64,000 bases of DNA from NCBI GenBank assembly GCA_963725905.1, contig CAVSAG010000001.1, positions 380,748 to 444,747 on the forward strand, read 5' to 3'. Of the stretch, positions 1-64,000 are shown one piece after another; positions within the stretch are counted from its first letter, which is position 1; each line of letters starts with the position of its first letter. The notes under the pieces were generated by a model. That model saw only the letters and a program-made list of their open reading frames with translations. It was not told the DNA's origin and did not search any database. Source of the DNA: an uncultured Pseudomonadota bacterium. GTDB taxonomy: Bacteria > Myxococcota_A > Polyangia > Fen-1088. The position numbers and the translations under genes are program-made.

Positions 1-1960
1 TGCTGTACTGCTGCGACCGCTGGTAGGTGAGGTTCGGGTTTCCGAACAGCGCGGGGATCAGGTCCTGCGGCTGCGGCGCCTCGGAGTAGAGGCCCGCGCC
101 GGCCTTCAGCACGGTCTCGGGATTGACGGTGAAGAAGGCGGAGATGCGCGGATCGAACCACCAGGAGTGCCCGTTCTGGATGTCGGAGCTCGCGTCGAAG
201 CGGAGGCCGGGCTGGATGCGCAGGCGCGGCAGCGGCACCCAGCTGGCGGTGGCGAACAGCGCGGGCTGCGCCCAGTTGGTGCTGGCGCTGGTGTTCTTCG
301 AGGGGTTGGCGTTGAGGCCCGCCCATGCCGAACGCGCTCTGGCTCTGCGCGACCGAGAAGGTCGGCAGGTCGATGTTGTAGGTCAGGTGGCGCAGCGACG
401 AATCGGTCCCCATCTCCAGCGAGAACTTGTCGGACGGGCGGTAGACGAGCGTGTCGCGCAGGCTGGCGGTCCAGAGCTGCCCCTCGAGCTTCAGCGCGTT
501 CACGATCTGGTTCGTCGTCTCGGTGTAGCCGAACGAGAGGATGGCGTCGTTGCGCCAATCGTGCGCCGAAGCCGCGCTGCCAGCGGGCGGCCAGCCGGTG
601 GAACTGTACCTCGGTGTCGAACGAGATCACGCGCGCGGTGTTGGAGTCGAGGATGTCGAGCTTGTCCTGCGAGCCGTAGGCGAAGAGCTGCCCGGTGCCG
701 CCCCAGGAGCGAGTGCACGTACTTGGCCTGGTAGTCGTAGAAGACGGGCGCGACGGTCAGGCCCTGCGGCACGACCTCCTTGAGCACCTCGTCGACCCAG
801 CTGCGCCGCACCGAGAGCAGGAAGCTGCCGTTGCCGACCGGGCCCTCGACCATCGCGGCGCCGTCGTAGAGATCGACGTGGCCGGCGCCGTGCCACTCGT
901 GCTTCGGATCGCGGGTGCGGATCTCGACGGTGCCGCCCATCGCGTTGCCGTAGTTGGCGGCGAAGTTGCCCGGGTAGAAGTCGAGCCCCGAGATGATGTC
1001 CGAGTTGACCACCGCGGTGAGCGCACCGAAGTGGAAGATGAGCGGGATCTCGACGCCGTCGAGGTAGACCTTGGTGTCCTGCGGCGCCGACCCGCGCACG
1101 ATGAGCAGGCCCAGCCCGAACGGCGCGCGCGCCACGCCCGGCAGATCCTGCAGCACCTTGAGCACGTCGCCCTGCGTGCCGGGGACGGTGTTGATCTCCT
1201 GCATGCTGACCTCGTGGACGGCGACCTCCTTCCGCTCGCGTGCGCCGCGGACGACGGACTCGAACGCGCCGTAGCGCTTCCGGTTCATCCGGTACTCGAC
1301 CTCCTTCACCTTCCCGGCCTCGATGATCTCGTCGATCGTCAGCGGGTGGTGCGACGAGGAGACGATGTGGATCTTGACCGGCCCGACCGGCAGCCCGCGC
1401 AGCGCGAAACGCCCGTCGGTGTCGGTCTCGGCGGTCGGCAGGTCCGCCGCCTCGACGCTGGCGCCGACGACCGGGTCGCGCGTGCCGCGCTCGATGATCC
1501 GGCCGAGCAGGGAGACCGGCTTCTCGGTCGGCGGGGGGGGCGGTGGCGCCTGCTTGATGACGAACTCGTAGCGGTACTCGATCTCGACGGCGGCCGGCTT
1601 GCCGTCGATCTCGGCGGGCGAGAACTGGAACTGCTTGACCGCCGCCACCGCGGCGGGCGCGAAGCCGGGATGCGGCCCGGGATCGACGACCTTGATCGCG
1701 CCGACCGCGCCCTTCTCGTCGATCACGATCGACAGCGTGACCGCGCCGGTGATCCCGGCGGCCTCGGCGTCGGGCGGGTAGGCGGCAGCGACGAAATGCG
1801 TGAGCGCCGGCGGCTTGACCGCGGGCGCGCCGCCGTCGCCCGCGGGTGCCGGTGCGGGCGCGGCGGCGGCCGCCGCATCGACGCCGCCGTCGAGCGGGGG
1901 CTGGGCCTGGACCTGGAGCGCCGCCAGGAAGAGCGCGGCTGGAAGCGAGGCCACCAGCAT
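1..1960 (-). CDS. TonB-dependent receptor with N-terminal TonB-C domain and carboxypeptidase-regulatory-like domain; partial at window edge, frameshifted near 695 and 555
   Basis: Signal peptide; TonB-C motif YPPDAEAAGITGAVTLSIVID..FQFSPA; plug motif GDVLKVLQDLPGV..LIVRGSAPQDTKVYLDG; barrel sequence continues in another frame (ISFDTEVQFHRLAARWQ). Confidence 0.85.
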
Positions 1961-2128
1961 CAGGGCCCCGTCGACACTTGATCGCGACGGATGGTTAGGA
2001 GAGCCGTGGCGGGGAGGGGAGCCATCGTCGAGGACAATGGACTACCTCGCGGAGCGTCGCGATGCCAAGGGCCAAGCGCACTTGGCGCATGGGACAATGC
2101 TGTTACTTCCTTTTCCCGGGCCGGTCGG

Positions 2129-2206
2129 TGCGGTATAAATGTCGCCCTTACTGCCCGCCTGGCGCGCGAACCTGCGCGGCCACCCCCAGTTACAAAGGAG
2201 CGGTCC
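2129..2206 (+). promoter_or_regulatory. Conserved promoter/5' leader, copy 1 (TATAAA box, leader, AAAGGAG RBS)
   Basis: TGCGGTATAAA at 2129-2139 and downstream leader closely match 19866-19943. Confidence 0.7.
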
Positions 2207-4141
2207 ATGACTCGGCACGCATATCTTCGCCTTCGGCTCACCTCGTTTTCGCCCCTGGTCGTCTTGGCAGCCGCCAGCCTCCTGTCGTGCGCATCGCCCG
2301 GGAGCACGGGCGGCGGGTCGGGCGGGAGCAATGGCAGCGGCGGCAACAACAGCAGCGGCGGCAGCAACGGCAGCGGCGGCAGCAACAGCAGCGGCGGCAG
2401 CAACGGCAGCGGCGGCAGCAGCAGCAGCGGCGGCAGCAACGGCTCGGGCGGCAGCGTCTCGTCCGGCGGCAGCAATGGCTCGGGCGGCAGCACGGCCAAG
2501 GGCGGCAGCAACGGCTCGGGTGGCAGCCCGTCGTCGGGTGGCAGCGTCGGCTCTGGCGGCAGCTCGTCGTCGGGTGGCAGCAGTGGCTCTGGCGGCAGCT
2601 CGTCGTCCGGCGGCAGCGTCGGCAGCGGTGGCAGCTCGTCGTCGGGCGGCAGTGTCGGCTCTGGCGGCAGCAGCTCCAGCGGCGATCCGCCCGGTTACTA
2701 CCGCACCAGCGAATGGAACGTGAACAGTGTCGACTGGCACGGCTGCGTCTGGACCGGTATCGACAGCACCGTCTCCGGGAGCACGACGAGCATCACGCCC
2801 CAGGACTTCACGGCCAAGTCCCCGAACGGTGGCCCGTACGAAGTCAGCGGGAGCGTCTTCAACGACTACAACGCGGTCTCGCTCTTGGGATTCAACCTGA
2901 ACGAGGCTACGACGGGGAGCAGCACGCAGTGCAAATACAACCCCGCCGCAGCGACCCAGGCCGGTCCGCCGACGGCGACGATTCCCAGCTCCGCGACCGG
3001 CATCGCCGTGAACTGGAGCGCGAAGGTCGCGCCGCCCACGTCGTTCCGCATCCAGATTCAGGCGCCCGATGGCGCAACCAACGCGGCCGATCGCTGGTGC
3101 GCGACGATCACCGATGCGCAGGGCCCGAGCTTCATCCCGTTCTCGAGTTTCTACCCGCAGTGCTGGAATGTGGGCGTGTCGGGCATGAGCCCCGGCACCG
3201 CGTACGCGGGCCAAGCCATCGACGCCGTGGTGTTCCTCGTCCCCGGCACGATGTCCATGAAGGCACCCTTCGACTTCACGATCGTCGGCTTCGCCCCCGG
3301 CACCAGCAAGAGCGACGCGCCCGGTGGCGCAGCGGCTTGCGGGACCATCACGGGGACGCTCGGCTCATCGACCGCAGGGATGACCGCGTCCTACGCCCGC
3401 GCGGCGGTGACCGGGACGGACTGCAAGGAATACATCATCCAGAACAACAACTGGGGCAATCCCACCGGGTCGACCCAGCTCATCAACTACACGGGCAGCA
3501 GCTTCACGGTCCAGAGCAGCAGTGGGTCGGGCAGCAGCGCTCCCGCATCGTTCCCGTCCACTTACATAGGCGCGAACGGCAACATCGCCAACGGCACCTA
3601 CAACACCTGGTCCGACAGCGGCCTGCCAAAACAGATCAGCGCCATGCAGAGCGCGATGACCAACTTCACTTGGTCGGGTGGTTCATCCGGGGGAGATTTC
3701 AACGCGACCTACGACGTCTGGTTCGCGAAATCTCCGCCGACCGCCGGTGCCTACAACGACGGCATCTCCGGCTTCCTCATGGTCTGGCTCTACAAGCCGG
3801 GCAGCAGGCAGCCAATCGGTTCGAGCGTGCGTACAGCGAGCATCGCGGGCCACACCTGGAACGTGTGGGTCGGTCCCCGAGGTAACACCTCGACGGGTAC
3901 GGACCCCGCTTCGCGGCCGGTCATCTCCTACGTTGCGCAGGACTCGCCGGTCTCCAGCCTCTCGTTCAACCTGAAGGACTTCATTAGCGACGCCGTCAGC
4001 CACGCAGACACCAACAACGGCGTCACCGGACCGTTCTCCAGCAGCTGGTATCTGACCGACGTCTTCGCCGGCTTCGAGATCTGGAGCGGCAGCGCCGCGA
4101 CCAACCTGAAGAGCACCGGCTTCAGCTGCGTGGTCAAGTAG
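2207..4141 (+). CDS. Lipoprotein: Gly/Ser linker, CBM-like beta-sandwich, GH12-like domain
   Basis: RBS AAAGGAG; lipobox LLSC; (GGSNGS)n linker; GH12 motifs QNNNWG, YDVWF, LMVWL, QPIG, VFAGFEIW. Confidence 0.85.
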   Translation: MTRHAYLRLRLTSFSPLVVLAAASLLSCASPGSTGGGSGGSNGSGGNNSSGGSNGSGGSNSSGGSNGSGGSSSSGGSNGSGGSVSSGGSNGSGGSTAKGGSNGSGGSPSSGGSVGSGGSSSSGGSSGSGGSSSSGGSVGSGGSSSSGGSVGSGGSSSSGDPPGYYRTSEWNVNSVDWHGCVWTGIDSTVSGSTTSITPQDFTAKSPNGGPYEVSGSVFNDYNAVSLLGFNLNEATTGSSTQCKYNPAAATQAGPPTATIPSSATGIAVNWSAKVAPPTSFRIQIQAPDGATNAADRWCATITDAQGPSFIPFSSFYPQCWNVGVSGMSPGTAYAGQAIDAVVFLVPGTMSMKAPFDFTIVGFAPGTSKSDAPGGAAACGTITGTLGSSTAGMTASYARAAVTGTDCKEYIIQNNNWGNPTGSTQLINYTGSSFTVQSSSGSGSSAPASFPSTYIGANGNIANGTYNTWSDSGLPKQISAMQSAMTNFTWSGGSSGGDFNATYDVWFAKSPPTAGAYNDGISGFLMVWLYKPGSRQPIGSSVRTASIAGHTWNVWVGPRGNTSTGTDPASRPVISYVAQDSPVSSLSFNLKDFISDAVSHADTNNGVTGPFSSSWYLTDVFAGFEIWSGSAATNLKSTGFSCVVK

Positions 4142-4167
4142 CGTTCGAGACAGCCGCGTGTCGGCTG

Positions 4168-4884
4168 TCAGGTCTGAGGATCAGCCCAGTTGAAGTCGTA
4201 GCGTAGGTACAGCTCGTCGCCGACGCGCTCCATCGACGCGAGCGTCGGGTCGGGGATCTGGTCGGGGCTGAAGCCGGCGCCGTCGGCGACGGTGGGGGCG
4301 TGGGCGCCGCCGAGGATGCGCGGGACCAGGGTCAGGTAGAGGGCGTCGACGGCGCGGGCGGCGAAGAACTGGGCGCAGAGGGCACCACCGCCTTCGCAGA
4401 GCAGGGTGTGAATGCCGCGGGCGGTGAGCCAGGTCAAGAGGTCGGGGATGGGGACGCGCTCATCGCCCAGCTGGACCAGCTCGGCAACGGCGCCGAGGCC
4501 GGCGCGGGTTTCGGCGGGCATCGTGGCGGCGTGGACGACGATCGACGGGCCGCCGAGCGCGGGATCGAACATGCGCTGGTCGGGCGCGATCCCCACGCCG
4601 CTGGTCGTGACGACGATGCGCGTGGGCTCGGGGGCGCCACCTGAGCGGCGGTCCGCGCGCTGGGCCGCGGGGATGGCCAGATCGGGGTTGTCGGCGCGCA
4701 GGTTGGAGGCGCCGATCAGGATCGCGTCGACGTTGGAGCGCAAGGACAGCATGCGGCGGAAGTCCTCGCGGTGGCGCGACATCATGAACTTCCCCTGGCG
4801 TAGATCAGGGGCGGGGTTGATTTTGCCGTCGACGGACGAGGCGAAGTTGATCAGCACGCGCGGTCTGTGCGCCGTCGGGCTCAT
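4168..4884 (-). CDS. RibD C-terminal (pyrimidine reductase/DHFR-like) domain protein
   Basis: RPRVLINFASSVDGKI, DAILIGA..LRADNP, LLCEGGG..VDALYLTLVPRILGG. Confidence 0.85.
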   Translation of the reverse strand: MSPTAHRPRVLINFASSVDGKINPAPDLRQGKFMMSRHREDFRRMLSLRSNVDAILIGASNLRADNPDLAIPAAQRADRRSGGAPEPTRIVVTTSGVGIAPDQRMFDPALGGPSIVVHAATMPAETRAGLGAVAELVQLGDERVPIPDLLTWLTARGIHTLLCEGGGALCAQFFAARAVDALYLTLVPRILGGAHAPTVADGAGFSPDQIPDPTLASMERVGDELYLRYDFNWADPQT

Positions 4885-5222
4885 CGGAACGCCACCACGA
4901 CGGCCGCCAGGATGAGGGCGAACGACAGCAAGTAGCGCGGCTGAACGCCCTCGCCGAGCCAGAGCGCGGCGAACAGCATGAACACCACCAGTGTGATCGC
5001 CTCCTGCATCACCTTGAGCTGGTAAGCGGAAAGCGCGCGGTAGCCGATCCGGTTGGCCGGCACCTGCAGGGTGTACTCGAAGAAGGCGATCCCCCAGCTC
5101 GCCAGGATGGCGATGATGAGCGGCGCCTTCTTGAAGCGCAGGTGTCCGTACCAGGCGGCGGTCATGAAGGTGTTCGACAGCACCAGGAGGCCGGCGGCCT
5201 TGAAACGATCGTCGAGCGGCAT
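4881..5222 (-). CDS. DMT-family small membrane protein (DUF486-like)
   Basis: SNTFMTAAWYGHL..SWGIAFFEYTLQVPANRIG..LKVMQEAITL. Confidence 0.85.
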   Translation of the reverse strand: MPLDDRFKAAGLLVLSNTFMTAAWYGHLRFKKAPLIIAILASWGIAFFEYTLQVPANRIGYRALSAYQLKVMQEAITLVVFMLFAALWLGEGVQPRYLLSFALILAAVVVAFR

Positions 5223-5273
5223 GGCACGCAGTCTATGCGACCTCCGTTCCGCGGGCCCAAGGCCCGAGAGCGG

Positions 5274-5762
5274 TCAATCTTCATGGCCGATCCGGTCGCG
5301 TAGCGCGAACAGGATGGGCAAGACCAGCTTGTCGCGGGCACGTCCGGCCGCGGCCTTGACGGAGATCAGAGTGTCGAGATCGAGGACTCGAATCTCGGAC
5401 AGTCCGTCGCTCAGCACCGTCGTGTGCGGGAGCAGATCCTCGTAGTCCCGACCGTCGTGCAGGACGCACAGCGGATCGAGCGGCCCGAGGGCGGTAGAGA
5501 GATTGAGCTGTCCGCGTCCGGCGAGCAGGTCGGCCGACGGTCGCAGGTCGCGACCCCGCAGAGTGGCGTCGAGCTTCGTGAGCAGATCCGCGAGCCGGCG
5601 GACATTGTCAGGCGTGCGCCGATGAACGATGTCGAGGTCCTGGGTAGTGATCGGCGCGCCGTGCAACACCGCAGCGGCTCCCCCCACCACAATGAACTCC
5701 ACCCCGGCTCCGAGCAGGGCCTGGACGAGCGCGTCGAGGTCAGCGCGGGCGGGATGAGACAT
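5274..5762 (-). CDS. Nucleotidyltransferase-family protein (putative TA component)
   Basis: FIVVGGAAAVLHG..TQDLDI motif and LISVKAAAGRARDK. Confidence 0.8.
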   Translation of the reverse strand: MSHPARADLDALVQALLGAGVEFIVVGGAAAVLHGAPITTQDLDIVHRRTPDNVRRLADLLTKLDATLRGRDLRPSADLLAGRGQLNLSTALGPLDPLCVLHDGRDYEDLLPHTTVLSDGLSEIRVLDLDTLISVKAAAGRARDKLVLPILFALRDRIGHED

Positions 5763-5955
5763 GCCTGAACTTCCCGAGCGCGCGGGCGGCATTGCTGCAG
5801 GCGCGCAGGCGCTCGCGGGGGGAGAGGCTCAAGGCCCAATCGAGCAGGGTCCCGTCGACCTCCCGGGCCGCTGCTTCCAGCAGCAAGGCGTCGATCGGTT
5901 CCGTCCGAGAAGGGCTCGGACGATCGGAGACCGATTGCTTGGGGCCGCCGTCCAT
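5740..5955 (-). CDS. Small (71 aa) partner protein of the nucleotidyltransferase
   Basis: VDGTLLDWALSLSPRERLRA segment resembles small proteins preceding such NTases; overlaps NTase start. Confidence 0.6.
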   Translation of the reverse strand: MDGGPKQSVSDRPSPSRTEPIDALLLEAAAREVDGTLLDWALSLSPRERLRACSNAARALGKFRHVSSRPR

Positions 5956-6004
5956 GCTCCCGAAGATGCCACAGCGAAACCTGCCACGACAGCGAAAGCA
6001 ACCT

Positions 6005-6267
6005 GTGACCGCCAGTGTCGCGCTGATCACCACCCCGGCGATGGCTGTGAGCGGCGTGCAAGCTACCTTCACCGGGCCGTGAACGGAACCATGTCCTGTC
6101 AACCAAACGGGACCGCGACCCTGTGCACGTGGCCCGCCGCGACCCCTGTGATGGCAGGGGCCTACCAGACGACGACCACTCAGGTTGAAGGTCACAATAC
6201 CTCCGCCGACATGCGGCTGTACGCTGGCATCTATCGAGCCATCCACCGTGGCGCTCAGCTCTACTGA
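6005..6267 (+). pseudogene. Probable fragment of a secreted Cys-containing protein
   Basis: VSGVQATFTGP* continues with a 1-nt shift as VNGTMSCQPNGTATLCTWP; no clear start or RBS. Confidence 0.3.
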
Positions 6268-6364
6268 CGCGGGTACGGATTAGGGCTCGATCGTTCCTCG
6301 CAAAGCGGCTCGCGGCTCCTTTCGGTTTTCTTATTCGGCGTGGATTCGCGTATTCTGCCGCGAC

Positions 6365-8155
6365 ATGGCGCGCCGCAGATCGTTGTCGAGGCTTTCGTCG
6401 GGTCTCATCGTGTTCGTTTCGATGCTCGGGTTGACGTCCGCCGCGTCCGCGGCGACGAACATCACCGGCGGGAACGTGGGAGGCCAGTTCTGGACGGCGT
6501 CGGGAAGCCCGTACGTCATCTCCGGGGACATCACGGTTCAGACCGGTACGACGCTGACGATCCAGAACGGGGTGGACGTCCAGTTCAAGGGGAGCGACGG
6601 CGCGAACACCGGCATCGACTTGGCTCGAATCGAGCTCACGGTCAACGGCAAGCTGGTGGTGAACGGTTTCTCGGGCTCGCCGGTCACGTTCGAAATTCAG
6701 AACGGCTCGGTCGGGAACTGGCACGGCATCGTGGTCAATGCCACCGCGTTCGGCTTCGATGTGACCGGCCTCGTCCTGCAGGACGCGCAGTCGGCCATCT
6801 CCAGCTCGATGACGGACGCCACGCTCACCGTCACGGGATCGACCATCGCGAACATCTCCCACGACGGCGTGGATCTCCTGGCGGGGGCGCTGGCGCTCGA
6901 CCGCGTCTACATCGAGGCCTTCGGCGGCGCTGCGGTCTATATCGGGGGGGCCGCGGGCGACGCGCTGACCGCGGACGTCGTCAACAGCATCTTCGTGCAA
7001 AGCGGTTGGGGCCTCGACGTGGACTCGTCCGCCAAGGTGACGGCGACGCTCACCAACTGCACGCTCGATTCGAACACCAACGGCGTCATCATCAACAACG
7101 CGGCGTCCGGCTCCTCCCTCGCCATCAAGAACTCGATCCTCAGCAACAACACGGACGACGGCGTGGTGGATCAGTCGGGCGGCAACGCCGCGGTCACGAT
7201 CACGTACTCGGATCTCTGGATGAACAGCGCGGCCACGGGCAGCGTCGCCCCGGGAACGGGCTGCATCGCGGCCGACCCGCACTTCTTCAGCAGCGTCGAC
7301 TACGACCTGGTCCCGCCGAGTCCCTGCATCAACGCGGGCACGGCGACCGGCGCGCCTGACCACGACTACGTGGGGGTCTCGCGGCCGCAAGGCTCCGGCT
7401 TCGACATCGGCGCGCTCGAGTACGTCGCCACCGGTGGGGCCGGCGGAGCGGGCGGGGCAGGGGGCGCGAGCACGACGGGCACCGCGGGCACGAGCGGAGC
7501 CGCGGGCAGTACCAGCGCAGGCGGCCACGCCGGCAGCGGCGCCGCGGGCGCGACGGGCGCCGCGGGTACGACGGGCGCCGCGGGCGCGACGGGCGCCGCG
7601 GGTGCCGGCGGAGCCGCGGGCAGCACCAGCGCGGGCGGTCACGCCGGCAGCGGCGCCGCGGGCGCGACGGGCGCCGCGGGTACGGGCGCCGCGGGTACGG
7701 GCGGCGCCGCGGGTACGAGCGGAGCCGCGGGCAGCACCAGCGCGGGCGGGCACGCCGGCAGCGGAGCCGCCGGAACAGGCGGCGGTGGTGGCGCTGCCGG
7801 TGCAGGCAATTCAGGCGGCGCGATCGGGGCTGCTGGCGCGAGCGGCGCGGCCGGCACGAGCGGCGGCGCGGGCACCACGGGCGCAGCGGGAGCCGCGGGT
7901 ACGACGGGCGCCGGGGGCGCTGCAGGCAAGACCGGCAGCGGTGGGACGACGGGTAGCGGCGGGACGACGACGACCGCCACCGGCGGCAAAGGCGGCAGCG
8001 CGGGCCCGACCGGTACGGGCGGCACCGCCGGCTCTGCCGGAACAAGCGGCGGCGGATGCGGCTGCGCCACCGGTGGCGAGCCCGCCGGCGCGGCGCTGCT
8101 GTTCATGGTTCCCGCACTGTGGCTGGCGCGGCGCCGCCGTCGGGCCGGTTGTTAG
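6365..8155 (+). CDS. Secreted right-handed beta-helix protein with Gly/Ala/Thr stalk and MYXO-CTERM sorting tail
   Basis: Signal peptide; WTASGSPYVISGDITV..TLTI; SPCINAG..RPQGSGFDIGALEY; C-terminal GGGCGC + hydrophobic segment + RRRRR. Confidence 0.85.
   Translation: MARRRSLSRLSSGLIVFVSMLGLTSAASAATNITGGNVGGQFWTASGSPYVISGDITVQTGTTLTIQNGVDVQFKGSDGANTGIDLARIELTVNGKLVVNGFSGSPVTFEIQNGSVGNWHGIVVNATAFGFDVTGLVLQDAQSAISSSMTDATLTVTGSTIANISHDGVDLLAGALALDRVYIEAFGGAAVYIGGAAGDALTADVVNSIFVQSGWGLDVDSSAKVTATLTNCTLDSNTNGVIINNAASGSSLAIKNSILSNNTDDGVVDQSGGNAAVTITYSDLWMNSAATGSVAPGTGCIAADPHFFSSVDYDLVPPSPCINAGTATGAPDHDYVGVSRPQGSGFDIGALEYVATGGAGGAGGAGGASTTGTAGTSGAAGSTSAGGHAGSGAAGATGAAGTTGAAGATGAAGAGGAAGSTSAGGHAGSGAAGATGAAGTGAAGTGGAAGTSGAAGSTSAGGHAGSGAAGTGGGGGAAGAGNSGGAIGAAGASGAAGTSGGAGTTGAAGAAGTTGAGGAAGKTGSGGTTGSGGTTTTATGGKGGSAGPTGTGGTAGSAGTSGGGCGCATGGEPAGAALLFMVPALWLARRRRRAGC
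7487..7772 (+). repeat. Intragenic repeat, about 3 copies of GAAGSTSAGGHAGSGAAG
   Basis: Visible in translation and DNA. Confidence 0.7.
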
Positions 8156-8165
8156 CGGGCGCCTG

Positions 8166-9497
8166 ATGCTCGGGAGTCGCATCGCTGGGTTCTGGTCCGC
8201 GTGCCTGGCGGGGGTGTTCTGCGTGGCCGCTGTCGATCTGGGCGGCTGCGGCAGCAGCGGCGCAGGCGGCCGCGGTGGCAGCGGCGGGGGGGCAGGGAGC
8301 AGCGGCAATGGCGGCAACGGCGGCGCGGCCGGAAGCGGACAGGGCGGGACGAATGGCGCCGGCGGCCTGGGCGGCGCATCTGACGCCGGCACCGACCGGG
8401 TAACGGGGTCGGGGGGCGGCGGCGGAGGAGCCGTCGCCTGCGATACCGCCGGGCCGAGCTCGTTTCAGACCGCGGTCACCTACGCCGTGGCTGGGGCGCC
8501 CGATACGATGGCAGTCGCCGATCTCAACGGCGATGGGCGGCCCGACCTGGTGGTGGGTAATGGGTCCGTCTATACGGTGAGCGTGCTCCTCGGGAACGGC
8601 GACGGCACCTTCCAGACGGCGGTGCCCTACCCGGTGACGGGAGCACCCCTTTCGATCGCGGTGGGCGACCTCGACGGAGACGGAAAGCTGGATGTCGCGG
8701 CCGCGCTCAGCGACACGAGCTTGGTGGCGGTGCTGCCGGGCGGAGGGGACGGCACCCTGCTGGCCGCCATCACCTATGTGGTCGGCACGTACGCCGACGG
8801 GGTCGCCATGGGCGATTTCAACGGCGACGCGCGGATGGATCTGGCGGTGTCGAACTACTTCAACGACAACGTGAGCGTTCTGATGGGGAATGCCGCCGGC
8901 ACTTTCGAGACGGCGGTCAACTACGACGTGGGCCAGAAACCGCAGGCCGTGACGACCGGTGACTTCAACGGTGACGGCCAATCTGACGTCGTCGTGGCGA
9001 ACGGGGGCAGCACCACCGTGGCTTGGCTTCGCTCCAACACCAGCGGGACTTTGTCCGCGGCCTTAACCTCCTCGGTCGGGTTCAGCCCGTGGGCGCTGAC
9101 GACCGGTGATTTCAACGGAGATGGAAAGATCGATCTGGCGGTGGCCAACGCCGCCGACGACAGCGTCTCCGTGCTCCTGCAGGCCAGCGGCGGGGGGCTG
9201 CCGACGGCGACGGCCCCCTCCTACCCGGTCGAACGCGCCCCGTCCGGCCTCGCGGTCGGCGACATCAACGGCGACGGACGGACCAATCTGGTGGTCGCGA
9301 ACCGCACCTCTGGCACGCTCAGCGTCCTGCTCGCCAACGCCAACGGCACCTTTCGCGCGGCGGCGAGCCACCCGGTGGGAGGGTTCCCGTCGGGCGTCGC
9401 GACCGGGGATTTCAATGGCGACGGGAAGGTCGACATCGCGGTGACGAGCGAGCGCGACTCCAACGTGAGTGTCCTCATTAACCTCTGCCCCCTTTAG
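8166..9497 (+). CDS. FG-GAP/VCBS repeat beta-propeller lipoprotein with Gly-rich linker
   Basis: Seven GDxNGDGxxDL(A/V)V-type repeats; LGGC lipobox-like site. Confidence 0.9.
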   Translation: MLGSRIAGFWSACLAGVFCVAAVDLGGCGSSGAGGRGGSGGGAGSSGNGGNGGAAGSGQGGTNGAGGLGGASDAGTDRVTGSGGGGGGAVACDTAGPSSFQTAVTYAVAGAPDTMAVADLNGDGRPDLVVGNGSVYTVSVLLGNGDGTFQTAVPYPVTGAPLSIAVGDLDGDGKLDVAAALSDTSLVAVLPGGGDGTLLAAITYVVGTYADGVAMGDFNGDARMDLAVSNYFNDNVSVLMGNAAGTFETAVNYDVGQKPQAVTTGDFNGDGQSDVVVANGGSTTVAWLRSNTSGTLSAALTSSVGFSPWALTTGDFNGDGKIDLAVANAADDSVSVLLQASGGGLPTATAPSYPVERAPSGLAVGDINGDGRTNLVVANRTSGTLSVLLANANGTFRAAASHPVGGFPSGVATGDFNGDGKVDIAVTSERDSNVSVLINLCPL

Positions 9498-9552
9498 CGG
9501 CAACGCGCCGCGCGCTCCATCGACGTCCTCGCGCGCGGTCGATCCGGAACGC

Positions 9553-9653
9553 GGGGTCTCGTCAGGCGGCCCCGCTTCCTCCGCCGGGCGGCCAATCCGT
9601 CGCGTCTTGCCGCCGGTCGTCTGGCCGGCGGAAGACCGCCTCTCGCTCGTGCG
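9553..9653 (-). pseudogene. Internally deleted relic of the antitoxin gene at 11442-11789
   Basis: Matches about 11432-11510 joined to 11600-11627 across GGCGG; encodes PPARRPAARRDGLAARRRKRAA*. Confidence 0.75.
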
Positions 9654-9828
9654 ATTTTTGGCAGCTACGAGCGGCACAGACCAGAAGAGACGGATGGCGA
9701 CGGACGAGACGCGCGTGATACATAGGGCCCGCAATGGCGGGAGGCAGAACTCGATCGGTCGCTTGTTCCGCCTATCCCCAGTGATATCGAGGACGTCGTG
9801 ACTTCACTACAGCTATGGGAGGTTCGAG

Positions 9829-11319
9829 ATGGATTTTTCGAGGGTTAGGAGAAGTGTCGTAGGCGGGATGTTGGTGTTGTGGGCTGCCGGCGCGGCCTCG
9901 GGCTGCGCGCCCGATTCAGCCGACGACGGGGACGTCACCACCGTCACCGTGGCGCTCACCACCGTCCCGACCGGCGTGCAATGCGTTCGCCTCGTCGCCA
10001 CACCAACCTCCGGCTCGGCGACCACCAAGACCTTCACCGTCGCTGCGGGCTCGTCGTCGGCCAGCCTGCAGATTGGCCCGTTCACGCCGGGGAACTACAC
10101 GCTGTCCGGCGACGCGTTCAACGTGGCCTGCACCAGCATCAGCGGTGTGGCGCCGTGGACCGCGGATTCGGTGCCGGTGACCGTACGGACCGGCCAGGCG
10201 GCCACGGTGACCATGACCTTCCGTAAGGAAAACCCGGTCACGGTGAACGTCAACTTCGTCAACAACGTGCTCGGTCTGTCGATGAGCTTCATGAACGGCT
10301 TCGTCGTCACCGACAGTGGCATCCTTCAGACGGGCGTCATCCCCGGAACGGTCTCGTACACGCGGGCCAACTTCGCGGCCTTCGACTCGAGCTCGATCCC
10401 GGGCAACGCCGTCGCGTCCATCGCCGCCTCCAACAACGCCGTGTGCGCCATCCGCGTCGATGGCACGATCTGGTGCTGGGGGTCGAACCCGTACGGCGAG
10501 ACCGGTCCCGGCATCGCGCTCGGCGGCTCCTCGTCGACGCCGGTGCAGCTCACCGCCCTGGGCGGAGCCACCCAGATCGCCGCCGGTGCCAATCATTTCT
10601 GCGCCGTCGCGTCGAACGTCCTTTGGTGCTGGGGCCGCAACGAATCGGGCGAGCTCGGCAACAACACCACCGCCAACAGCACCAATCCGGTGAGGGTCCA
10701 GAACATCGTGCCCGTGCGGAGCTTGTCCCTGGGCTTCTCGTCGTCTTATGCCGTGAGCACCAGCGGAACGCTCTTCGCCTGGGGGAGCAACGCCTCGGGT
10801 CAGCTCGGAGACGGCACGTTCGTGAACCGGTTGATCGCAACCTCGATGCTGGAGAGCGTTGGCGTGATATCGGTTGCCGGCGGCGGCAACCACGCCTGCG
10901 ATCAGCGCGCCGATGGGAGCGTCCACTGCTGGGGTCAGAACTTCAGCGGCCAACTCGGCAACGGGACGACGTCAGCCAGCTCGGCCACCCCGGTGGTGGT
11001 GAGCGGTCTGACGGCGAAGCAGCTCGTGGCCTCGTACTCCAGCAATTGCGCTCTGACCACTTCGGGCCTGACGCAGTGCTGGGGCTCGAACCGCTACGGA
11101 GCGGTCGGAGACTCGACCGCGGTGGATTGGACCACCCCCGTCTCGGTCAGCCTTGGCTCCGTCTCACTCACCACGCTGGTCGGTTCGAGCACCATCGACA
11201 CCAACTGCGGCCTCTCGACCACCACGGACGTGTGGTGCTGGGGCGAAGACAATGCGGGCAACCTTGGCGACGGCACGATGAATTCCCAGTTCGCGCCCGT
11301 CCGCGCCGTGCTGCAGTAA
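9829..11319 (+). CDS. RCC1-repeat beta-propeller lipoprotein
   Basis: GGAGG RBS; ASGC lipobox; repeated WCWGxNxxGxLG motifs. Confidence 0.9.
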   Translation: MDFSRVRRSVVGGMLVLWAAGAASGCAPDSADDGDVTTVTVALTTVPTGVQCVRLVATPTSGSATTKTFTVAAGSSSASLQIGPFTPGNYTLSGDAFNVACTSISGVAPWTADSVPVTVRTGQAATVTMTFRKENPVTVNVNFVNNVLGLSMSFMNGFVVTDSGILQTGVIPGTVSYTRANFAAFDSSSIPGNAVASIAASNNAVCAIRVDGTIWCWGSNPYGETGPGIALGGSSSTPVQLTALGGATQIAAGANHFCAVASNVLWCWGRNESGELGNNTTANSTNPVRVQNIVPVRSLSLGFSSSYAVSTSGTLFAWGSNASGQLGDGTFVNRLIATSMLESVGVISVAGGGNHACDQRADGSVHCWGQNFSGQLGNGTTSASSATPVVVSGLTAKQLVASYSSNCALTTSGLTQCWGSNRYGAVGDSTAVDWTTPVSVSLGSVSLTTLVGSSTIDTNCGLSTTTDVWCWGEDNAGNLGDGTMNSQFAPVRAVLQ

Positions 11320-11441
11320 AGCGCGCCGTCCACGCGCGGCGGCCCGACGGCCGCCGCGTCCTGGACGACGTCATTGGGGTCCCGGGTGCCCATGCCCGTT
11401 TGAGCAGTCTGCCGGCGGGCGACCTACTTCGGGTCTCCTCG

Positions 11442-11789
11442 TCAGGCGGCCCGTTTCTTCCGCCGGGCAGCCAAGCCGCCGCGTCTTGCCGCTGGTCGTC
11501 TGGCCGGCGGTTCGAAGCTGATATTGAGGGTGAGCCCGAGCGCCGAAGCGGCGCGCTGGAGAGAATCGAGCGTGACTCCGGTGCGCGTCGGATCCAGCAG
11601 GCGGTAGACCGCCTCTCGGCTCGTGCGCATGCGCCTCGCCATCTCGGACGGTGAGATCTTCTTGGCCTTCATGGCCTGCTTGATGTCGTGCGCGAGGACC
11701 TTCTTCTGTACGCCGGCACGGTGCTCGTGAAGCTCCCCGAGCTCGTCGAAGAGCTCCTCCAGCTCGTCCCACGGTGGTCCGATTTTCAT
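11442..11789 (-). CDS. XRE/HTH antitoxin (partner type of Gp49/RelE-like toxins)
   Basis: KKVLAHDIKQAMKAKKISPSEMARRMRTSREAVYRLLDP..VTLDSLQRAASALG. Confidence 0.8.
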   Translation of the reverse strand: MKIGPPWDELEELFDELGELHEHRAGVQKKVLAHDIKQAMKAKKISPSEMARRMRTSREAVYRLLDPTRTGVTLDSLQRAASALGLTLNISFEPPARRPAARRGGLAARRKKRAA

Positions 11790-11925
11790 GTGCCCTCCTT
11801 CATTCGACGCTGGGCTAGCGCGATGTCCGCCGGCGGCGTCTTCAATCTCGGACCGGTGCCACGCCGGTCCGCGTTCGATAGAACCGGAGCCGGAGGCGGC
11901 GTGGCGTCAACCCGCCTTCGCTCAC
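11786..11925 (-). pseudogene. Gp49-like (RelE/ParE superfamily) toxin with internal deletion
   Basis: GTG at 11925 reads MSEGGLTPRRLRLRFYRTRTGVAPVRD, joined out of frame at 11843/11842 to KTPPADIALAQRRMKEGT*, whose stop overlaps the antitoxin ATG. Confidence 0.75.
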
Positions 11926-11931
11926 TGCAAG

Positions 11932-11953
11932 AGTGTACTATTAATAGGACACT
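11932..11953. promoter_or_regulatory. 22-bp palindromic operator overlapping the -10 box of the leftward TA operon
   Basis: AGTGT-a-CTATTAATAG-g-ACACT; TACACT on minus strand 6 nt before GTG. Confidence 0.75.
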
Positions 11954-11990
11954 TAGGCCAGGGCGCGCGGGCGAAAAGAGGGACACAGAA

Positions 11991-12022
11991 ACTACGTTAA
12001 CAGAGTACACTGTTAACGTAGT
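11991..12022. promoter_or_regulatory. 32-bp palindromic operator of the rightward TA operon
   Basis: Perfect 13-bp arms ACTACGTTAACAG / CTGTTAACGTAGT; overlaps TAGTAT box at 12019-12024. Confidence 0.8.
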
Positions 12023-12031
12023 ATTTTGACC

Positions 12032-12092
12032 GTGGTCGAAGTTGTCGCCGAGCGAATCTGGGAGCAGTCCGACGCGAAAGGGGAAGCAAATG
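12032..12092 (+). pseudogene. RelE/HigB-like toxin reduced to fused N- and C-terminal stubs
   Basis: GTG 7 nt after TAGTAT reads MVEVVA-ERIWEQ, resembling the two ends of such toxins. Confidence 0.55.
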
Positions 12093-12392
12093 AAGACTCA
12101 CCGCTGGGAAGACATTCGGCACAAGAGGACGCCCGAGCGCGAGGCGGCGGTTGAGCGGCTTCGTGACGAGATGGTCGAGCAGGTCACGCTCCGGCGGCTT
12201 CGGGACCTCCTCGGGCTCACCCAGGTCGAGCTAGCGGCTCGGATGGAAGCATCGCAGGCGCAGCTCTCGGCGATCGAGAAACGGGACGACCGGCTCGTTT
12301 CGACGATGCGGAAGTACGTCGAAGCGCTCGGCGGCAAGCTCCGCCTGCAGGCGGTGTTCGAGGGCGGCAAGGTCCTCGAGATCTCTGAGTAG
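12090..12392 (+). CDS. XRE-family HTH antitoxin (HigA-like)
   Basis: LRRLRDLLGLTQVELAARMEASQAQLSAIEKRDDRLVSTMRKYVEALGGKLRLQAVF. Confidence 0.85.
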   Translation: MKTHRWEDIRHKRTPEREAAVERLRDEMVEQVTLRRLRDLLGLTQVELAARMEASQAQLSAIEKRDDRLVSTMRKYVEALGGKLRLQAVFEGGKVLEISE

Positions 12393-12406
12393 CCGCCCTT
12401 AAATTC

Positions 12407-12483
12407 TGGGGTGAGTGACGGGGATTGAACCCGCAACATCCAGAGCCACAGTCTGGCGCTCTACCAATTGAGCTACACCCACC
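12407..12483 (-). tRNA. tRNA-His (GTG)
   Basis: Cloverleaf with acceptor GTGGGTG/CACTCAC, G-1, anticodon loop CTGTGGC, TTCAATC, encoded CCA. Confidence 0.97.
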
Positions 12484-12534
12484 AGGTGTATCGATATTCA
12501 GTTTTTCAATGCGTCACCGCGGTTGTCGCGGCGG

Positions 12535-12608
12535 CGCGCCCGGCAGGAGTCGAACCTGCGACCCTCGGCTTAGAAGGCCGATGCTCTATCCAGTTGAGCT
12601 ACGGGCGC
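12535..12608 (-). tRNA. tRNA-Arg (TCT)
   Basis: Acceptor GCGCCCG/CGGGCGC, anticodon loop CTTCTAA, TTCGACT; followed by CCG rather than CCA. Confidence 0.96.
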
Positions 12609-12645
12609 ATGCTTATGCTTCGGGAGTTTACCCGTCAAGCGCGAT

Positions 12646-13830
12646 TCATTCGACCTCTTGCAGCTCGCGCGCCGAGAGCCCCAGGAGATAGAGGATGGCG
12701 TCGAGGCCGGCGCCGGAGATGCTGGTGTCGGCGTGCTCGCGCAGCTTGGCCTTGGCGTGGAAGGCGATCCCCAGCCCGGCGCGCTCCAGCATGAGGGCGT
12801 CGTTGGCGCCGTCACCGACGGCGATCACCTGATCGAGCAGCACCCCCTCGGCCTGGGCGATCGTCTCCAGGAGCTCCGCCTTGCGCTGCGCGTTGACGAT
12901 CGGCCCGACGACCCGGCCGGTCAGCTTGCCGCCCGCGACCTCCAGGTTGTTCGAGTAGGCGTAGTCGACGCCCAGCCGGCGCTTGAGCGCCTCGGCGGCG
13001 CGCGAGAAGCCGCCGCTGATGACCGCGATCTTGTAGCCGAGGCGCTTGAGCACGCGAACCAACGTCTCGGCCCCTTCGGTCAGCGGCAGGTCGGCGGCGA
13101 TCTGGTCGAGCACCTTGACGTCGAGGCCGGCGAGCAGGGCGACGCGCTGGCGCAGCGACTCGTCGTAGTCCATCTCGCCCTGCATGGCGCGCTCGGTGAT
13201 GCGGGAGACCTCGGGGCCGACGCCGGCGGCGCGCGCCAGCTCGTCGATCACCTCGATGCGGATCAGCGTCGAGTCCATGTCGAGGACGACCAACCGCTTC
13301 GAGCGCCGGAAGAGGCTCTCCGGCTGCAGCGAGACGTCGAAGCCGGTGCTGGTCGCGACATTGAGCAAGGTCCGTTTGAGCACCTCGCTGTCGCGGTCGG
13401 GCGGCAGCAGAGCGTGAATCTCGACGGAGGCGAGCGTGTTCTCCGACAGGCGGCCGATCTTCTCGATGTTGGCCCCCTCGGCTGCCAGCGCCGTGGCGAT
13501 GGCGTGCAGGTGGGGGGCGCCCAGTGTCGGGCCGATGGCGGTGATGACGTAGCGCCGCCCCTCGGGCTCGGGCGCCGGCGTCGCGTCGGCGGGGACCGGC
13601 TTGAAGTCGAGCTCCATCTCGAGCTGCTTGGCGGTGAACAGCAGCTCCTTGAGCACGTCGCGGGTCTCGGGGACGCCGATCAGCAGGCAGAGGGTCAGCT
13701 GCCCCTGCACCACCACCTGCTCGATGTCGTGCAGGGTGGCGCCCTGCTGCGACAGGATGCCGGTCAGGGTGGCGGTGACGCCGGTTCGGTCTGGGCCAGT
13801 GACGGTGACGAGGACGCGGTCGGATACCAA
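12646..13830 (-). CDS. serB: Phosphoserine phosphatase with ACT domains
   Basis: [12 protein letters not shown] motif; DMDSTL; ISGGF; [12 protein letters not shown]. Confidence 0.95.
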
Positions 13831-13872
13831 AGCGGCGGCAGCATAGCAGGATACTCAGGATATACTGCGCGC

Positions 13873-14295
13873 ATGGCCCACCCGGATGACAGCGGCGACG
13901 ACGCCGGCAAGGTGGTCAAGACCGACGACGACTGGCGCGCGTCGCTCACGCCCGCGGCGTACGAGGTGCTGCGGCGCAAGGGAACCGAGCGCGCCTTCTC
14001 GGGCGCGTACTGGAAGTCGCACGACGCCGCCGCCTACCTCTGTGCCGGTTGCGGTGCCGAGCTCTTCTCCTCGGACGCCAAGTTCGATTCGGGGACCGGG
14101 TGGCCCAGCTTCACCGCGCCGGTGGGCGCTGCCGCCGTTGCCACCGAGACCGACAGCAGCCACGGCATGCTTCGCACCGAGGTCACCTGCCGCCGCTGCG
14201 GCGGGCACCTCGGCCACCTGTTCGACGACGGCCCGGCGCCGACCGGCCAGCGCTACTGCATCAACTCGGTCTCGCTCAAGGCGAAGCCGAAGTAG
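13873..14295 (+). CDS. msrB: Peptide-methionine (R)-S-oxide reductase
   Basis: [34 protein letters not shown]. Confidence 0.97.
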
Positions 14296-14307
14296 CGAGG
14301 CCGCCTG

Positions 14308-14478
14308 CTAGGCGCCGGCCGCTTCGGCGGCCTCGACGAACAGCGATGGGTCGGCGACGAACTGGTCGTGGCAGGCCTGCGAGCAAAAGTAGTAGACCGT
14401 GCCGTGGTGATCGACCGCGCCGGCCGCGTCCACTCGCTTGAGCTCGCGACCGCAGACCGGGTCGACCGCGCTGGCCAT
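14308..14478 (-). CDS. YHS-domain small metal-binding protein
   Basis: DPVCG..YYFCSQAC..FVADP. Confidence 0.85.
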   Translation of the reverse strand: MASAVDPVCGRELKRVDAAGAVDHHGTVYYFCSQACHDQFVADPSLFVEAAEAAGA

Positions 14479-14614
14479 CTCGATCTCCTCCCGGTCGCCG
14501 AAGCTGACGCGGCCGTTGTCCAACGATTCCGTCACGCGGGTCATCTCGCCCAACGTGATCACGCGCGATCGAATGTCCACTGGCCAGGCCTCAGCCGCCG
14601 GCTATATTCCACGC

Positions 14615-15013
14615 ATGAGCCACGAGGGATACCACGAGCCGGCCGACCTTCTGCCAGAGGCGACCAAGGACTTTCACCGCGCGATCGTGTCGTTGATGGA
14701 GGAGCTGGAGGCGATCGACTGGTACCAGCAGCGCGCCGACGCCACGAAGGACGAGGCGTTGCGGGCCATCATGCTGCACAACCGCAACGAGGAGGCTGAG
14801 CACGCGATGATGACGCTCGAGTGGCTGCGCCGCCGCGACCCCAAGATCGACGACGTGACCCGGACCTACCTCTTCGCGCAAGGGGAGATCACCAAGATCG
14901 AGGAAGCCAAAAAGGCGGCCCAGGCCGCCGGACAGATGGCCGGGAACGGCGGCGGCGCCAACTCTGGGGGCTCGCCCGCCTCGCTTGGCATCGGAAGCCT
15001 GAGGAGCCTCTGA
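14615..15013 (+). CDS. Encapsulin-associated ferritin-like protein (EncFtn/Flp) with cargo-loading peptide
   Basis: HRAIVSLMEELEAIDWYQQRA..HNRNEEAEHAMMTLEWLRR; C-terminal SLGIGSLR. Confidence 0.95.
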   Translation: MSHEGYHEPADLLPEATKDFHRAIVSLMEELEAIDWYQQRADATKDEALRAIMLHNRNEEAEHAMMTLEWLRRRDPKIDDVTRTYLFAQGEITKIEEAKKAAQAAGQMAGNGGGANSGGSPASLGIGSLRSL

Positions 15014-15819
15014 TGGCCCGGGATCTGCTGAAGCGCGACCTGGCGCCGATCACGCCCGACGCGCTCGACGCCGTCGACGCCGAGGCGGCGCGCGTCCTCA
15101 AGTTGAACCTGGCGGCGCGCCGCCTGGTCGACTTCAAGGGGCCGTACGGCTGGCAGCTGGCGGCCGTCAACACGGGCCGCGTCGACCCCTGCGCGGGCGG
15201 CGGCTCCGACGTCGAGCTCGGCATCCGCAGAGCGCAGCCGCTCGTCGAGCTGCGGGTTCCGATGCGCGTCGCGCTCGCCGAGCTCGACGCCGTGGCGCGC
15301 GGGGCGACCGATCCCGATCTCGCCGCGGTGGTCGCCGCCGCCGAGAAGGCGGCGCACGCCGAGGACGCGGCGGTCTTCAACGGCCTCGCCGCCGCCGGCA
15401 TCAAGGGCATCATCCCCGCCAGCCCGCACGCGCCGCAGAAGCTGCCGGCCGACGTGCGCGAGCTGCCGGGCGCCATCCTCGCGGCGCGCGAAACGCTCCG
15501 CCAGGCGGGGGTGAGCGGTCCGTACGCGCTGGTCCTCGCGGCGCCGATCCACGCGCAGGTGCTGGCCGCTGCCGAGGACGGCTATCCGCTGGCAAAGCGG
15601 ATCACGCAGCAGGTCCTCGACGGTCCGCTCGTGCGCGCCTCGGCGATCGAGGGGGGCGTGTTGCTTTCGCTCCGCGGGGGCGACTACGAGCTGCACGTCG
15701 GGCAGGATCTTTCGGTCGGCTACAGCTGGCACGACGGCCAGTTCGTCGAGCTCTATCTGACGGAGTCGTTCACCTTCCGGACGCTGGAGCCGGCGGCGGC
15801 GGTGGCACTGCGCCGCTGA
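15013..15819 (+). CDS. Family 1 encapsulin shell protein (Linocin M18-like)
   Basis: LLKRDLAPIT..RRLVDFKGPYGW..AEDAAVFNG..GQDLSVGY..LYLTESFTF; TGATG coupling to cargo gene. Confidence 0.95.
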   Translation: MARDLLKRDLAPITPDALDAVDAEAARVLKLNLAARRLVDFKGPYGWQLAAVNTGRVDPCAGGGSDVELGIRRAQPLVELRVPMRVALAELDAVARGATDPDLAAVVAAAEKAAHAEDAAVFNGLAAAGIKGIIPASPHAPQKLPADVRELPGAILAARETLRQAGVSGPYALVLAAPIHAQVLAAAEDGYPLAKRITQQVLDGPLVRASAIEGGVLLSLRGGDYELHVGQDLSVGYSWHDGQFVELYLTESFTFRTLEPAAAVALRR

Positions 15820-16225
15820 GCCTCTCCTTCAGCACCTGCGGGATGCGCGACACCTTGCCGCGCGCGTCGATGCAGGCATGCACCGTGTGCCCGGAGGCCA
15901 GCTCCTCGCCGTCGGGCAATCGGCGGATCTGGTAGACGAAGCGCGCCGTCGCGCCGGTCACCTCGGGGACGGCGGCGAGGATCGCCAGCTCGTCGTCGTA
16001 GCGCGCCGGCCGCCGGTAGCGGACGACAGCCTCCACGACCGGCAGCATGAGCCCGTGCGCCTCCTCGAACGCGCGGTAGGGCGCGCCGATCCGCCGGAGG
16101 AACTCGTTGCGCGCGATCTCGAAGTAGCGGAGGTAGTTGCCGTAATAGACCATCCCCATCTGATCGGTGTCGCCGTAGATGACGCGGACGCGGGCGACCT
16201 CGCTAAGCTCTGCCGTGCTCGACAT
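15770..16225 (-). CDS. Acyl-CoA thioesterase (YbgC/4HBT family)
   Basis: RVIYGDTDQMGMVYYGNYLRYFEIAR..PARYDD. Confidence 0.92.
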   Translation of the reverse strand: MSSTAELSEVARVRVIYGDTDQMGMVYYGNYLRYFEIARNEFLRRIGAPYRAFEEAHGLMLPVVEAVVRYRRPARYDDELAILAAVPEVTGATARFVYQIRRLPDGEELASGHTVHACIDARGKVSRIPQVLKERLSGAVPPPPPAPASGR

Positions 16226-16301
16226 CTCCCGACGTTAACGCGGATACCGGAACGACGCTTTTTTCCCCTCCGCAGCGGCCCCTACGACTAGGATGCCGGC
16301 C

Positions 16302-17657
16302 ATGCCCCCCTCCATTCCGATGACCGGCGGCGCCGCCGCTCCGGCGCTCGAGACCGAGACCGCGACGCCCGGGTACAAGAACCCGTTCCTCTGGGTTCCA
16401 TCGAGCTACCTGGTGATGGGGCTCATCTACATCGCGGTCGGTACCCTCGCGAACATCATGTTCCGCAACATGGGGATGGAGAACGACAAGGCGGCGTTCT
16501 GGTCGTCGATGCTCGGCTTCCCTTACACCTTCAAGTTCCTCTGGGCGCCCGCCCTGGAGCTCTACAAGACGAAGAAGTTCTTCGTCGTCCTCATGCAGTT
16601 CGCCATCTCGCTGGCGCTGGTGGGCGTGGCGGTCGGGTTGCGCGTGCCGGGCGGCGGTTGGACCGGGCCGGTGCTGATGCTGATGGCGATCACCGCCATC
16701 CTCGGGGCGACGCAGGACATCGGGACCGACGGCGTCTACGTGACCACGCTGTCGCCCAAGGAGCAGGCCAAGTACCTCGGCTTTCAGAGCATGTGCTGGA
16801 ACGGCGGCGCGCTCTTGGCCAAGGGGCCCTTCCTCAGCGTCAGCGGGCTGCTCGAAAAGAGCACCGGGAGCTACGCGAGCGCCTGGATGATCGTCATGCT
16901 GGCGATGGGCGGGTTCGTTTTTCTTGGAGGGCTCTGGCACAGCCGGATCCTGCCGCCCGGCGCAAAGGCGCTCGACGCCCCCAAGAGCTTCGGCGACGCG
17001 ATGGGGACGTTCAAGCACGCGCTGGTCACGTTCTTCCAGAAGAAGGACATCGTCCGCCTGATCGCCTTCGCCTTTCTCTATCGCTTCGCCTACGGCCTCC
17101 TGGACAAGATGGGGCCGCTGTTCCTGATCGACAGCCGCGCCAGCCACGGGCTCGGGCTCTCGAACCAGGCCGTGGCCACCGCCTACGGGACCTTCGGGAC
17201 AGGCGCGTTCATTGTCGGGTCGCTGGTCGGCGGCTGGATCGTGTCGAAGGCGGGGCTGAAGAAGACGCTGCTCTTGCTCTGTATCTGCATCAACGTTCCC
17301 AACACGACGTTCCTCTTCCTCAGCCAGACGATGCCGACCAACATGGCGCTCATCACCGTCATCATCACCATCGAGCAGCTCGGCTGGGGGATTGGCGCGG
17401 TCGGCCACATGATCTACATGATGCAGCAGATCGCTCCCGGGCCTTACAAGACGGCGCACTACACCTTCGCCACCGCGCTCATGGGCGCCTGCATGATGAC
17501 GACCGGCGCGGTGAGCGGCTACGTCGAGAAGGCGGTCGGCTACCAGTGGTTCTTCATCATCGTGCTGCTGGCGGCGGCCCCGTCGCTGCTGGCCACGATC
17601 ATGGCGCCGTTCCACAACCCCGACGTCACCAAGCAGAAGGCCGAAGCGACGGCGTAA
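16302..17657 (+). CDS. AmpG-family MFS transporter
   Basis: PYTFKFLWAP, GATQDIGTDGVY, KTAHYTFATALM; about 12 hydrophobic segments. Confidence 0.85.
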   Translation: MPPSIPMTGGAAAPALETETATPGYKNPFLWVPSSYLVMGLIYIAVGTLANIMFRNMGMENDKAAFWSSMLGFPYTFKFLWAPALELYKTKKFFVVLMQFAISLALVGVAVGLRVPGGGWTGPVLMLMAITAILGATQDIGTDGVYVTTLSPKEQAKYLGFQSMCWNGGALLAKGPFLSVSGLLEKSTGSYASAWMIVMLAMGGFVFLGGLWHSRILPPGAKALDAPKSFGDAMGTFKHALVTFFQKKDIVRLIAFAFLYRFAYGLLDKMGPLFLIDSRASHGLGLSNQAVATAYGTFGTGAFIVGSLVGGWIVSKAGLKKTLLLLCICINVPNTTFLFLSQTMPTNMALITVIITIEQLGWGIGAVGHMIYMMQQIAPGPYKTAHYTFATALMGACMMTTGAVSGYVEKAVGYQWFFIIVLLAAAPSLLATIMAPFHNPDVTKQKAEATA

Positions 17658-17687
17658 GCCGCGCCCAGGCGACGCCTAAGGCGACGC

Positions 17688-18503
17688 CTAGGCACGGAAC
17701 GTCCCGACGATCACCAGGCGGCACTGGCCGCCGATCCGGACGCGGTCGCCGTCGAGCGCGCAGGAGAGCTCGCCCCCGCGGCGGCTCACCTGCCTCGCGC
17801 GGAGGCGCGTCTTCCCCAGCCGTTCGGCCCAGTAGGGGGTGAGCGTGCAGTGGGCCGAGCCGGTGACCGGGTCCTCGGGGATGCCGGCCGCGGGGGCGAA
17901 GAACCGCGAGACGAAGTCCGACGGGGGTACCTCGTCGGCGCCGGCGGCGGTCACGCACACGCCCGTCCCGAGCGCGGCCACCGCCGCGAGATCCGGCGCG
18001 GCCGCGTGCACCGCCGCCGCGCTCGGCAGCTCGGCGTAGTAGGCCACCTTGCCGCGGACCACCGCGCGCGGCTCGACGCCGATGGCGCGCGCCACCCGGG
18101 ACCTCGTCTCGGCGTCGACCGGCGCCGGCCGCGACACGGGGAAATCGAGCACCAGCTCCCCGCCGTCGCCGCGCTCCACCGAAAGGAGACCGCTGCGGGT
18201 CTGGAAGGTCACCCTGGAGCGGCCGGAACCGAGCTCGTTCAGCAGCACGAAGCCCGCCGCCAGCGTCGCGTGGCCGCAGATGTCGACCTCCACCGTCGGG
18301 GTGAACCAGCGCAGGCCGAGAACCTCCCGCTGCGCTCCGCCGCCGACGTCGACGAAGGCCGTCTCCGACAGGTTGTTCTCGGAGGCGATCGCTTGCAGCA
18401 CGTCGTCCGGCAGCGGCGCCTCGATCAGGCAGACGGCGGCCGGGTTTCCGGCGAACGGGCGATCGGTGAAGGCGTCGACCTGGTAGAGCGGCAGATTCGG
18501 CAT
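17688..18503 (-). CDS. PhzF-family isomerase/epimerase
   Basis: YQVDAFTDRPFAGNPAAV, NLSETAF, EVDICGHATLA, EDPVTGSAH. Confidence 0.95.
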   Translation of the reverse strand: MPNLPLYQVDAFTDRPFAGNPAAVCLIEAPLPDDVLQAIASENNLSETAFVDVGGGAQREVLGLRWFTPTVEVDICGHATLAAGFVLLNELGSGRSRVTFQTRSGLLSVERGDGGELVLDFPVSRPAPVDAETRSRVARAIGVEPRAVVRGKVAYYAELPSAAAVHAAAPDLAAVAALGTGVCVTAAGADEVPPSDFVSRFFAPAAGIPEDPVTGSAHCTLTPYWAERLGKTRLRARQVSRRGGELSCALDGDRVRIGGQCRLVIVGTFRA

Positions 18504-18569
18504 GCCGCTGAGCTTAGCCGACGGCTGAGCTCCCGGCCGGAGCGCCAGCGCCGGGCGGGCGGCGCGCGG

Positions 18570-19592
18570 CTACCAGAGATCCAAGTCGCGGAAGCCGTGG
18601 CCGGGCGGCGGTGGCGGCGGCGGAGTCGGCTTCGAGCCGGAGGTCCCGCCGGTGCCCGACGACGACCCGCTGGTCCCGCCGGTGCTGGAGGTCCCGCCCG
18701 TCGAGCCGGTGCCGTTCTGGCGCCAGACGGTGACCGGGTTGTTCCAGCCGGCGCAAGCCTTGAAGCCATCGGGCGCGTAAGGGTTGTCGGCCTGCGCGCA
18801 GCTGGTGCTGCACTGGGCGTACTGGCCCCCGAGCGGATCGGTGTAAGGCGGGTCCGTCTGGACCGACCCGAGGCGGCCGGCCGGCGGGTTGACCTTTACC
18901 TGCGGACCGGCGCAGTAGTACATTGCCAGGGTGTTCTGCCCGACGCCGTGCGCGTTCGGCGTGAAGATGTTGCCGAAGAAGCTGGCTTCCTCGTTCGGAT
19001 AGGTCGGATCGAGGCCCCACCCGACGGCGCTGTTCGGCGACACCATCCAGAGCGGGATGTGGACGCCGGCCGTGTTCACGTGGGCCAGCATGCAGGCCGA
19101 CACGTTCTCCTGGCAGGTCGTGCCGCAGGCGCCGTTCTGCCATTCGGGTGCCATGCCGAGCAGACCGCTGAACGTGTAGCTGACGCCGTTCTGATCTTGC
19201 TTGACGATGGAGGCGCCCGCCGGCAGCGCGCAACGAACCAGATACGCGATCTGCGTTCTCCCGAGCGTCGTCGTCATGAGGCCGGTCGTGGAGCTGAGGC
19301 CGTTGGCGGTGCCGAGGCCGTTGGCGGTGCCGAGGCCGTTGGCGGTGCCGAGGCCGTTGGCGGTGCCGAGGCCGTTGGCGGTGCCGAGACCGTTGGCGGT
19401 GCCGAGGCCGTTGGCGGTGCCGAGACCGTTGACGGTCGTCAGGCCGTTGATCGTCGCCAGGTCGGCGGTGACCGCAGTTGTCCCTACATCATCCTCGCCC
19501 ATCTCGCCGCACCCGATCAGGGAGACGGCCAGCGATGTGCCGACGCACAGGGAGAGCCACTTTGAGTCCCATCGTCCGGTTGCAGCAGTCAT
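18570..19592 (-). CDS. Hypothetical Cys-rich lipoprotein with NGLGTA hexapeptide repeats
   Basis: LIGC lipobox; YLVRCALP..GLLGMAPEW..CQENVSACMLAHVN domain. Confidence 0.8.
   Translation of the reverse strand: MTAATGRWDSKWLSLCVGTSLAVSLIGCGEMGEDDVGTTAVTADLATINGLTTVNGLGTANGLGTANGLGTANGLGTANGLGTANGLGTANGLGTANGLSSTTGLMTTTLGRTQIAYLVRCALPAGASIVKQDQNGVSYTFSGLLGMAPEWQNGACGTTCQENVSACMLAHVNTAGVHIPLWMVSPNSAVGWGLDPTYPNEEASFFGNIFTPNAHGVGQNTLAMYYCAGPQVKVNPPAGRLGSVQTDPPYTDPLGGQYAQCSTSCAQADNPYAPDGFKACAGWNNPVTVWRQNGTGSTGGTSSTGGTSGSSSGTGGTSGSKPTPPPPPPPGHGFRDLDLW
19305..19430 (-). repeat. 18-bp tandem repeat x7 (NGLGTA)
   Basis: GGCGGTGCCGAGRCCGTT units on the plus strand with degenerate flanking units. Confidence 0.95.
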
Positions 19593-19865
19593 GCACTTAG
19601 ATATGACTGCAATAGGTATGCTAGTTCACAAAATTATCTGGCCGTAAGGATATCCGTTATTTGGCCGACCGGCCCCAGGGCGGGGCGGCGCCCTTGTTGA
19701 CGGCGAGGCGTCAGAACCGTTGTCCGCGCCACAACAAGTTGCCGGGCGGACGGGCAGTTACGCGCCCGCCGCAGGGGGGCTGCGAAAACGCGCGACCAGA
19801 CGACAGGCTCCCGGCTCTAAATGGGGGAAAGAGGTCCGCGACTTCACTTCTCCCGCGCTGGGGGC

Positions 19866-19943
19866 TGCGGTATAAAACGCGCTTACCGCCCGCTCGGCGC
19901 GCGACCCGTTCGCGGCCACCCCCAGCCACAAAGGAGCAGGTCC
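19866..19943 (+). promoter_or_regulatory. Conserved promoter/5' leader, copy 2
   Basis: TGCGGTATAAA..CGCGGCCACCCCCAG..ACAAAGGAGC shared with 2129-2206. Confidence 0.7.
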
Positions 19944-22343
19944 ATGACTCGGCACGCATATCTTCGACTTCGCTTTGCCTCCCCTTCGAACCTGGTCGTG
20001 CTCGCCGTCGCCGGCGTGCTCTCCTGCGCGGCGCCCGCAACGGTCGGCGGGGGCTCGGGCGGCAGCAACGGCAGCGGCGGTAGCAACGGCAGCGGCGGCT
20101 CCAACGGCAGCGGCGGTAGCAACGGCAGCGGCGGCAGCAACGGCAGCGGCGGCTCCAACGGCAGCGGCGGCTCCAGCAGCAGTGGCGGCTCCAACGGTTC
20201 GGGCGGCAGTGTCTCGTCGGGCGGCTCCACCGGGACCGGCGGCGCGAAGGGCGGCAGCACGGGCTCGGGTGGCAACACGTCGAGCGGTGGCAGCACCGGC
20301 ACCGGCGGCAGCACGGCGAGCGGCGGCAGCACCGGCACGGGCGGCAGCACGGCGAGCGGCGGCAGCACCGGCACGGGCGGCAGCACGGCGACCGGCGGCT
20401 CGACCGGCGCCGGGGGGACCCGCCCCTCGGGCTGCCCCGCAAACGCCGACACCATCTCGGATTTCGAAGAGGGAACGACCGGCATCGTCACGCCGCAGGG
20501 CGGACGCACCGGCTGGTGGTACGTGTTCTCGGACGCGACCAACAACGGCGGCATGTCTCCGGCGGCGAACTCGACCGGCCCGATCACCACCACGATGCTC
20601 GCGTCGGGCGATCCCAACTCCGCCACCTGCGACAAGTGGGACCTGGAGGCCAAGACGACCGCCTCCCACACCACCTGGGGCGCCGGGTTCGGCACGTCGC
20701 TCAACCAGGTGATGCCGCCGCCGACCAGCACGACGGCCAAGACCAAGAACCCCTACGACGTGAGCGCGTACAACGGGATCAGCTTCAACATCAAGTCGGG
20801 CTCGGGCACCGCGCCGCCCATCTGGTTCGAGATCGCGACGCTCAACAACCAGCCGCAGCCGGACGGATCGATCCACACCTCGGACGGCACCGCCAGCGGC
20901 ACCGCGAGCGCGCCCAGCAGCAACGGAACCGACGAGTACAACACCCGCGGAATGCTGATCAAGAACATCGGCACCAGCTGGACGAAGGTCTACGTGCCGT
21001 TCGGGACCCTCGGGCCCCGTTACCTGCCGGCTCCAAGCACGTGCGCGAACACCGCCGTCAAGTGCGAGGCACCTCCCTTCAAGGCGACCGACGTCCTGGG
21101 CCTGCAGTTTGCCGGCTACACCCAGTTCGGGACGAACGCCGGGACCTTCGACGTGATCGTCGACGACGTGGCCCTCTACAAGGGGACCAATGGTCTGGCG
21201 TCGTTCACCGCAGGGATGCTCCCCAAGGACGGCGCGTCGCTCGGTTCCTGCAAGAAGCCGACGGGGGCCACCATGGACCAACTGACGAACATGTACGCCA
21301 ACTGGAAGGCGACCTTCGTGACCGGCTCGGGCAGCTCGACCCGCGTGCAGCGTCCCGAGAACGCCAACGACACGGTCTCCGAGGGCATCGCCTACGGGAT
21401 GCTGATCGCCGTCAACATGAACGACAAGACGCTGTTCGACGCCCTCTGGTCGTACGAGCAGGGTCACAAGGCGACCGGCAACCTCATGACCTGGTGTATC
21501 GACGGCGGCAGCGGCGGCATGGGCAGCCAGTGCTCGGCGTCGGGCGGCTCCGCGACCGACGCGGACGAGGACATGGCGTTCGCCATGCTGGTGGCGGCCA
21601 AGCAGTGGGGCGGCACCTACCAGTCGACCGCGACGGGACTCATCACCGACATCTGGAACAACGACATCGACAAGTCGTCGATGCTGCCGACGGGCGGGAG
21701 CAACTTCGGCAACAGCACCTCCAGCCAGCCGACCAACCCGTCGTACTTCGCGCCGGCCTACTACCGGGCGTTCGCCACCGTGGACTCGGGCCACGCCTGG
21801 GGAACGGTGGCGTCGAACTGCTACACGGCGATCTCGAAGGTGGCGAACGGCTCGACCGGTCTCGTCCCGGCCTGGTGCAGCAGCAACTGCGGCTCGGCCG
21901 GCGGCGGTAGCTACACGGACAACGGCGCCTATCAGTACGACGCGCACCGTGTGCCGTGGCGGCTCGGCATCGACGCCTGCTGGAATGGGACCACCTCGGG
22001 GAACACGGTCCTTTCAAACAACGCCAAGTTCTTCCAGGGGATCGCCACGCCCTCGAGCGGCGGCGGCGGCGTCGGGCGCATCGAGGACATCTACCTGCTG
22101 AGCGGAACGGTAAACGGCGACGCCGGACCGAACTCCATGTCGGCGGTCGGGACCGCGGGCGTCGGCGCCATGGCCGTCGGCAATTCTTTCGCGAGCACGG
22201 CCTACCAGTTCATTCTCGACGGGTCGTACTCGCCCGCCTCGACCATTCCCGACACGAGCGGCAGGGTCTCCTACTCGTACTTCAACGCGACGGTCGGCCT
22301 CATGAGCGCGCTCACGATGAGCGGCAACTTCAACCACCCGTAG
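19944..22343 (+). CDS. Lipoprotein: Gly/Ser/Thr linker, CBM11-like domain, GH8 glycoside hydrolase
   Basis: VLSC lipobox; YDVSAYNGISF..FDVIVDDVALY; GH8 motifs TVSEGIAYGML, SATDADEDMA, NPSYFAPAYYR, YDAHRVPWR. Confidence 0.9.
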   Translation: MTRHAYLRLRFASPSNLVVLAVAGVLSCAAPATVGGGSGGSNGSGGSNGSGGSNGSGGSNGSGGSNGSGGSNGSGGSSSSGGSNGSGGSVSSGGSTGTGGAKGGSTGSGGNTSSGGSTGTGGSTASGGSTGTGGSTASGGSTGTGGSTATGGSTGAGGTRPSGCPANADTISDFEEGTTGIVTPQGGRTGWWYVFSDATNNGGMSPAANSTGPITTTMLASGDPNSATCDKWDLEAKTTASHTTWGAGFGTSLNQVMPPPTSTTAKTKNPYDVSAYNGISFNIKSGSGTAPPIWFEIATLNNQPQPDGSIHTSDGTASGTASAPSSNGTDEYNTRGMLIKNIGTSWTKVYVPFGTLGPRYLPAPSTCANTAVKCEAPPFKATDVLGLQFAGYTQFGTNAGTFDVIVDDVALYKGTNGLASFTAGMLPKDGASLGSCKKPTGATMDQLTNMYANWKATFVTGSGSSTRVQRPENANDTVSEGIAYGMLIAVNMNDKTLFDALWSYEQGHKATGNLMTWCIDGGSGGMGSQCSASGGSATDADEDMAFAMLVAAKQWGGTYQSTATGLITDIWNNDIDKSSMLPTGGSNFGNSTSSQPTNPSYFAPAYYRAFATVDSGHAWGTVASNCYTAISKVANGSTGLVPAWCSSNCGSAGGGSYTDNGAYQYDAHRVPWRLGIDACWNGTTSGNTVLSNNAKFFQGIATPSSGGGGVGRIEDIYLLSGTVNGDAGPNSMSAVGTAGVGAMAVGNSFASTAYQFILDGSYSPASTIPDTSGRVSYSYFNATVGLMSALTMSGNFNHP

Positions 22344-22416
22344 CTCGGGCTGCCTGTCGGACGGGCGTATACTGGTCGAGCGCACCGGACCTCACCCAAC
22401 GAGGTCGGAGGGCTCG

Positions 22417-23787
22417 ATGACCAGGCACGCGGCTTTCGGTCGGCTGGCGCGGGTGGCTTGCCTGGCGGCGCTGGCGGCCGCCTGCTCGGGGGGCTCTTCG
22501 ACGGGGACTGGCGGCGCTCCGGGGAGCGGCGGCGCTCCGGGGACCGGCGGGGTTCCGGGGACCGGCGGTAACAGCGCTACGGGCGGCTCCGCCGGAGGGA
22601 GCGGGACGGGCGGCAGCGCCGGGGTTGGCGGGAAGGCGACGGGTGGCGCTGGCGGCGCGAAGGCGACCGGTGGGAGCGGCGGTGGCTCGGCGGGGGCTGG
22701 CGGTCAGGCGGGAGCAGGGAGCGGCGGGCAGGCCGGCGGCAGCGGCGGGCAGGCGGGCAAGGGGACCGGCGGCGGCAGCGGCGGGCAGGCGGGCAAGGGG
22801 ACCGGCGGCGGCGGACGGGCCGGCGCCGGAGGGGGCGCGGCCGGGGGCGCCGCGGGTGGCAGCGCGACGGCGGGGTCGTGCGTGTTCCCGGCCAGCTCGA
22901 CGATCTGTCAGGACATCTCGGGCGCGGCCGTCGACGGCGAGTCGACGGCGATCATGAGCGCGCTCGACGCGTCGGGGTGGGGGAGCGGCCTCGGGATCGA
23001 CGTCTCGTTCACCATCCTCACCGCCGACGCGAGCGTCGCACGGCGCGCGTTCACCTCCAGCGGCGACGAGCCGGACTGCGACACGGCGCCGATCCCCGTG
23101 CCGCCGGGTGGAAACATCGAGGGGAACCCGGACTACCACTGCGCCGACGGCGGCGACTGCCACCTCCTGGTCTATCAAGGGACGCGCCTCTACGAGCTCT
23201 ATCAGGCCGACATCTCCGGCGGTGCGGCGACGGGCGGGACCTTCAAGGGGAGCTGCGAGGTGGTCTGGGATCTGACCCACGACTACTGGCAGCCGATGAC
23301 GCCGCCGACCTTCAGCCGCGGCGACCACTGCAACGGCGCCGACGCCGCCGACCTGCCGATGGCGGCGCTGATCTTGACCAGCGCCGACGTCACCTCCGGC
23401 CAGATCAACCACGCGCTCCGCTTCACGATGCCCAACCCGCTCATTCAGGAGAGTGTCTACGTCCACCCCGCCACGCACATCGGCGGACCCTCGGGCGTCG
23501 GCCCGACGTTCCTGCCGTACGGCGCGCGCCTGCGCCTGCGCGGCGACTACGATCTGAGCCAGCTGCCGAGCAACGCGGCCCGCACCGTCGCGCGCGCTCT
23601 CCAGAAGTACGGCATGTTCATGGCCGACGGAGGCAGCCTGTTCCTGAGCGCCACCGTCGACGTTCAGGACGTGATCGCGACGTCGTCGCTGCGCGGCCTC
23701 AAGGCGACCGACTTCCAGATGGTCGACGGCGGCCCGCGCTACACCTGGAGCGACTACCAGTGCCAGCGCACCCCCGTCACCAACTGA
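22417..23787 (+). CDS. Gly-rich-linker lipoprotein with uncharacterised conserved domain
   Basis: AAAC lipobox; GDCHLLV..LYELY..ADAADLP..INHALRF..PYGARLRL..ALQKYGMFMADGG. Confidence 0.8.
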   Translation: MTRHAAFGRLARVACLAALAAACSGGSSTGTGGAPGSGGAPGTGGVPGTGGNSATGGSAGGSGTGGSAGVGGKATGGAGGAKATGGSGGGSAGAGGQAGAGSGGQAGGSGGQAGKGTGGGSGGQAGKGTGGGGRAGAGGGAAGGAAGGSATAGSCVFPASSTICQDISGAAVDGESTAIMSALDASGWGSGLGIDVSFTILTADASVARRAFTSSGDEPDCDTAPIPVPPGGNIEGNPDYHCADGGDCHLLVYQGTRLYELYQADISGGAATGGTFKGSCEVVWDLTHDYWQPMTPPTFSRGDHCNGADAADLPMAALILTSADVTSGQINHALRFTMPNPLIQESVYVHPATHIGGPSGVGPTFLPYGARLRLRGDYDLSQLPSNAARTVARALQKYGMFMADGGSLFLSATVDVQDVIATSSLRGLKATDFQMVDGGPRYTWSDYQCQRTPVTN

Positions 23788-23803
23788 CGGGCGTACTTGT
23801 TGG

Positions 23804-25249
23804 TCAGTAGGGCATGCCGGGGACCGGCATGCCGGTCAGCTTGAAGACGCCCTTGCTGGGGTTGCTCCCCCCGAAGGTCCCCTGCGCCGTGATGTAAAGG
23901 GTCGTGTGGGTGGTCCCACCAAACGCGAGGTTGGTCAGCTGTCCACCGCCAGGGACACCCGTGATCGTCGTGATGTGGGTGCCCGCCGCGGTCGGGCTGG
24001 GATGGGCGCTACCGAAGCCCACCACGTCGATGTCCTTGGTGTTCACGCGCACGACATAGAGATCTCCTGCACAGTCGATCGCCATTCCATCCGTGTTGTT
24101 GTTGTTCAAGTTGGCGCCATCGATAGCCGTTGCGGTGGTGGCGATCGTTCCGTCCATGTTGACCGCGTAGGCGTTCACGCCGCTTCCTGATCCGACGTAG
24201 AGCGTCTTCTCGTCGAGCGATAGCGTGATGCCGTTCGGGCCGTTCACCGAGCTGAGAATTTCCGTCGCGGTCGGCGGCGATTTCGGCGGGACCATGTAGA
24301 CGCCTGTGTTGGGTTGGGTCGGGCTCGACGTCTGGAAGGTGGGGTCAGTGAAGTAGATCGTGCCGTCGCTGCGGATGGTCAGGTCGTTGGGCGAGTTGAA
24401 CCGCTTGGCGGGAGTGCCGAACGAATCGATGAGCGTCGTCTTCACCCCGCCAGGCACCGTGAAACTGACGATGCCGCCGACGCCGTGATTCGCCGTGACG
24501 AGATTGCCGCTCGAATCGACCGCCATACCATTCGACCCCGAATCGCCGCCGCCGCCCGACGAGGGATAGAACTGGGTGACGGTGTCGCTCGAATCGATCT
24601 TCAGGATGCGTGACGGGGGCGGGTTGGGCGAGCCAAGCATCTCGGAGAAGTAGAGCGCGTTCCCGATCCAGACGGGACCCTCGACGTTGGTGAAGCCGTT
24701 GCCCTGATTGCCATCGAAGTTGTCCATGGGGGGCGCTCCGGCGATCCGGGTCGCCGCGCTACCGGCGGGGATCGCGCTGGCGGCCGGACTGCTCATGCCT
24801 GACGGGCAGGCGTACGGTGTGAACCCGCTCGTGCCGGCCGTGCCACCGCCGGTTCCGCTGCCGCCCGCGCCGCCGCCGGCGGTACCCCCGGCTCCCGAGC
24901 CCGCAACGCCGCCCGAACCGTTGCCGCCGGTGGCCGAGCCGCCCGATCCGTTGCCGCCGGTGGCCGATCCGCCCGAGCCCGTCACGCCGCCTGTGCTGAC
25001 GTTGCCCCCGGCGCCGTTGCCGCCGCTGGCGCTGCCGCCCGAGCCGTTGCCGCCTGAACCGTTGCCGCCGGTGGCCGATCCGCCCGAGCCGTTGCCGCCC
25101 GAGCCCGTGGAGCCGCCGCTGCTGCTGCCGCCGGTCCCCTGGCCGCTACCGCCCGAGCCGCCGCTGCCGCCCCCCGCACAGGCCAGGAGAGCACAGGGAA
25201 CGAGGGCGGCGAATAGACGAATCCCGGGGGAAGTAAGGGCCTTAATCAT
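23804..25249 (-). CDS. SMP-30/gluconolactonase-family lipoprotein with Gly-rich linker
   Basis: LLAC lipobox; EGPVW, SNGMAVD, FNSPNDL..GTIYFTDP, PNGITLS, DGMAIDCAG, TNLAFGG. Confidence 0.9.
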   Translation of the reverse strand: MIKALTSPGIRLFAALVPCALLACAGGGSGGSGGSGQGTGGSSSGGSTGSGGNGSGGSATGGNGSGGNGSGGSASGGNGAGGNVSTGGVTGSGGSATGGNGSGGSATGGNGSGGVAGSGAGGTAGGGAGGSGTGGGTAGTSGFTPYACPSGMSSPAASAIPAGSAATRIAGAPPMDNFDGNQGNGFTNVEGPVWIGNALYFSEMLGSPNPPPSRILKIDSSDTVTQFYPSSGGGGDSGSNGMAVDSSGNLVTANHGVGGIVSFTVPGGVKTTLIDSFGTPAKRFNSPNDLTIRSDGTIYFTDPTFQTSSPTQPNTGVYMVPPKSPPTATEILSSVNGPNGITLSLDEKTLYVGSGSGVNAYAVNMDGTIATTATAIDGANLNNNNTDGMAIDCAGDLYVVRVNTKDIDVVGFGSAHPSPTAAGTHITTITGVPGGGQLTNLAFGGTTHTTLYITAQGTFGGSNPSKGVFKLTGMPVPGMPY

Positions 25250-25336
25250 CCGGCAAATCTATCATGGGCGCGCCGGCGCCGGATCGACGCGAGGGCCTCT
25301 CCGGCGCCGAAATTTCGTGTTATGAGACAGGGCCTC

Positions 25337-25411
25337 GGTGCCGTGGCCAAGTGGTAAGGCAAGGGTCTGCAAAACCCTCATTCCCCGGTTCAAATCCGGG
25401 CGGCACCTCCA
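25337..25411 (+). tRNA. tRNA-Cys (GCA)
   Basis: Acceptor GGTGCCG/CGGCACC, anticodon loop CTGCAAA, TTCAAAT, encoded CCA. Confidence 0.97.
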
Positions 25412-25414
25412 CCT

Positions 25415-26590
25415 TTAAAACGAAAGTTTCCCGAGGACGCGGGGGCCGGCTGCGCCGGTGACGGCGGGGAGGTTGCCGGCCGCGCCGAAGAGGGTCTGGT
25501 TGGCGAGGACGGCGAAGGCGATCGCCTCCTTGGCCTCGGGGTCGACGCCCAGGGCCGAGAGGCTCTGCACCGGGATCGGCGCGAGCAGCTCGACCAGGTG
25601 GTGCATCAGGGTCGGGTTCAGCGCGCCGCCGCCCGAGACGTAGACCTCGTCGGGCATCGCGGGCAGCGCCTCGCGGTAGCTGCGGGCGATCGCCTCGGCG
25701 GAGAAGCGCGTCAGCGTCGCCAGGAGGTCGTCCTTGCGATCGTTGAACCGCGCCAGCAGCGGGTAGACGAACTCCTTGCCGAAGTCCTCGCGGCCGGTCG
25801 ACTTGGGGGGCGGCTGCGTTAGGTAAGGGTGGCGGTGCAGCTCGGCCAGCAGGCCGGCGTCGACCCGGCCGCGCGCGGCGCGCAGGCCGTCGCGGTCGAA
25901 GGCCTCGGCGCCGTCGGAGGCGGCGCGCGCGACGGTGTCGAGCGGCATGTTGCCGGGGCCGTTGTCGAAGGCGACCAGGTCGGACAGCTGCTCGCCGATC
26001 AGCGTGACGTTGGCGATGCCGCCGATGTTCTGCAGCGCGCGCTTGCGGCCGGCGGCGTGAAACAGCAGGTGATCGGCCAGCGGGACCAGCGGCGCACCCT
26101 CGCCGCCGGCGGCGACGTCGCGCACGCGGAAGTCGCTGATCACCGGGCAGCCCGTGCGCTCCGCGATGATGGCGGCCTCGCCGATCTGCATCGTGGCGCC
26201 GATCCGCCCGGCCGAGCGCGGGTGGTGGACGGCCGTCTGACCGTGCGAGCCGATGAGGTCGACGTCGGTGAGCGGTATGCCGGCCGCCGCGGCGACCGCC
26301 CGCGCCGCCTCGGCGAAGGCCTCGCCGAGGAGGACGTCGAGGTCGCAGAGCTCCGAGGCGCTGGCGTCGGCCAGGCGGAAGATCCGCTCGCGCAGCGGAC
26401 GCGCGAAGGGCGTGGTCACGAAGGCGCGCGCCTCGAGCCGGGTGGTGTCGTCGACCCCCTCGATGGCGCAGAGGGCAGCGTCGGTCCCGTCGGCGCTGGT
26501 GCCGGAAAGGAGCCCGATCACCAGTCGCTGGCGGCGCGCGCGCGCGGCGTCGAGGCGCGCCAGCGGCGCACGCTCATGAGCAGCGGTCAC
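25415..26590 (-). CDS. anmK: Anhydro-N-acetylmuramic acid kinase
   Basis: GLLSGTSADG, GSHGQT, DFRVRDVAAGGEGAPLVP, NIGGIAN, FDNGPGN, PKSTGRE. Confidence 0.95.
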   Translation of the reverse strand: MTAAHERAPLARLDAARARRQRLVIGLLSGTSADGTDAALCAIEGVDDTTRLEARAFVTTPFARPLRERIFRLADASASELCDLDVLLGEAFAEAARAVAAAAGIPLTDVDLIGSHGQTAVHHPRSAGRIGATMQIGEAAIIAERTGCPVISDFRVRDVAAGGEGAPLVPLADHLLFHAAGRKRALQNIGGIANVTLIGEQLSDLVAFDNGPGNMPLDTVARAASDGAEAFDRDGLRAARGRVDAGLLAELHRHPYLTQPPPKSTGREDFGKEFVYPLLARFNDRKDDLLATLTRFSAEAIARSYREALPAMPDEVYVSGGGALNPTLMHHLVELLAPIPVQSLSALGVDPEAKEAIAFAVLANQTLFGAAGNLPAVTGAAGPRVLGKLSF

Positions 26591-27618
26591 GGCGCCTCGA
26601 CGGGGACGCGGAGCGGCAGATCGCCGACGATCGCCCGCAGCGACCCCTTCTGCGCGACGATCAGCTCGCGGGCGCGCGCGGCCGAGACGCCCATGTGGTG
26701 CATGACCAGCGCGACCTTGGGGCGACCGCCCGCCTTCTCGATGAGCTTACGCGCGGTCGTCTCGTCGAGGTCGGCGAACGACCGCACGATCCGGATGGCG
26801 CGTGCCCACAGCTTGGCGTTGGTCGGGCGCACGTCGACCATCAGGCCGGCGTAGGTCTTCCCCAGCAGCACGAAGGCCGTGGTGGAGATGGCGTTGAGCG
26901 CGACCTTGGTCGCCGTCCCCGCCTTGAGCCGCGTCGAGCCGGCAATCACCTCGGGCCCTGTGTCGAGCGCGACGATGACGTCGGCCGCGACATCGCCGGT
27001 CGCAGAAACGGGGGCACAGGTGACGAAGATGGTCGCCGCCCGCCGGAAGCGCGCGTACTCGAGCGCCGCGCGCACGAACGGCGTCACGCCCGAGGCCGCC
27101 ACGCCGCAGACGACGTCGGCCGGGCCGACGGCCGCGCGGCGCATCCGCTGCTCCGCCTCGCGCACATTGTCCTCGGCCCCTTCGATGGACTTCGTCAGCG
27201 CCGCGGGGCCGCCCGCCATGATGGCGACCACGCGCGACGGGGGCACGCCGAAGGTGGGGACGCACTCGACCGCGTCGAGAGTGCCGAGCCGACCCGAAGT
27301 TCCGGCGCCGACGTAGACCAGGCGGCCGCCCGCAGCAAGCTTGTCGGCCGCCAGGCGCGCCGCCCGGCCGATCTCCTCCGACTGACTGCGCGCCGCCGCG
27401 AGCGCCTTCGCCTCCTCGGCCAGCATCAACGCGGCGATGCCCTCGGGAGCCAGCGTGTCGAGCCTGGCCGAGCGCGGGTGCACCGCTTCGGTGGCAAGCC
27501 GCGCGAAGTCCGTTTGACGCTGGGGACCCTGAGAGGGTCCCCAGGCCCCTCCGCGAAGAGCCTCGCGCGGCTGAGCCGCGCTCGCTTCACGCGCTGCTGT
27601 TCGCCGAGTGCCGGGCAC
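26587..27618 (-). CDS. murQ: N-acetylmuramic acid 6-phosphate etherase
   Basis: YVGAGTSGRLGTLDAVECVPTF, EGAED, GPEVIAGSTRLKAGTA; start GTG 27618 or ATG 27627. Confidence 0.95.
   Translation of the reverse strand: MPGTRRTAAREASAAQPREALRGGAWGPSQGPQRQTDFARLATEAVHPRSARLDTLAPEGIAALMLAEEAKALAAARSQSEEIGRAARLAADKLAAGGRLVYVGAGTSGRLGTLDAVECVPTFGVPPSRVVAIMAGGPAALTKSIEGAEDNVREAEQRMRRAAVGPADVVCGVAASGVTPFVRAALEYARFRRAATIFVTCAPVSATGDVAADVIVALDTGPEVIAGSTRLKAGTATKVALNAISTTAFVLLGKTYAGLMVDVRPTNAKLWARAIRIVRSFADLDETTARKLIEKAGGRPKVALVMHHMGVSAARARELIVAQKGSLRAIVGDLPLRVPVEAP
27520..27593. repeat. Two-hairpin palindromic (REP-like) element inside the murQ 5' region
   Basis: CTGGGGACCCT-gag-AGGGTCCCCAG then GCGCGGC-tga-GCCGCGC; same architecture as 29393-29462. 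Confidence 0.65.
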
Positions 27619-27669
27619 GGCGGTCATCTTACCGCGGGGACCGTGGCGGCGCGCGCGTCGACCAGCAGG

Positions 27670-28488
27670 TTAAGCCAGTCCCAGCACGGCGCGCATGTCG
27701 AAGAGCCCCGGGTCGCGACCGGCGACCCAGACGGCCGCGCGCACGGCGCCGACGGCGAAGGTGTCGCGCGTCGAGGCGCGGTGGGTGATCTCCAGCCGGT
27801 CCCCGTTTCCCAGAAAGAAGACGGTGTGGTCGCCAACCACGTCGCCGCCGCGGATGGTCTGCACGCCGATCTCGCTGGGCGCGCGCGGCCCGATGTCGCC
27901 GTGGCGCGCATAGCGGCCGGCGCTGGCCAGCTTGCGGCCGGTGGCGGTGGCCAGCGCCTCGGCCAGCGTGAGCGCCGTCCCCGACGGCGCGTCGTGCTTG
28001 GCCCGGTGATGCGCCTCGACGATCTCCAGGTCGTAGCCGGGGCCGAGCGCGCGGGCCGCGTCGGCGATCAGCTTGAGCATGACGTTGACGCCGACCGAGT
28101 AGTTCGCGGCGAAGACGATGGGGATCTTGAGCGCCGCGAAGTCGATCGCCGCGCGCGCGTGCGTGCCGAGGCCCGTCGTGCCGATGACCAGCGCCGCGCC
28201 GGCGGCGGTGGCGGCGAGGGTGACCGCCTCGGTGGCGCTGGCGGTCGTGAAGTCGATCCAGACGTCGGCGACGCCCTTCCCCGGCAGCGACGCGCCGATC
28301 GTGATGCCGGCGGCCTCGATGCCGGCGCGGAGACCGGCGTCGGCGTCGATCGCTGCGGCGCCCGCCCGTTCGGTGGCGGCGCTGAGCACCACCTCGGGCC
28401 CGGCCGCCTTGACCGCGCGGGTGAGCGCCCGGCCCATCCGTCCATCGGCGCCCAGCACGGCGATGCGGACAGGTTTCGGGTCGGGCAT
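27670..28488 (-). CDS. dapB: 4-hydroxy-tetrahydrodipicolinate reductase
   Basis: GADGRMG, IDFT, IGTTG, EAHHRAKHDAPSGTA, RGGDVVGDH. Confidence 0.97.
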   Translation of the reverse strand: MPDPKPVRIAVLGADGRMGRALTRAVKAAGPEVVLSAATERAGAAAIDADAGLRAGIEAAGITIGASLPGKGVADVWIDFTTASATEAVTLAATAAGAALVIGTTGLGTHARAAIDFAALKIPIVFAANYSVGVNVMLKLIADAARALGPGYDLEIVEAHHRAKHDAPSGTALTLAEALATATGRKLASAGRYARHGDIGPRAPSEIGVQTIRGGDVVGDHTVFFLGNGDRLEITHRASTRDTFAVGAVRAAVWVAGRDPGLFDMRAVLGLA

Positions 28489-28490
28489 GA

Positions 28491-29372
28491 CTAGAGGAGG
28501 CCGAGCTCTTTGAGCTGCGCCTGCAGCTTGTCGCGGTACTGCGCCGCCAGCGGGTAGAGCGGCGGCCGGATCTCCTCGGCGATCCGTCCCATCATCGCCA
28601 GCGCCGTCTTGACCGGGATCGGGTTGGCCTCGACGAACAGCCCCTCGCCGAGCGGCAAGAGCCGGTAGTGCAGCTCCCGCGCCTTCTTCCAGTCGCCGGC
28701 GGCCGCCGCGTCCCACATCGCGCTCATCTGCTTGGGAGCGACGTTGCTGACCACCGAGATGACCCCGCGCGCCCCGAGCGCGAACAGCGGGAACGCGGTG
28801 GCGTCGTCGCCGGAGAGCACCGCCACCTGGTCGTTCTTCGAGCCGAGCTGGGCCAAAACCTGAGACGCGCGCAGCGCCGAGCCGGTCGCCTCCTTGACGC
28901 CCACCACCTGGGGGAGCTGGGCGAGGCGCGCGATCGTCTCGGGGAGGAGATCGCAGGCCGTGCGGCCGGGGACGTTGTAGAGCACGCTCGGCAGCGGCGC
29001 CGCCTCGACGACCGTCTTGAAGTGGCGGTAGAGGTGCTCCTGCCCCGGCCGGTTGTAGTACGGGGTGACCAGCAAGAGACCGTCGGCGCCGACCTTCTTG
29101 GCGGCGACCGACATCTCGATCGTCTCGCGCGTCGAGTTGGAGCCGGTCCCAGCGATCACGGGGACGCGCTTCTTCGCCGCCTCGACCACCAGCTGGATGA
29201 CCCGCAGGTGCTCTTCGTTGGTGAGCGTGGGCGACTCGCCCGTCGTGCCGACGGGAACGAGGCCGTCGACGCCGCTGGCGATCTGCTCGTCGACGAGGCG
29301 GCGCAGCGCCTCCTCGTCGACCGCGTCGCCGCGCAGGGGCGTCACGAGCGCGGTGATGACTCCGGTGAACAT
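28491..29372 (-). CDS. dapA: 4-hydroxy-tetrahydrodipicolinate synthase
   Basis: GTTGES, TPYYN, LYNVPGRT, GVKEA, NPIPVK. Confidence 0.97.
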   Translation of the reverse strand: MFTGVITALVTPLRGDAVDEEALRRLVDEQIASGVDGLVPVGTTGESPTLTNEEHLRVIQLVVEAAKKRVPVIAGTGSNSTRETIEMSVAAKKVGADGLLLVTPYYNRPGQEHLYRHFKTVVEAAPLPSVLYNVPGRTACDLLPETIARLAQLPQVVGVKEATGSALRASQVLAQLGSKNDQVAVLSGDDATAFPLFALGARGVISVVSNVAPKQMSAMWDAAAAGDWKKARELHYRLLPLGEGLFVEANPIPVKTALAMMGRIAEEIRPPLYPLAAQYRDKLQAQLKELGLL

Positions 29373-29392
29373 GAACGCGTTTTATCACAGTC

Positions 29393-29462
29393 GGAGACCC
29401 CGGGAGGGTCCCCGAACCCCCCGCGATGGGCTCCGCCGAGCAAGCTCGGCTCCGCCCACGCG
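29393..29462. repeat. Two-hairpin palindromic (REP-like) intergenic element
   Basis: GACCC-cggga-GGGTC then TGGGC-tcc-GCCGAGC-aa-GCTCGGC-tcc-GCCCA. Confidence 0.7.
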
Positions 29463-29472
29463 ATCACACCTC

Positions 29473-29913
29473 TCAGGCGATTCGGTCGGGGAACCGGACC
29501 AGCGGGACGAAGCTGCCTCCGCTGAGGTGACCGGCGGCGGCGCGGACGCCGCAGATGTTCGGCACCGCGAAGCTGGTGCGCCCGTGCGCGGCGGAGAGGG
29601 GGAGCGTGCGGGGGTCGGTCTCGATCCCGTCGGGGCCGCGCCGCAGCAGCAACACCTGAAGGGTGGGACCGGCCACGTCCGGCGGCAGCCGCCATTCGAT
29701 CTCGACGTCCTCCGCGCGCGCGGTCACTCGTAGTCCGGGGACCTCGATGGGCGCGATGGCAGGATCGCGCGCCAGCTCGGAGATGCGCGTCTCGTAGCGC
29801 AGCCGGATGCCCGGCTCGTCGGCCACCTCGGCGAGGCGACGAAAGATCCCGATCGCCTGATCCGTGAGCCCCTGTCGAGCGCAGAGCTCCGCCATCGTCT
29901 CGGTGTCGAACAC
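29473..29913 (-). CDS. Hypothetical protein with N-terminal TPR-like motif
   Basis: TETMAELCARQGLTDQAIGIFRRL; lies in the ribF-dapA gene string. Confidence 0.7.
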   Translation of the reverse strand: MFDTETMAELCARQGLTDQAIGIFRRLAEVADEPGIRLRYETRISELARDPAIAPIEVPGLRVTARAEDVEIEWRLPPDVAGPTLQVLLLRRGPDGIETDPRTLPLSAAHGRTSFAVPNICGVRAAAGHLSGGSFVPLVRFPDRIA

Positions 29914-29915
29914 GA

Positions 29916-30870
29916 TCAGGACAGTAGCGTACGAACGCGGGCTACGTCTTCATGGATTTGCTGGACCAGCGCGTCGATCGTGTCGAATCGCTGCTCGTCA
30001 CGCAGGCGTTCCAGGATCTCGAGCCGCAGGCGACGGTCATAGAGGTCGGCGTCGAAGTCGAGCAGGTAGGCCTCGACGCTGACCGGCGCGTCGGGCCCGG
30101 TGAAGGTCGCGTTTCTTCCGATGCTGAGGGCGGCCGAGCGGACCGTGCCGGCCAGGGGGCCGTCGAGGATCCGGGCGCGCGCCGCGTAGATCCCCAGCTT
30201 CGGCAAAAGCTCCCCCTCGGAGACGACGTTCGCGGTGGGGAAGCCGAGCGTCCGCCCGCGCGCCGCGCCGCGTGCGACGCGCCCTTGCACTTCCACCGGC
30301 CGGCCGAGCAGGCGGGCGGCGGCGCCGACCTGGCCGGCCGCGCAGAGCTCCCGCACGCGCGTCGACGAGCAGGGGTGGCCGTCGATGCTGACCGGCGGAA
30401 TCACCGCCACCCCCAGCCCCAGCTCGCTGCCGAGCGCGCCCAGCCGGGCGACGTTGCCGGCGCGGCCGCGGCCGAAGCTGAAGTCGTAGCCGACCACCAG
30501 ATCGCCGGCGGCAAGATCCTGCGCCAGGACCCGGCGAACGAATTCGTCGGCTTCGATGGCCGCGAAGGCCCGGGTGAAGGGCTCGACCACCGCGACGTCG
30601 ATTCCCGCCTCGGCGAGAAGCGCCAACCGGCGGTCGAGCGACATGATGAGCGGCGGCGCCTTCTGCGGGGCGAACAGTCGGGCCGGGTGGGGCGCGAAGG
30701 TCAGCACGGCCGACGGTCCGCCCCGGCGGGCGGCGCGCGCCCGTGCCTCGGCCAGCAGCGCCTGGTGCCCGAGGTGCACGCCGTCGAAGTTGCCGATCGC
30801 CACCGCCAGCGGGTGGAGCGTCGGGCGCCCGGGCGGCGGCGAAGGCGGCGGAGCCAGGGTAGATCTTCAC
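29916..30870 (-). CDS. ribF: Bifunctional riboflavin kinase/FAD synthetase (frameshift near 30810)
   Basis: IGNFDGVHLGHQ, VGYDFSFG, SSTRVR, GRTLGFPTAN, RLRDEQRF; N-terminus VKIYPG in adjacent frame. Confidence 0.95.
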
Positions 30871-31260
30871 GCCCCCCCGCCGGCGCGCGGAGCCAGCATC
30901 GCGCTCACCAGGTCGATGAGCGCCTCGAGCTCGAACGGCTTCTCCAGGATCTGTCCGTGCGTCACGCCGAGCGCGGCGCGGCGGTTGCGGGGCACCCCGG
31001 TCATGAGCGCGAGGGGCGTGTCCGGGAAGATGGCGCCGAGCTCGGCCGGGAGGCGCTCCGGGCCGCCGGAGCCCGCCACCATCAGATCGCTCAGCACGGC
31101 CGCGGGCCGGTTTCCCGGCGCCGCTCCAGTCGCGCGCGGCGCGCACGTCACGTACCAGCGCCGGCGCGTGGCCGGCCTCGCGCAGCACCTCGGCCACCAG
31201 GCCCGCGATGTGCGCATCGTCTTCGATGATCAGAATGACAGCGGCGGTCATCTTCTCCAC
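30867..31260 (-). CDS. Stand-alone response-regulator receiver protein (frameshifted)
   Basis: ILIIEDD in one frame; PAAVLSDL..LMTG..LEKPF in another. Confidence 0.8.
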
Positions 31261-31280
31261 GCGTTCGCGTCCGGTTGTGA

Positions 31281-33101
<1,821 letters not shown>

Positions 33102-33171
33102 ATAATCTGCCTTAATTCCAGGCGGTTACTTGCTCGACGCACCGCCGGGCGTGGCTGTGCGTGCGGGTGTG

Positions 33172-33187
33172 TGCAATTCGTGTACCA
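33172..33187 (-). promoter_or_regulatory. Sigma54 -24/-12 site, antisense, upstream of rpoN
   Basis: TGGTAC-ACGAA-TTGCA on minus strand. Confidence 0.65.
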
Positions 33188-33196
33188 CAAGTGCCA

Positions 33197-33224
33197 TTGA
33201 CGCTTGTCGGTCGCGACCTATAGG
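33197..33224 (+). promoter_or_regulatory. Putative sigma70-type promoter of rpoN
   Basis: TTGACG-16 nt-TATAGG. Confidence 0.5.
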
Positions 33225-33247
33225 TGTAAAAACAAATCGAGACCTGC

Positions 33248-34744
33248 ATGGCGATCGAGATCAAGCAGCACCTCAAGCTTCAGCAGCAGCTGGTGATGAC
33301 TCCCCAGCTGCAGCAGGCGATCAAGCTGCTTCAGCTCTCCCGGATGGAGCTGGCCGACACGATCCGCGACGAGATGCTCGAGAACCCGATCCTCGAGGAC
33401 GCCGTCGACACCGCGAGCGAGGAGCCGAAGACCGCCGAGGCGGCCGAGGGCGAGCGCCCGGACGTCGAGCACGTCGGCGAGACCGAGACGCCGGTCGTCG
33501 AGATCCGCGAGGACAAGATCGACACCACCGCCGAGGTCAAGGCCGACAGCAACTCCAACGACGCGGTCAACGACTTCGACTGGGAGGGGTACCTCGACAA
33601 CCAGGCGGCTGCCGCGCCGATGCCGTCGTACAAGTCGAACAACGAGGATCTGCCGTCGCTCGAGTCGACGCTGACCCGCGGGACCTCGCTGTTCGATCAC
33701 CTCGCGTGGCAGCTGAAGCTCTCGCCGTTCTCGCCACGAGCAGGACGAGATCGGGATGCCGATCATCGGCAACCTGACCCCGGACGGCTACCTCAAGGAC
33801 CCGCTCGACGGAGCTGGCCGAGGAGGCGAGCGTCAGCCTGGAGGTCGCCGAGTCGGTGCTGAAGAAGGTCCAGGAGTTCGATCCGATCGGCGTCGGCGCG
33901 CGCTCGCTCGCCGAGTGCCTGCTGATCCAGGCTCGCCACATCGGCGCCGACGACGACCTGGTGGTCGAGATCATCAAGAGGCACCTCGCGAACCTCGAGA
34001 AGAAGAACTACCAGGCGATCGCCCGCGACCTGGGGCAGCCGCTCGAGGAGATCTACGAGGCGGCCAAGGTGATCAAGGAGTTCGACCCCAAGCCGGGGCG
34101 GCAGTACACCTCCGACGAGCCGAACTACATCACGCCCGACGTCTACGTCCACAAGGTCGGCGACAAGTACTTCGTCGTCGCCAACGACGACGGCCTGCCG
34201 AAGCTGAAGATCTCCGACTTCTACCGGAGCGCGCTCACCGGCGGGCCCAAGGCGCGCGACTACATCCAGGACAAGCTGCGCACCGCGCAGTGGCTGATCC
34301 GCTCGATCCAGCAGCGCCAGCGGACGATCATCAGGGTCACCGAGTCGATCCTGAAGTTCCAGCGCGAGTTCTTCGACAAGGGGATCGCGCACTTGAAGCC
34401 GCTGATCCTGCGCGACGTGGCCGAGGACATCGGGATGCACGAGTCGACGGTGTCGCGCGTGACGACCAACAAGTACGTCCACACGCCGCAGGGCATCTAC
34501 GAGCTGAAGTTCTTCTTCAACTCGGGCATCTCGCGCACCGACGGCGAGGACCTCGCGTCGGAGGCCGTCAAGCCGAAGATCAAGCAGATCATCGGCTCGG
34601 AGAGTCCGAAGAACCCGCACTCCGACCAGCAGATCGTCGAGCTGCTCAAGGACCAGAACATCGACATCGCGCGCCGCACGGTCGCCAAGTACCGCGAGCA
34701 GCTGCGGCATCCTCTCCAGCTCGAAGCGCCGCCAGGTTTTCTGA
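33248..34744 (+). CDS. rpoN: RNA polymerase sigma-54 factor (several frameshifts)
   Basis: QQLVMTPQLQQAIKLLQL, DPIGVGARSLAECL, MHESTVSRVT, RpoN box ARRTVAKYRE. Confidence 0.97.
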
Positions 34745-35041
34745 GTTTTACGGCGGCCGGCTCGCTGCCGCTCGCGCTCCGCTCCAGTCCCCCTCGCTCC
34801 GCGCGGCGAAGCCGCGCTGCGCTCGCCGGCGCGGCCCGGCGTCCGGTCGAGGTGAGCGCGCGAGCCGCAGATGGCGGAGCCGAGGTGCGGGATAGGCGTC
34901 GGTGCGGGATTGAGGATCTGCCGGCCGTGCCATCCGGGGGGTGCGCGGAGTCGCGCGAGAGCGATGCTGAGCGACTTAGATTCAATTCCTGTTGCTCGAC
35001 GGTAAAATGGGGTAAAACGCCTCGCGGAACAGGAGCGCCGG

Positions 35042-35673
35042 ATGCAGCTCTCGACCACGTTTCGTCACATGGATGGTTCGCAGGCCGTGCGGGAGTACAC
35101 GGCCGAGCAGGCTCGACAAGATCAAGAAGTACTTCCACAAGGGGCCCATCTCGGCGCACGCGACCTTTTCGGTCGAACGCGGGTTCAACCACTGCGTCGA
35201 CCTCTCCATCACGCTCCCCAACGGGATTGCCATCAACGCCAAGGAGACGACCGAGGACATGTACTCCTCGATCGATCTGGCGGCGGCGCGGATCGAGCGC
35301 CAGGTGCGCAAGTGGAAAGAGAAGATCCGCGATCACAAGCCCCACGGCGGCCCCGACCGGGACCGTCCGCGAGCTGGTGATCCCGGCCGAGGAGATCGAA
35401 CCCCGCTCCTCGCCTTCCGAGGCGTCGGCTCCAGCTGCCGCCGCTGTCCCGACGGGGGGCTACCGGATCATTAAAGATGAACGCGTGACCGCCCGATCCA
35501 TGACGGTCGAGGACGCGGTCATGCAGATGAACCTCTTGGGGGACGAGCACCTGATCTTCACCGACGCGGCGACCGGCACGACCTCGGTGCTCTACCGACG
35601 GCGCGACGGGAACTACGGTCTCATCGCGACGGCGCCGGCGACCCCGACACCCGGGGGCAAGGCCAAGCGCTGA
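35042..35673 (+). CDS. hpf: Ribosome hibernation promoting factor, long form (frameshifted)
   Basis: TFRHMDGSQAVREY; DMYSSIDLAAARIERQVRKWKEK; MTVEDAVMQMNL..VLYRRRDGNYGLI. Confidence 0.9.
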
Positions 35674-35695
35674 TCGGGCGGGCCGCCAGCGAGCC

Positions 35696-36157
35696 ATGCG
35701 AGTCATCGACTTTCTCCAGCCCGATTGCATCGTGGCTCGCCTGGAGGCGACCACCAAGGCGGCGGTGCTGGCGGAGCTGTCGGCGCACCTCGCGAAGGTG
35801 ATTCCGGGCGTCGAGGCGGGCGCGTTGCGACACGTCCTCGAGGAGCGGGAGTTGCTCGCCTCGACGGCCATTGGCGACGGCATTGCCATCCCGCACGGAA
35901 AGCTCGACTCGGTCGGGCACCTGGTCGGCGCGCTCGGCCGCGCCGTCGAGGGGATCGAGTTCGAGTCGATCGACGGCAAGCCGACCCACCTGGTCTTCAT
36001 GCTCGTCGCACCGGCCAGCTCGACGGGTGTCCACCTGAAGGCCCTGGCGCGCCTCTCGCGCCTGTTTCGTGACGCCGACTTCCGGCAGCGCCTGCTCGCC
36101 GCCCCGTCCGCCGAGGCGATGTACCAGGTCATCTCCGAAGAAGACGCCAAGTACTGA
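35696..36157 (+). CDS. ptsN: PTS EIIA-Ntr
   Basis: ERELLASTAIGDGIAIPHG..HLKALARLSRL. Confidence 0.92.
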   Translation: MRVIDFLQPDCIVARLEATTKAAVLAELSAHLAKVIPGVEAGALRHVLEERELLASTAIGDGIAIPHGKLDSVGHLVGALGRAVEGIEFESIDGKPTHLVFMLVAPASSTGVHLKALARLSRLFRDADFRQRLLAAPSAEAMYQVISEEDAKY

Positions 36158-36161
36158 GCGC

Positions 36162-36180
36162 GGGGGGACTTCGTCCCCCC
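36162..36180. terminator. GC-rich hairpin (terminator or REP-like)
   Basis: GGGGGGAC-ttc-GTCCCCCC after ptsN stop; no U-tract. Confidence 0.45.
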
Positions 36181-36225
36181 CACGGGCCCTTCGCGCGGCA
36201 GCGACGAGCGGCGTATTATGCGGGC

Positions 36226-37188
36226 GTGACGCCGGCGCTCACCGTCCGTTCGCTGCTCGACGAGGGGGCGGGGCTCCGTCTGACGCTGGTGGCGGGGGAG
36301 GCCGGCCTGGGGCGCCAGATCACCATTCACCGCATCCAGAAGCCGGGGCTGGCGCTGGCGGGCTACGTCCTGCAGGTCCACCCGGAGCGCGTGCAGGTGC
36401 TGGGGGCGACCGAGATCTCCTACCTCGAGACGCTGGGCGACGAGGCGGCGCGCAAGTCGGTCCAGGCGTTCTTCAGCCTCAACCCGGCCTGCGTGGTGGT
36501 GACCAAGGGGTTGGAGGCGAACGCGCTCCTGCGCGAGACGGCCGACCGGCTGGGCGTCCCGCTGCTGCGCACGCCGCTCGTCTCGTCGGTGGCGATCGAC
36601 CAGATTCAGAAGTACCTGGAGCTGCAGCTGGCGCCGACGGCCAGCATCCACGCCGTCTTGATGGACGTGCTCGGAATCGGCGTGCTGCTGCTCGGCAAGA
36701 GCGGGATCGGAAAGTCGGAGGCGGCGCTCGATCTCATCATGCGCGGCCACCGGCTGGTGGCCGACGATCTGGTCGAGGTGCGCCGCACCTCCGGCCAGCT
36801 GCTGGTCGGCTGGGCCTCGGAGCTCATCAAGCACCACATGGAGGTGCGCGGCCTCGGGATCATCAACATCAAGGACATGTTCGGCGTGGCCGCCGTGCGC
36901 GACGAGAAGCGGATCGAGCTGGTGCTGGAGCTGATTCGCTGGGACCAGACCGAGACGCATGACCGCCTGGGGCTGGACGAGATGGTCTACCCGATCCTCG
37001 AGGTGCAGGTGCCGCTCTTGCGCATTCCGGTCAGCCCGGGGCGCAACGTCAGCTCGCTCATCGAGGTCGCCGCGCGGAACCGACTCCTGCAGGTCCGCGG
37101 GCACCACTCGGCGCGCGAGTTTCAGGAGCGCCTCGACCGCGCCCTGGCGGACGCGCGCGAGCGCCGCTGGCGAGACGACGTCGAATGA
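36226..37188 (+). CDS. hprK: HPr(Ser) kinase/phosphorylase
   Basis: GKSGIGKSE, GHRLVADD, MEVRGLGIINI, PVSPGRN. Confidence 0.97.
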   Translation: MTPALTVRSLLDEGAGLRLTLVAGEAGLGRQITIHRIQKPGLALAGYVLQVHPERVQVLGATEISYLETLGDEAARKSVQAFFSLNPACVVVTKGLEANALLRETADRLGVPLLRTPLVSSVAIDQIQKYLELQLAPTASIHAVLMDVLGIGVLLLGKSGIGKSEAALDLIMRGHRLVADDLVEVRRTSGQLLVGWASELIKHHMEVRGLGIINIKDMFGVAAVRDEKRIELVLELIRWDQTETHDRLGLDEMVYPILEVQVPLLRIPVSPGRNVSSLIEVAARNRLLQVRGHHSAREFQERLDRALADARERRWRDDVE

Positions 37189-38036
37189 GGCTGGTGGTGG
37201 TGACCGGCGTGTCCGGCGCCGGGAAGTCGACGGCCCTGCGGGCGCTCGAGGACCTGGGCTTCTACGCCGTCGACAACCTGCCGCTGCCGCTCGTGCCGCA
37301 GTTCATCGAGCTCTTCACCAGTCGGACCGACATCGATCGGGCGACGCTGGGCCTCGATGCGCGCGGCGGGACTTTTCTCGCCGGCGCCTCCTCCGTGTTC
37401 GCGCACCTGCGGCACGCGGGGCACACGGTGGAGGTGCTTTTCCTCGACGCCTCCGATGAGATCCTGATCCGGCGCTTCTCGGAGACGCGCCGTCGGCACC
37501 CGCTCTCGGACACCGACATCCGCGCCGGCATCGCCGCCGAGCGGCAGGCGCTGGCCGATCTGCGGCGCGAGACCGACGCGCTGGTCGACACCGGTGCGCT
37601 CACGGTGCATGTCTTGCGGGCGCTCATCCAGGAGCGCTACGGACGCACCGAGGGCGATCTGTCGGTCACGCTGCTTTCGTTCGGGTTCAAGCACGGCATT
37701 CCGGCCGAGGCGGACATCGTGCTGGACGTCCGGTTCCTGCCCAACCCGTTCTTCGAGCCGGCGCTCTCGGCCCTGTCGGGCGAGGACGAGGCGGTGGCGC
37801 GCTTCGTGCTGGAAGACGGGGCGGCGAAGACCTACGTCGACGAGGCGGAGAAGTTCCTTCGGCTCTCGGTCGAGGGGTTCCTGCGCGAGGGAAAGTCCTA
37901 CGCCACCGTCGGCATCGGCTGCACGGGTGGGCGCCACCGATCGGTGACGATCGCCAAGGAGCTGGCCCGCCGCCTGGCGGGGTCGTTTTCAATCTCCGTC
38001 CGGCACCGCGACATCCAGCGCGGCAGCCCGGCCTGA
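37185..38036 (+). CDS. rapZ: RNase adapter RapZ/YvcJ P-loop protein
   Basis: TGVSGAGKS, VDNLP, RRFSETRRRHPL, SFGFKHG, DVRFLPNP, GCTGGRHRSV. Confidence 0.97.
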   Translation: MRLVVVTGVSGAGKSTALRALEDLGFYAVDNLPLPLVPQFIELFTSRTDIDRATLGLDARGGTFLAGASSVFAHLRHAGHTVEVLFLDASDEILIRRFSETRRRHPLSDTDIRAGIAAERQALADLRRETDALVDTGALTVHVLRALIQERYGRTEGDLSVTLLSFGFKHGIPAEADIVLDVRFLPNPFFEPALSALSGEDEAVARFVLEDGAAKTYVDEAEKFLRLSVEGFLREGKSYATVGIGCTGGRHRSVTIAKELARRLAGSFSISVRHRDIQRGSPA

Positions 38037-38090
38037 AACGCAGCCAGTCCGGCCTGGAAGGCAGCGCGGAATGGTACACTCAGGGATCCG

Positions 38091-38582
38091 ATGGCCCCCG
38101 CGCAAGACAAAGAGCCCCTGGTGGGGCTCGTCATCGTCACCCACGGTGGCAGCGGCGAGTGCCTGCTCGCCGCCGCCGAGGGGTTGGTCGGCCCGCTTGC
38201 GGCGGCCGCGACGGTCTCGGTCGCGCTCAACGATCCGTTCGAAGAGATCGTCCGCCGGGTGGGACAGGCTTGCGACGCGGTTGACGCCGGCGCCGGGCTC
38301 CTCATCTTGGCCGATGTGCACGGGTCGTCGCCCTTCCGCGCCTGCCTCTCGATGCTCGACGGCACCCGGCCGGTCGAGATCGTGTGCGGTATCAATCTAC
38401 CGATGCTGATCAAGCTCGCCACCGTCGACCGCCGCGGGCAGCGGCCGGTAGAGGTGGCGGAAATCATCAAAGAGGTGGGCAAGCAATCGATCCGGCTCGG
38501 CTCCGAGCTGACCGGAAAGCTCGGCATGCCCGGGAAGAGCGCCACTAGACGATGTCACGGGCAGAACGCGACGTGCAGGTGA
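38091..38582 (+). CDS. PTS mannose/fructose-type EIIA domain protein
   Basis: VGLVIVTHG, LILADVHGSSP, GINLPML; 3' end uncertain. Confidence 0.88.
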   Translation: MAPAQDKEPLVGLVIVTHGGSGECLLAAAEGLVGPLAAAATVSVALNDPFEEIVRRVGQACDAVDAGAGLLILADVHGSSPFRACLSMLDGTRPVEIVCGINLPMLIKLATVDRRGQRPVEVAEIIKEVGKQSIRLGSELTGKLGMPGKSATRRCHGQNATCR

Positions 38583-38833
38583 GAAATCGGTTGGGGATGC
38601 ACGCTCGGGCCGCGGTGCGGTTCGTGCAGAGTGCCAACGGCTTCAAGAGCGAGGTCAAGGTCATCAAGGACGGGACCGAAGCCAACGGCAAGAGCATCAT
38701 GGGGCTGCTCACCTTGGTGGCCGCCCATGGGGTGACGATGAAGGTGGTGTGTGAGGGGGACGACGCCGAGGTGGCGGTCGCCGCGCTCGCCTCTCTCGTC
38801 GACAGTGGGTTCGGCGAAGGGGTCGATCCTTGA
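38552..38833 (+). CDS. ptsH: Phosphocarrier protein HPr
   Basis: NRLGMHARAA (His15), NGKSIMGLL (Ser46). Confidence 0.95.
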   Translation: MSRAERDVQVRNRLGMHARAAVRFVQSANGFKSEVKVIKDGTEANGKSIMGLLTLVAAHGVTMKVVCEGDDAEVAVAALASLVDSGFGEGVDP

Positions 38834-38861
38834 GGGAGTTTGCCTTGAGGGAGCTGCCCTG

Positions 38862-40634
38862 ATGGAGCGGCTGGTCGGGGTCGGCGCGTCGCCTGGCATC
38901 GCCATCGGCGTCGCGCACGTCCTCGCCAGCCGCGTCGACATCCACGAACGGCGCATCGCCGCCGAGCAGGTCGAGGCGGAGATCGCCCGCTTCGAGAAGG
39001 CGCTCGGCGACACCGACGACCAGCTCGCCCGGATCCAGGCCCAGCTGGCCGCGAGCGAGGGGGACGACCACCAGTACCGCATCCTGGAGGCCCACCGGCT
39101 GATGCTGTCGGACGTCCACCTGGTCGAGCGCGCCCGCCGCATCATTCGCGAGGAGAAGACGGCGGCCGAGTGGGCGGTGCGCAAATCCCTGGACCAGATC
39201 CAGGCGGTGTTCGAGAAGATCGAGGACCCCTACTTCCGCGACCGCAAGAGCGACGTCGCGCTGGTGGGCGAGCGCCTCCTGCGCACGCTGGTCGGGCGGC
39301 GCGAGACCGCCACCGCCGAGGACGCGCCCAAGGGAAGCATCGCGGTGGCGCACGAGCTGTCGCCGGCGGATGCCGCGCAGCTGGGGCGCGCCGAGGCGGC
39401 CGGGTTCTGCACCGAGGGGGGCGGGCGGACCTCCCACACGGCGATCGTCGCGCGGGCCCTGGGCCTCCCCTACGTCGTCGGCGTCGAGGGGCTGGGGCAT
39501 CGGGTCTGGTCGGGGATGACGGTGGTGATCGACGGCTTCCGGGGCGAGGTGATCCTCGATCCCGACGCCGAAGCGCTGCGCCGCTACGAGGCGCGCGCCG
39601 ACGTGCACCGCGCCCGCTCCCAGCGGCTGGCCGCCATCCGCGACGTCGCCTCGCAGACCACCGACGGCACGGTGGTGCACCTGCACGCCAACGTCGAGAT
39701 GCTGGAGGAGATCCCGATCGCCGTCGATCTGGGCGCCGAGTCGGTGGGGTTGTTTCGCACCGAGTTCCTCTACCTCGAGCGCAACGAGCTCCCCTCGGAG
39801 GACGAGCAGTACGCGCACGCCGTGGCGGCGCTCAAGAACGTCGGGGGGCGGCCGATCACCTTCCGGACGCTCGATCTCGGGGGCGACAAGCTGCCGCCGT
39901 CGGTGCGCATCCCGCTCGGGACCAACCCGGCCATGGGCCTGCGTTCGATCCGCTACTCGCTCAAGCGCGTCGACGTCTTCCGGACGCAGCTGCGCGCGCT
40001 CCACCGCGCGGCGGCCGTCGGGCCGATGCAGATCCTGCTGCCGCTCATCTCGGGCGTCGCCGAGCTGCGCGCGACGAAGCAGCTCTGTCTCGAAACTGTC
40101 GAAGATCTGCGGCGAGAGGGGATCCCCCACGTCGCCAAGGTCCCGCTCGGCGTCATGATCGAGACGCCGAGCGCGGCGCTCATCGCCGATCTCCTGGCGG
40201 CCGAGTGCGACTTTCTCAGCATCGGCACCAACGATCTCATTCAGTACACGCTGGCCGCCGACCGCGAGGACGAGCACGTCGGGTACCTCTACCACCCGCT
40301 GCACCCGGCGATCCTGCGCGCCGTCCGCCAGACGGTCGTCGGCGCCGAACGCATGGGGAAACCGGTGGCCATGTGCGGCGACATGGCGGGCGATCCGATC
40401 CTGGCCTGGGTGCTCATGGGCCTCGGGCTGCGTAACCTGTCGATGGCGCCCCGGCAGATCCCGGTCGTCAAGTCGATCATCCGCTCGACGCAGATTGCCG
40501 ACGCCGAGCGCCTCCTGGCGCAGGCGCTGACCATGTCGACCGAGACCGAGATCGAGGAGCTGGTCTACGGCGCGATGAACCGCCGCTTCCCACTCGAGCT
40601 CACCGACGGCGAAGAGGACCGACCGGCCGGGTGA
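38862..40634 (+). CDS. ptsI: PEP-protein phosphotransferase (enzyme I, no GAF domain)
   Basis: GGRTSHTAI, GLFRTEF, RTLDLGGDK, MIETP, SIGTNDLIQY, MCGDMAGD. Confidence 0.96.
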   Translation: MERLVGVGASPGIAIGVAHVLASRVDIHERRIAAEQVEAEIARFEKALGDTDDQLARIQAQLAASEGDDHQYRILEAHRLMLSDVHLVERARRIIREEKTAAEWAVRKSLDQIQAVFEKIEDPYFRDRKSDVALVGERLLRTLVGRRETATAEDAPKGSIAVAHELSPADAAQLGRAEAAGFCTEGGGRTSHTAIVARALGLPYVVGVEGLGHRVWSGMTVVIDGFRGEVILDPDAEALRRYEARADVHRARSQRLAAIRDVASQTTDGTVVHLHANVEMLEEIPIAVDLGAESVGLFRTEFLYLERNELPSEDEQYAHAVAALKNVGGRPITFRTLDLGGDKLPPSVRIPLGTNPAMGLRSIRYSLKRVDVFRTQLRALHRAAAVGPMQILLPLISGVAELRATKQLCLETVEDLRREGIPHVAKVPLGVMIETPSAALIADLLAAECDFLSIGTNDLIQYTLAADREDEHVGYLYHPLHPAILRAVRQTVVGAERMGKPVAMCGDMAGDPILAWVLMGLGLRNLSMAPRQIPVVKSIIRSTQIADAERLLAQALTMSTETEIEELVYGAMNRRFPLELTDGEEDRPAG

Positions 40635-41137
40635 GCGGGCGCCGAGACACCGAAGCTGAGGTCGAGGTCGAGGTCCCGGTCCGCCGGGTCCGTCACGAAG
40701 ACTGGCCCGGCGTCGAGTCGCTCCTGCGCGAGGTCGACGAGCTGCACGCGCAGCTGGCCCCCGCCTACTTCCGCGCCGGTGCGCGCGCGGCGGTCGAGTG
40801 GCGGCAGCTGCTCGGCGACGCGACGGCCGCCGCCTGGGTGGCCGAGGCCGGCGCGGCCGGCGCCCTCGGTTTTCTGGCGGTGCGCATCTACGAGACGCCG
40901 CCCGATCCGACGATGGTGCCGCGGCGCCGCGCCCACCTCGAGACGCTGGTGGTCGCGACGCGCGCCCGCCGCCGGGGAATCGGCCGCCGCCTGGTGACGG
41001 CGGCAACCGACTGGGCACGCGCTCAGGGGGCGGTGGAGATGCTGCTCACCACCTGGGCCGGCAACGTCGCCGCCGACGCCTTTTACGAGCGGCTCGGCTA
41101 CCGCGTGCTTTCCCGCGTGCTCCACTCGCCACTCTAG
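40631..41137 (+). CDS. GNAT-family N-acetyltransferase
   Basis: LVVATRARRRGIGRRL..NVAADAFYERLGY. Confidence 0.9.
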   Translation: MSGRRDTEAEVEVEVPVRRVRHEDWPGVESLLREVDELHAQLAPAYFRAGARAAVEWRQLLGDATAAAWVAEAGAAGALGFLAVRIYETPPDPTMVPRRRAHLETLVVATRARRRGIGRRLVTAATDWARAQGAVEMLLTTWAGNVAADAFYERLGYRVLSRVLHSPL

Positions 41138-41151
41138 ACGTCGCGGTCAGA

Positions 41152-41949
41152 TCAGGCGGTGGCTTGAGGGCGGCGTGCGGCGGCGGCGCGACGGGCCCAG
41201 AGCAGATAGAGCAGCGGCGCGCCCAGCAGCGAGTAGGAGAGGGCGTGGCCGAACTGTCCGTCGGGGCCGAACTTCTCGGTGGCGTCGTGGAACGCCTGCG
41301 TCCCGCGGATGACGCCGCTCTCGGCCAGCTCGTGGATTCCGTAGATCACGAGCTGGAGGAGAAAAAGACCGAGAAAGAGCGCGGTGACCTTGAGGATCAC
41401 GCCCAGGTTCAGCCTGCGTCCGTAGCGTGTCCAGCTCCAGGCGGCCAGGCCCGCGCCGGCGAGACCGAGCAGCGCGCCGGCGACCACCAGGATCGCTTGC
41501 GAGCGCACCTCGGCGGCACGCAGCGCGAGCGCCTGCACGCCGAGATAGAAGATCGCCTCCAGCCCCTCGCGGGTCACCAGCAGCGCGGTCACCAGCGCCA
41601 CCCCGGCGATCGCCCGCGCGGAGGGGGCGGCGCCTTCGCCGGCCAGCCGATCGACGCGCGCCTCGATCTCGGCGCGCATGTGGCGCCCGGTGCGCAGCAT
41701 CTGGACCAGCAGCATCCCCACCACCACGGCGCCCGAGAGCGCGGCGATCCCCTCGTAGAGCGGCTGGTTGGGGACCTGCAGCCAGAGCCAGGCGCCCGCC
41801 GTGCAGCTGACGACCGAGATGGCGAGCCCGATCTTCACCCCGCGCACGAGGCCGGGGCGCTGACTCTTCTTGAGGTAGGCCACCACGACGCCGACGATGA
41901 GGAACGATTCGATCCCCTCGCGAAAGGTGACGAGCAGCGCCTGCAGCAT
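41152..41949 (-). CDS. FTR1/EfeU-family iron permease
   Basis: Two REGxE motifs (FREGIES, TREGLEA); seven hydrophobic segments. Confidence 0.92.
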   Translation of the reverse strand: MLQALLVTFREGIESFLIVGVVVAYLKKSQRPGLVRGVKIGLAISVVSCTAGAWLWLQVPNQPLYEGIAALSGAVVVGMLLVQMLRTGRHMRAEIEARVDRLAGEGAAPSARAIAGVALVTALLVTREGLEAIFYLGVQALALRAAEVRSQAILVVAGALLGLAGAGLAAWSWTRYGRRLNLGVILKVTALFLGLFLLQLVIYGIHELAESGVIRGTQAFHDATEKFGPDGQFGHALSYSLLGAPLLYLLWARRAAAARRPQATA

Positions 41950-41976
41950 GTGCCGCGGGCGACTATAGCACCTGAT

Positions 41977-41995
41977 ATTGCGCTTCATTCTCATT
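41977..41995 (-). promoter_or_regulatory. Possible Fur-like box upstream of FTR1
   Basis: AATGAGAATGAAGCGCAAT on minus strand, just upstream of TATAGT. Confidence 0.45.
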
Positions 41996-42049
41996 TCCGC
42001 CCCGCGGCGGAATCCGGGTGCGTGCTACTGTGGCCGGCCAGGAGATCGC

Positions 42050-42919
42050 ATGCGGCGAACCACCATGATCGCGGCCCTCGGGCTGACGCTGCTCGGGTCG
42101 GTGGCGGCGCGGGCCGACGAGGCCGCGGGGCACTACAACCTGGCGCTTCAGTACAAGCGCGAGGGGAATATCACCTCGGCCATCGACGAGTGCCAGACGG
42201 CGGTCAAGCTGCGTCCAGACTACGCCGCCGCGCACTTCACGCTCGGCAACCTCTACCGCGCCCAGAACGACTATGCCCGCGCGGCCGGCGAGTACGAGAA
42301 GACGGTCAAGCTTCAGCCCAAGGATCCCGACGCCCACGCCAACCTGGGCGCCGCCTACACCAGGCTCAAGCGGACGGACGAGGGGATCCGGGAGCTGGAG
42401 GCGTCGCTCGATCTCAAGCCCGACAACTTCGAGGCGGAGCTTTCGCTGGGGGTCGCCTACAAGCAATCAGGGGACTACAAGCGCGCCATCGGGCACCTCG
42501 AGAAGGCGACCCAGCTCAAGCCCGACGACCCGCAGGGGTGGACCAACCTCGGCGTCGCCAGGTCGAAGACCGACGACAAGGAGGGGGCGGTGACCGCGCT
42601 CAAGAAGGCGATCGCGCTCAAGCCGGACGACTCCGAGCTGCACCGCGACCTGGGGGTCGTCTACCGCCGCCAGCGCAACACCGACGCGGCGATCGCGGAG
42701 TACCAGGTCGCCGTGCAGAAGGACCCCAAGAACGTGAAGGCCTACTACGACCTGGGGCTCATGTACTCGCAGGAGCGCAAGAACTCCGAGGCACGGGCAG
42801 CGTTCGAGAAGTATCTCGAGTACGGCAACCACGAGGACGCCGGCCACCGCAAGGACGCCGAGGATCGGCTCAAGACCTTCAAGGGCACCGCGGACGGCGA
42901 GGCCGCCCACGCCAAGTGA
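42050..42919 (+). CDS. Secreted tetratricopeptide-repeat protein
   Basis: Signal peptide ending ARA; about 7 TPRs (AHxNLG..L.P.). Confidence 0.9.
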   Translation: MRRTTMIAALGLTLLGSVAARADEAAGHYNLALQYKREGNITSAIDECQTAVKLRPDYAAAHFTLGNLYRAQNDYARAAGEYEKTVKLQPKDPDAHANLGAAYTRLKRTDEGIRELEASLDLKPDNFEAELSLGVAYKQSGDYKRAIGHLEKATQLKPDDPQGWTNLGVARSKTDDKEGAVTALKKAIALKPDDSELHRDLGVVYRRQRNTDAAIAEYQVAVQKDPKNVKAYYDLGLMYSQERKNSEARAAFEKYLEYGNHEDAGHRKDAEDRLKTFKGTADGEAAHAK

Positions 42920-42923
42920 GGGC

Positions 42924-43054
42924 GGGAGGGGCAAGCCCCTCCCACCGGCCCACCCCGACGCGACGAGAGCCGGGCCCGGATCCGGCTCGGCAAGTAAGTC
43001 TCCGGCGGGCAGAGCCCGCCTCCGATCAAAGAGATCGGAGATCAGTCGCCGGAG
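42924..43054. terminator. Cluster of hairpins between convergent genes
   Basis: GGGAGGGGC-aa-GCCCCTCCC; GAGCCGG..CCGGCTC; GGCGGGC-aga-GCCCGCC; CTCCGATC-aaaga-GATCGGAG. Confidence 0.55.
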
Positions 43055-43058
43055 GTAG

Positions 43059-45029
43059 CTAGAACTTGACGCCCAGGTTCAGGCGCAGGATCTGCGCGGC
43101 GCTGGCGCTCGCGGCGTCATTCGCCCCCCAGAAGCTCGACGGGCGGTTGAGCGCGTCGAGCGGCCAGAAGACGCCCCAGGTGATGCCGGCGTAGAAGCCC
43201 TCCGACGGTGTTGCGGTAGCCGGCGCTCGCGTCGGTCTCGATGCCGTAGAGGAGCGCGTCGCCCGGCGTCGACACGGGGACCTGGGCCATGCTGAAGATG
43301 GCGCCGCCGTTGAGGCCGATCGCGCGCGTCCGCCCCAGATCGAACCAGTAAGCTGCCTGCGGCTTGAAGTAGGTGGCGTTGGTGACGGTCCCCATGATGT
43401 GGCGGAAGAAGATCTCGTCGACGTGGTAGTCGGGCGAGAAGTGGAAGTCGTTGATGGAGCCGTCGCCCTTCGGCTGCTGGATGAACCGCCAGCGATAGTT
43501 GAGGTACTGCCCTGGATCGTTGGCCTGGTCGCCCGTGGCGCCGCCCACCTCGAACCCGACGAACAGCGCGTCGTGGAAAAGCCGCAGCTCGCTGGCCACC
43601 ACCCAGCCCGCCTGCGCCAGCTTCAGCTCCTGGTCCGTCCGCGGCCAGGGCGCCCGGGTGATCGATGCGACCGAGGATGGCGATCCCCTCGGCCTCGATG
43701 GTCAGCGCCTTGTAGTAGAGCTTGAACCAGACGTCGGGCGTGACGGAGTAGGCGCCGTACGGGAGCAGGGTCGGGAGCTGGTCGGGCATCACCGGCTGCG
43801 GCCCGTACTGGGTCGGCAACAGCGTCATCGTCGGGGGCACGTCGATGCTCCCCTGGTTCCGGTAGACGACCTGCAGGCCGTAGTTGGCGACCACGTCGCC
43901 GCGATCGATCCGCTCGCGCAGCTCGACCTGGCTGTCGATCTTCGCCACCGACGCCATCAGCTGCAGGACGTCGTCGTTCTGCGACAGGTCGTACGGGTAG
44001 CCGCTCGGATCGAGCCGCCCCAGCGACAGCTGTTGCGTCGTGGTCCCCTGCGCGCCAAGGTCCCAGGCGAACTTCAGCTGATGGCCGTAGATGGTGGTCA
44101 TCGCCATCACCCGATCGACCGTCGTTCCAACGTCGCAGTCGGCGCAGCTGCCGTCGTTGTAGAAGATGTCCGCGACCCCAGTTCCAGGGCATCCGGCCGA
44201 AGTAGATCGAGCCGAACTCGGTGTCGATCTCCGCCCAGGCCCGCTTGGCGCGGATGCTGGAGGTGAAGCCATTCTGGCCGATCTCGGGCGGATCCTGGGT
44301 GGTCGACACGAACCCGGAGGGCGCGACGCCCGGCAGCGACGTCGGGGAGACCTGCTGGCCGTTGACCACGGCCGGGGGGACGTTGAATCCCTGGATCCCC
44401 GCCAGCGAGTCGGGAGTCGAGCCCATGATCGTGTTGTCGAGGACGTCGATCTGCGCGTGGACGCGCACCTGATCGGTCACGTTCAGCGTCGGCTCCAGGC
44501 GAAAGCGCAGGTTCGCGCCGCCGACGCTCTTGGTCGGACAGTTCTGAAACGCGTTGGTCGGCCCCACGGTCGTGACGCCAACGTTGGTGGTGAACCCTGC
44601 GTTCGCCGGCGACGGACAGTCGAGCGGCAGCGGAAACGGCGGCAGGCCGTAGTTCGTGGTCCCTTGGACCGTCGAGCCGCTGAGGACGTGGGAGTAGCCG
44701 AGCCCCAGGAAGAAGTCGTGCATGTAGTCGTCACGCAGCCGCAGGTAGCCGCCGAGCTCGAAGATCTGCATCTTCCGCTTGGTCTGCTCGGGGTAGCTCG
44801 TGAGGGGCTCGAGATCGACGGGGCGGTTCTCCTCGGGCGCCGCTTCGGCGGGGCCCTCTTCCTTCTCGGGATTCTGGGAGGGGGGCGGCTGCATGCCGCC
44901 GCCCCCCGGCGCGCCGAAACCGCCGGGGCTCATCTGCGCCGCTGCCGGGCGCGCCAGCAAGAGAAGCGCGCCGGCGAGGGCGGCGCTCGCGATCGCCAGC
45001 CGAAGCGGTCGGGTCTGCAGGCGCCTCAC
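43059..45029 (-). CDS. Myxobacterial outer-membrane beta-barrel protein (TIGR04551-like), frameshifted
   Basis: ANLRFRLEPTLNV..IDVLDN..KRAWAE..GRMPWNWG; FHFSPDYHVDEIFFR; C-terminal LGVKF. Confidence 0.75.
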
Positions 45030-45448
45030 GCGTCCGACCCCGCGCAGAGCTCGAACAGCACGCCGCCCGTCGAGGCCGGGTGCAGGAACGCAACCTGGTG
45101 GCCGCGGGCGCCCGGGCGGGGCGTCTCGTCGATGAGGCGCACCCCGGCCGCTTTGAGCGCCGCCAGCGCCGCCGGCAGATCCTCGACCGCGAAGCAGACG
45201 TGGTGCAATCCGGGCCCGCGCTGCGCCAGGAAGCGATCCAGCGCGGCGTTCCCGCGCGGCGCGCAGATCTCGAGCGCGGTGTCGTGGGCGCCCCCGTCCG
45301 CATGCAGGAAGGCGACGTCCGTCGCCTGCGCCGCGACGTGCTCCCGCGCGCCAGGCGCCAGGCCGAAGAGCGCGCTCAGTGCGGCGGCGGAGGCGTCACG
45401 CTCCGCGACCGCGATGGCGACGTGATCGATGCGCTTGACCTTGATCAT
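45026..45448 (-). CDS. mce: Methylmalonyl-CoA epimerase (VOC family)
   Basis: IDHVAIAV..FLAQRGPGLHHVCFAV..RLIDETPRPGA..VAFLHP..GGVLFEL. Confidence 0.9.
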   Translation of the reverse strand: MIKVKRIDHVAIAVAERDASAAALSALFGLAPGAREHVAAQATDVAFLHADGGAHDTALEICAPRGNAALDRFLAQRGPGLHHVCFAVEDLPAALAALKAAGVRLIDETPRPGARGHQVAFLHPASTGGVLFELCAGSDA

Positions 45449-45609
45449 CTATGGCGAGGGCGAGGCTTCCGTCGGACGGGTGGCGAAAAGGCGTGCACCT
45501 TATATCAGCCCGGCGAAAGATGGAAAGTGGATTGCGGGAGCGGCGTCGTTAAGATCCAGCGGATGCTTACGACCGGCTCGCTGCCTCCCCGGTTGCCTCG
45601 AGGGTCGAT

Positions 45610-46730
45610 GTGACGGGCTCCCGGCTCGGGCGGCTGGCGGGGCAGCTGCTCTCGGTCGGATTCGACGGCACGGCGGCGCCCCCGTCACTGCGGGCCCGCA
45701 TCGCCGCCTCGGAGGTTGGCGGCGTGATGCTGTTTCGGCCCAACATCGCGGATCCGGGGCAGGTGGCGGCGCTGGTGGCGGCGTTGCGGGGTGCGGCCCC
45801 GGCGGAGGCGCCGCTGCTGGTGTCGATCGATCAGGAGGGGGGGGTGGTGCAGCGGGTGCGGGCGCCGGCGACGGTCTGGCCGCCGATGCTGGCCGTGGGG
45901 GCCGCCGGCGACCCCGCGCGCACGACGGCGGTCGGACGGGCGCTCGGCGACGAGCTGGCGGCACTGGGCGTCGGCTGGGACTTCGCGCCCGGTGCTGGAC
46001 GTGCACACCAACCCGGCGAATCCGGTGATCGGCGACCGCGCCTTCGCCACCGACGCCGGCGGCGGTCGCCGCGCACGCGCTGGCATTCTGGCGCGGGTTG
46101 CGGGAGGCCGGCCTCGTCGGCTGCGGCAAACACTTCCCCGGTCACGGCGACACGCGCACCGACTCGCACCACGAGCTGCCGGTCGTGCCGCACGATCTCG
46201 AACGCCTGCGCCGCGTGGAGCTCGCCCCCTTCGCGGCCGCCGCGCGGGCCGGGATGGAGGCGCTCATGACCGCGCACGTGCTCTATCCAGCGCTCGATCC
46301 CGATCGCCCGGCCACGCTCTCGCGCCGGATCGCGACCGAGCTCCTGCGCGGGGAGCTCGGGTTCCGCGGCGTGCTCGTCTCCGACGATCTGGGGATGAAG
46401 GCGGTCGCGGATCGCTATCCGATCGACGAGCTCGCCGTGGGGGCGATCGAGGCCGGGTGCGATCATCTCCTCATCCGCGAGCCGGAGGCGCGGCAGGTGG
46501 CCGCCTTCGAGGCGATCGTCCGGGCCGCCGAGGCGCGCGCCGACTTCCGGGCCCGCGTCGAGGAGAGCGCCGCGCGCGTCGCCGCGCTCAAGGCCGCCTG
46601 CACGGTCGCGCTGCCGGCGCCGGCCGCGATGTTGCCCTCACTGCTCGGCACCCCGGCGCACAGGGCCCTGGCGGGATCGTTCGCTGCCACGCCACCGTCG
46701 GCGGCCGCCGGCTCGCCGGTATCCAGCTAG
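45610..46730 (+). CDS. nagZ: Beta-N-acetylhexosaminidase (GH3), frameshifted near 45990 and 46065
   Basis: SIDQEGGVVQR, FAPVLD, IGDRAF, KHFPGHGDTRTDSH, SDDLGM. Confidence 0.92.
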
Positions 46731-46765
46731 CCCCCGCCCGCGTTTCCATTTAACGTAGTCCACAT

Positions 46766-48232
46766 ATGATTCACTTACGCGGGGTCTTTCGCTGGGCAGG
46801 GTGTGGGGCAATCGTCGTGGCTCTCGGCTGCAGCCATGACTACAGCAGCTTGACGACAGGCGCCGGCGGGTCCGGCAGCCCCGGCCTGGGTGGGAGCGGC
46901 GCCGGCGGACGGCTGGGGTCCGGCAGCGGTGGCGGTCCAGGCGGCGCGGGCGCGGTCGGCGCGGCGGGTGCTGGCGGCGCGGCGGGTGCTGGCGGCGCGG
47001 TCGGTGCTGGCGGCGCGGTCGGTGCTGGCGGCGCGGTCGGTGCTGGCGGCACGATCGGTCCGGGGGGCCAAAACGGAACAGGCGGCGCCGCGGGCGCGCC
47101 GTCGGGAACCGGTGGCGCGGGCGCGGGTGGCCAGACCGGCCGGGGTGGCTCGGGCGGCGGGAGTCAGACGGGGGCGGGCGGCAGCGGCACCTGTCAGGCC
47201 CCGAGCCTCAACTTCGCCTCGCGCCCTCCGTCGGTCCTGCTCTTCACCGACCGTGGCGGCAGCTCATTCGACGCCCCGGCGACCACCGGGAGCCTCCCGA
47301 CGACTGGGAGCTTCTTCAACGTCAGAACCGCCATCGAGAACATCATCACCGGTTTTCAGGCCAAGTATCGGTTCGGCCTCGGCGTCTACGTCGGCGATCA
47401 CAGCTCGGGTTCCTGCCAGCTCGGGTACGCGACGGTGCCGATGGCGCTCAACAACGCGGCGGCGATCGGCGCGGGCTACGACGCACTCGGCCCGCTCGCC
47501 GGCAAGGCCGACACCCCGGCCACGGCGGCGCTCGCGATGGCAAAAGCAGCGCTCCTGGCCGATACGGGCGGCGGGTCGAAATTCCTGCTCTTCATCACCG
47601 CGGGGTCGACCGATTTCTGCGACGACGGCTTTGCGGATTGCCCGACCGACTCGGTGACGTCGCAGCTCCAGGGGATGTACGCGGGCACCCCCAACATCGA
47701 GACGCTGGTCCTCGGCCTCACAACGAAGAGCACCGCGCTCACTCCGGGCGCTCTCGCGACCTTCGCCAACGGGGGCGCGGGGCAGCCCGCGGTCCTCGCG
47801 TCGAGCATCAGCGGGACCCAGACGGATCTCTACGACGAGTGCCACCTCGACAGTCCGCAGTGGGACACGCTGTTCACGGCCTCGGGGAAGACCCCACCGG
47901 CCGCCATCGGGAACTACTCGGCCGTCGCCGGGACGGCGCCTCTCTTCATGGCAGCCACGAACTCCGTGTCTGACATCGAGGGCCAGCTGCAGGCCGCCCT
48001 GGACGCGGCGAAGAGCTGCAGCTTCGACCTGTCGGCGCATTCGATCTATGCGAACAAGGTCTCGGAAGGGACCGTGACGGTTGGTGGGGTCGCCGTTCCG
48101 CAAGACAGCAGCAACGGCTGGAGCATGCCGTCAACGACCGCGCTCGTCTTGAACGGCTCAGCCTGCAGGAGCTACTGGCAGCCGGGCGCCACCATTTCCA
48201 TCAACTTCCCATGTGATGCGATCCTCCCATGA
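46766..48232 (+). CDS. Gly-rich-linker lipoprotein with VWA-like domain (paralog 1)
   Basis: ALGC lipobox; VLLFTDRGGS..DTPA..LLFITAG..C; C-terminal SCSFDL..NGWSM..LNGSAC..FPC. Confidence 0.8.
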   Translation: MIHLRGVFRWAGCGAIVVALGCSHDYSSLTTGAGGSGSPGLGGSGAGGRLGSGSGGGPGGAGAVGAAGAGGAAGAGGAVGAGGAVGAGGAVGAGGTIGPGGQNGTGGAAGAPSGTGGAGAGGQTGRGGSGGGSQTGAGGSGTCQAPSLNFASRPPSVLLFTDRGGSSFDAPATTGSLPTTGSFFNVRTAIENIITGFQAKYRFGLGVYVGDHSSGSCQLGYATVPMALNNAAAIGAGYDALGPLAGKADTPATAALAMAKAALLADTGGGSKFLLFITAGSTDFCDDGFADCPTDSVTSQLQGMYAGTPNIETLVLGLTTKSTALTPGALATFANGGAGQPAVLASSISGTQTDLYDECHLDSPQWDTLFTASGKTPPAAIGNYSAVAGTAPLFMAATNSVSDIEGQLQAALDAAKSCSFDLSAHSIYANKVSEGTVTVGGVAVPQDSSNGWSMPSTTALVLNGSACRSYWQPGATISINFPCDAILP

Positions 48233-48289
48233 GTCAGGAGGGCGCGCGCTGGATTCGCAGCCCGCGAATCGGTTAACGTGCGGACGGCC

Positions 48290-50002
48290 ATGATGCGTCT
48301 CAGTCGATCTTTGCTGTTGTGCGCGATGGGTGCGGTCCTTGTCGGTTGCGGCGGCGGGGGCGGTGGTACGAGCGAAACCGGCGGCTCGGGCGGCTCGCCC
48401 GCGGCTGGCGCGAACGGGGCCGCGGGCAACGGTGCGCGCGGTGGCGCCGGCGGCGGTCAGGTCGGTACAGGCGGCGCTGCCGGCGCGACCTCCGGCATCG
48501 GCGGCCAAGGTGGCGTGGCCGGCTCCGGGATCGCTGGGTCGAACGGCACATCGGGTGGCGCAGGAAATGGCGGTGGCGCGGGTGCTTCGGGCGCCGCCGG
48601 ATCGGGAGCTGCCGGCGCGTCGGGAGCGGCGGGTACGTCGGGTGCGGCCGGTAGCACGGGCGGCGCCGGAACCTCGGGCGCGGCAGGCGCCGCCGGAACT
48701 GCGGGGAGCAGCGGAGGGACTGCAGGCGCGACGGGGAACGCCGGGAGCGGCGGCGGTGCGGCGGGCGTCTCCGGCAGCGGCGGCGCTGCGGGGGGTGGCG
48801 CTGCGGGCACGTCGGGCAGCGCGGGTGCCGGCGGTGGCGCCGGCGCGGGCGCCTCGGGTGCTGGCGGTGGTGGCCAGGCAGGTGCAGGCGGGGCGGCGGG
48901 TGGCGCCGGCAGCGCGGGTCCCGGCGGCACGACGGGGAGCGCCGGCAGCACGGGCTCGGGTGGCAGCGGCTCCTGTCAAGCCCAGCAGGGCCTCTCGTTC
49001 GTCCCGCGGACGCCCACGGTCCTCATCTTCGTCGACCGTGGCGGCACTGAATTCACCACCGCGACGACCGGACCCTTCTTCAACGTCAAGACCGCCGTCG
49101 AGGGCGCAATCGCCAACGTGGAAGCGCAGTATCGCCTGGGGCTGGCCGTCTACGTCGGCGATCATAGCTCCGGCTCCTGCCAGCTGAACTACGACTCGGT
49201 GCCGATCGCGGTGAACAACGCCTTCGCCATCGATGCGGGGTACGAAGCGCTCGGACCGCTCCAGCCATACACGACGGCCAAGGCCGATACGCCCGCGGTC
49301 GATGCGATCCCGCTCGCGCAAACGGCGCTGACGTCCGATCCTGGCAACGGAGGGAAGTACCTCCTCTTCATCACCGGCTCGCTGGTCGATTTCTGTGACG
49401 ACTCGCTGGAGGACTGTTCGGCGGACGCCGTGACGGGGCAGATTCAACAGATGTACGCCGGCACGCCCAGCATCGGGACGCTGGTGGTGGGCCTCCCGGT
49501 GAACGCCTCGGGGGGCGCCCAGGTTCTGGCGAACTTCGCCAACGCGGGCGCCGGACAGCCGGTCTTTGCCCTGGACGGGAGCGCGCTGAACCTTTACAGC
49601 GAGTGCGAGGCGGGGGGGCCGGCGGGATGGCGCACCATGCTCGCCGCAACGGGGAAGACGGGAAAAGTCCCCATCGCGAACTATTCGTCCGCTGTCGGAA
49701 CCGCGTCGGTCTTCATGTCGGCCTCGGGCTCCGCGACCGACATCGAGACCGCGGTGAACGCCGCGCTGGCGGCGGCGAAGAGCTGCACCTTCGATGTAGC
49801 GACCTTCTCGATCGATCCCAGTAAGCTTGGGGAGGGGACCGTGACGCTCGGTGGGCTCAAGGTGCCCCAGGACGGCAGCATCGGCTGGAGCATGCCCACG
49901 CCGACCGAGCTGGTGCTGAACGGCTACGCCTGCTCGATCTGGCGACAGCCCAACGCCGCCATCTCCTTCAGCTTCCCCTGCGACGCGATCCTCACGAACT
50001 GA
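48290..50002 (+). CDS. Gly-rich-linker lipoprotein with VWA-like domain (paralog 2)
   Basis: LVGC lipobox; colinear with paralog 1 (VYVGDHSSGSCQL, AAKSC, GWSMP, FPCDAIL). Confidence 0.8.
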   Translation: MMRLSRSLLLCAMGAVLVGCGGGGGGTSETGGSGGSPAAGANGAAGNGARGGAGGGQVGTGGAAGATSGIGGQGGVAGSGIAGSNGTSGGAGNGGGAGASGAAGSGAAGASGAAGTSGAAGSTGGAGTSGAAGAAGTAGSSGGTAGATGNAGSGGGAAGVSGSGGAAGGGAAGTSGSAGAGGGAGAGASGAGGGGQAGAGGAAGGAGSAGPGGTTGSAGSTGSGGSGSCQAQQGLSFVPRTPTVLIFVDRGGTEFTTATTGPFFNVKTAVEGAIANVEAQYRLGLAVYVGDHSSGSCQLNYDSVPIAVNNAFAIDAGYEALGPLQPYTTAKADTPAVDAIPLAQTALTSDPGNGGKYLLFITGSLVDFCDDSLEDCSADAVTGQIQQMYAGTPSIGTLVVGLPVNASGGAQVLANFANAGAGQPVFALDGSALNLYSECEAGGPAGWRTMLAATGKTGKVPIANYSSAVGTASVFMSASGSATDIETAVNAALAAAKSCTFDVATFSIDPSKLGEGTVTLGGLKVPQDGSIGWSMPTPTELVLNGYACSIWRQPNAAISFSFPCDAILTN

Positions 50003-50026
50003 GCGGGCGAGGGCGCGATAAAGCGC

Positions 50027-50686
50027 CTAGATCCGGACGCCCATGGCCAGCCCCTCGCCGGTCGGCAGGGGCGTGGCGCGGAAGCGCCCGCTGCGCGCGA
50101 GCATCTCGTGCACCGCCTGCATGGCCCGGATCGAGACGGCGCGCTCGCCGGTCGGTTTTTCGGGGAGGTGCCCGAACAGGAAGGCGTTGTCGAGCAGGAC
50201 GATTCCGCCGGGCCGCAGGTTGTCGGCCGCCCAGGCGAGGTAGAGCGGGTAGCCCTCCTTGTCGGCGTCGATGAAGACGAGATCGTACGGGCCGCCCGGG
50301 ACCAGGGTGGGGAGAACCTCCAGCGCCAGGCCGACGTGGACGCGCGCGCGGGCGGCCAGGCCGGCGCGGCGGAAGCTCTCGCGCGCGATCTCGGCGTGGC
50401 GCGGCTCGCTCTCGATCGTGTCGAGCGTGCCGTCGGAGGTGAGGCCGCGCAGGATGGCCACCCCCGAGTAGCCGCCCAGCGTACCGATCTCGACGGCGCG
50501 CCGGGCGCCGTTGGCGCGCGCCAGCACCTCGAGGTGGCGGGCGTCGAGGGCCGCCACCTGGATGTCGGGCAGCCCGGCGGCGACGCTGCGCGCGCGGATC
50601 TCGGCCAGGATCTCGTCCTCGGGGGCGTACATCTTGGAAAGCCACTCGGCGACCCGCGCGTCGTCGCTACCGAAGCTCTTGTTCAT
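50027..50686 (-). CDS. SAM-dependent O-methyltransferase (family 3)
   Basis: VEIGTLGGYS, YDLVFIDADK, LRPGGIVLLDN. Confidence 0.93.
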   Translation of the reverse strand: MNKSFGSDDARVAEWLSKMYAPEDEILAEIRARSVAAGLPDIQVAALDARHLEVLARANGARRAVEIGTLGGYSGVAILRGLTSDGTLDTIESEPRHAEIARESFRRAGLAARARVHVGLALEVLPTLVPGGPYDLVFIDADKEGYPLYLAWAADNLRPGGIVLLDNAFLFGHLPEKPTGERAVSIRAMQAVHEMLARSGRFRATPLPTGEGLAMGVRI

Positions 50687-52821
50687 GCCCTGACCCTGCC
50701 GCGCCGAAACCGCAGCGTCAACAGCGACTCGAGGAGCACCAGCGCGATCGCCGCGGCGCCGAGCGCGTGCCAGAGCTCGAGCTTGCGGCGGGGCGCGGTG
50801 CCGGCGGCCCCGGGCGCCGCCGCGCGGTCGGGGCGCTTGTCGTCGGCGAGCCGTGCCGGATCCGACTCGCGCGTGTCGAGGTTGACCACGAAGGCGGCGT
50901 CGGGCCGCTCGCTGATCGTGCCGTCTCCCCGCGCGGCCCGGACCCGGTAAAAGCCGGGTTCGTCGGTCTCGGCGAAGACGAGCGCGCGGCGCGCGTGCGC
51001 GTCGCCGTGCGCCGGCGGCGTCAGCCAGCGGGATTCGCCCGCCGGCGGGACGACCTCGATGCGACGATCGTCGGGCTCGAGCGCGATCTCCCGCTTGCCC
51101 CCGACGGTGACGGCGGCCGCCGCTTCGCCCGAGGGCGCGCCGGCGAGGTAGCGGGCCGCCTCCTGAATCAGCGGAAGAAACCCCGGGCGAATGGGCAGGT
51201 CGGTCCACTCGCGGTCGACGGTGGTCGTCAGGAGAAGGACGCGGCCGCGCCCGATCTCCGCCTCGACCAGCGCGGGCGAGCCGCTGTCGTAGCGCAGCAC
51301 GACCTGGCGTCCGGGCGCGTCGGGCAGCGGTGAGAGCAGCATGTACTGGAAGAAGCGCGCCGAGGAGAGCCCGTCCCCGTGCGCCGGGAACGCCGAAAGC
51401 AGCGGGTGGTGGCGATCGATCGGGGCCAGGCGCTCGGCGGGCCGGAGATCGACCGTCTCCCCCTCCGAGCGCGCCCCGGGCAGGGCGGCGGCGCTCCGCT
51501 TGAGGCCGAGCGGCTGCGGCAAGATCTTCCCCAACAACTGATTCCAGCCGTCGGTGTCGACGCGATCGCCGACGGAGATGAAGAGACCGCCGCCGGCCTC
51601 CACGTAATGCACCAGCGCGGCGGCGACGGCCTGGGACGGGCGGTTCACGTTGCAGAGGAAGATGGCGCCGAAAGCCGTGAGGTCGCGTCCCCCGAGATCG
51701 TCGGGTAGCGTGCTGGTGAGCGAGAACCCGCTGCCGCCCGCGCGCAGCGCCGCCTCGAGGAAGAAGGTCTCGTCCTCGGTACGGACGGTGCGCGGATCGC
51801 CGTCGACGACCAGCACCCGCAGCCCGCGCGAGGCCTCGACCAGGCAGGCGCGCCGGTCGTCGAGCGGGAAGGCGTCCTTGTCGATCGCCACCTCGGCCTC
51901 GTGCGCGCTGCCGCCCGCGGTGGTGAGGACGAAGCGCTTGCGGGCGCGGCCGGCCGCCGGGACGTCGACGAAGCCGCGCGCGACCTCGGCGCCGTCGAGC
52001 GCCAGGGTGACCCCCAGGTTGTGGACCGGGTCGGGCGAGAAGTTGGCGATCTCGGCCACCACCGCGATCCCCTGCGCCCCTTCTTCGGGGGCCGGCTCGG
52101 CCGAGAGGGCGACCACCGCCCGGTTGGTCCAGGCGGCGCCGCCGCTGGCGTCGAGCACGACGACCTGGGGCGCGCCGATCTGGGCGGCGGGGGTCACGTC
52201 GTCCCAGCCCGCGGCCTGCAGATCGGTGGCGAGATAGATGAGGCGGTCGGCGCGCATCGAGCCGGTCAGGATCTGCGTCGCCCGCCGCAGCGCCGCGGCG
52301 AAGTCGGCGCGGCGGGCGGAACAGGGGACGGCGTCGAGCGCGGCGACGATTCGTCCGCGATCGCTGCTGAGCTCGGCGATGGGCGGGGCCGACCCCTCCG
52401 ACGCCAGGACCAGGGCGATCTCGGAGTCGGGCGACAGGTGCTCGATGACGGCGCGCGCCCTGGCGCGGGCCACCTCGAAAGGTGTCCCGCCGTCCTTGGC
52501 GTGCCGGCGCATGCTGGCCGAGTCGTCGAGGATCACCACGGCGCTCTGCGAGCGGCCGGTGACCGCCGGCAGATCGGAGCGGACCTCCGCGAACGGGCGG
52601 GCGAACGCGAGCGGCAGCGCCATCGCCAGGCCGGTGCGCGCGATGAGCAGCAGGGCGTCGCGCAGGCGGCGGCGCGCCGACACCTCGCGCTCCGCGCGCA
52701 GGAGCAGCTCCATCGCCGCGAACCGGACCGGCCGGGCGCGCCGGCGACCGATCCGGTGAATGAGGGTGGGGAGCGCGGCGGCCACGAGGCCGAGCAGCAA
52801 CATGGGGGCGAGGAAGTGCAC
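50683..52821 (-). CDS. BatA N-terminal + VWA domain membrane protein
   Basis: MHFLAP..LPTLIH..RF..LAFARP; ILDDSASM; ATDLQ; VNLDTRESD. Confidence 0.88.
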   Translation of the reverse strand: MHFLAPMLLLGLVAAALPTLIHRIGRRRARPVRFAAMELLLRAEREVSARRRLRDALLLIARTGLAMALPLAFARPFAEVRSDLPAVTGRSQSAVVILDDSASMRRHAKDGGTPFEVARARARAVIEHLSPDSEIALVLASEGSAPPIAELSSDRGRIVAALDAVPCSARRADFAAALRRATQILTGSMRADRLIYLATDLQAAGWDDVTPAAQIGAPQVVVLDASGGAAWTNRAVVALSAEPAPEEGAQGIAVVAEIANFSPDPVHNLGVTLALDGAEVARGFVDVPAAGRARKRFVLTTAGGSAHEAEVAIDKDAFPLDDRRACLVEASRGLRVLVVDGDPRTVRTEDETFFLEAALRAGGSGFSLTSTLPDDLGGRDLTAFGAIFLCNVNRPSQAVAAALVHYVEAGGGLFISVGDRVDTDGWNQLLGKILPQPLGLKRSAAALPGARSEGETVDLRPAERLAPIDRHHPLLSAFPAHGDGLSSARFFQYMLLSPLPDAPGRQVVLRYDSGSPALVEAEIGRGRVLLLTTTVDREWTDLPIRPGFLPLIQEAARYLAGAPSGEAAAAVTVGGKREIALEPDDRRIEVVPPAGESRWLTPPAHGDAHARRALVFAETDEPGFYRVRAARGDGTISERPDAAFVVNLDTRESDPARLADDKRPDRAAAPGAAGTAPRRKLELWHALGAAAIALVLLESLLTLRFRRGRVRA

Positions 52822-52833
52822 CGCTGTCTCCGA

Positions 52834-53731
52834 CTATTTGCGCGCCCGCTGGCGGGCGAAGAGAAAGGCGCGCAGCACGTCGGCCGGGGGATCGGCCGTG
52901 GTCGCGAACTGGTACTCGACGCGCGCCTCGACGCAGATCCGCCGCCAGCGCTCGCGCAGCGCCGCCGACTCGCGCTCGAACGAGGCCGCCAGGTCGCGCG
53001 GATCGACCAGCAGCCGGCGCGCGTCGTCGGGCTCCATCGCCTCGAAGTTGGTCACCTCCTCGAACGGCAGCGAGACCTCGTCGGGGTCGAGGATCTGGAA
53101 CAGCGCCACGTCGTGCCCGCGCGAGCGGAGCTGGCGCAGCCGGTCCGCCAGGTCATCCGGCGCGTCGAGCAGATCGGTGAACACGACGATGAGGCTCCGC
53201 CGCTCGGCAGAGCTCGCCGACGTAGCCGAGCGCGCGCCCGGGCTCGGTCCGTCCCGCCGGGTAGACGGCGTCGAGCGCCACCAGCAGATCGCGGATGTGC
53301 CCTCCGCGTGTGCGCGGCGGCAGGTACTGGCGCGTGACGGCGTCGAACAGCAGGAGGCCGGCCGGGTCTCCCTGCTGCGCCAGGAGATAGGCCAGCGCGG
53401 CCGCCAGGTAGCTGGCGTAGGCCAGTTTGGTCGGCCCCTTGCGCCCGTAGCCCATCGACGCCGAGGCGTCGAGCAAGAGGAAGGTGCGCATCTCGGTCTC
53501 GTCCTCGAAGCGCTTCAGGTAGTAGCGATCGATCCGCCCGACCGCCTTCCAGTCGATGCGTCGGATGTCGTCGCCGGGGGCGTACTCCTTGTGCTCGGAG
53601 AACTCGATCGACGCGCCGGCGTGTGGGTTCTGGTGCAGCCCGGCGAAGGCGCCCTCGACGATCACGCGCGCCCGCACGCTCATCGATTCCAGCCGGGCGA
53701 TGTCCTGCGGATCGAGCGCCAGCGTGGGCAT
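52834..53731 (-). CDS. DUF58 protein (frameshift near 53195)
   Basis: EFSEHKEYAPGDDIRRIDWK..LLDASASM; C-terminal part FTDLL..ILDPDE. Confidence 0.9.
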
Positions 53732-53746
53732 CCCCGACCGTGCTCC

Positions 53747-54778
<1,032 letters not shown>

Positions 54779-54935
54779 GCGCGGCCAGAATGCCATGCGC
54801 CGCGGGCGGTTGCCATGGCGGGCGGCAGCCGGGCCGTCCACCGGGGCCGTCCACCAATTGAACGGCCGGCTCGGGGATCGCCGGATTTCTTACCTCGCGG
54901 TGCGGCGCCGGCCCGCCCCCGCTCGGCCGTTTGAA

Positions 54936-54951
54936 CGGCACCGTCATTGCT
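54936..54951 (+). promoter_or_regulatory. Sigma54 -24/-12 promoter
   Basis: CGGCAC-CGTCA-TTGCT upstream of the NarL-type regulator. Confidence 0.6.
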
Positions 54952-54998
54952 ACGTCGAGGGTGAACTCTCGCGGCTACGTCGAGGGTGAACTCTCGCG
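54949..54998 (+). repeat. Perfect 25-bp tandem duplication
   Basis: GCTACGTCGAGGGTGAACTCTCGCG twice. Confidence 0.9.
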
Positions 54999-55019
54999 CG
55001 AGCGGGAAAAGGAGCGCAC

Positions 55020-55715
55020 GTGAAGCTGCTGCTGGTGGACCCTTCGTCGATTTTCCGGATGGGCTTGCGGGCCGCCTTGGCCGAGACGCCGGGAGGCGGC
55101 GACCTGAAGGTGGTGGGCGAGTGCGCCGACGGCGCGACGGCGCTGGCGCTGGCCGCCACCCTGGCCCCCGACCTGGTGATCTCGGACCTTCACCTCGGCG
55201 ATAGGAACGGGATCGCGCTTGGTCGGGAGCTCGGGCGCCTGGCGCCGCCCGTGCGGGTGCTCATCCTGGCGACGCACGGGCCGGAGGCGATCGTCCATCA
55301 GGCCTTCAGCGCCGGCGTGGTCGGCTACGCGCTCAAGTCTCAGACGGCCGACGAGCTGGTCGCCGCCATCCGCAGCGTCGGGCTGGGCGAGCCGGTTCTG
55401 CCGCCGGGCGTCTCGGTGCCACCGCCGCGCGTGGTGGGGGGCGAGAAGAGCGGCGTGACGCACGCGATCGAGCGGCTCTCCCAGCGCGAGCGGCAGATCT
55501 TCGACCTGGTGGTCTGGGGGAGCTCGAACAAGCAGATCGCCGGACGCCTCGGCATCAGCATCAAGACGGTCGAGACCCACCGCGGCCACATCAACGGCAA
55601 GCTGCGCGTTCACACCAGCGCCGACATCGTCCGGCTGGCGTCGCTGTGGGGAATGCTCGCGACGGCGCCCAGCCAGAGCGCGGCCAACGGCACGAACGGC
55701 ACCCTGCGCCAGTAA
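55020..55715 (+). CDS. NarL/LuxR-family response regulator
   Basis: Receiver domain plus LSQRERQIF..SNKQIAGRLGISIKTVETHR. Confidence 0.92.
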   Translation: MKLLLVDPSSIFRMGLRAALAETPGGGDLKVVGECADGATALALAATLAPDLVISDLHLGDRNGIALGRELGRLAPPVRVLILATHGPEAIVHQAFSAGVVGYALKSQTADELVAAIRSVGLGEPVLPPGVSVPPPRVVGGEKSGVTHAIERLSQRERQIFDLVVWGSSNKQIAGRLGISIKTVETHRGHINGKLRVHTSADIVRLASLWGMLATAPSQSAANGTNGTLRQ

Positions 55716-55720
55716 CTCTG

Positions 55721-57103
<1,383 letters not shown>

Positions 57104-57107
<4 letters not shown>

Positions 57108-58602
57108 CGCACCACCGGGATCTGGAGCTCGAAGACGGCGCCGGGGGGATCGGGGCGGTTGGCGGCGACGATGCGGCCGCCGTGCTCGAGCAGGATGTTC
57201 TGGCTGACCGCCAGCCCGAGGCCGTGCCCCTCGGGCTTGGTGGTGAAGAACGGCTTGAACAGCTCGCGCTCGCGCTCGGCGGGGATGCCGGCGCCGCGAT
57301 CGCGCACCCGCACCGCGATCTCGTCCCGCCCCAGGCTGGACGCGCGCGCCGCCTCGACCTCGATCGCGCCGCCGCCCGCCGGCGTCGCCTCCGCGGCGTT
57401 GACGATCAGGTTGACCAGCGCCTGCGTAACCAACTGCGGGTCGACCTCCAGCGGCGGAAGGTCGGGCTCCTCGCGCCGCGCGATCTGTATCTGGTGGCGC
57501 GCCAGCGCCGGGCGCGGACGCCTCCAGCGCGGCGTCGACCAGGCTGCCGATGGTGCAGAGCTCGAACCGGGGCGCCAGCGGCCGGGCGTAGTTCATGAGC
57601 CGCCGGACCAGCCCCTCGACGCGCGTGATCTCGCGATCGAGCGCGCGCGCCGTGTCGACCACCGGACCGCCGCCCGGTGCGGCCGCCCCCTGGCGCTCGA
57701 GCAGCTGCGTGGCCGCCTTCATCCCGGCCAGCGGGTTCAGGACCTCGTGCGCCAGCTTGGCGGCCAGCTCGCCGACCGCCGACAGCTTCTCGCTCTGCAC
57801 CAGGCGCCGACGGTGCTCGAACAGCGCCGCGTCGGTCTCCTCCAGCTTCTCGACGATGGCGCTCACCTGGTCGCCCAGCGTCTCCAGCCCCGCGCGTCCG
57901 GGCAGGAGGTGGATGCGCGTCCGCTCGGCCGCCGACTCGACCTGCACCTCGAGCTCGGTGATCGGCTTGGTGATGCGCCGGGCCCAGAGGAACCCGACCA
58001 GGAGGCTCGCGACTGCGCCGGCCACGCTGGTCGCCACCAGCACGTCGGCGAGCCGCCGCACGGACTGCTCGGCGCCGGCCAGCGTCGTCTCGGCGTCGGC
58101 GCGCGCGCCGCGGCCGAACTCGGCGAACAGATCGCGCAGCGCGCTGCGCTTGGGCGTGGTTGCTGCAGCAGCGCGGCCTTGGCCTCGGCCGGGTGGCCGG
58201 CATCGTAGAGGGCGACCGCCTCGCGGCGCGCCCGATCGTAGGCGAGATACTCGGACTGGATCTCGCCGAGCAGCCGCTCCGAGTCCGGCGCCCGCCCACC
58301 TTGCCGTGCATGCGGCGGAGCCACGACTCGAACGCCGGCCGGTTGCTCTCGAGCTCGGCCAGCCAGGCGCGGTTGCCCGTCAACAGGTACTCGGCGACGA
58401 ACCCCTTTTGATACAGGAACGCGCTCATCGCCGCCGCGTCGTCGATGAGCGCCAGCTGCCGGCTGACCGCGATCCGCGCCACCGCCGAGGCGTTCCCCAG
58501 CGAGAACAGGCCGACCGCGCAGACGACGCCGACGGCGAGCGCCGTCCCCAGCGAGGCCAGCGCCAGCCGGGCCGACAGCGCCGCCGACCGCGATCTGCGC
58601 AT
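57104..58602 (-). CDS. Membrane sensor histidine kinase (several frameshifts)
   Basis: Two TM segments; EKLSAVGELAAKLAHEVLNPL; NLIVNA; DRGAGI; PFFTTKPEGHGLGL. Confidence 0.9.
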
Positions 58603-58618
58603 GGTTCGCAGTATGACG

Positions 58619-59152
58619 TCAGCGCGGGCTCAGCGCACGATCAGATCGTCGCGGCGGTTCTTGGCGTGCGCGTCGTCGTCGTGGCCCGGGTACTTCGGCC
58701 GCTCCGATCCGTAGCTGACCGTCTTCACCTTGGCGTTCGGCACGCCCAGGTGGACCAGATAGCTCTTGGCCGCGCGTGCCCGCTCTTCGCCGAGCGCCAT
58801 GTTGTACTCGATCGTGCCGAGCTCGTCGCAGTTGCCGTCGATCTCCAGATTGCGCGTTCTGTTTTCCCTTCACCTCGTCGGCGATCTTCTGCAGGACCGA
58901 GTGCGCGTCCGAGCGGAGCGTCTACGAATCGAAGTCGAAGTAGATGGCAGGCTCTTGATTCTCTGCCGTCGGCGCCTGGGGAGCCTCGGCTGGCGGCTCC
59001 GGCGGGGACTGCCGGGGCGCGACGCGGGCCGCGACCGGCGGCGACGGGCGCGCGGGAGGCGCCTTCTGCTCGTGCGAACAGCCGAGCGCCGCGCCGAGCA
59101 AGAGGCCCGACGAAAGCGCGACCAATCCAGATCCAGACCGTAGCGAGCTCAT
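58619..59152 (-). CDS. pal: Peptidoglycan-associated lipoprotein, OmpA/Pal family (frameshifted)
   Basis: ALGC lipobox; IYFDFDS; in another frame [37 protein letters not shown]. Confidence 0.85.
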
Positions 59153-59427
59153 GCTGAACCTCCAGAGGGTGAGACCAAAGGAACCTCCACGAACGACCAG
59201 AACTGGCTGCGCAGCACCTGCAGGCGCTCGAACGACTCCCGCCCGTTGATGGAGACCAGGTACTGCAGCTTGGAGAGCAGGGTGGCCGGCTCGGCGCGCG
59301 TCAGCAGCGTGTTCGACGGCTGGACGATCGGGCGCCCGTTCTCCCCCTCCCAGACGACGTGGCCGACGACGATGAAGTCGCCTGCACTTTTTTGTCGGGG
59401 GTGAAACCGTGCCTCCAGGACGCGCAA
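59149..59427 (-). CDS. Small hypothetical protein; start uncertain
   Basis: Protein-like sequence (DFIVVGHVVWEG..LRSQFWSFVEV); stop overlaps pal ATG. Confidence 0.55.
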   Translation of the reverse strand: MRVLEARFHPRQKSAGDFIVVGHVVWEGENGRPIVQPSNTLLTRAEPATLLSKLQYLVSINGRESFERLQVLRSQFWSFVEVPLVSPSGGSA

Positions 59428-59443
59428 AGTGACTCGGTTCGAG

Positions 59444-59459
59444 TGCAAGCGGTGTGCCC
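59444..59459 (-). promoter_or_regulatory. Sigma54 -24/-12 promoter
   Basis: GGGCAC-ACCGC-TTGCA on minus strand ahead of orf-pal-HK-NtrC. Confidence 0.6.
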
Positions 59460-59598
59460 CAGGGCGCCCGCCCGCGCCCGTGGGGCGGCCCGCGGACGCT
59501 GGTCGAAGACTGTGCGGGCGGGGGTGCGACTGGCCGATTCGTTGACGCTGCGGCCGTCGAGCTTCTCGTGATATTGAATGCCCTCGGGAGGACGGCCA

Positions 59599-60069
59599 AT
59601 GCAGCGTGTGCGTCAATTCTTGCTGGTGGGGTTCCTGGCGACGACGGTGTTCGGAGCGCTGGCCCTCGCGCCCCGGACGGCGGCCGCCGGCGGCCGGATC
59701 GTGGTCAGCGACGCCGAGTTCGGCTCCTACGGCTCGGAGAAGGAGCTGGCGGCGGCCCTCAAGAAGCAGGGGAAGACGACCTTCAAGGGGGACGGCGCCT
59801 GGCAGCTGAACATGATGATCTTCCTGGGCGCCGCCGCGGGCGGCAACAAGATCAACATCGTCTACTACGACGTCTCCAAGCACCCGCCCGATCAGGTCAA
59901 CTTCACCGAGGTGGGCGTCAAGCCCGACCAGAAGATCGTGCAGCTGAACGGTCAGGCGATCTCGTCGGACATGGGCTTCGTCAAGGGGCACAAGTACGAG
60001 GTCAGGGCCACTCGAGTGATCGGCGGTAAGGAAAAGGTCTACGCCAAGACCACGATCACGCTGAAGTGA
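59599..60069 (+). CDS. Secreted hypothetical protein (beta-rich)
   Basis: GGAGG RBS; signal peptide; high third-position GC; GTGA overlap with GH3. Confidence 0.8.
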   Translation: MQRVRQFLLVGFLATTVFGALALAPRTAAAGGRIVVSDAEFGSYGSEKELAAALKKQGKTTFKGDGAWQLNMMIFLGAAAGGNKINIVYYDVSKHPPDQVNFTEVGVKPDQKIVQLNGQAISSDMGFVKGHKYEVRATRVIGGKEKVYAKTTITLK

Positions 60070-62267
60070 CGAGATCGACCGCGGCGCGCGCGATCGCGGC
60101 GCTCTCGCTGGCGGTCGCGGGCTGCGTGCCCGCCCCACGTCCGGGAAGACCGGACGACGGCGGCCCCTTTCGGGACCCGCGCCGCCCGGCCGCCCAGCGC
60201 GCCGCCGATCTGGTACGGCGCCTCACCGCCCAGGAGAAGATCGGGCAGTTGATGACGGCAGCGCCCGCGATCCCTCGCCTGGGCCTGCCGGCGTATGACT
60301 GGTGGAGCGAGGCGCTGCACGGCGTGGCGCGTGCCGGACGGGCGACGGTCTTCCCGCAGGCGATCGCGCTCGGGGCCACGTTCGACGAACCGCTTTTGCG
60401 CCGGGTGGCGGCGGCGATCTCCGACGAGGCGCGGGCGAAGTTCAATTTGGCTGCGGCGGGCGGTGCCCGCGGGCGCTACCAGGGGCTGACGTTCTTCTCC
60501 CCCAACCTCAACATCTTCCGCGATCCGCGCTGGGGGCGCGGCCAGGAGACCTACGGCGAAGATCCGTTGCTGACGTCGCGGCTCGGAGTGGCCTTCATCG
60601 CCGGGATGCAGGGGGACGATCCGCGCTGGTTGAAGACGGTCGCCACCGCCAAGCACTTCGCCGTGCACAGCGGACCGGAGGCCGACCGGCACGTCTTCGA
60701 CGCGCGTCCGAGCGACCACGATCTGGTCGACACCTACCTGCCGCAGTTCGAGGCGGCCGTGCGCCAGGGGCACGTCGGGTCGGTGATGGCGGCCTACAAC
60801 CGCCTCGACGGCCAGCCGTGCGCCGCCAGCCCGCGGTTGCTCGACGAGACGCTGCGCAAGGTCTGGGGATTCGGCGGCTACGTCGTCGGCGACTGCGGCG
60901 CCGTCAGCGACATCTTCGCCACGCACCACGTGGCGCCGTCGGCGGCCGCGGCCGCCGCGGCGGCGCTGCGCGCGGGGACCGATCTCGATTGCGGGCGGGC
61001 GTACGCGGCGCTCGGTCCGGCGCTGGCGGGTGGTCTCGTCAGCGAGGCGGATCTCGATCGGGCGCTGGTGCGGCTCTTCACCGCGCGCTTCCGGTTGGGT
61101 CTCTTCGATGAGACGGTCCCCACGCCCTGGTCGGCCCTCGGCGAGGAGACCGTCGATTCTCCCGCGCACCGGCAACTGGCGCGCGAGGCGGCGGCGCGCG
61201 CGGTGGTGCTGTTGGAGAACCGCAACGCAACGCTGCCGCTCCGCCCGGGCGTCCGGCGGATCGCCGTCGTCGGACCCACCGCCGACGACCAGGAGGCGCT
61301 GCTCGCCAACTACCACGGCACGCCGTCGCACGCGGTGACGCTGCTGGAAGGGATCCGGGCCGCGGCGCGCGCGCACGACGCGACGGTCCGCTACGCGCGC
61401 GGCGCCACCCTGGCGGGGGGCGGCCGTTCGAGCGCGCAGCTCCACGAGGCAGTGGCCGCCGCCCGCAAGAGCGATGTCGTGGTCGCCGTCGTGGGGCTCG
61501 ATCCGCGGCTCGAGGGCGAGGAGCATGACAGCGCGCTCAACCCCGCGGGCGACCGACGCGATCTCGGTCTGCCGGCATCGCAGGAGAAGCTGATCGAGGC
61601 GCTGGTGGCGACCGGCAAGCCGGTGATCGTGGTGCTCACCGGCGGGAGCGCGCTGGCGGTGCCGTTCGCCGCCGCGCACGCCGCCGCGCTGCTCGACGCC
61701 TGGTATCCGGGTGAGGAGGGGGGCAACGCTGTCGCCGACGTCCTCTTCGGTGCGGTAAATCCGGCCGGCCGCCTGCCGATCACGTTCTACCGATCGGTCG
61801 CCGATCTGCCGCCGTTCGCCGACTACGGCATGCGCGGGCGCACCTACCGGTACCTGACCGCGGAGCCGCTCTACCGGTTCGGTGACGGCCTCTCGTACAC
61901 GACCTTCCGTTACGCAAACCTGGCCGTCGCGCCCGACGCGAAGACGATCACCGTCGAGGTCCAGAACACCGGCGCGCGGGCCGGAGACGAGGTGGTTCAG
62001 GTCTACCTGCTGCCGCGCGATCCGCCGGCGTACGCGCCGCGCCGCTGGCTCGTCGCTTTCGCGCGGGTCCCGCTCGCCGCGGGGGAGCGGCGGGTCCTCT
62101 CGCTGGCGCTGCCGCCGCAGGCGCTGACGCTGGTCGACGGGCGCGGCGTGCGCCAGCCACTCGTCGGGGCGGTCGACGTCGCGGTCGGCGGCGGGCAGCC
62201 CGATCGCGACGGTCGCTACGCCGACGGCGCCCGAGGCCTGACGGCCTCGGTGCGCCTCGGGACGTGA
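60066..62267 (+). CDS. GH3 beta-xylosidase/beta-glucosidase lipoprotein
   Basis: WWSEALHGV, NIFRDPRWGRGQETYGEDP, AKHFAVH, VVGDCGA, EGEE, WYPGEEGG. Confidence 0.93.
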   Translation: MTRSTAARAIAALSLAVAGCVPAPRPGRPDDGGPFRDPRRPAAQRAADLVRRLTAQEKIGQLMTAAPAIPRLGLPAYDWWSEALHGVARAGRATVFPQAIALGATFDEPLLRRVAAAISDEARAKFNLAAAGGARGRYQGLTFFSPNLNIFRDPRWGRGQETYGEDPLLTSRLGVAFIAGMQGDDPRWLKTVATAKHFAVHSGPEADRHVFDARPSDHDLVDTYLPQFEAAVRQGHVGSVMAAYNRLDGQPCAASPRLLDETLRKVWGFGGYVVGDCGAVSDIFATHHVAPSAAAAAAAALRAGTDLDCGRAYAALGPALAGGLVSEADLDRALVRLFTARFRLGLFDETVPTPWSALGEETVDSPAHRQLAREAAARAVVLLENRNATLPLRPGVRRIAVVGPTADDQEALLANYHGTPSHAVTLLEGIRAAARAHDATVRYARGATLAGGGRSSAQLHEAVAAARKSDVVVAVVGLDPRLEGEEHDSALNPAGDRRDLGLPASQEKLIEALVATGKPVIVVLTGGSALAVPFAAAHAAALLDAWYPGEEGGNAVADVLFGAVNPAGRLPITFYRSVADLPPFADYGMRGRTYRYLTAEPLYRFGDGLSYTTFRYANLAVAPDAKTITVEVQNTGARAGDEVVQVYLLPRDPPAYAPRRWLVAFARVPLAAGERRVLSLALPPQALTLVDGRGVRQPLVGAVDVAVGGGQPDRDGRYADGARGLTASVRLGT

Positions 62268-62270
62268 GGC

Positions 62271-62873
62271 CTACCGGAAGAAGTAGGTGAACCCGAGACC
62301 GCCGGTCGTCTGGCCGTTCAGCGTGAAGCTGGTGGGAGCGTTGTTGTCGCCGAACGAGATGGCGAAACCGACACGGCACGAGAGCGCGAAATTCGGGCTC
62401 AGGAAGACCCGCGCCTCGGCGCCCGGCTCCAGCGTGAAGCCGGTGGACGAATTGCCGGCGCCCATTGCCGACGCGTAGATCAAACCGGCACCACCGCCAA
62501 CGGAGAAGTCGGCGTTGGTCCCTCTGGCCAGGTGGTACCAGCCGGCGACGCCGACCGAGACGCCGGTCGTGGATGCGCCGTTCTGCGAGGTGTGGTTGAA
62601 CCCCAGTACGCCCTCGATGTGGAAAACGGGCATGTCGTAGACGAATTCGGCGCCAGTGAGAGGATTGGGGTTGTTCCCGACCGTGGGGGCAAGCCACACC
62701 TCGGCGCCGACGCCGATCGCCCCGCTCCCCACCGACGTGATCGGTGCGGAGTTGGCGGGCGGTGTGGTGGCCGGAGGCGGCGGCGACGATTCCTGCGCGG
62801 AGACGGGAGCTGCGGCCAGGCATACGAGCAGCCCGGCGAGCAACGAGGATGAGACGAGAAGGGGCTTTTTCAT
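62271..62873 (-). CDS. Small outer-membrane beta-barrel protein
   Basis: Signal peptide; alternating amphipathic strands; C-terminal GFTYFFR. Confidence 0.75.
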   Translation of the reverse strand: MKKPLLVSSSLLAGLLVCLAAAPVSAQESSPPPPATTPPANSAPITSVGSGAIGVGAEVWLAPTVGNNPNPLTGAEFVYDMPVFHIEGVLGFNHTSQNGASTTGVSVGVAGWYHLARGTNADFSVGGGAGLIYASAMGAGNSSTGFTLEPGAEARVFLSPNFALSCRVGFAISFGDNNAPTSFTLNGQTTGGLGFTYFFR

Positions 62874-62975
62874 CTGATCACCTCAGGGTTTCATGGATGT
62901 CCGACAAGGTCAGTCGCCGGCTCAGCCAGTATCGCCCCCTCGTCGAGGTCGTCAAATTCGCGGCGGTCGCGCGCG

Positions 62976-64000
62976 TTACTCGGCGCCGAGCTCTTTGCAG
63001 AGCCGCTGCTCGCGCGCGACGCCCTCGGCTTCTGGCCGGTCCGCGGGGGCGAGCCGCTGGTACGCGGTGGCGAGCGCGCAGTGGACGCGCGGATCGAACG
63101 GGTTCGTGGCCAGCGACGCGCGCAGCGCCACGACGGCGCCCGGCGCGTCGCCGAGCGCCAGCTTGGCCTCGCCGGCGATCAGCGTCGGCCAGGGGAGGTC
63201 GGGGTAGATGGCCTGGACGGGCCCGAGCGCCTTGAGCGCGCGCTCGGGCTCGCCCAGCGTCAGATAGGTGCGCCCCAGCTTCACCGGAAAGATCCAGCTC
63301 GCGGCCGGATCGCCGCGCGTCCCCGAGGTGATCGCCTTCTGCCCCTTCTCGTACTCGGCGGCCGCCGCGCGCGGGTGGTCGCGTCCGAGCAGGATGTTGC
63401 CGAGGCGCAAGTAACGATAGGGCGCGCCCGCGCGCATCGTCGAGGAGAGCGCGTCCTCCTCGGCCGGCTTGCGGCCCGAGGCGATCGCGTTGGCCTTGCG
63501 GATGTGGGTGGTGGAAATGTCGATCGCCGGGAAGGTCTTGTAGTGCTGGGCGAGCATGAAGGCGCGCCAGCCGCGCTCGAACTCCGTCCAGCTGCCGCCG
63601 GCGGCCGCCGCCACCGCCTGCCGCGCGTCCTGACCGTCGCGCACCCGCTTGACAGCGTCACGCAGCGCCGCCATGCCCCCCTTGTCGTAGAGGTAGGCGA
63701 CGGCGTTCTCCACCTCGGCGAAGGCGAGCGTGGCGTCCTCGGCCGACGGCAGCTTGGCCATGGAGGGATGCATCGCCTCGAAGCTGATGAGGTGGCCCGA
63801 GCGCAGCGCCTTGGCCAGGAGGTGCTCCATCGGAGGCGCGATGCGGCCGCCGGGCGGTTCGCGCCAGCGGCGCTCGAGGAACTTGGCGAGGCCCTCCTGC
63901 AGCCAGACCGGCGCGCGGTCTTCGGTCAGCGTGGAGACGGCGTAGTGGACCAGCTCGTGGTTCATGCTGTCGAGCCAGGGATAGCCGTAGGCGAGGGCGC
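62976..64000 (-). CDS. Peptidase MA-like (HExxH) / TPR protein, 5' end outside window
   Basis: HELVH..APVWLQEGLA; C-terminal TPR-like helices. Confidence 0.85.
   Translation of the reverse strand, partial: ALAYGYPWLDSMNHELVHYAVSTLTEDRAPVWLQEGLAKFLERRWREPPGGRIAPPMEHLLAKALRSGHLISFEAMHPSMAKLPSAEDATLAFAEVENAVAYLYDKGGMAALRDAVKRVRDGQDARQAVAAAAGGSWTEFERGWRAFMLAQHYKTFPAIDISTTHIRKANAIASGRKPAEEDALSSTMRAGAPYRYLRLGNILLGRDHPRAAAAEYEKGQKAITSGTRGDPAASWIFPVKLGRTYLTLGEPERALKALGPVQAIYPDLPWPTLIAGEAKLALGDAPGAVVALRASLATNPFDPRVHCALATAYQRLAPADRPEAEGVAREQRLCKELGAE

Follow-up and report, generated by a model that had tools for sequence, protein, structure and literature searches.

The window analysed here, a 64,000-bp stretch of the genome of an uncultured soil myxobacterium (Polyangia), carries two genes located 17.7 kb apart: gene A (window 2207-4141), coding for a GH12 lipoprotein, and gene B (window 19944-22343), coding for a GH8 lipoprotein. 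They have in common about 105 nt of non-coding DNA, a signal peptide and a Gly/Ser linker, together referred to below as the cassette. All the genomes used for comparison are metagenome bins, including this one (G000, 79% complete) and its nearest sequenced relative (G020, 73% complete). The features of the two loci are the following.

2104..2143, + strand: promoter-like block of gene A, consisting of the T/C-rich ACTTCC..TTTTCCC (2105-2117), a variable spacer and GGTATAAA (2132-2139); the A/B homology begins here
2144..2206, + strand: putative 5' UTR of gene A, with the CTTACTGCCCGCC block, a hairpin (2160-2182), a C-rich run (2180-2189) and the Shine-Dalgarno sequence AAGGAG (2195-2200)
2207..2290, + strand: predicted 28-codon lipoprotein signal peptide of gene A, with Cys28 closing the lipobox L-L-S-C; residues 1-10 are the same as in B
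2291..2686, + strand: Gly/Ser-rich tether of gene A, made of 18-nt repeats (Tandem Repeats Finder period 18, 19.6 copies)
2687..3304, + strand: middle domain of gene A (type X), all-beta and probably carbohydrate-binding, with nothing above the cut-off in Pfam
3428..4141, + strand: predicted GH12 catalytic domain of gene A, including the stop codon (Pfam PF01670, E 8.9e-27, residues 408-641)
19747..19844, + strand: filler of about 100 nt between the end of the B-locus synteny and the cassette, delimited by alignment to G003 and G004
19841..19880, + strand: gene B copy of the promoter-like block, with ACTTCACTTCTCCC (19841-19854) and GGTATAAA (19869-19876)
19881..19943, + strand: gene B copy of the putative 5' UTR, with a hairpin (19896-19917), a C-rich run and AAGGAG (19931-19936)
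19944..20027, + strand: predicted lipoprotein signal peptide of gene B, lipobox V-L-S-C with Cys28
20028..20453, + strand: Gly/Ser/Thr tether of gene B (Tandem Repeats Finder period 18, 19.3 copies)
20454..21176, + strand: middle domain of gene B (type Y), probably carbohydrate-binding (sub-threshold match to CBM_11, E 0.022)
21288..22343, + strand: predicted GH8 catalytic domain of gene B, including the stop codon (Pfam PF01270, E 6e-43)

The limits of the homology were taken from a pairwise alignment of window 1950-2720 with window 19690-20460. The similarity sets in abruptly at about 2104/19845, upstream of which this alignment contains none, and fades within the linker, past which no likeness was found by alignment, BLASTP or hhalign; such sharp limits between otherwise unrelated genes are the pattern expected of a capture. 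An earlier sequence-only reading of this DNA had aligned the two front ends block by block, and every block is confirmed here, namely the TATAAA box (2134-2139/19871-19876), CTTACyGCCCGC, a GC-rich inverted repeat, a C-rich run, AAGGAG and the ATG. The leaders (-105 to -1) are identical at 84 of 99 aligned bases, codons 1-10 match at 28/30 nt despite their A/T-ending codons, and codons 11-44 are identical at 71/102 nt, with four-fold sites agreeing at 9 of 18. The proteins are alike by BLASTP only at residues 1-40 (29/40 identical); both share the MTRHAYLRLR start and the L-S-C lipobox that the same reading had noted, the lipobox Cys being residue 28 in each, and the odd units of the two linkers, some of which it had listed, occur in the same order (GGSSSS, GGSNGS, GGSVSS, then AKGGS). 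When the 6.1-Mb genome was searched by BLAST with a 201-nt query, A and B were the only long matches, the remaining 38 matches listed being at most 37 nt long with E 0.047 or worse, and the A/B match is not due to chance. A search of a 5.8-billion-protein set with residues 1-40 of A returned the query alone at E <=0.01, the stretch being too short for a database of this size and the result uninformative on other fusions.

Bacterial lipoprotein signals consist of a basic n-region and a hydrophobic core followed by a lipobox ending in Cys. Residues 1-28 of A and B fit this motif, with three Arg among the first ten residues, a hydrophobic run and the lipobox, and on this match both proteins are predicted to be cleaved and lipidated as lipoproteins. 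The tether of gene B is collinear with that of A in its proximal part, to just past AKGGS, and consists of an STGTGG-type repeat in its distal part; in the G020 copy of B the distal linker is A-like. The 3' limit of the common stretch falls in repetitive linker DNA, in agreement with the earlier proposal of a swap point within the Gly/Ser repeat, and it cannot be placed more exactly because the linker repeats evolve in concert.

Behind the linker the catalytic folds differ, as had also been proposed. Gene A scores 95 bits against PF01670 (cut-off 27), and its closest solved chains are the GH12 endoglucanases 1oa4 (endo-beta-1,4-glucanase, E 5.9e-31) and 1nlr (E 6.4e-24). Gene B scores 147.6 bits against PF01270 (cut-off 24) and matches PDB 1cem, CelA, with E 2.6e-44 over residues 449-799. 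By these profile matches the products are predicted members of GH12 and GH8, respectively. The middle domains show no relation to each other by hhalign (probability 0.33%); their AlphaFold models, based on 8-row and 12-row alignments, are poor (pLDDT 50.3 for A and 53.2 for B), and their Atlas neighbours are CBM-like (CBM30, SGBP_B_XBD, CIA30-like) and serve as leads only. The type Y domain is conserved together with the GH8 domain in 13 other genomes of the genus.

The promoter-like block of gene A is kept at the same locus in 11 of the 13 genus loci checked, including those where the downstream leader differs. TATAAA agrees with five of the six positions of the sigma-70 -10 element, the final T being absent, and the -35 position is occupied by TTTTCC or TTCTCC; a good -35 is absent, and a simple sigma-70 scan of the A and B leaders called no promoter. 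GGTATAA[AG] occurs at seven sites in the genome, five of which are without the rest of the motif. The block containing TATAAA would be the promoter, with its activity and transcription start being putative. An upstream ORF in the A leader, starting from an ATG inside TATAAATG, is open in G000 and G020 with its stop overlapping the main ATG; it was rejected as a chance occurrence, the ATG being absent in B and in G025.

The leader is also well kept between genomes. The gene A leader of G000 is identical to that of G020 at 100/105 positions (95%, compared with 82% at four-fold sites) and to that of G025 at 86/99 positions (87%, compared with 100/195, or 51%, at four-fold sites), and the gene B leaders of G000 and G020 are identical at 98/102 positions (96%, compared with 222/312, or 71%). 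Judged from these sequences, the leader is under purifying selection, with an identity of 85-87% against about 50% at four-fold sites, for which a working promoter and 5' UTR would be the simplest reading.

The origin of the gene B front end can be traced from its orthologues. Sixteen GH8 loci were examined, ten of them with a readable N-terminus, and among these ten the MTRHAYLRLR start was found only in G000 and G020. The others begin with ML[AS]RNAS (G003, G004, G018) or MQRRASLVQGL (G007, G008, G011, G013), or differently again (G022), so that eight of the ten have other signal peptides. The promoters differ too in all seven of those with upstream DNA inspected (G003, G004, G018, G007, G008, G011 and G013), which lack the promoter block of the cassette and carry two other, canonical-looking promoters. 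The GH8 enzyme of G003, for example, is 83% identical in its body to that of this genome, with both signal peptide and promoter being different. Upstream synteny of the B locus with G003 and G004 stops at window 19746/19744, and the filler that follows (19747-19844) has no other match, either in the genome or among the loci compared. All matches of the leader covariance model head GH12 or GH12-like genes, save for the two GH8 copies in G000 and G020. In a tree built from 12 front ends, the two GH8 copies group together (support 95/98) within a clade of 100/100 support that also holds the GH12 leaders of G000, G020, G025 and G018; they fall outside the trio of A copies (support 86/83).

The different front ends of the GH8 orthologues and the nesting in the tree therefore indicate that the GH8 gene acquired the front end of a GH12 gene together with its promoter, the direction being derived by parsimony over the ten readable orthologues. 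This agrees with the transferable expression/export module proposed in the sequence-only reading. The tree does not fix the exact donor, and the donor locus is a putative one; G018 has a second GH12-like locus with the same type of leader, and a further such locus may be unsampled because the assemblies of G000 and G020 reach only 79% and 73% completeness. A and B are 80% and 78% identical within G000 and G020 and 79% and 79% identical between them, the equality of which indicates that the event is old. The A-specific and B-specific differences are common to the two genomes, and the whole pattern fits a single old event. The 5' junction has no flanking homology, and the event is therefore not a classical two-sided gene conversion.

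It is quite likely, in our opinion, that one functional unit native to GH12 genes was copied onto the GH8 gene. In this unit the promoter-like block would be followed by some 60 nt of 5' UTR, which includes a small hairpin and a strong ribosome-binding site, then by the lipoprotein signal and a long Gly/Ser tether; its native place would be the GH12 glucanase genes of this uncultured Polyangia genus. Ectopic recombination, predating the split of G000 and G020, would have copied it over the native front end of the GH8 gene 17.7 kb away. One crossover would lie in the repetitive linker DNA, and the other would be a non-homologous junction just 5' of the promoter. Both non-coding copies would afterwards have been maintained by purifying selection, as for a working promoter and 5' UTR. 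Given such a captured unit, both enzymes are probably transcribed, translated, exported and anchored alike; the recombination mechanism and the co-regulation of A and B are both putative parts of this explanation.

Exchange of front ends recurs in sister species. Their GH12 and GH8 genes carry N-terminal modules rich in Cys, which are identical at 385/405 positions (95%) within G018 and at 381/408 (93%) within G004, compared with 63-65% between genomes; the GH12 and GH8 promoters remain different in both species. Concerted evolution is thus seen in G018 and G004 and not in G000 and G020 (80% and 78% within genomes vs 79% between them). The type of front end is common to GH12 and GH8 in five of the six genomes in which both N-termini are readable, the exception being G007. 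Selection, and not just the chance effect of the repeats, may keep the N-terminal modules of the two enzymes matching, front ends being copied repeatedly in either direction, so that both are made together and reach the same surface or vesicle site. This suggestion is a tentative and rather doubtful one. The front end would then be composed of the signal peptide, a Cys-rich Stig1-like module and the tether, in this lineage also of the promoter and leader, and the process, if real, would amount to the concerted evolution, between enzymes that are not homologous, of a module for expression and export.

An improbable alternative would explain the sharing by function: the leader would be a structured cis-regulatory RNA of an undescribed type, riboswitch-like or protein-binding, that controls a beta-glucan regulon. 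The non-coding part is conserved far above four-fold sites, each of the six H-type leaders is predicted to form a hairpin whose arms are conserved and whose loop varies, the stem is kept with an altered sequence in G025 (single-sequence fold), and several folds allow base pairing between a segment at the 5' end and the ribosome-binding site. Against this stands, first of all, the distribution of the leader. Its covariance model found no third copy in the genome, which is 79% complete, and gave 15 matches in 12 of the 26 genus genomes, at most two per genome. Among Polyangia GH12 loci the leader is present in 7 of 75, confined to close relatives, and a metagenome scan with a degenerate leader pattern yielded 37 stretches, none of which was confirmed by the leader model (best scores 20 and 18.9 bits). 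The lipoprotein at 22417, previously put forward as a third member, does start with MTRHA; three of these five codons differ and the upstream DNA is unrelated, so it does not belong to the cassette. No operator or promoter motif recurring upstream of several genes, as in a regulon, was detected by BLAST and the covariance model in the 79% complete genome. The genes between A and B are unrelated housekeeping genes according to Pfam, which detected no regulator gene there (29 ORFs of window 1-26854, at least about 110 aa).

The structural evidence points the same way. Neither leader has an Rfam match: window 2000-2300 gave none at E up to 10, and window 19740-20040 gave two sub-threshold matches, both outside the leader. 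The hairpin is absent in the related MTRQAY leaders of G001 and G021. The covariation proposed as a check in the sequence-only reading did not appear, as none of the eight hairpin pairs changes on both sides among six sequences and all shuffles reach the observed scores, and the six H-type leaders fold no better than shuffled ones (z +0.09, +0.66, -0.92, +0.65, +0.41 and +1.36), both tests being low in power because only four independent lineages are represented. With two copies in this genome, a spread limited to close relatives, and no Rfam match, covariation or unusual folding, a regulon-wide RNA element is therefore not supported, and neither is the earlier suggestion of an undescribed cis-regulatory element of a cellulose/glucan regulon. 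The A/B front end is a case of gene-piece swapping of a known kind and not a new regulatory element.

Less probable still is a history in which an old duplication of the usual sort was followed by domain swapping and by neutral drift of the leader. The age of the event and the presence of only two copies in the genome would suit it. The sequence-only reading had taken two copies alone, together with a leader identity no higher than that at synonymous sites, as the mark of such a history; the former holds and the latter does not, since the leader is more conserved than synonymous sites. Between A and B it is 85% identical, against 50% at four-fold sites in the adjoining codons, the same excess is seen in the orthologue pairs (87% vs 51%, 96% vs 71% and 95% vs 82%), and the non-coding filler just upstream of the B cassette is merely 79% identical between G000 and G020. 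Moreover, orthologues of the GH8 body carry front ends of other kinds, and therefore the front end alone would have been copied and not the whole gene. An assembly artefact, in which the repetitive linker joined the wrong 5' end to the GH8 gene, is conceivable for metagenome bins with long arrays of 18-nt repeats and is nevertheless hardly credible, since two genomes that were assembled separately show the same arrangement, on contigs of 847 kb and 877 kb, the leaders differ at about 15% of positions and are therefore not a collapsed repeat, the copy-specific differences are conserved between genomes, and the DNA at the upstream join of the cassette is unique.

The capture of a GH12 front end by the GH8 gene, the explanation preferred here, has several parallels. 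In Pseudomonas fluorescens subsp. cellulosa, the genes of xylanase B and arabinofuranosidase C, reportedly described by Kellett et al. in 1990, are said to lie close together and to code for different catalytic domains with the same N-terminal non-catalytic region on Ser-rich linkers, which was reportedly read as module duplication or shuffling. The common part in that pair is a cellulose-binding domain, whereas here it consists of the promoter, 5' UTR, lipoprotein signal and tether, with the presumed binding domains being different; unlike in that pair, the direction of the exchange and its recurrence can be read here from 26 related genomes. In the variable surface lipoprotein genes of mycoplasmas (vsp, vlp, vpma), divergent mature parts are preceded by a conserved cassette of promoter, leader and prolipoprotein signal, in which both the 5' non-coding region and the signal peptide are kept. 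They form large families that serve phase and antigenic variation via site-specific inversion or slippage, whereas the present case has only two copies, lacks switching machinery and carries enzymes as cargo.

In the lipoprotein-like lpl cluster of S. aureus, the conserved unit that homologous recombination moves is not an ORF; it runs from an intergenic region into the 5' portion of a lipoprotein gene and recombines at an internal sequence that is itself conserved (Tsuru and Kobayashi 2008, PMC2568036). The likeness is that the moved unit spans non-coding DNA and the start of a lipoprotein gene; the lpl genes are tandem paralogues of one family, whereas A and B have unrelated folds, lie 17.7 kb apart and have a low-complexity linker as the internal substrate. 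Long, low-complexity polyserine linkers join the modules of secreted carbohydrases in Teredinibacter, Saccharophagus and Cellvibrio and are lineage-typical (PMC2699552); there they connect catalytic and binding modules, and the passages on them make no claim of promoter or signal-peptide exchange. The present case was not found among the titles and abstract beginnings of the literature on gene conversion with signal peptides, linkers or glycoside hydrolases, on cellulase domain shuffling and on myxobacterial GH12/GH8 lipoproteins.

The A/B front end opens no new regulator class. It offers a clean and datable natural case of a promoter, leader, signal peptide and tether apparently moved en bloc between unrelated catalytic folds, with the linker repeats as one recombination substrate of the move. 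For annotation, it means that N-terminal similarity does not imply orthology, and the cassette is a compact candidate for expression and export in high-GC myxobacteria. The case shows that the predicted surface glucanases of these uncultured, soil-dwelling Polyangia have front ends which are exchangeable parts, and their exchange bears on how repertoires of carbohydrate-active enzymes may be rewired.

The two glycosidase genes lie on the same strand and are separated by 17.7 kb:

2207-4141, same strand as gene B: gene A, GH12 lipoprotein of 644 aa
19944-22343, same strand as gene A: gene B, GH8 lipoprotein of 799 aa

Both products are built in the same order: a signal peptide to Cys28, some 135 residues of Gly/Ser-rich tether, a middle domain without an assigned family (206 residues in A, 241 in B) and a catalytic domain. 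Pfam assigns the catalytic domain of A to GH12 (PF01670, E 8.9e-27) and that of B to GH8 (PF01270, E 6e-43). The closest solved chains are GH12 endoglucanases for A (1oa4 at E 5.9e-31) and the family 8 CelA for B (1cem, E 2.6e-44). The intervening genes are unrelated (RibD_C, FG-GAP, RCC1, HAD/ACT phosphatase, MsrB, an EncFtn and encapsulin pair, MFS, PhzF); at 14438-15819 an EncFtn-like gene and, behind it, a gene for a Linocin_M18 encapsulin shell make up an ordinary-looking ferritin-encapsulin pair. No regulator gene was found near A or B among the 29 ORFs scanned. A receptor gene with TonB_C, CarboxypepD_reg and Plug domains is divergent from gene A; its ORF (500-1960, minus strand) ends at 486 aa without a barrel domain, which could reflect a frame break or a gene running on in another frame near 500-630, and its start region contains extra bases in this genome (G000; 6.1 Mb, 70% G+C, completeness 79%) compared with its nearest sequenced relative, G020.

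The sequence blocks that the sequence-only reading listed as shared by the two genes are all aligned pairwise in one run from about 2104/19845 onward, before which the upstream DNA is unalignable. The leaders (-105 to -1) are identical at 84 of 99 aligned bases, codons 1-10 at 28/30 nt and codons 11-44 at 71/102 nt (four-fold sites 9/18). The tethers are encoded by 18-nt-period arrays (19.6 copies in A, 19.3 in B) with odd units in identical order. Beyond the tether BLASTP found no likeness between the proteins, and the middle domains are unrelated by profile comparison (probability 0.33%). A third lipoprotein gene (22417) does not belong to the cassette, as only the residues MTRHA are common, with three of the five codons different and unrelated upstream DNA. 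Across the whole genome at least 12 other predicted lipoproteins have a repeat tether rich in Gly/Ser/Thr/Ala that begins right behind the lipobox Cys, so tethers of this sort are customary here; among its tethered lipoproteins, the leader and signal peptide are common to genes A and B only.

Identity between genomes of the genus (letter, gene; number, genome)
A0 vs A20: leader 100/105; four-fold sites 206/252; DNA further upstream 114/148
B0 vs B20: leader 98/102; four-fold sites 222/312; DNA further upstream 127/157
A0 vs A25: leader 86/99; four-fold sites 100/195; DNA further upstream 108/145

By these comparisons the leader is clearly under constraint. Read 5' to 3', the pattern of conservation is a T/C-rich block, a free spacer, an invariant GGTATAA, a free stretch, a conserved block at the likely start, hairpin arms whose loop is free, a C-rich run, AAAGGAG and, inside the gene, about eight initial codons that end in A/T, which fits a candidate promoter, 5' UTR and translation-initiation region. 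A simple scan called no sigma-70 promoter in the upstream DNA of A or B; the box reads TATAAA or TATAAG and has a poor -35 position, so the promoter may depend on an activator.

The suggestion that the leader carries an undescribed regulatory element of a glucan regulon is not supported, there being two copies in the genome and only GH12-type genes and a captured GH8 gene behind the leader. The case for a dedicated RNA structure is weak: the leaders have no Rfam match, 0 of 8 hairpin pairs changed on both sides in the MAFFT alignment, folding z-scores range from -0.92 to +1.36, and the hairpin is missing from two leaders of MTRQAY proteins. The predicted fold of the G025 leader has a 9-pair stem of altered sequence, so a small stabilising 5' stem-loop would still be plausible.

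BLAST found two long leader matches in G000; none of the other 38 listed exceeds 37 nt, and their E values are 0.047 or worse. A covariance model of six leaders again recovered the A and B copies (next match E 4.15), and GGTATAA[AG] occurs at seven sites, of which the five beyond A and B show nothing more of the motif. In a set of 61 related genomes, long leader DNA matches are confined to the same genus, where the model gave 15 matches in 12 of 26 genomes, falling into three groups.

Leader matches across the genus
Full leaders, MTRH/MARQ type (n=6): A and B of G000, A and B of G020, A of G025, GH12-like gene of G018
More distant leaders, MTRQAY proteins (n=6): G001, G007, G011, G012, G019, G021
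Promoter-block-only matches (n=3): G003, G004, G018 contig 5

All genes behind these matches are GH12 or GH12-like, the pair of GH8 copies excepted. GH12-like proteins differ in their middle domain and have no Pfam match, but they do match solved GH12 chains, with E values from 5.5e-21 to 4e-11. A set of 75 loci in species genomes that encode relatives of the A body includes 7 with the leader, and none of 37 stretches from a metagenome pattern scan was confirmed. From its copy number and its genus-only, GH12-type spread, the leader is therefore a lineage-restricted trait of one gene family and not a dispersed element.

Thirteen other genomes of the genus encode full-length relatives of the B body (its middle and GH8 domains). 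The N-terminus was readable in 10 of 16 GH8 loci examined, the others being cut by contig ends or frame breaks.

Front ends of GH8 genes
MTRHAYLRLR: G000, G020
ML[AS]RNAS: G003, G004, G018
MQRRASLVQGL: G007, G008, G011, G013
Another signal peptide: G022

The G003 body is the closest to B after G020 (83% identity), yet its signal peptide is different. Two different promoters, both conserved and canonical in look, stand upstream of the ML[AS]RNAS and MQRRASLVQGL genes: TTGGGG..TACGAT, which has a TG upstream, and TTGGCA..TAGGAT. Upstream alignment of the G000 B locus to G003/G004 stops at window 19746/19744, and between the end of this synteny and the cassette is a filler of about 100 nt (19747-19844), 79% identical between G000 and G020, with no match elsewhere in the genome or the fetched loci. 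An AT-rich island of about 80 nt (19590-19670) precedes the B locus, against a genome-wide G+C content of 70%.

A maximum-likelihood tree built on 12 front ends nests the GH8 pair (support 95/98) within a clade of 100/100 support that also holds the GH12 leaders of G000, G020, G025 and G018, the MTRQAY leaders forming the other clade. A and B are 80% and 78% identical within G000 and G020 and 79% and 79% between them, and A-specific and B-specific differences are common to both genomes, which fits a single capture event before the G000/G020 split. The donor was a GH12 front end, perhaps that of nearby gene A, perhaps one from a second, unsampled locus such as G018 has.

The A locus is marked by a 43-nt block beside the divergent receptor gene (2030-2072, GGACAATGGACTACC .. 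GCGATGCCAAGG), found at 11 of 13 genus loci checked with 3-5 mismatches in seven and 9-11 in the other four. On the minus strand it resembles TTGGCA, an 18-nt spacer and TAGTCC a few bases ahead of the TonB-type receptor gene start, and is probably the promoter of that gene with a very short leader. Across the genus loci the A promoter block is retained and the downstream part variable. In G003, G004 and G018 both the distal leader and the signal peptide (M[LV][SV][RK]T..) are of another kind, and a Stig1-like Cys-rich module (PF04885, E 1.2e-12) may or may not be present. This module, of about 170 residues, lies between lipobox and tether of GH12 and GH8 lipoproteins and is seen e.g. at the fetched loci L086 (G018 contig 5), L095 and L099; by a rough script count, used as a proxy for this module, 16 of 75 Polyangia GH12 loci have at least 16 Cys ahead of the body. 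In G001, G011 and G021 (L083, L088, L090) the same receptor-adjacent locus and promoter precede a body that is GH12-like and has the other middle domain (in G001 and G021 the ORF stops early, at 302 and 271 aa), so bodies too, besides front ends, have evidently been swapped behind a fixed promoter.

The GH8 genes of G003, G004 and G018 have the same second front-end type as their A locus. Their Cys-rich modules match between GH12 and GH8 genes at 385/405 positions within G018 and 381/408 within G004 and are 63-65% identical between the two genomes, the hallmark of conversion that postdates speciation. The shared tract of G018 and G004 ends short of the promoters, with GH12 and GH8 about 35-40% identical at -150..-31. 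Both genes have a common front-end type in five of six genomes with both N-termini readable, the exception being G007.

A xylanase B and an arabinofuranosidase, different glycosidases encoded nearby, reportedly share an N-terminal non-catalytic region (1990). Mycoplasma surface lipoprotein families are headed by conserved 5' cassettes. In the S. aureus lpl cluster the evolutionary unit is described in PMC2568036 as the intergenic region plus the 5' part of the lipoprotein genes, and PMC2699552 gives low-complexity Ser-rich linkers as typical of carbohydrases in some lineages. A literature search at the level of titles and abstract starts found no published account of this GH12/GH8 front-end sharing.

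By a rough script call, many unlike lipoprotein signals precede one and the same GH12 body among the 75 Polyangia loci, which ordinary divergence at that distance may also explain. The promoter lies inside the exchanged tract in the G000/G020 lineage only. The front-end sharing itself is confirmed. The proposed swap of a front end between glycosidases gains support and reaches further: it has a direction here, and across the genus it recurs and runs both ways.

Follow-up and report, generated by a model that had tools for sequence, protein, structure and literature searches.

Two divergent HigBA-like modules with deleted toxins and intact antitoxins beside a tRNA-His gene, probably caught in toxin-first decay

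Deletions and nonsense mutations bring about the decay of chromosomal toxin–antitoxin (TA) systems, and inactive toxin mutants arise by drift, according to passages in PMC7167474. One decaying chromosomal TA system described in those passages is ccdO157 of Escherichia coli (Mine et al. 2009, as cited in PMC7167474). A survey of Klebsiella pneumoniae counted 2253 orphan antitoxins, which the relevant parts of PMC7192599 treat as leftovers of decay or as potential anti-addiction elements. A gutted toxin next to a retained antitoxin is an ordinary and well-documented stage of TA decay. The locus described here resembles ccdO157, as that system is outlined in the passages above, in that the locus is conserved, some lineages have the toxin inactivated by deletion or nonsense mutation, the antitoxin persists longer than the toxin, and the genomic region is variable. 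It differs from ccdO157 in its toxin, which is of the Gp49/HigB kind and not CcdB, in the back-to-back pairing of two modules, and in its data, which come from uncultured soil/peat genomes known from sequence alone. Compared with the K. pneumoniae survey, to the extent that those parts of PMC7192599 portray it, the exact junctions, the order of events, and the post-deletion substitutions can be read here.

Within the 64-kb stretch of DNA that was analysed (the window), positions 11442-12392 hold two divergent HigBA-like type II modules adjoining a tRNA-His gene, each consisting of a Gp49-family toxin gene followed by an HTH antitoxin gene (Table 1). Almost all coordinates that the original prediction had assigned to these elements were recovered. 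The modules share with HigBA systems carrying Gp49 (PF05973) toxins the toxin-first gene order, with the toxin stop codon overlapping the antitoxin ATG in relatives, as well as Gp49-family toxins (as seen in the orthologues), HTH antitoxins, and a palindrome at each presumed promoter. They differ from HigBA in that both window toxins lack the core, and in that their similarity to solved proteins is low, i.e., the left toxin matches the PDB entry 6af3 ('HigB toxin') weakly (E 0.00022), and neither the right toxin nor the left antitoxin has a match among PDB proteins. The right antitoxin is HigA2/HigA3-like, with matches to 7ewc ('Putative antitoxin HigA2', 7.5e-09) and 6lty ('HigA3', 1.1e-06). 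The left antitoxin has an HTH of the Cro/C1 type and a basic tail at its C-terminus. Its DNA is 82-96% identical to that of the orthologues in eight genus genomes, and AAGGAGG stands immediately 5′ of the ATG. As predicted, both antitoxins are intact, with open reading frames retained and Shine-Dalgarno sites unbroken.

Table 1. Positions of the features of the locus within the window
Feature	Position	Strand	Remarks
Second left-type antitoxin remnant	9558-9654	-	G000:C1:390305-390378, 91%
Left antitoxin, intact, 115 aa	11442-11789	-	Pfam HTH_26 1.9e-06
Left toxin C-terminal remnant ..KTPPADIALAQRRMKEGT	11786-11843	-	other frame than N-terminal stub
Left toxin N-terminal stub	11842-11925	-	GTG start at 11925, 27 aa, ends ..FYRTRTGVAPVRD
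Left palindrome, putative operator	11932-11953	strandless	overlapping 12-nt arms, 92% complementarity
Right palindrome	11991-12022	strandless	16+16 nt, 94% complementarity; overlaps predicted right promoter
Right toxin stub	12032-12154	+	starts with GTG; reads MVEVVA|ERIWEQ
Right antitoxin, intact, 100 aa	12090-12392	+	HTH_3 1.3e-06; XRE-type HTH
tRNA-His (GTG)	12407-12482	-	3′ end towards right antitoxin

The right antitoxin stop codon lies 14 nt from tRNA-His, and homology to genomes without these modules starts at about 12401, beside this tRNA gene. Genome comparison showed that synteny is regained at about 12401 on the right side and about 5240 on the left side, and that the gap between the same flanks measures 1.6 kb in one genome (G011) versus 10.4 kb in another (G001). 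As judged from these comparisons, the locus forms a variable island whose boundary lies near 12401 beside tRNA-His, in line with the tRNA hotspot of the original prediction. On its other side, the island adjoins a conserved gene block, and the genes next to the same antitoxins vary from genome to genome. In G001, the antitoxin 3′ end occurs a second time, together with 26 nt from the 3′ end of tRNA-His. No such repeat of the tRNA-His end was found in the 64-kb window, and the three large island ORFs, a set which leaves out the small ORFs at 5274-6267, gave no Pfam match to an integrase.

In the left operon, the original prediction described an N-terminal toxin stub fused to a C-terminal one. 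Alignment with relatives reveals a frame-shifting deletion of 235 nt with 1-nt microhomology, and the BLAST pieces of five relatives all break at 11843, with 233-271 nt between the pieces at that point. The stop codon of the N-terminal stub, TGA at 11842-11844, sits on the deletion junction, with the junction base 11843 inside it. Because the deletion shifts the frame and the TGA lies on the junction, the stub and the remnant are fused in DNA only, not in reading frame. The C-terminal remnant, whose stop codon overlaps the left antitoxin ATG, aligns with the final codons of the G024 toxin, which is intact at 124 aa (L021 2790-3164).

The right operon was found as predicted, from its GTG start and the joined MVEVVA-ERIWEQ to the intact XRE gene and its distance from tRNA-His. 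The GTG at 12032 lines up with the TTG/GTG start codons of relatives. Mapped against the intact 114-aa toxin of G018 (L019 2212-2556) and the toxin of G001, the right deletion removes 282 nt (94 codons) in frame, with the junction within TCGC at 12045-12048 and short TCGC/ATCGC repeats at the endpoints. A second lesion in the right stub, a 1-nt loss near 12068-12071, shifts the frame thereafter, so that the reading frame of the stub extends 64 nt into the antitoxin gene. The toxin stubs of the window (27 aa, 74-aa frame, 42 aa) gave no Pfam or NCBIfam match, which argues that the window holds remnants rather than functional pairs. The full-length orthologues match PF05973 at 2e-20 (left, G024) and 6.3e-16 (right, G018), confirming that the stubs are the ends of Gp49-family toxins.

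The right junction also occurs in two metagenome contigs (L065 and L066) and in one public-run contig (X5 record 29, 566 nt, bridging 12032-12431). The right deletion is therefore real. The left junction has been seen in this assembly only. L066 carries the right deletion beside an intact left toxin (124 aa, single frame), demonstrating two separate deletion events, in line with the two independent deletions that had been predicted; on the evidence of this allele, the right deletion came first and the left one later. The public-run comparison covered contigs of four DNA runs; no single contig covers the whole stretch, and the uncovered parts are uninformative. The best public run contained 0.29 of the sampled words, and six RNA runs contained 0.09-0.14.

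Each toxin shows at least four different deletions or truncations among relatives. The left toxin is intact in three of the eight genus genomes read (G024, G009, G005), and its lesions include a deletion between 10-nt repeats (G020), a 5′ truncation (G018), a 1-nt gap (G019), and a duplication with a frameshift (G021). The right toxin is intact in two of five genomes (G018, G001), with differing lesions in G023 and G020. Twelve close metagenome contigs divide into five with a full-length right toxin, one in which it runs off the contig edge, three with stubs (the junction in L062 differs), one with both genes broken, and two with antitoxin remnants. The antitoxins are broken in places as well: TAG replaces codon 36 of the right antitoxin in G020 (Q36 to stop), an antitoxin is partly deleted in L069, and remnants occur in L070, L071, and L078. 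The second left-type remnant of the window (Table 1) comprises about 74 nt of the 3′ end plus tail, joined to a 22-nt inner piece; 94 nt flanked by GGCGG repeats are absent. Taken as a locus whose relatives have an intact toxin, whose own toxin is dead, and whose antitoxin ORF is open, a decayed TA locus is what was found here.

Both predicted palindromes are present. The half-sites of the left palindrome read GTCCTA / TAGTAC(ACT) on the minus strand, and GTCCTA and TAGTACACT are invariant in six of six genomes, with four central bases varying. In the right palindrome, 11 other alleles share the outer arms ACTACTT/AAGTAGT, and only this genome shows the symmetric double change T>G / A>C together with a more perfect centre. 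Intact promoters had been predicted for both operons. A consensus scan supports this for the right operon, with a predicted promoter TTAACA-16-TAGTAT at 11997-12024 (-35 at 11997-12002, -10 TAGTAT at 12019-12024), whereas the same scan found none for the left operon. Each module has a palindrome with conserved half-sites as its candidate operator, and a promoter is predicted for the right module only.

Pairwise comparison of three right antitoxin alleles sharing the same junction gave pN/pS values of 0.08-0.17 in three pairs (binomial P against neutrality 0.01 to 1e-05). By this measure, the right orphan antitoxin is still under purifying selection and thus appears not to be merely drifting, since pure neutral decay predicts otherwise. 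However, repeated origin of the same junction at the short repeat, or exchange with intact alleles, could weaken these ratios as a post-deletion measure. The left antitoxin has three nonsynonymous and no synonymous changes unique to this genome; over both antitoxins, the count is four to zero. Among these changes, R7W and L23H of the left antitoxin lie N-terminal to the HTH (residues 36-88), and Q36R of the right antitoxin, at the HTH start, occurs in this genome only among 12 alleles. Alleles with a broken toxin have 15 synonymous and 8 nonsynonymous changes unique to one allele, versus 11 and 1 in alleles with an intact or probably intact toxin, a trend which is not significant (Fisher P = 0.12). 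This singleton analysis concerns counts only, as some labels depend on the reference codon: 'R36W' in G020 is the Q36 stop, 'H104R' in G000 is really E104G, and 'W7*' in G021 is spurious.

We consider it likely that two divergent type II operons of the HigBA kind, situated in a hypervariable island, have been caught in toxin-first decay. Toxin-null mutations would be cost-free or favoured, and antitoxin-null mutations would be lethal while the toxin works. Because losing the antitoxin is not an option for a cell whose toxin remains active, the toxin would be lost first, and the surviving deletions would spare the antitoxin, the ribosome-binding site, and the promoter-operator. Such survivorship accounts for the pattern with no need of positive selection. 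The orphan antitoxins are probably still expressed from their own promoters and probably still repress by binding their own palindromes. The right, older orphan probably keeps some use, since it stayed under purifying selection, and the left, newer orphan looks relaxed. In time, the antitoxins would decay too, as suggested by the relatives and by the remnant in the window.

The original prediction went further in proposing that the antitoxin-only state itself is selected, i.e., that the locus is a compact antitoxin-only cassette. As an anti-addiction cassette, it would neutralise related Gp49 toxins of plasmid, phage, island, or paralogous origin. Selection for such a cassette is possible, and we regard it as rather unlikely. 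The low pN/pS of the right antitoxin agrees with it, as do the variety of lesions in each toxin with the antitoxin and promoter spared, the preserved symmetry of the double change in the right palindrome, and two open-frame paralogues of the right-type toxin, one at C2:943215-943547 (53% identical), adjoining its own antitoxin (47% identical), and one at C2:1375769-1376089. The anti-addiction idea has also been published already, in passages of PMC7167474 and of the discussion in PMC7192599. However, survivorship by itself would leave only lesions that spare the antitoxin to be observed, antitoxins of the same families are also broken or reduced to remnants, and the changes unique to this genome are all nonsynonymous over the two antitoxins. 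Moreover, this genome has no close intact copy of either toxin elsewhere, and cross-neutralisation of the paralogous toxins, at 46-53% identity, is uncertain. The proposal is thus sustained in part by the constraint on the right antitoxin, and not by the broken antitoxins nor by the left one. A narrower version, in which the right antitoxin and its operator kept evolving after toxin loss as a selected repressor-operator pair forming an immunity cassette, seems to us similarly doubtful. If it were true, the orphan HigA genes at this tRNA-His island would not be debris but would be maintained to defend against Gp49 toxins that arrive from outside.

The purifying selection on the right antitoxin would also suit a recruitment of both HTH proteins as ordinary transcription factors, for which their antitoxin origin is irrelevant, and so would the unchanged HTH part of the left protein, with R7W and L23H outside it, and the fact that, in this genome only, the right palindrome has the left half-site GTACACT at its centre. 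The neighbouring genes differ among genomes with the same antitoxins, however, and we consider this recruitment improbable. More improbable still is that the deletions are assembly artefacts in an organism that really has full-length toxins. The assembly consists of 9 contigs at 79% completeness, even the best public run holds only a minor part of the sampled words, and a paralogous left-type toxin on contig 6 also lies in two frames. The left junction is without an independent copy, and X5 record 28 diverges from the window precisely at 11843, which is what an undeleted allele would do. However, the right junction recurs in L065, L066, and the X5 contig, all from other data, both losses are clean and lie in unique sequence with no repeat to collapse, and different deletions of the same genes occur in other genomes.

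Read as toxin-first decay, the locus and its relatives form a natural series of chromosomal TA death, from intact modules through various toxin deletions and orphan antitoxins to remnants. The series spans related soil/peat genomes and metagenome contigs, in the order toxin first and antitoxin later, and allows retained function of orphan antitoxins to be tested on a small scale, in which the right one is constrained. The principle is already known in other families; the value here lies in a documented example, and in constructs for cross-neutralisation, rather than in a new mechanism.

Palindromes of 16+16 nt with at most one mismatch number two in the whole window, the other one being at 29289-29321. 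Rarity does not single out the left palindrome, as 11+11 palindromes number 21 in the window versus 3-13 in 10 simulated windows. The left palindrome, as a putative operator, is backed by its position and conservation, not by count. The 7-mer GTACACT of the left half-site is also central in the right palindrome, in this genome only. This genome alone also pairs Q36R with the symmetric operator-arm change and the more perfect 32-bp palindrome. In both operons, a candidate TAGTA(C/T) box, located by eye, lies 7-9 nt 5′ of the start codon, and such boxes would give nearly leaderless mRNAs.

Alignment to the full-length toxins of relatives confirms the observation, made in the original prediction, of gutted toxins beside intact antitoxins in two divergent operons. 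The 951-nt two-module stretch of the source genome G000 (9 contigs, 79% completeness; the window is G000:C1:380748-444747) is matched in 15 of 26 genus genomes (E <= 1e-10). The left module is carried by G000, G020, G024, G018, G021, G009, G019 and G005, and also by G017 at a contig end, and the right module by G000, G018, G001, G023 and G020. A full-length left toxin of 124 aa is present in G024 (locus L021, 2790-3164), G009 and G005 likewise keep this toxin whole, and a full-length right toxin of 114 aa is present in G018 (locus L019, 2212-2556) and G001. These proteins belong to Pfam Gp49 (PF05973; 2e-20 for the left, 6.3e-16 for the right), showing that the stubs are indeed the ends of Gp49 toxins; among NCBIfam models, only a RelE/ParE toxin model was matched, weakly and under its cutoff. 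Against solved structures, the left toxin weakly matches the PDB entry 'HigB toxin' (6af3), the right antitoxin has two matches, 'Putative antitoxin HigA2' (7ewc) and 'HigA3' (6lty), and the search returned no relative for the right toxin or the left antitoxin. By homology, both modules are HigBA-like, with the toxin gene first.

Features of the two modules and related elements in the window
Feature	Position	Strand	Basis
Second left-type antitoxin, remnant only (~74 nt from its 3' end and a 22-nt inner piece)	9558-9654		BLAST/alignment
Left antitoxin, 115-aa HTH gene, intact	11442-11789	-	ORF and domain search
Left toxin C-terminal remnant ..KTPPADIALAQRRMKEGT, other frame	stop overlaps antitoxin ATG	-	frame reading
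Left toxin N-terminal piece, 27-aa ORF ending ..FYRTRTGVAPVRD	GTG 11925, stop 11842-11844	-	ORF
Left palindrome, between operons	11932-11953		palindrome scan
Right palindrome, between operons	11991-12022		palindrome scan
Right toxin stub, short ORF reading MVEVVAERIWEQ	GTG 12032	+	ORF
Right antitoxin, 100-aa XRE-type gene, intact	12090-12392	+	ORF and domain search
tRNA-His	12407-12482	-	tRNA prediction
Other 16+16 palindrome (<=1 mismatch), GC-rich, ..CTCGTCGACGAGGCGG / CGCCTCCTCGTCGAC..	29289-29321		palindrome scan

With intact cognate toxins found in relatives, both deletion junctions could be mapped. Relative to G024, the left toxin shows a clean loss of 235 nt within unique sequence, with one G common to both junction sides. 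Because 235 is not divisible by three, the reading frame shifts: a TGA stop coincides with the junction and the C-terminal remnant is out of frame; the toxin ends, described as fused in the original prediction, are thus joined in DNA but not as protein. Both pieces sit ahead of the left antitoxin gene, and BLAST pieces from five relatives split at 11843 or 11843/11847, with 233-271 nt between them in those relatives. Relative to G018, the right toxin lost 94 codons in frame, joining ATCGC|GACGG near the start with GATCGC|CGAGCG near the end at a 4-5 nt microhomology. The right stub carries a further 1-nt loss and two substitutions near 12068-12071, the former shifting its frame so that it runs 64 nt into the antitoxin gene. 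Both antitoxin genes have a purine-rich ribosome-binding site immediately 5' of the ATG, and the right one ends 14 nt from the tRNA-His gene, as claimed.

The right junction is also carried by data of other origin, namely the metagenome contigs L065 and L066 and a 566-nt contig of sequencing run X5, bridging 12032-12431. Contigs of runs X1 and X3 depart from the window exactly on the left side of 12045, the pattern expected of an allele with no deletion or with another one. L066 has the back-to-back layout and the right junction of the window, yet its left toxin is 124 aa in one frame, which supports two separate toxin deletions, as predicted, and places the right one earlier and the left one later. 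Among the data compared, the left deletion was seen in G000 alone, and the source reads were not found among public runs (best run, 0.29 of sampled words), so that the left junction rests on one assembly. Record 28 of X5 parts from the window exactly at 11843. Neither lost toxin has a close intact copy elsewhere in G000. Its contig 2 carries a right-type pair (toxin 53%, antitoxin 47% identical; both frames open) and a second right-type toxin (C2:1375769-1376089, 46% identical), and contig 6 carries a left-type pair whose toxin lies in two frames (L049 997-1822, where L049 is G000:C6:457146-460355), a state that a true frameshift or an assembly indel error could explain.

Other lesions are found among relatives. 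The left toxin of G020 is deleted between GCGCTGGCCC and GCGTTGGCCC, that of G018 lacks its 5' part, and those of G019 and G021 carry a 1-nt gap and a duplication with frameshift, respectively; these last two genomes are assembled in few contigs, and thus both small lesions could be errors. The right toxin has an out-of-frame internal deletion in G023, lacks both ends and contains a stop codon in G020, and in the metagenome contig L062 has a junction ~10 nt off that of the window. A metagenome survey gave 12 close loci among the 20 matches listed; in these the right toxin is full-length in five, off the contig end in one and a stub in three, both genes are broken in one (L069), and antitoxin residues 57-99 alone remain in two (L070, L071). 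A more distant locus (L078) retains a 26-aa remnant. The G020 right antitoxin has a TAG at codon 36, and a 4-nt insertion abolishes the stop codon of the G018 left antitoxin; judged from these alleles and from the remnant at 9558-9654 in the window, antitoxins decay as well as toxins.

Selection on the two antitoxins was assessed separately. For the right antitoxin, dN/dS is 0-0.07 over all pairs of five genomes. The three pairs sharing the window's junction (G000, L065, L066) differ by 6-12 synonymous and 3-4 nonsynonymous changes, a non-neutral pN/pS of 0.08-0.17 (binomial P 0.01 to 1e-05) that is to be read with possible recurrence at the short repeat, or recombination with intact alleles, in mind. 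Should the junction be identical by descent, the changes accumulated after toxin loss, and the orphan antitoxin stayed constrained. Single-allele changes number 15 synonymous and 8 nonsynonymous (the G020 stop included) beside broken toxins, versus 11 and 1 beside intact or probably intact toxins (Fisher P = 0.12), a trend to relaxation rather than a demonstration of it. For the left antitoxin, dN/dS is 0.07-0.21 in deep pairs and 0.7-0.9, from very few changes, among G000, G020 and G024. Three nonsynonymous changes (R7W, L23H and one in the tail) and no synonymous one are found in G000 only; L066, with its toxin intact, has 3 unique synonymous and 0 nonsynonymous changes. R7W and L23H lie N-terminal of the HTH, a region that in HigA-type antitoxins often binds the toxin.

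These data are probably best explained by toxin-first decay together with a still-constrained right orphan antitoxin. A review (PMC7167474) describes chromosomal toxin-antitoxin systems as decaying through deletion and nonsense mutations, with inactive toxin mutants rising by drift, and also set out the anti-addiction idea; a Klebsiella study (PMC7192599) reports 2253 orphan antitoxins and discusses decay versus anti-addiction. The process is the same, seen here in the Gp49/HigBA family of uncultured soil/peat bacteria, and the present locus adds an example to an already known decay process. The original reading, in which both deletions were selected as a compact antitoxin-only cassette at a tRNA hotspot, is supported in part: the right antitoxin is constrained and the deletions are separate, but the broken antitoxins of relatives speak against it. 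That the antitoxin-only state is itself a selected cassette appears unlikely.

Both palindromes were found where predicted. The window contains two 16+16 palindromes (<=1 mismatch) and 21 of the 11+11 class, versus 3-13 of the latter in 10 simulated windows, so that the right palindrome alone is unusual by count. The left half-sites GTCCTA and TAGTACACT are unchanged in 6/6 genomes, while the four central bases vary. The right arms ACTACTT / AAGTAGT are conserved across 11 other alleles, two with single mismatches; at the symmetric sixth positions, G and C occur in G000 only, and the G000 centre gives near-perfect symmetry across 32 bp. G000 also has a unique Q36R, and thus the change could reflect continued selection on a putative repressor-operator pair; it could equally be a purely mutational, templated correction within a quasi-palindrome. 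The 7-mer GTACACT of the left half-site (11929-11939) is also central in the right palindrome (12004-12014) of G000 only, L065 and L066 reading GTATCTT, a sharing for which chance, cross-regulation and templated mutation are all candidate explanations. A consensus promoter scan predicted TTAACA-16-TAGTAT (11997-12024) for the right operon and none for the left. In both operons, a TAGTA(C/T) hexamer lies 7-9 nt ahead of the GTG (11919-11932, 12019-12034) and the toxin GTG lacks a Shine-Dalgarno site, suggesting that the toxin mRNAs may be leaderless or almost so.

Genome comparison indicates that the locus is a hypervariable island adjoining tRNA-His. Homology to module-free genus genomes restarts at ~12401 on the right, where tRNA-His, tRNA-Arg and a phosphoserine-phosphatase-like gene form the flank, and left of ~5240. 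The gap between flanks goes from ~1.6 kb (G011) through 6.8 kb (G021) and 7.2 kb (G000) to 10.4 kb (G001), and in G000 it includes an FG-GAP repeat protein, an RCC1-repeat protein and further ORFs; the three large island ORFs that were scanned gave no integrase hit. The modules are separated in G020 by a 104-aa ORF (L020 3944-4258, on G020:C2) that by eye looks like a pterin-4a-carbinolamine dehydratase, and in G018 by a 222-aa ORF (L019 1342-2010, on G018:C190); they thus come in several arrangements, of which the back-to-back one in the window and L066 is just one. In G001 (L023 2186-4519 and 6896-7069, on G001:C7), a ~1.7 kb insert separates the right antitoxin from tRNA-His, and a second partial copy, comprising the antitoxin 3' end and 26 nt of the tRNA-His 3' end, resembles an att-type repeat of an integrative element ending in the right module. 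The remnant of a second left-type antitoxin, with 94 nt gone between GGCGG repeats, and the intact copy flank the RCC1-repeat gene (9829-11319), which suggests tandem accretion of module-bearing island segments.
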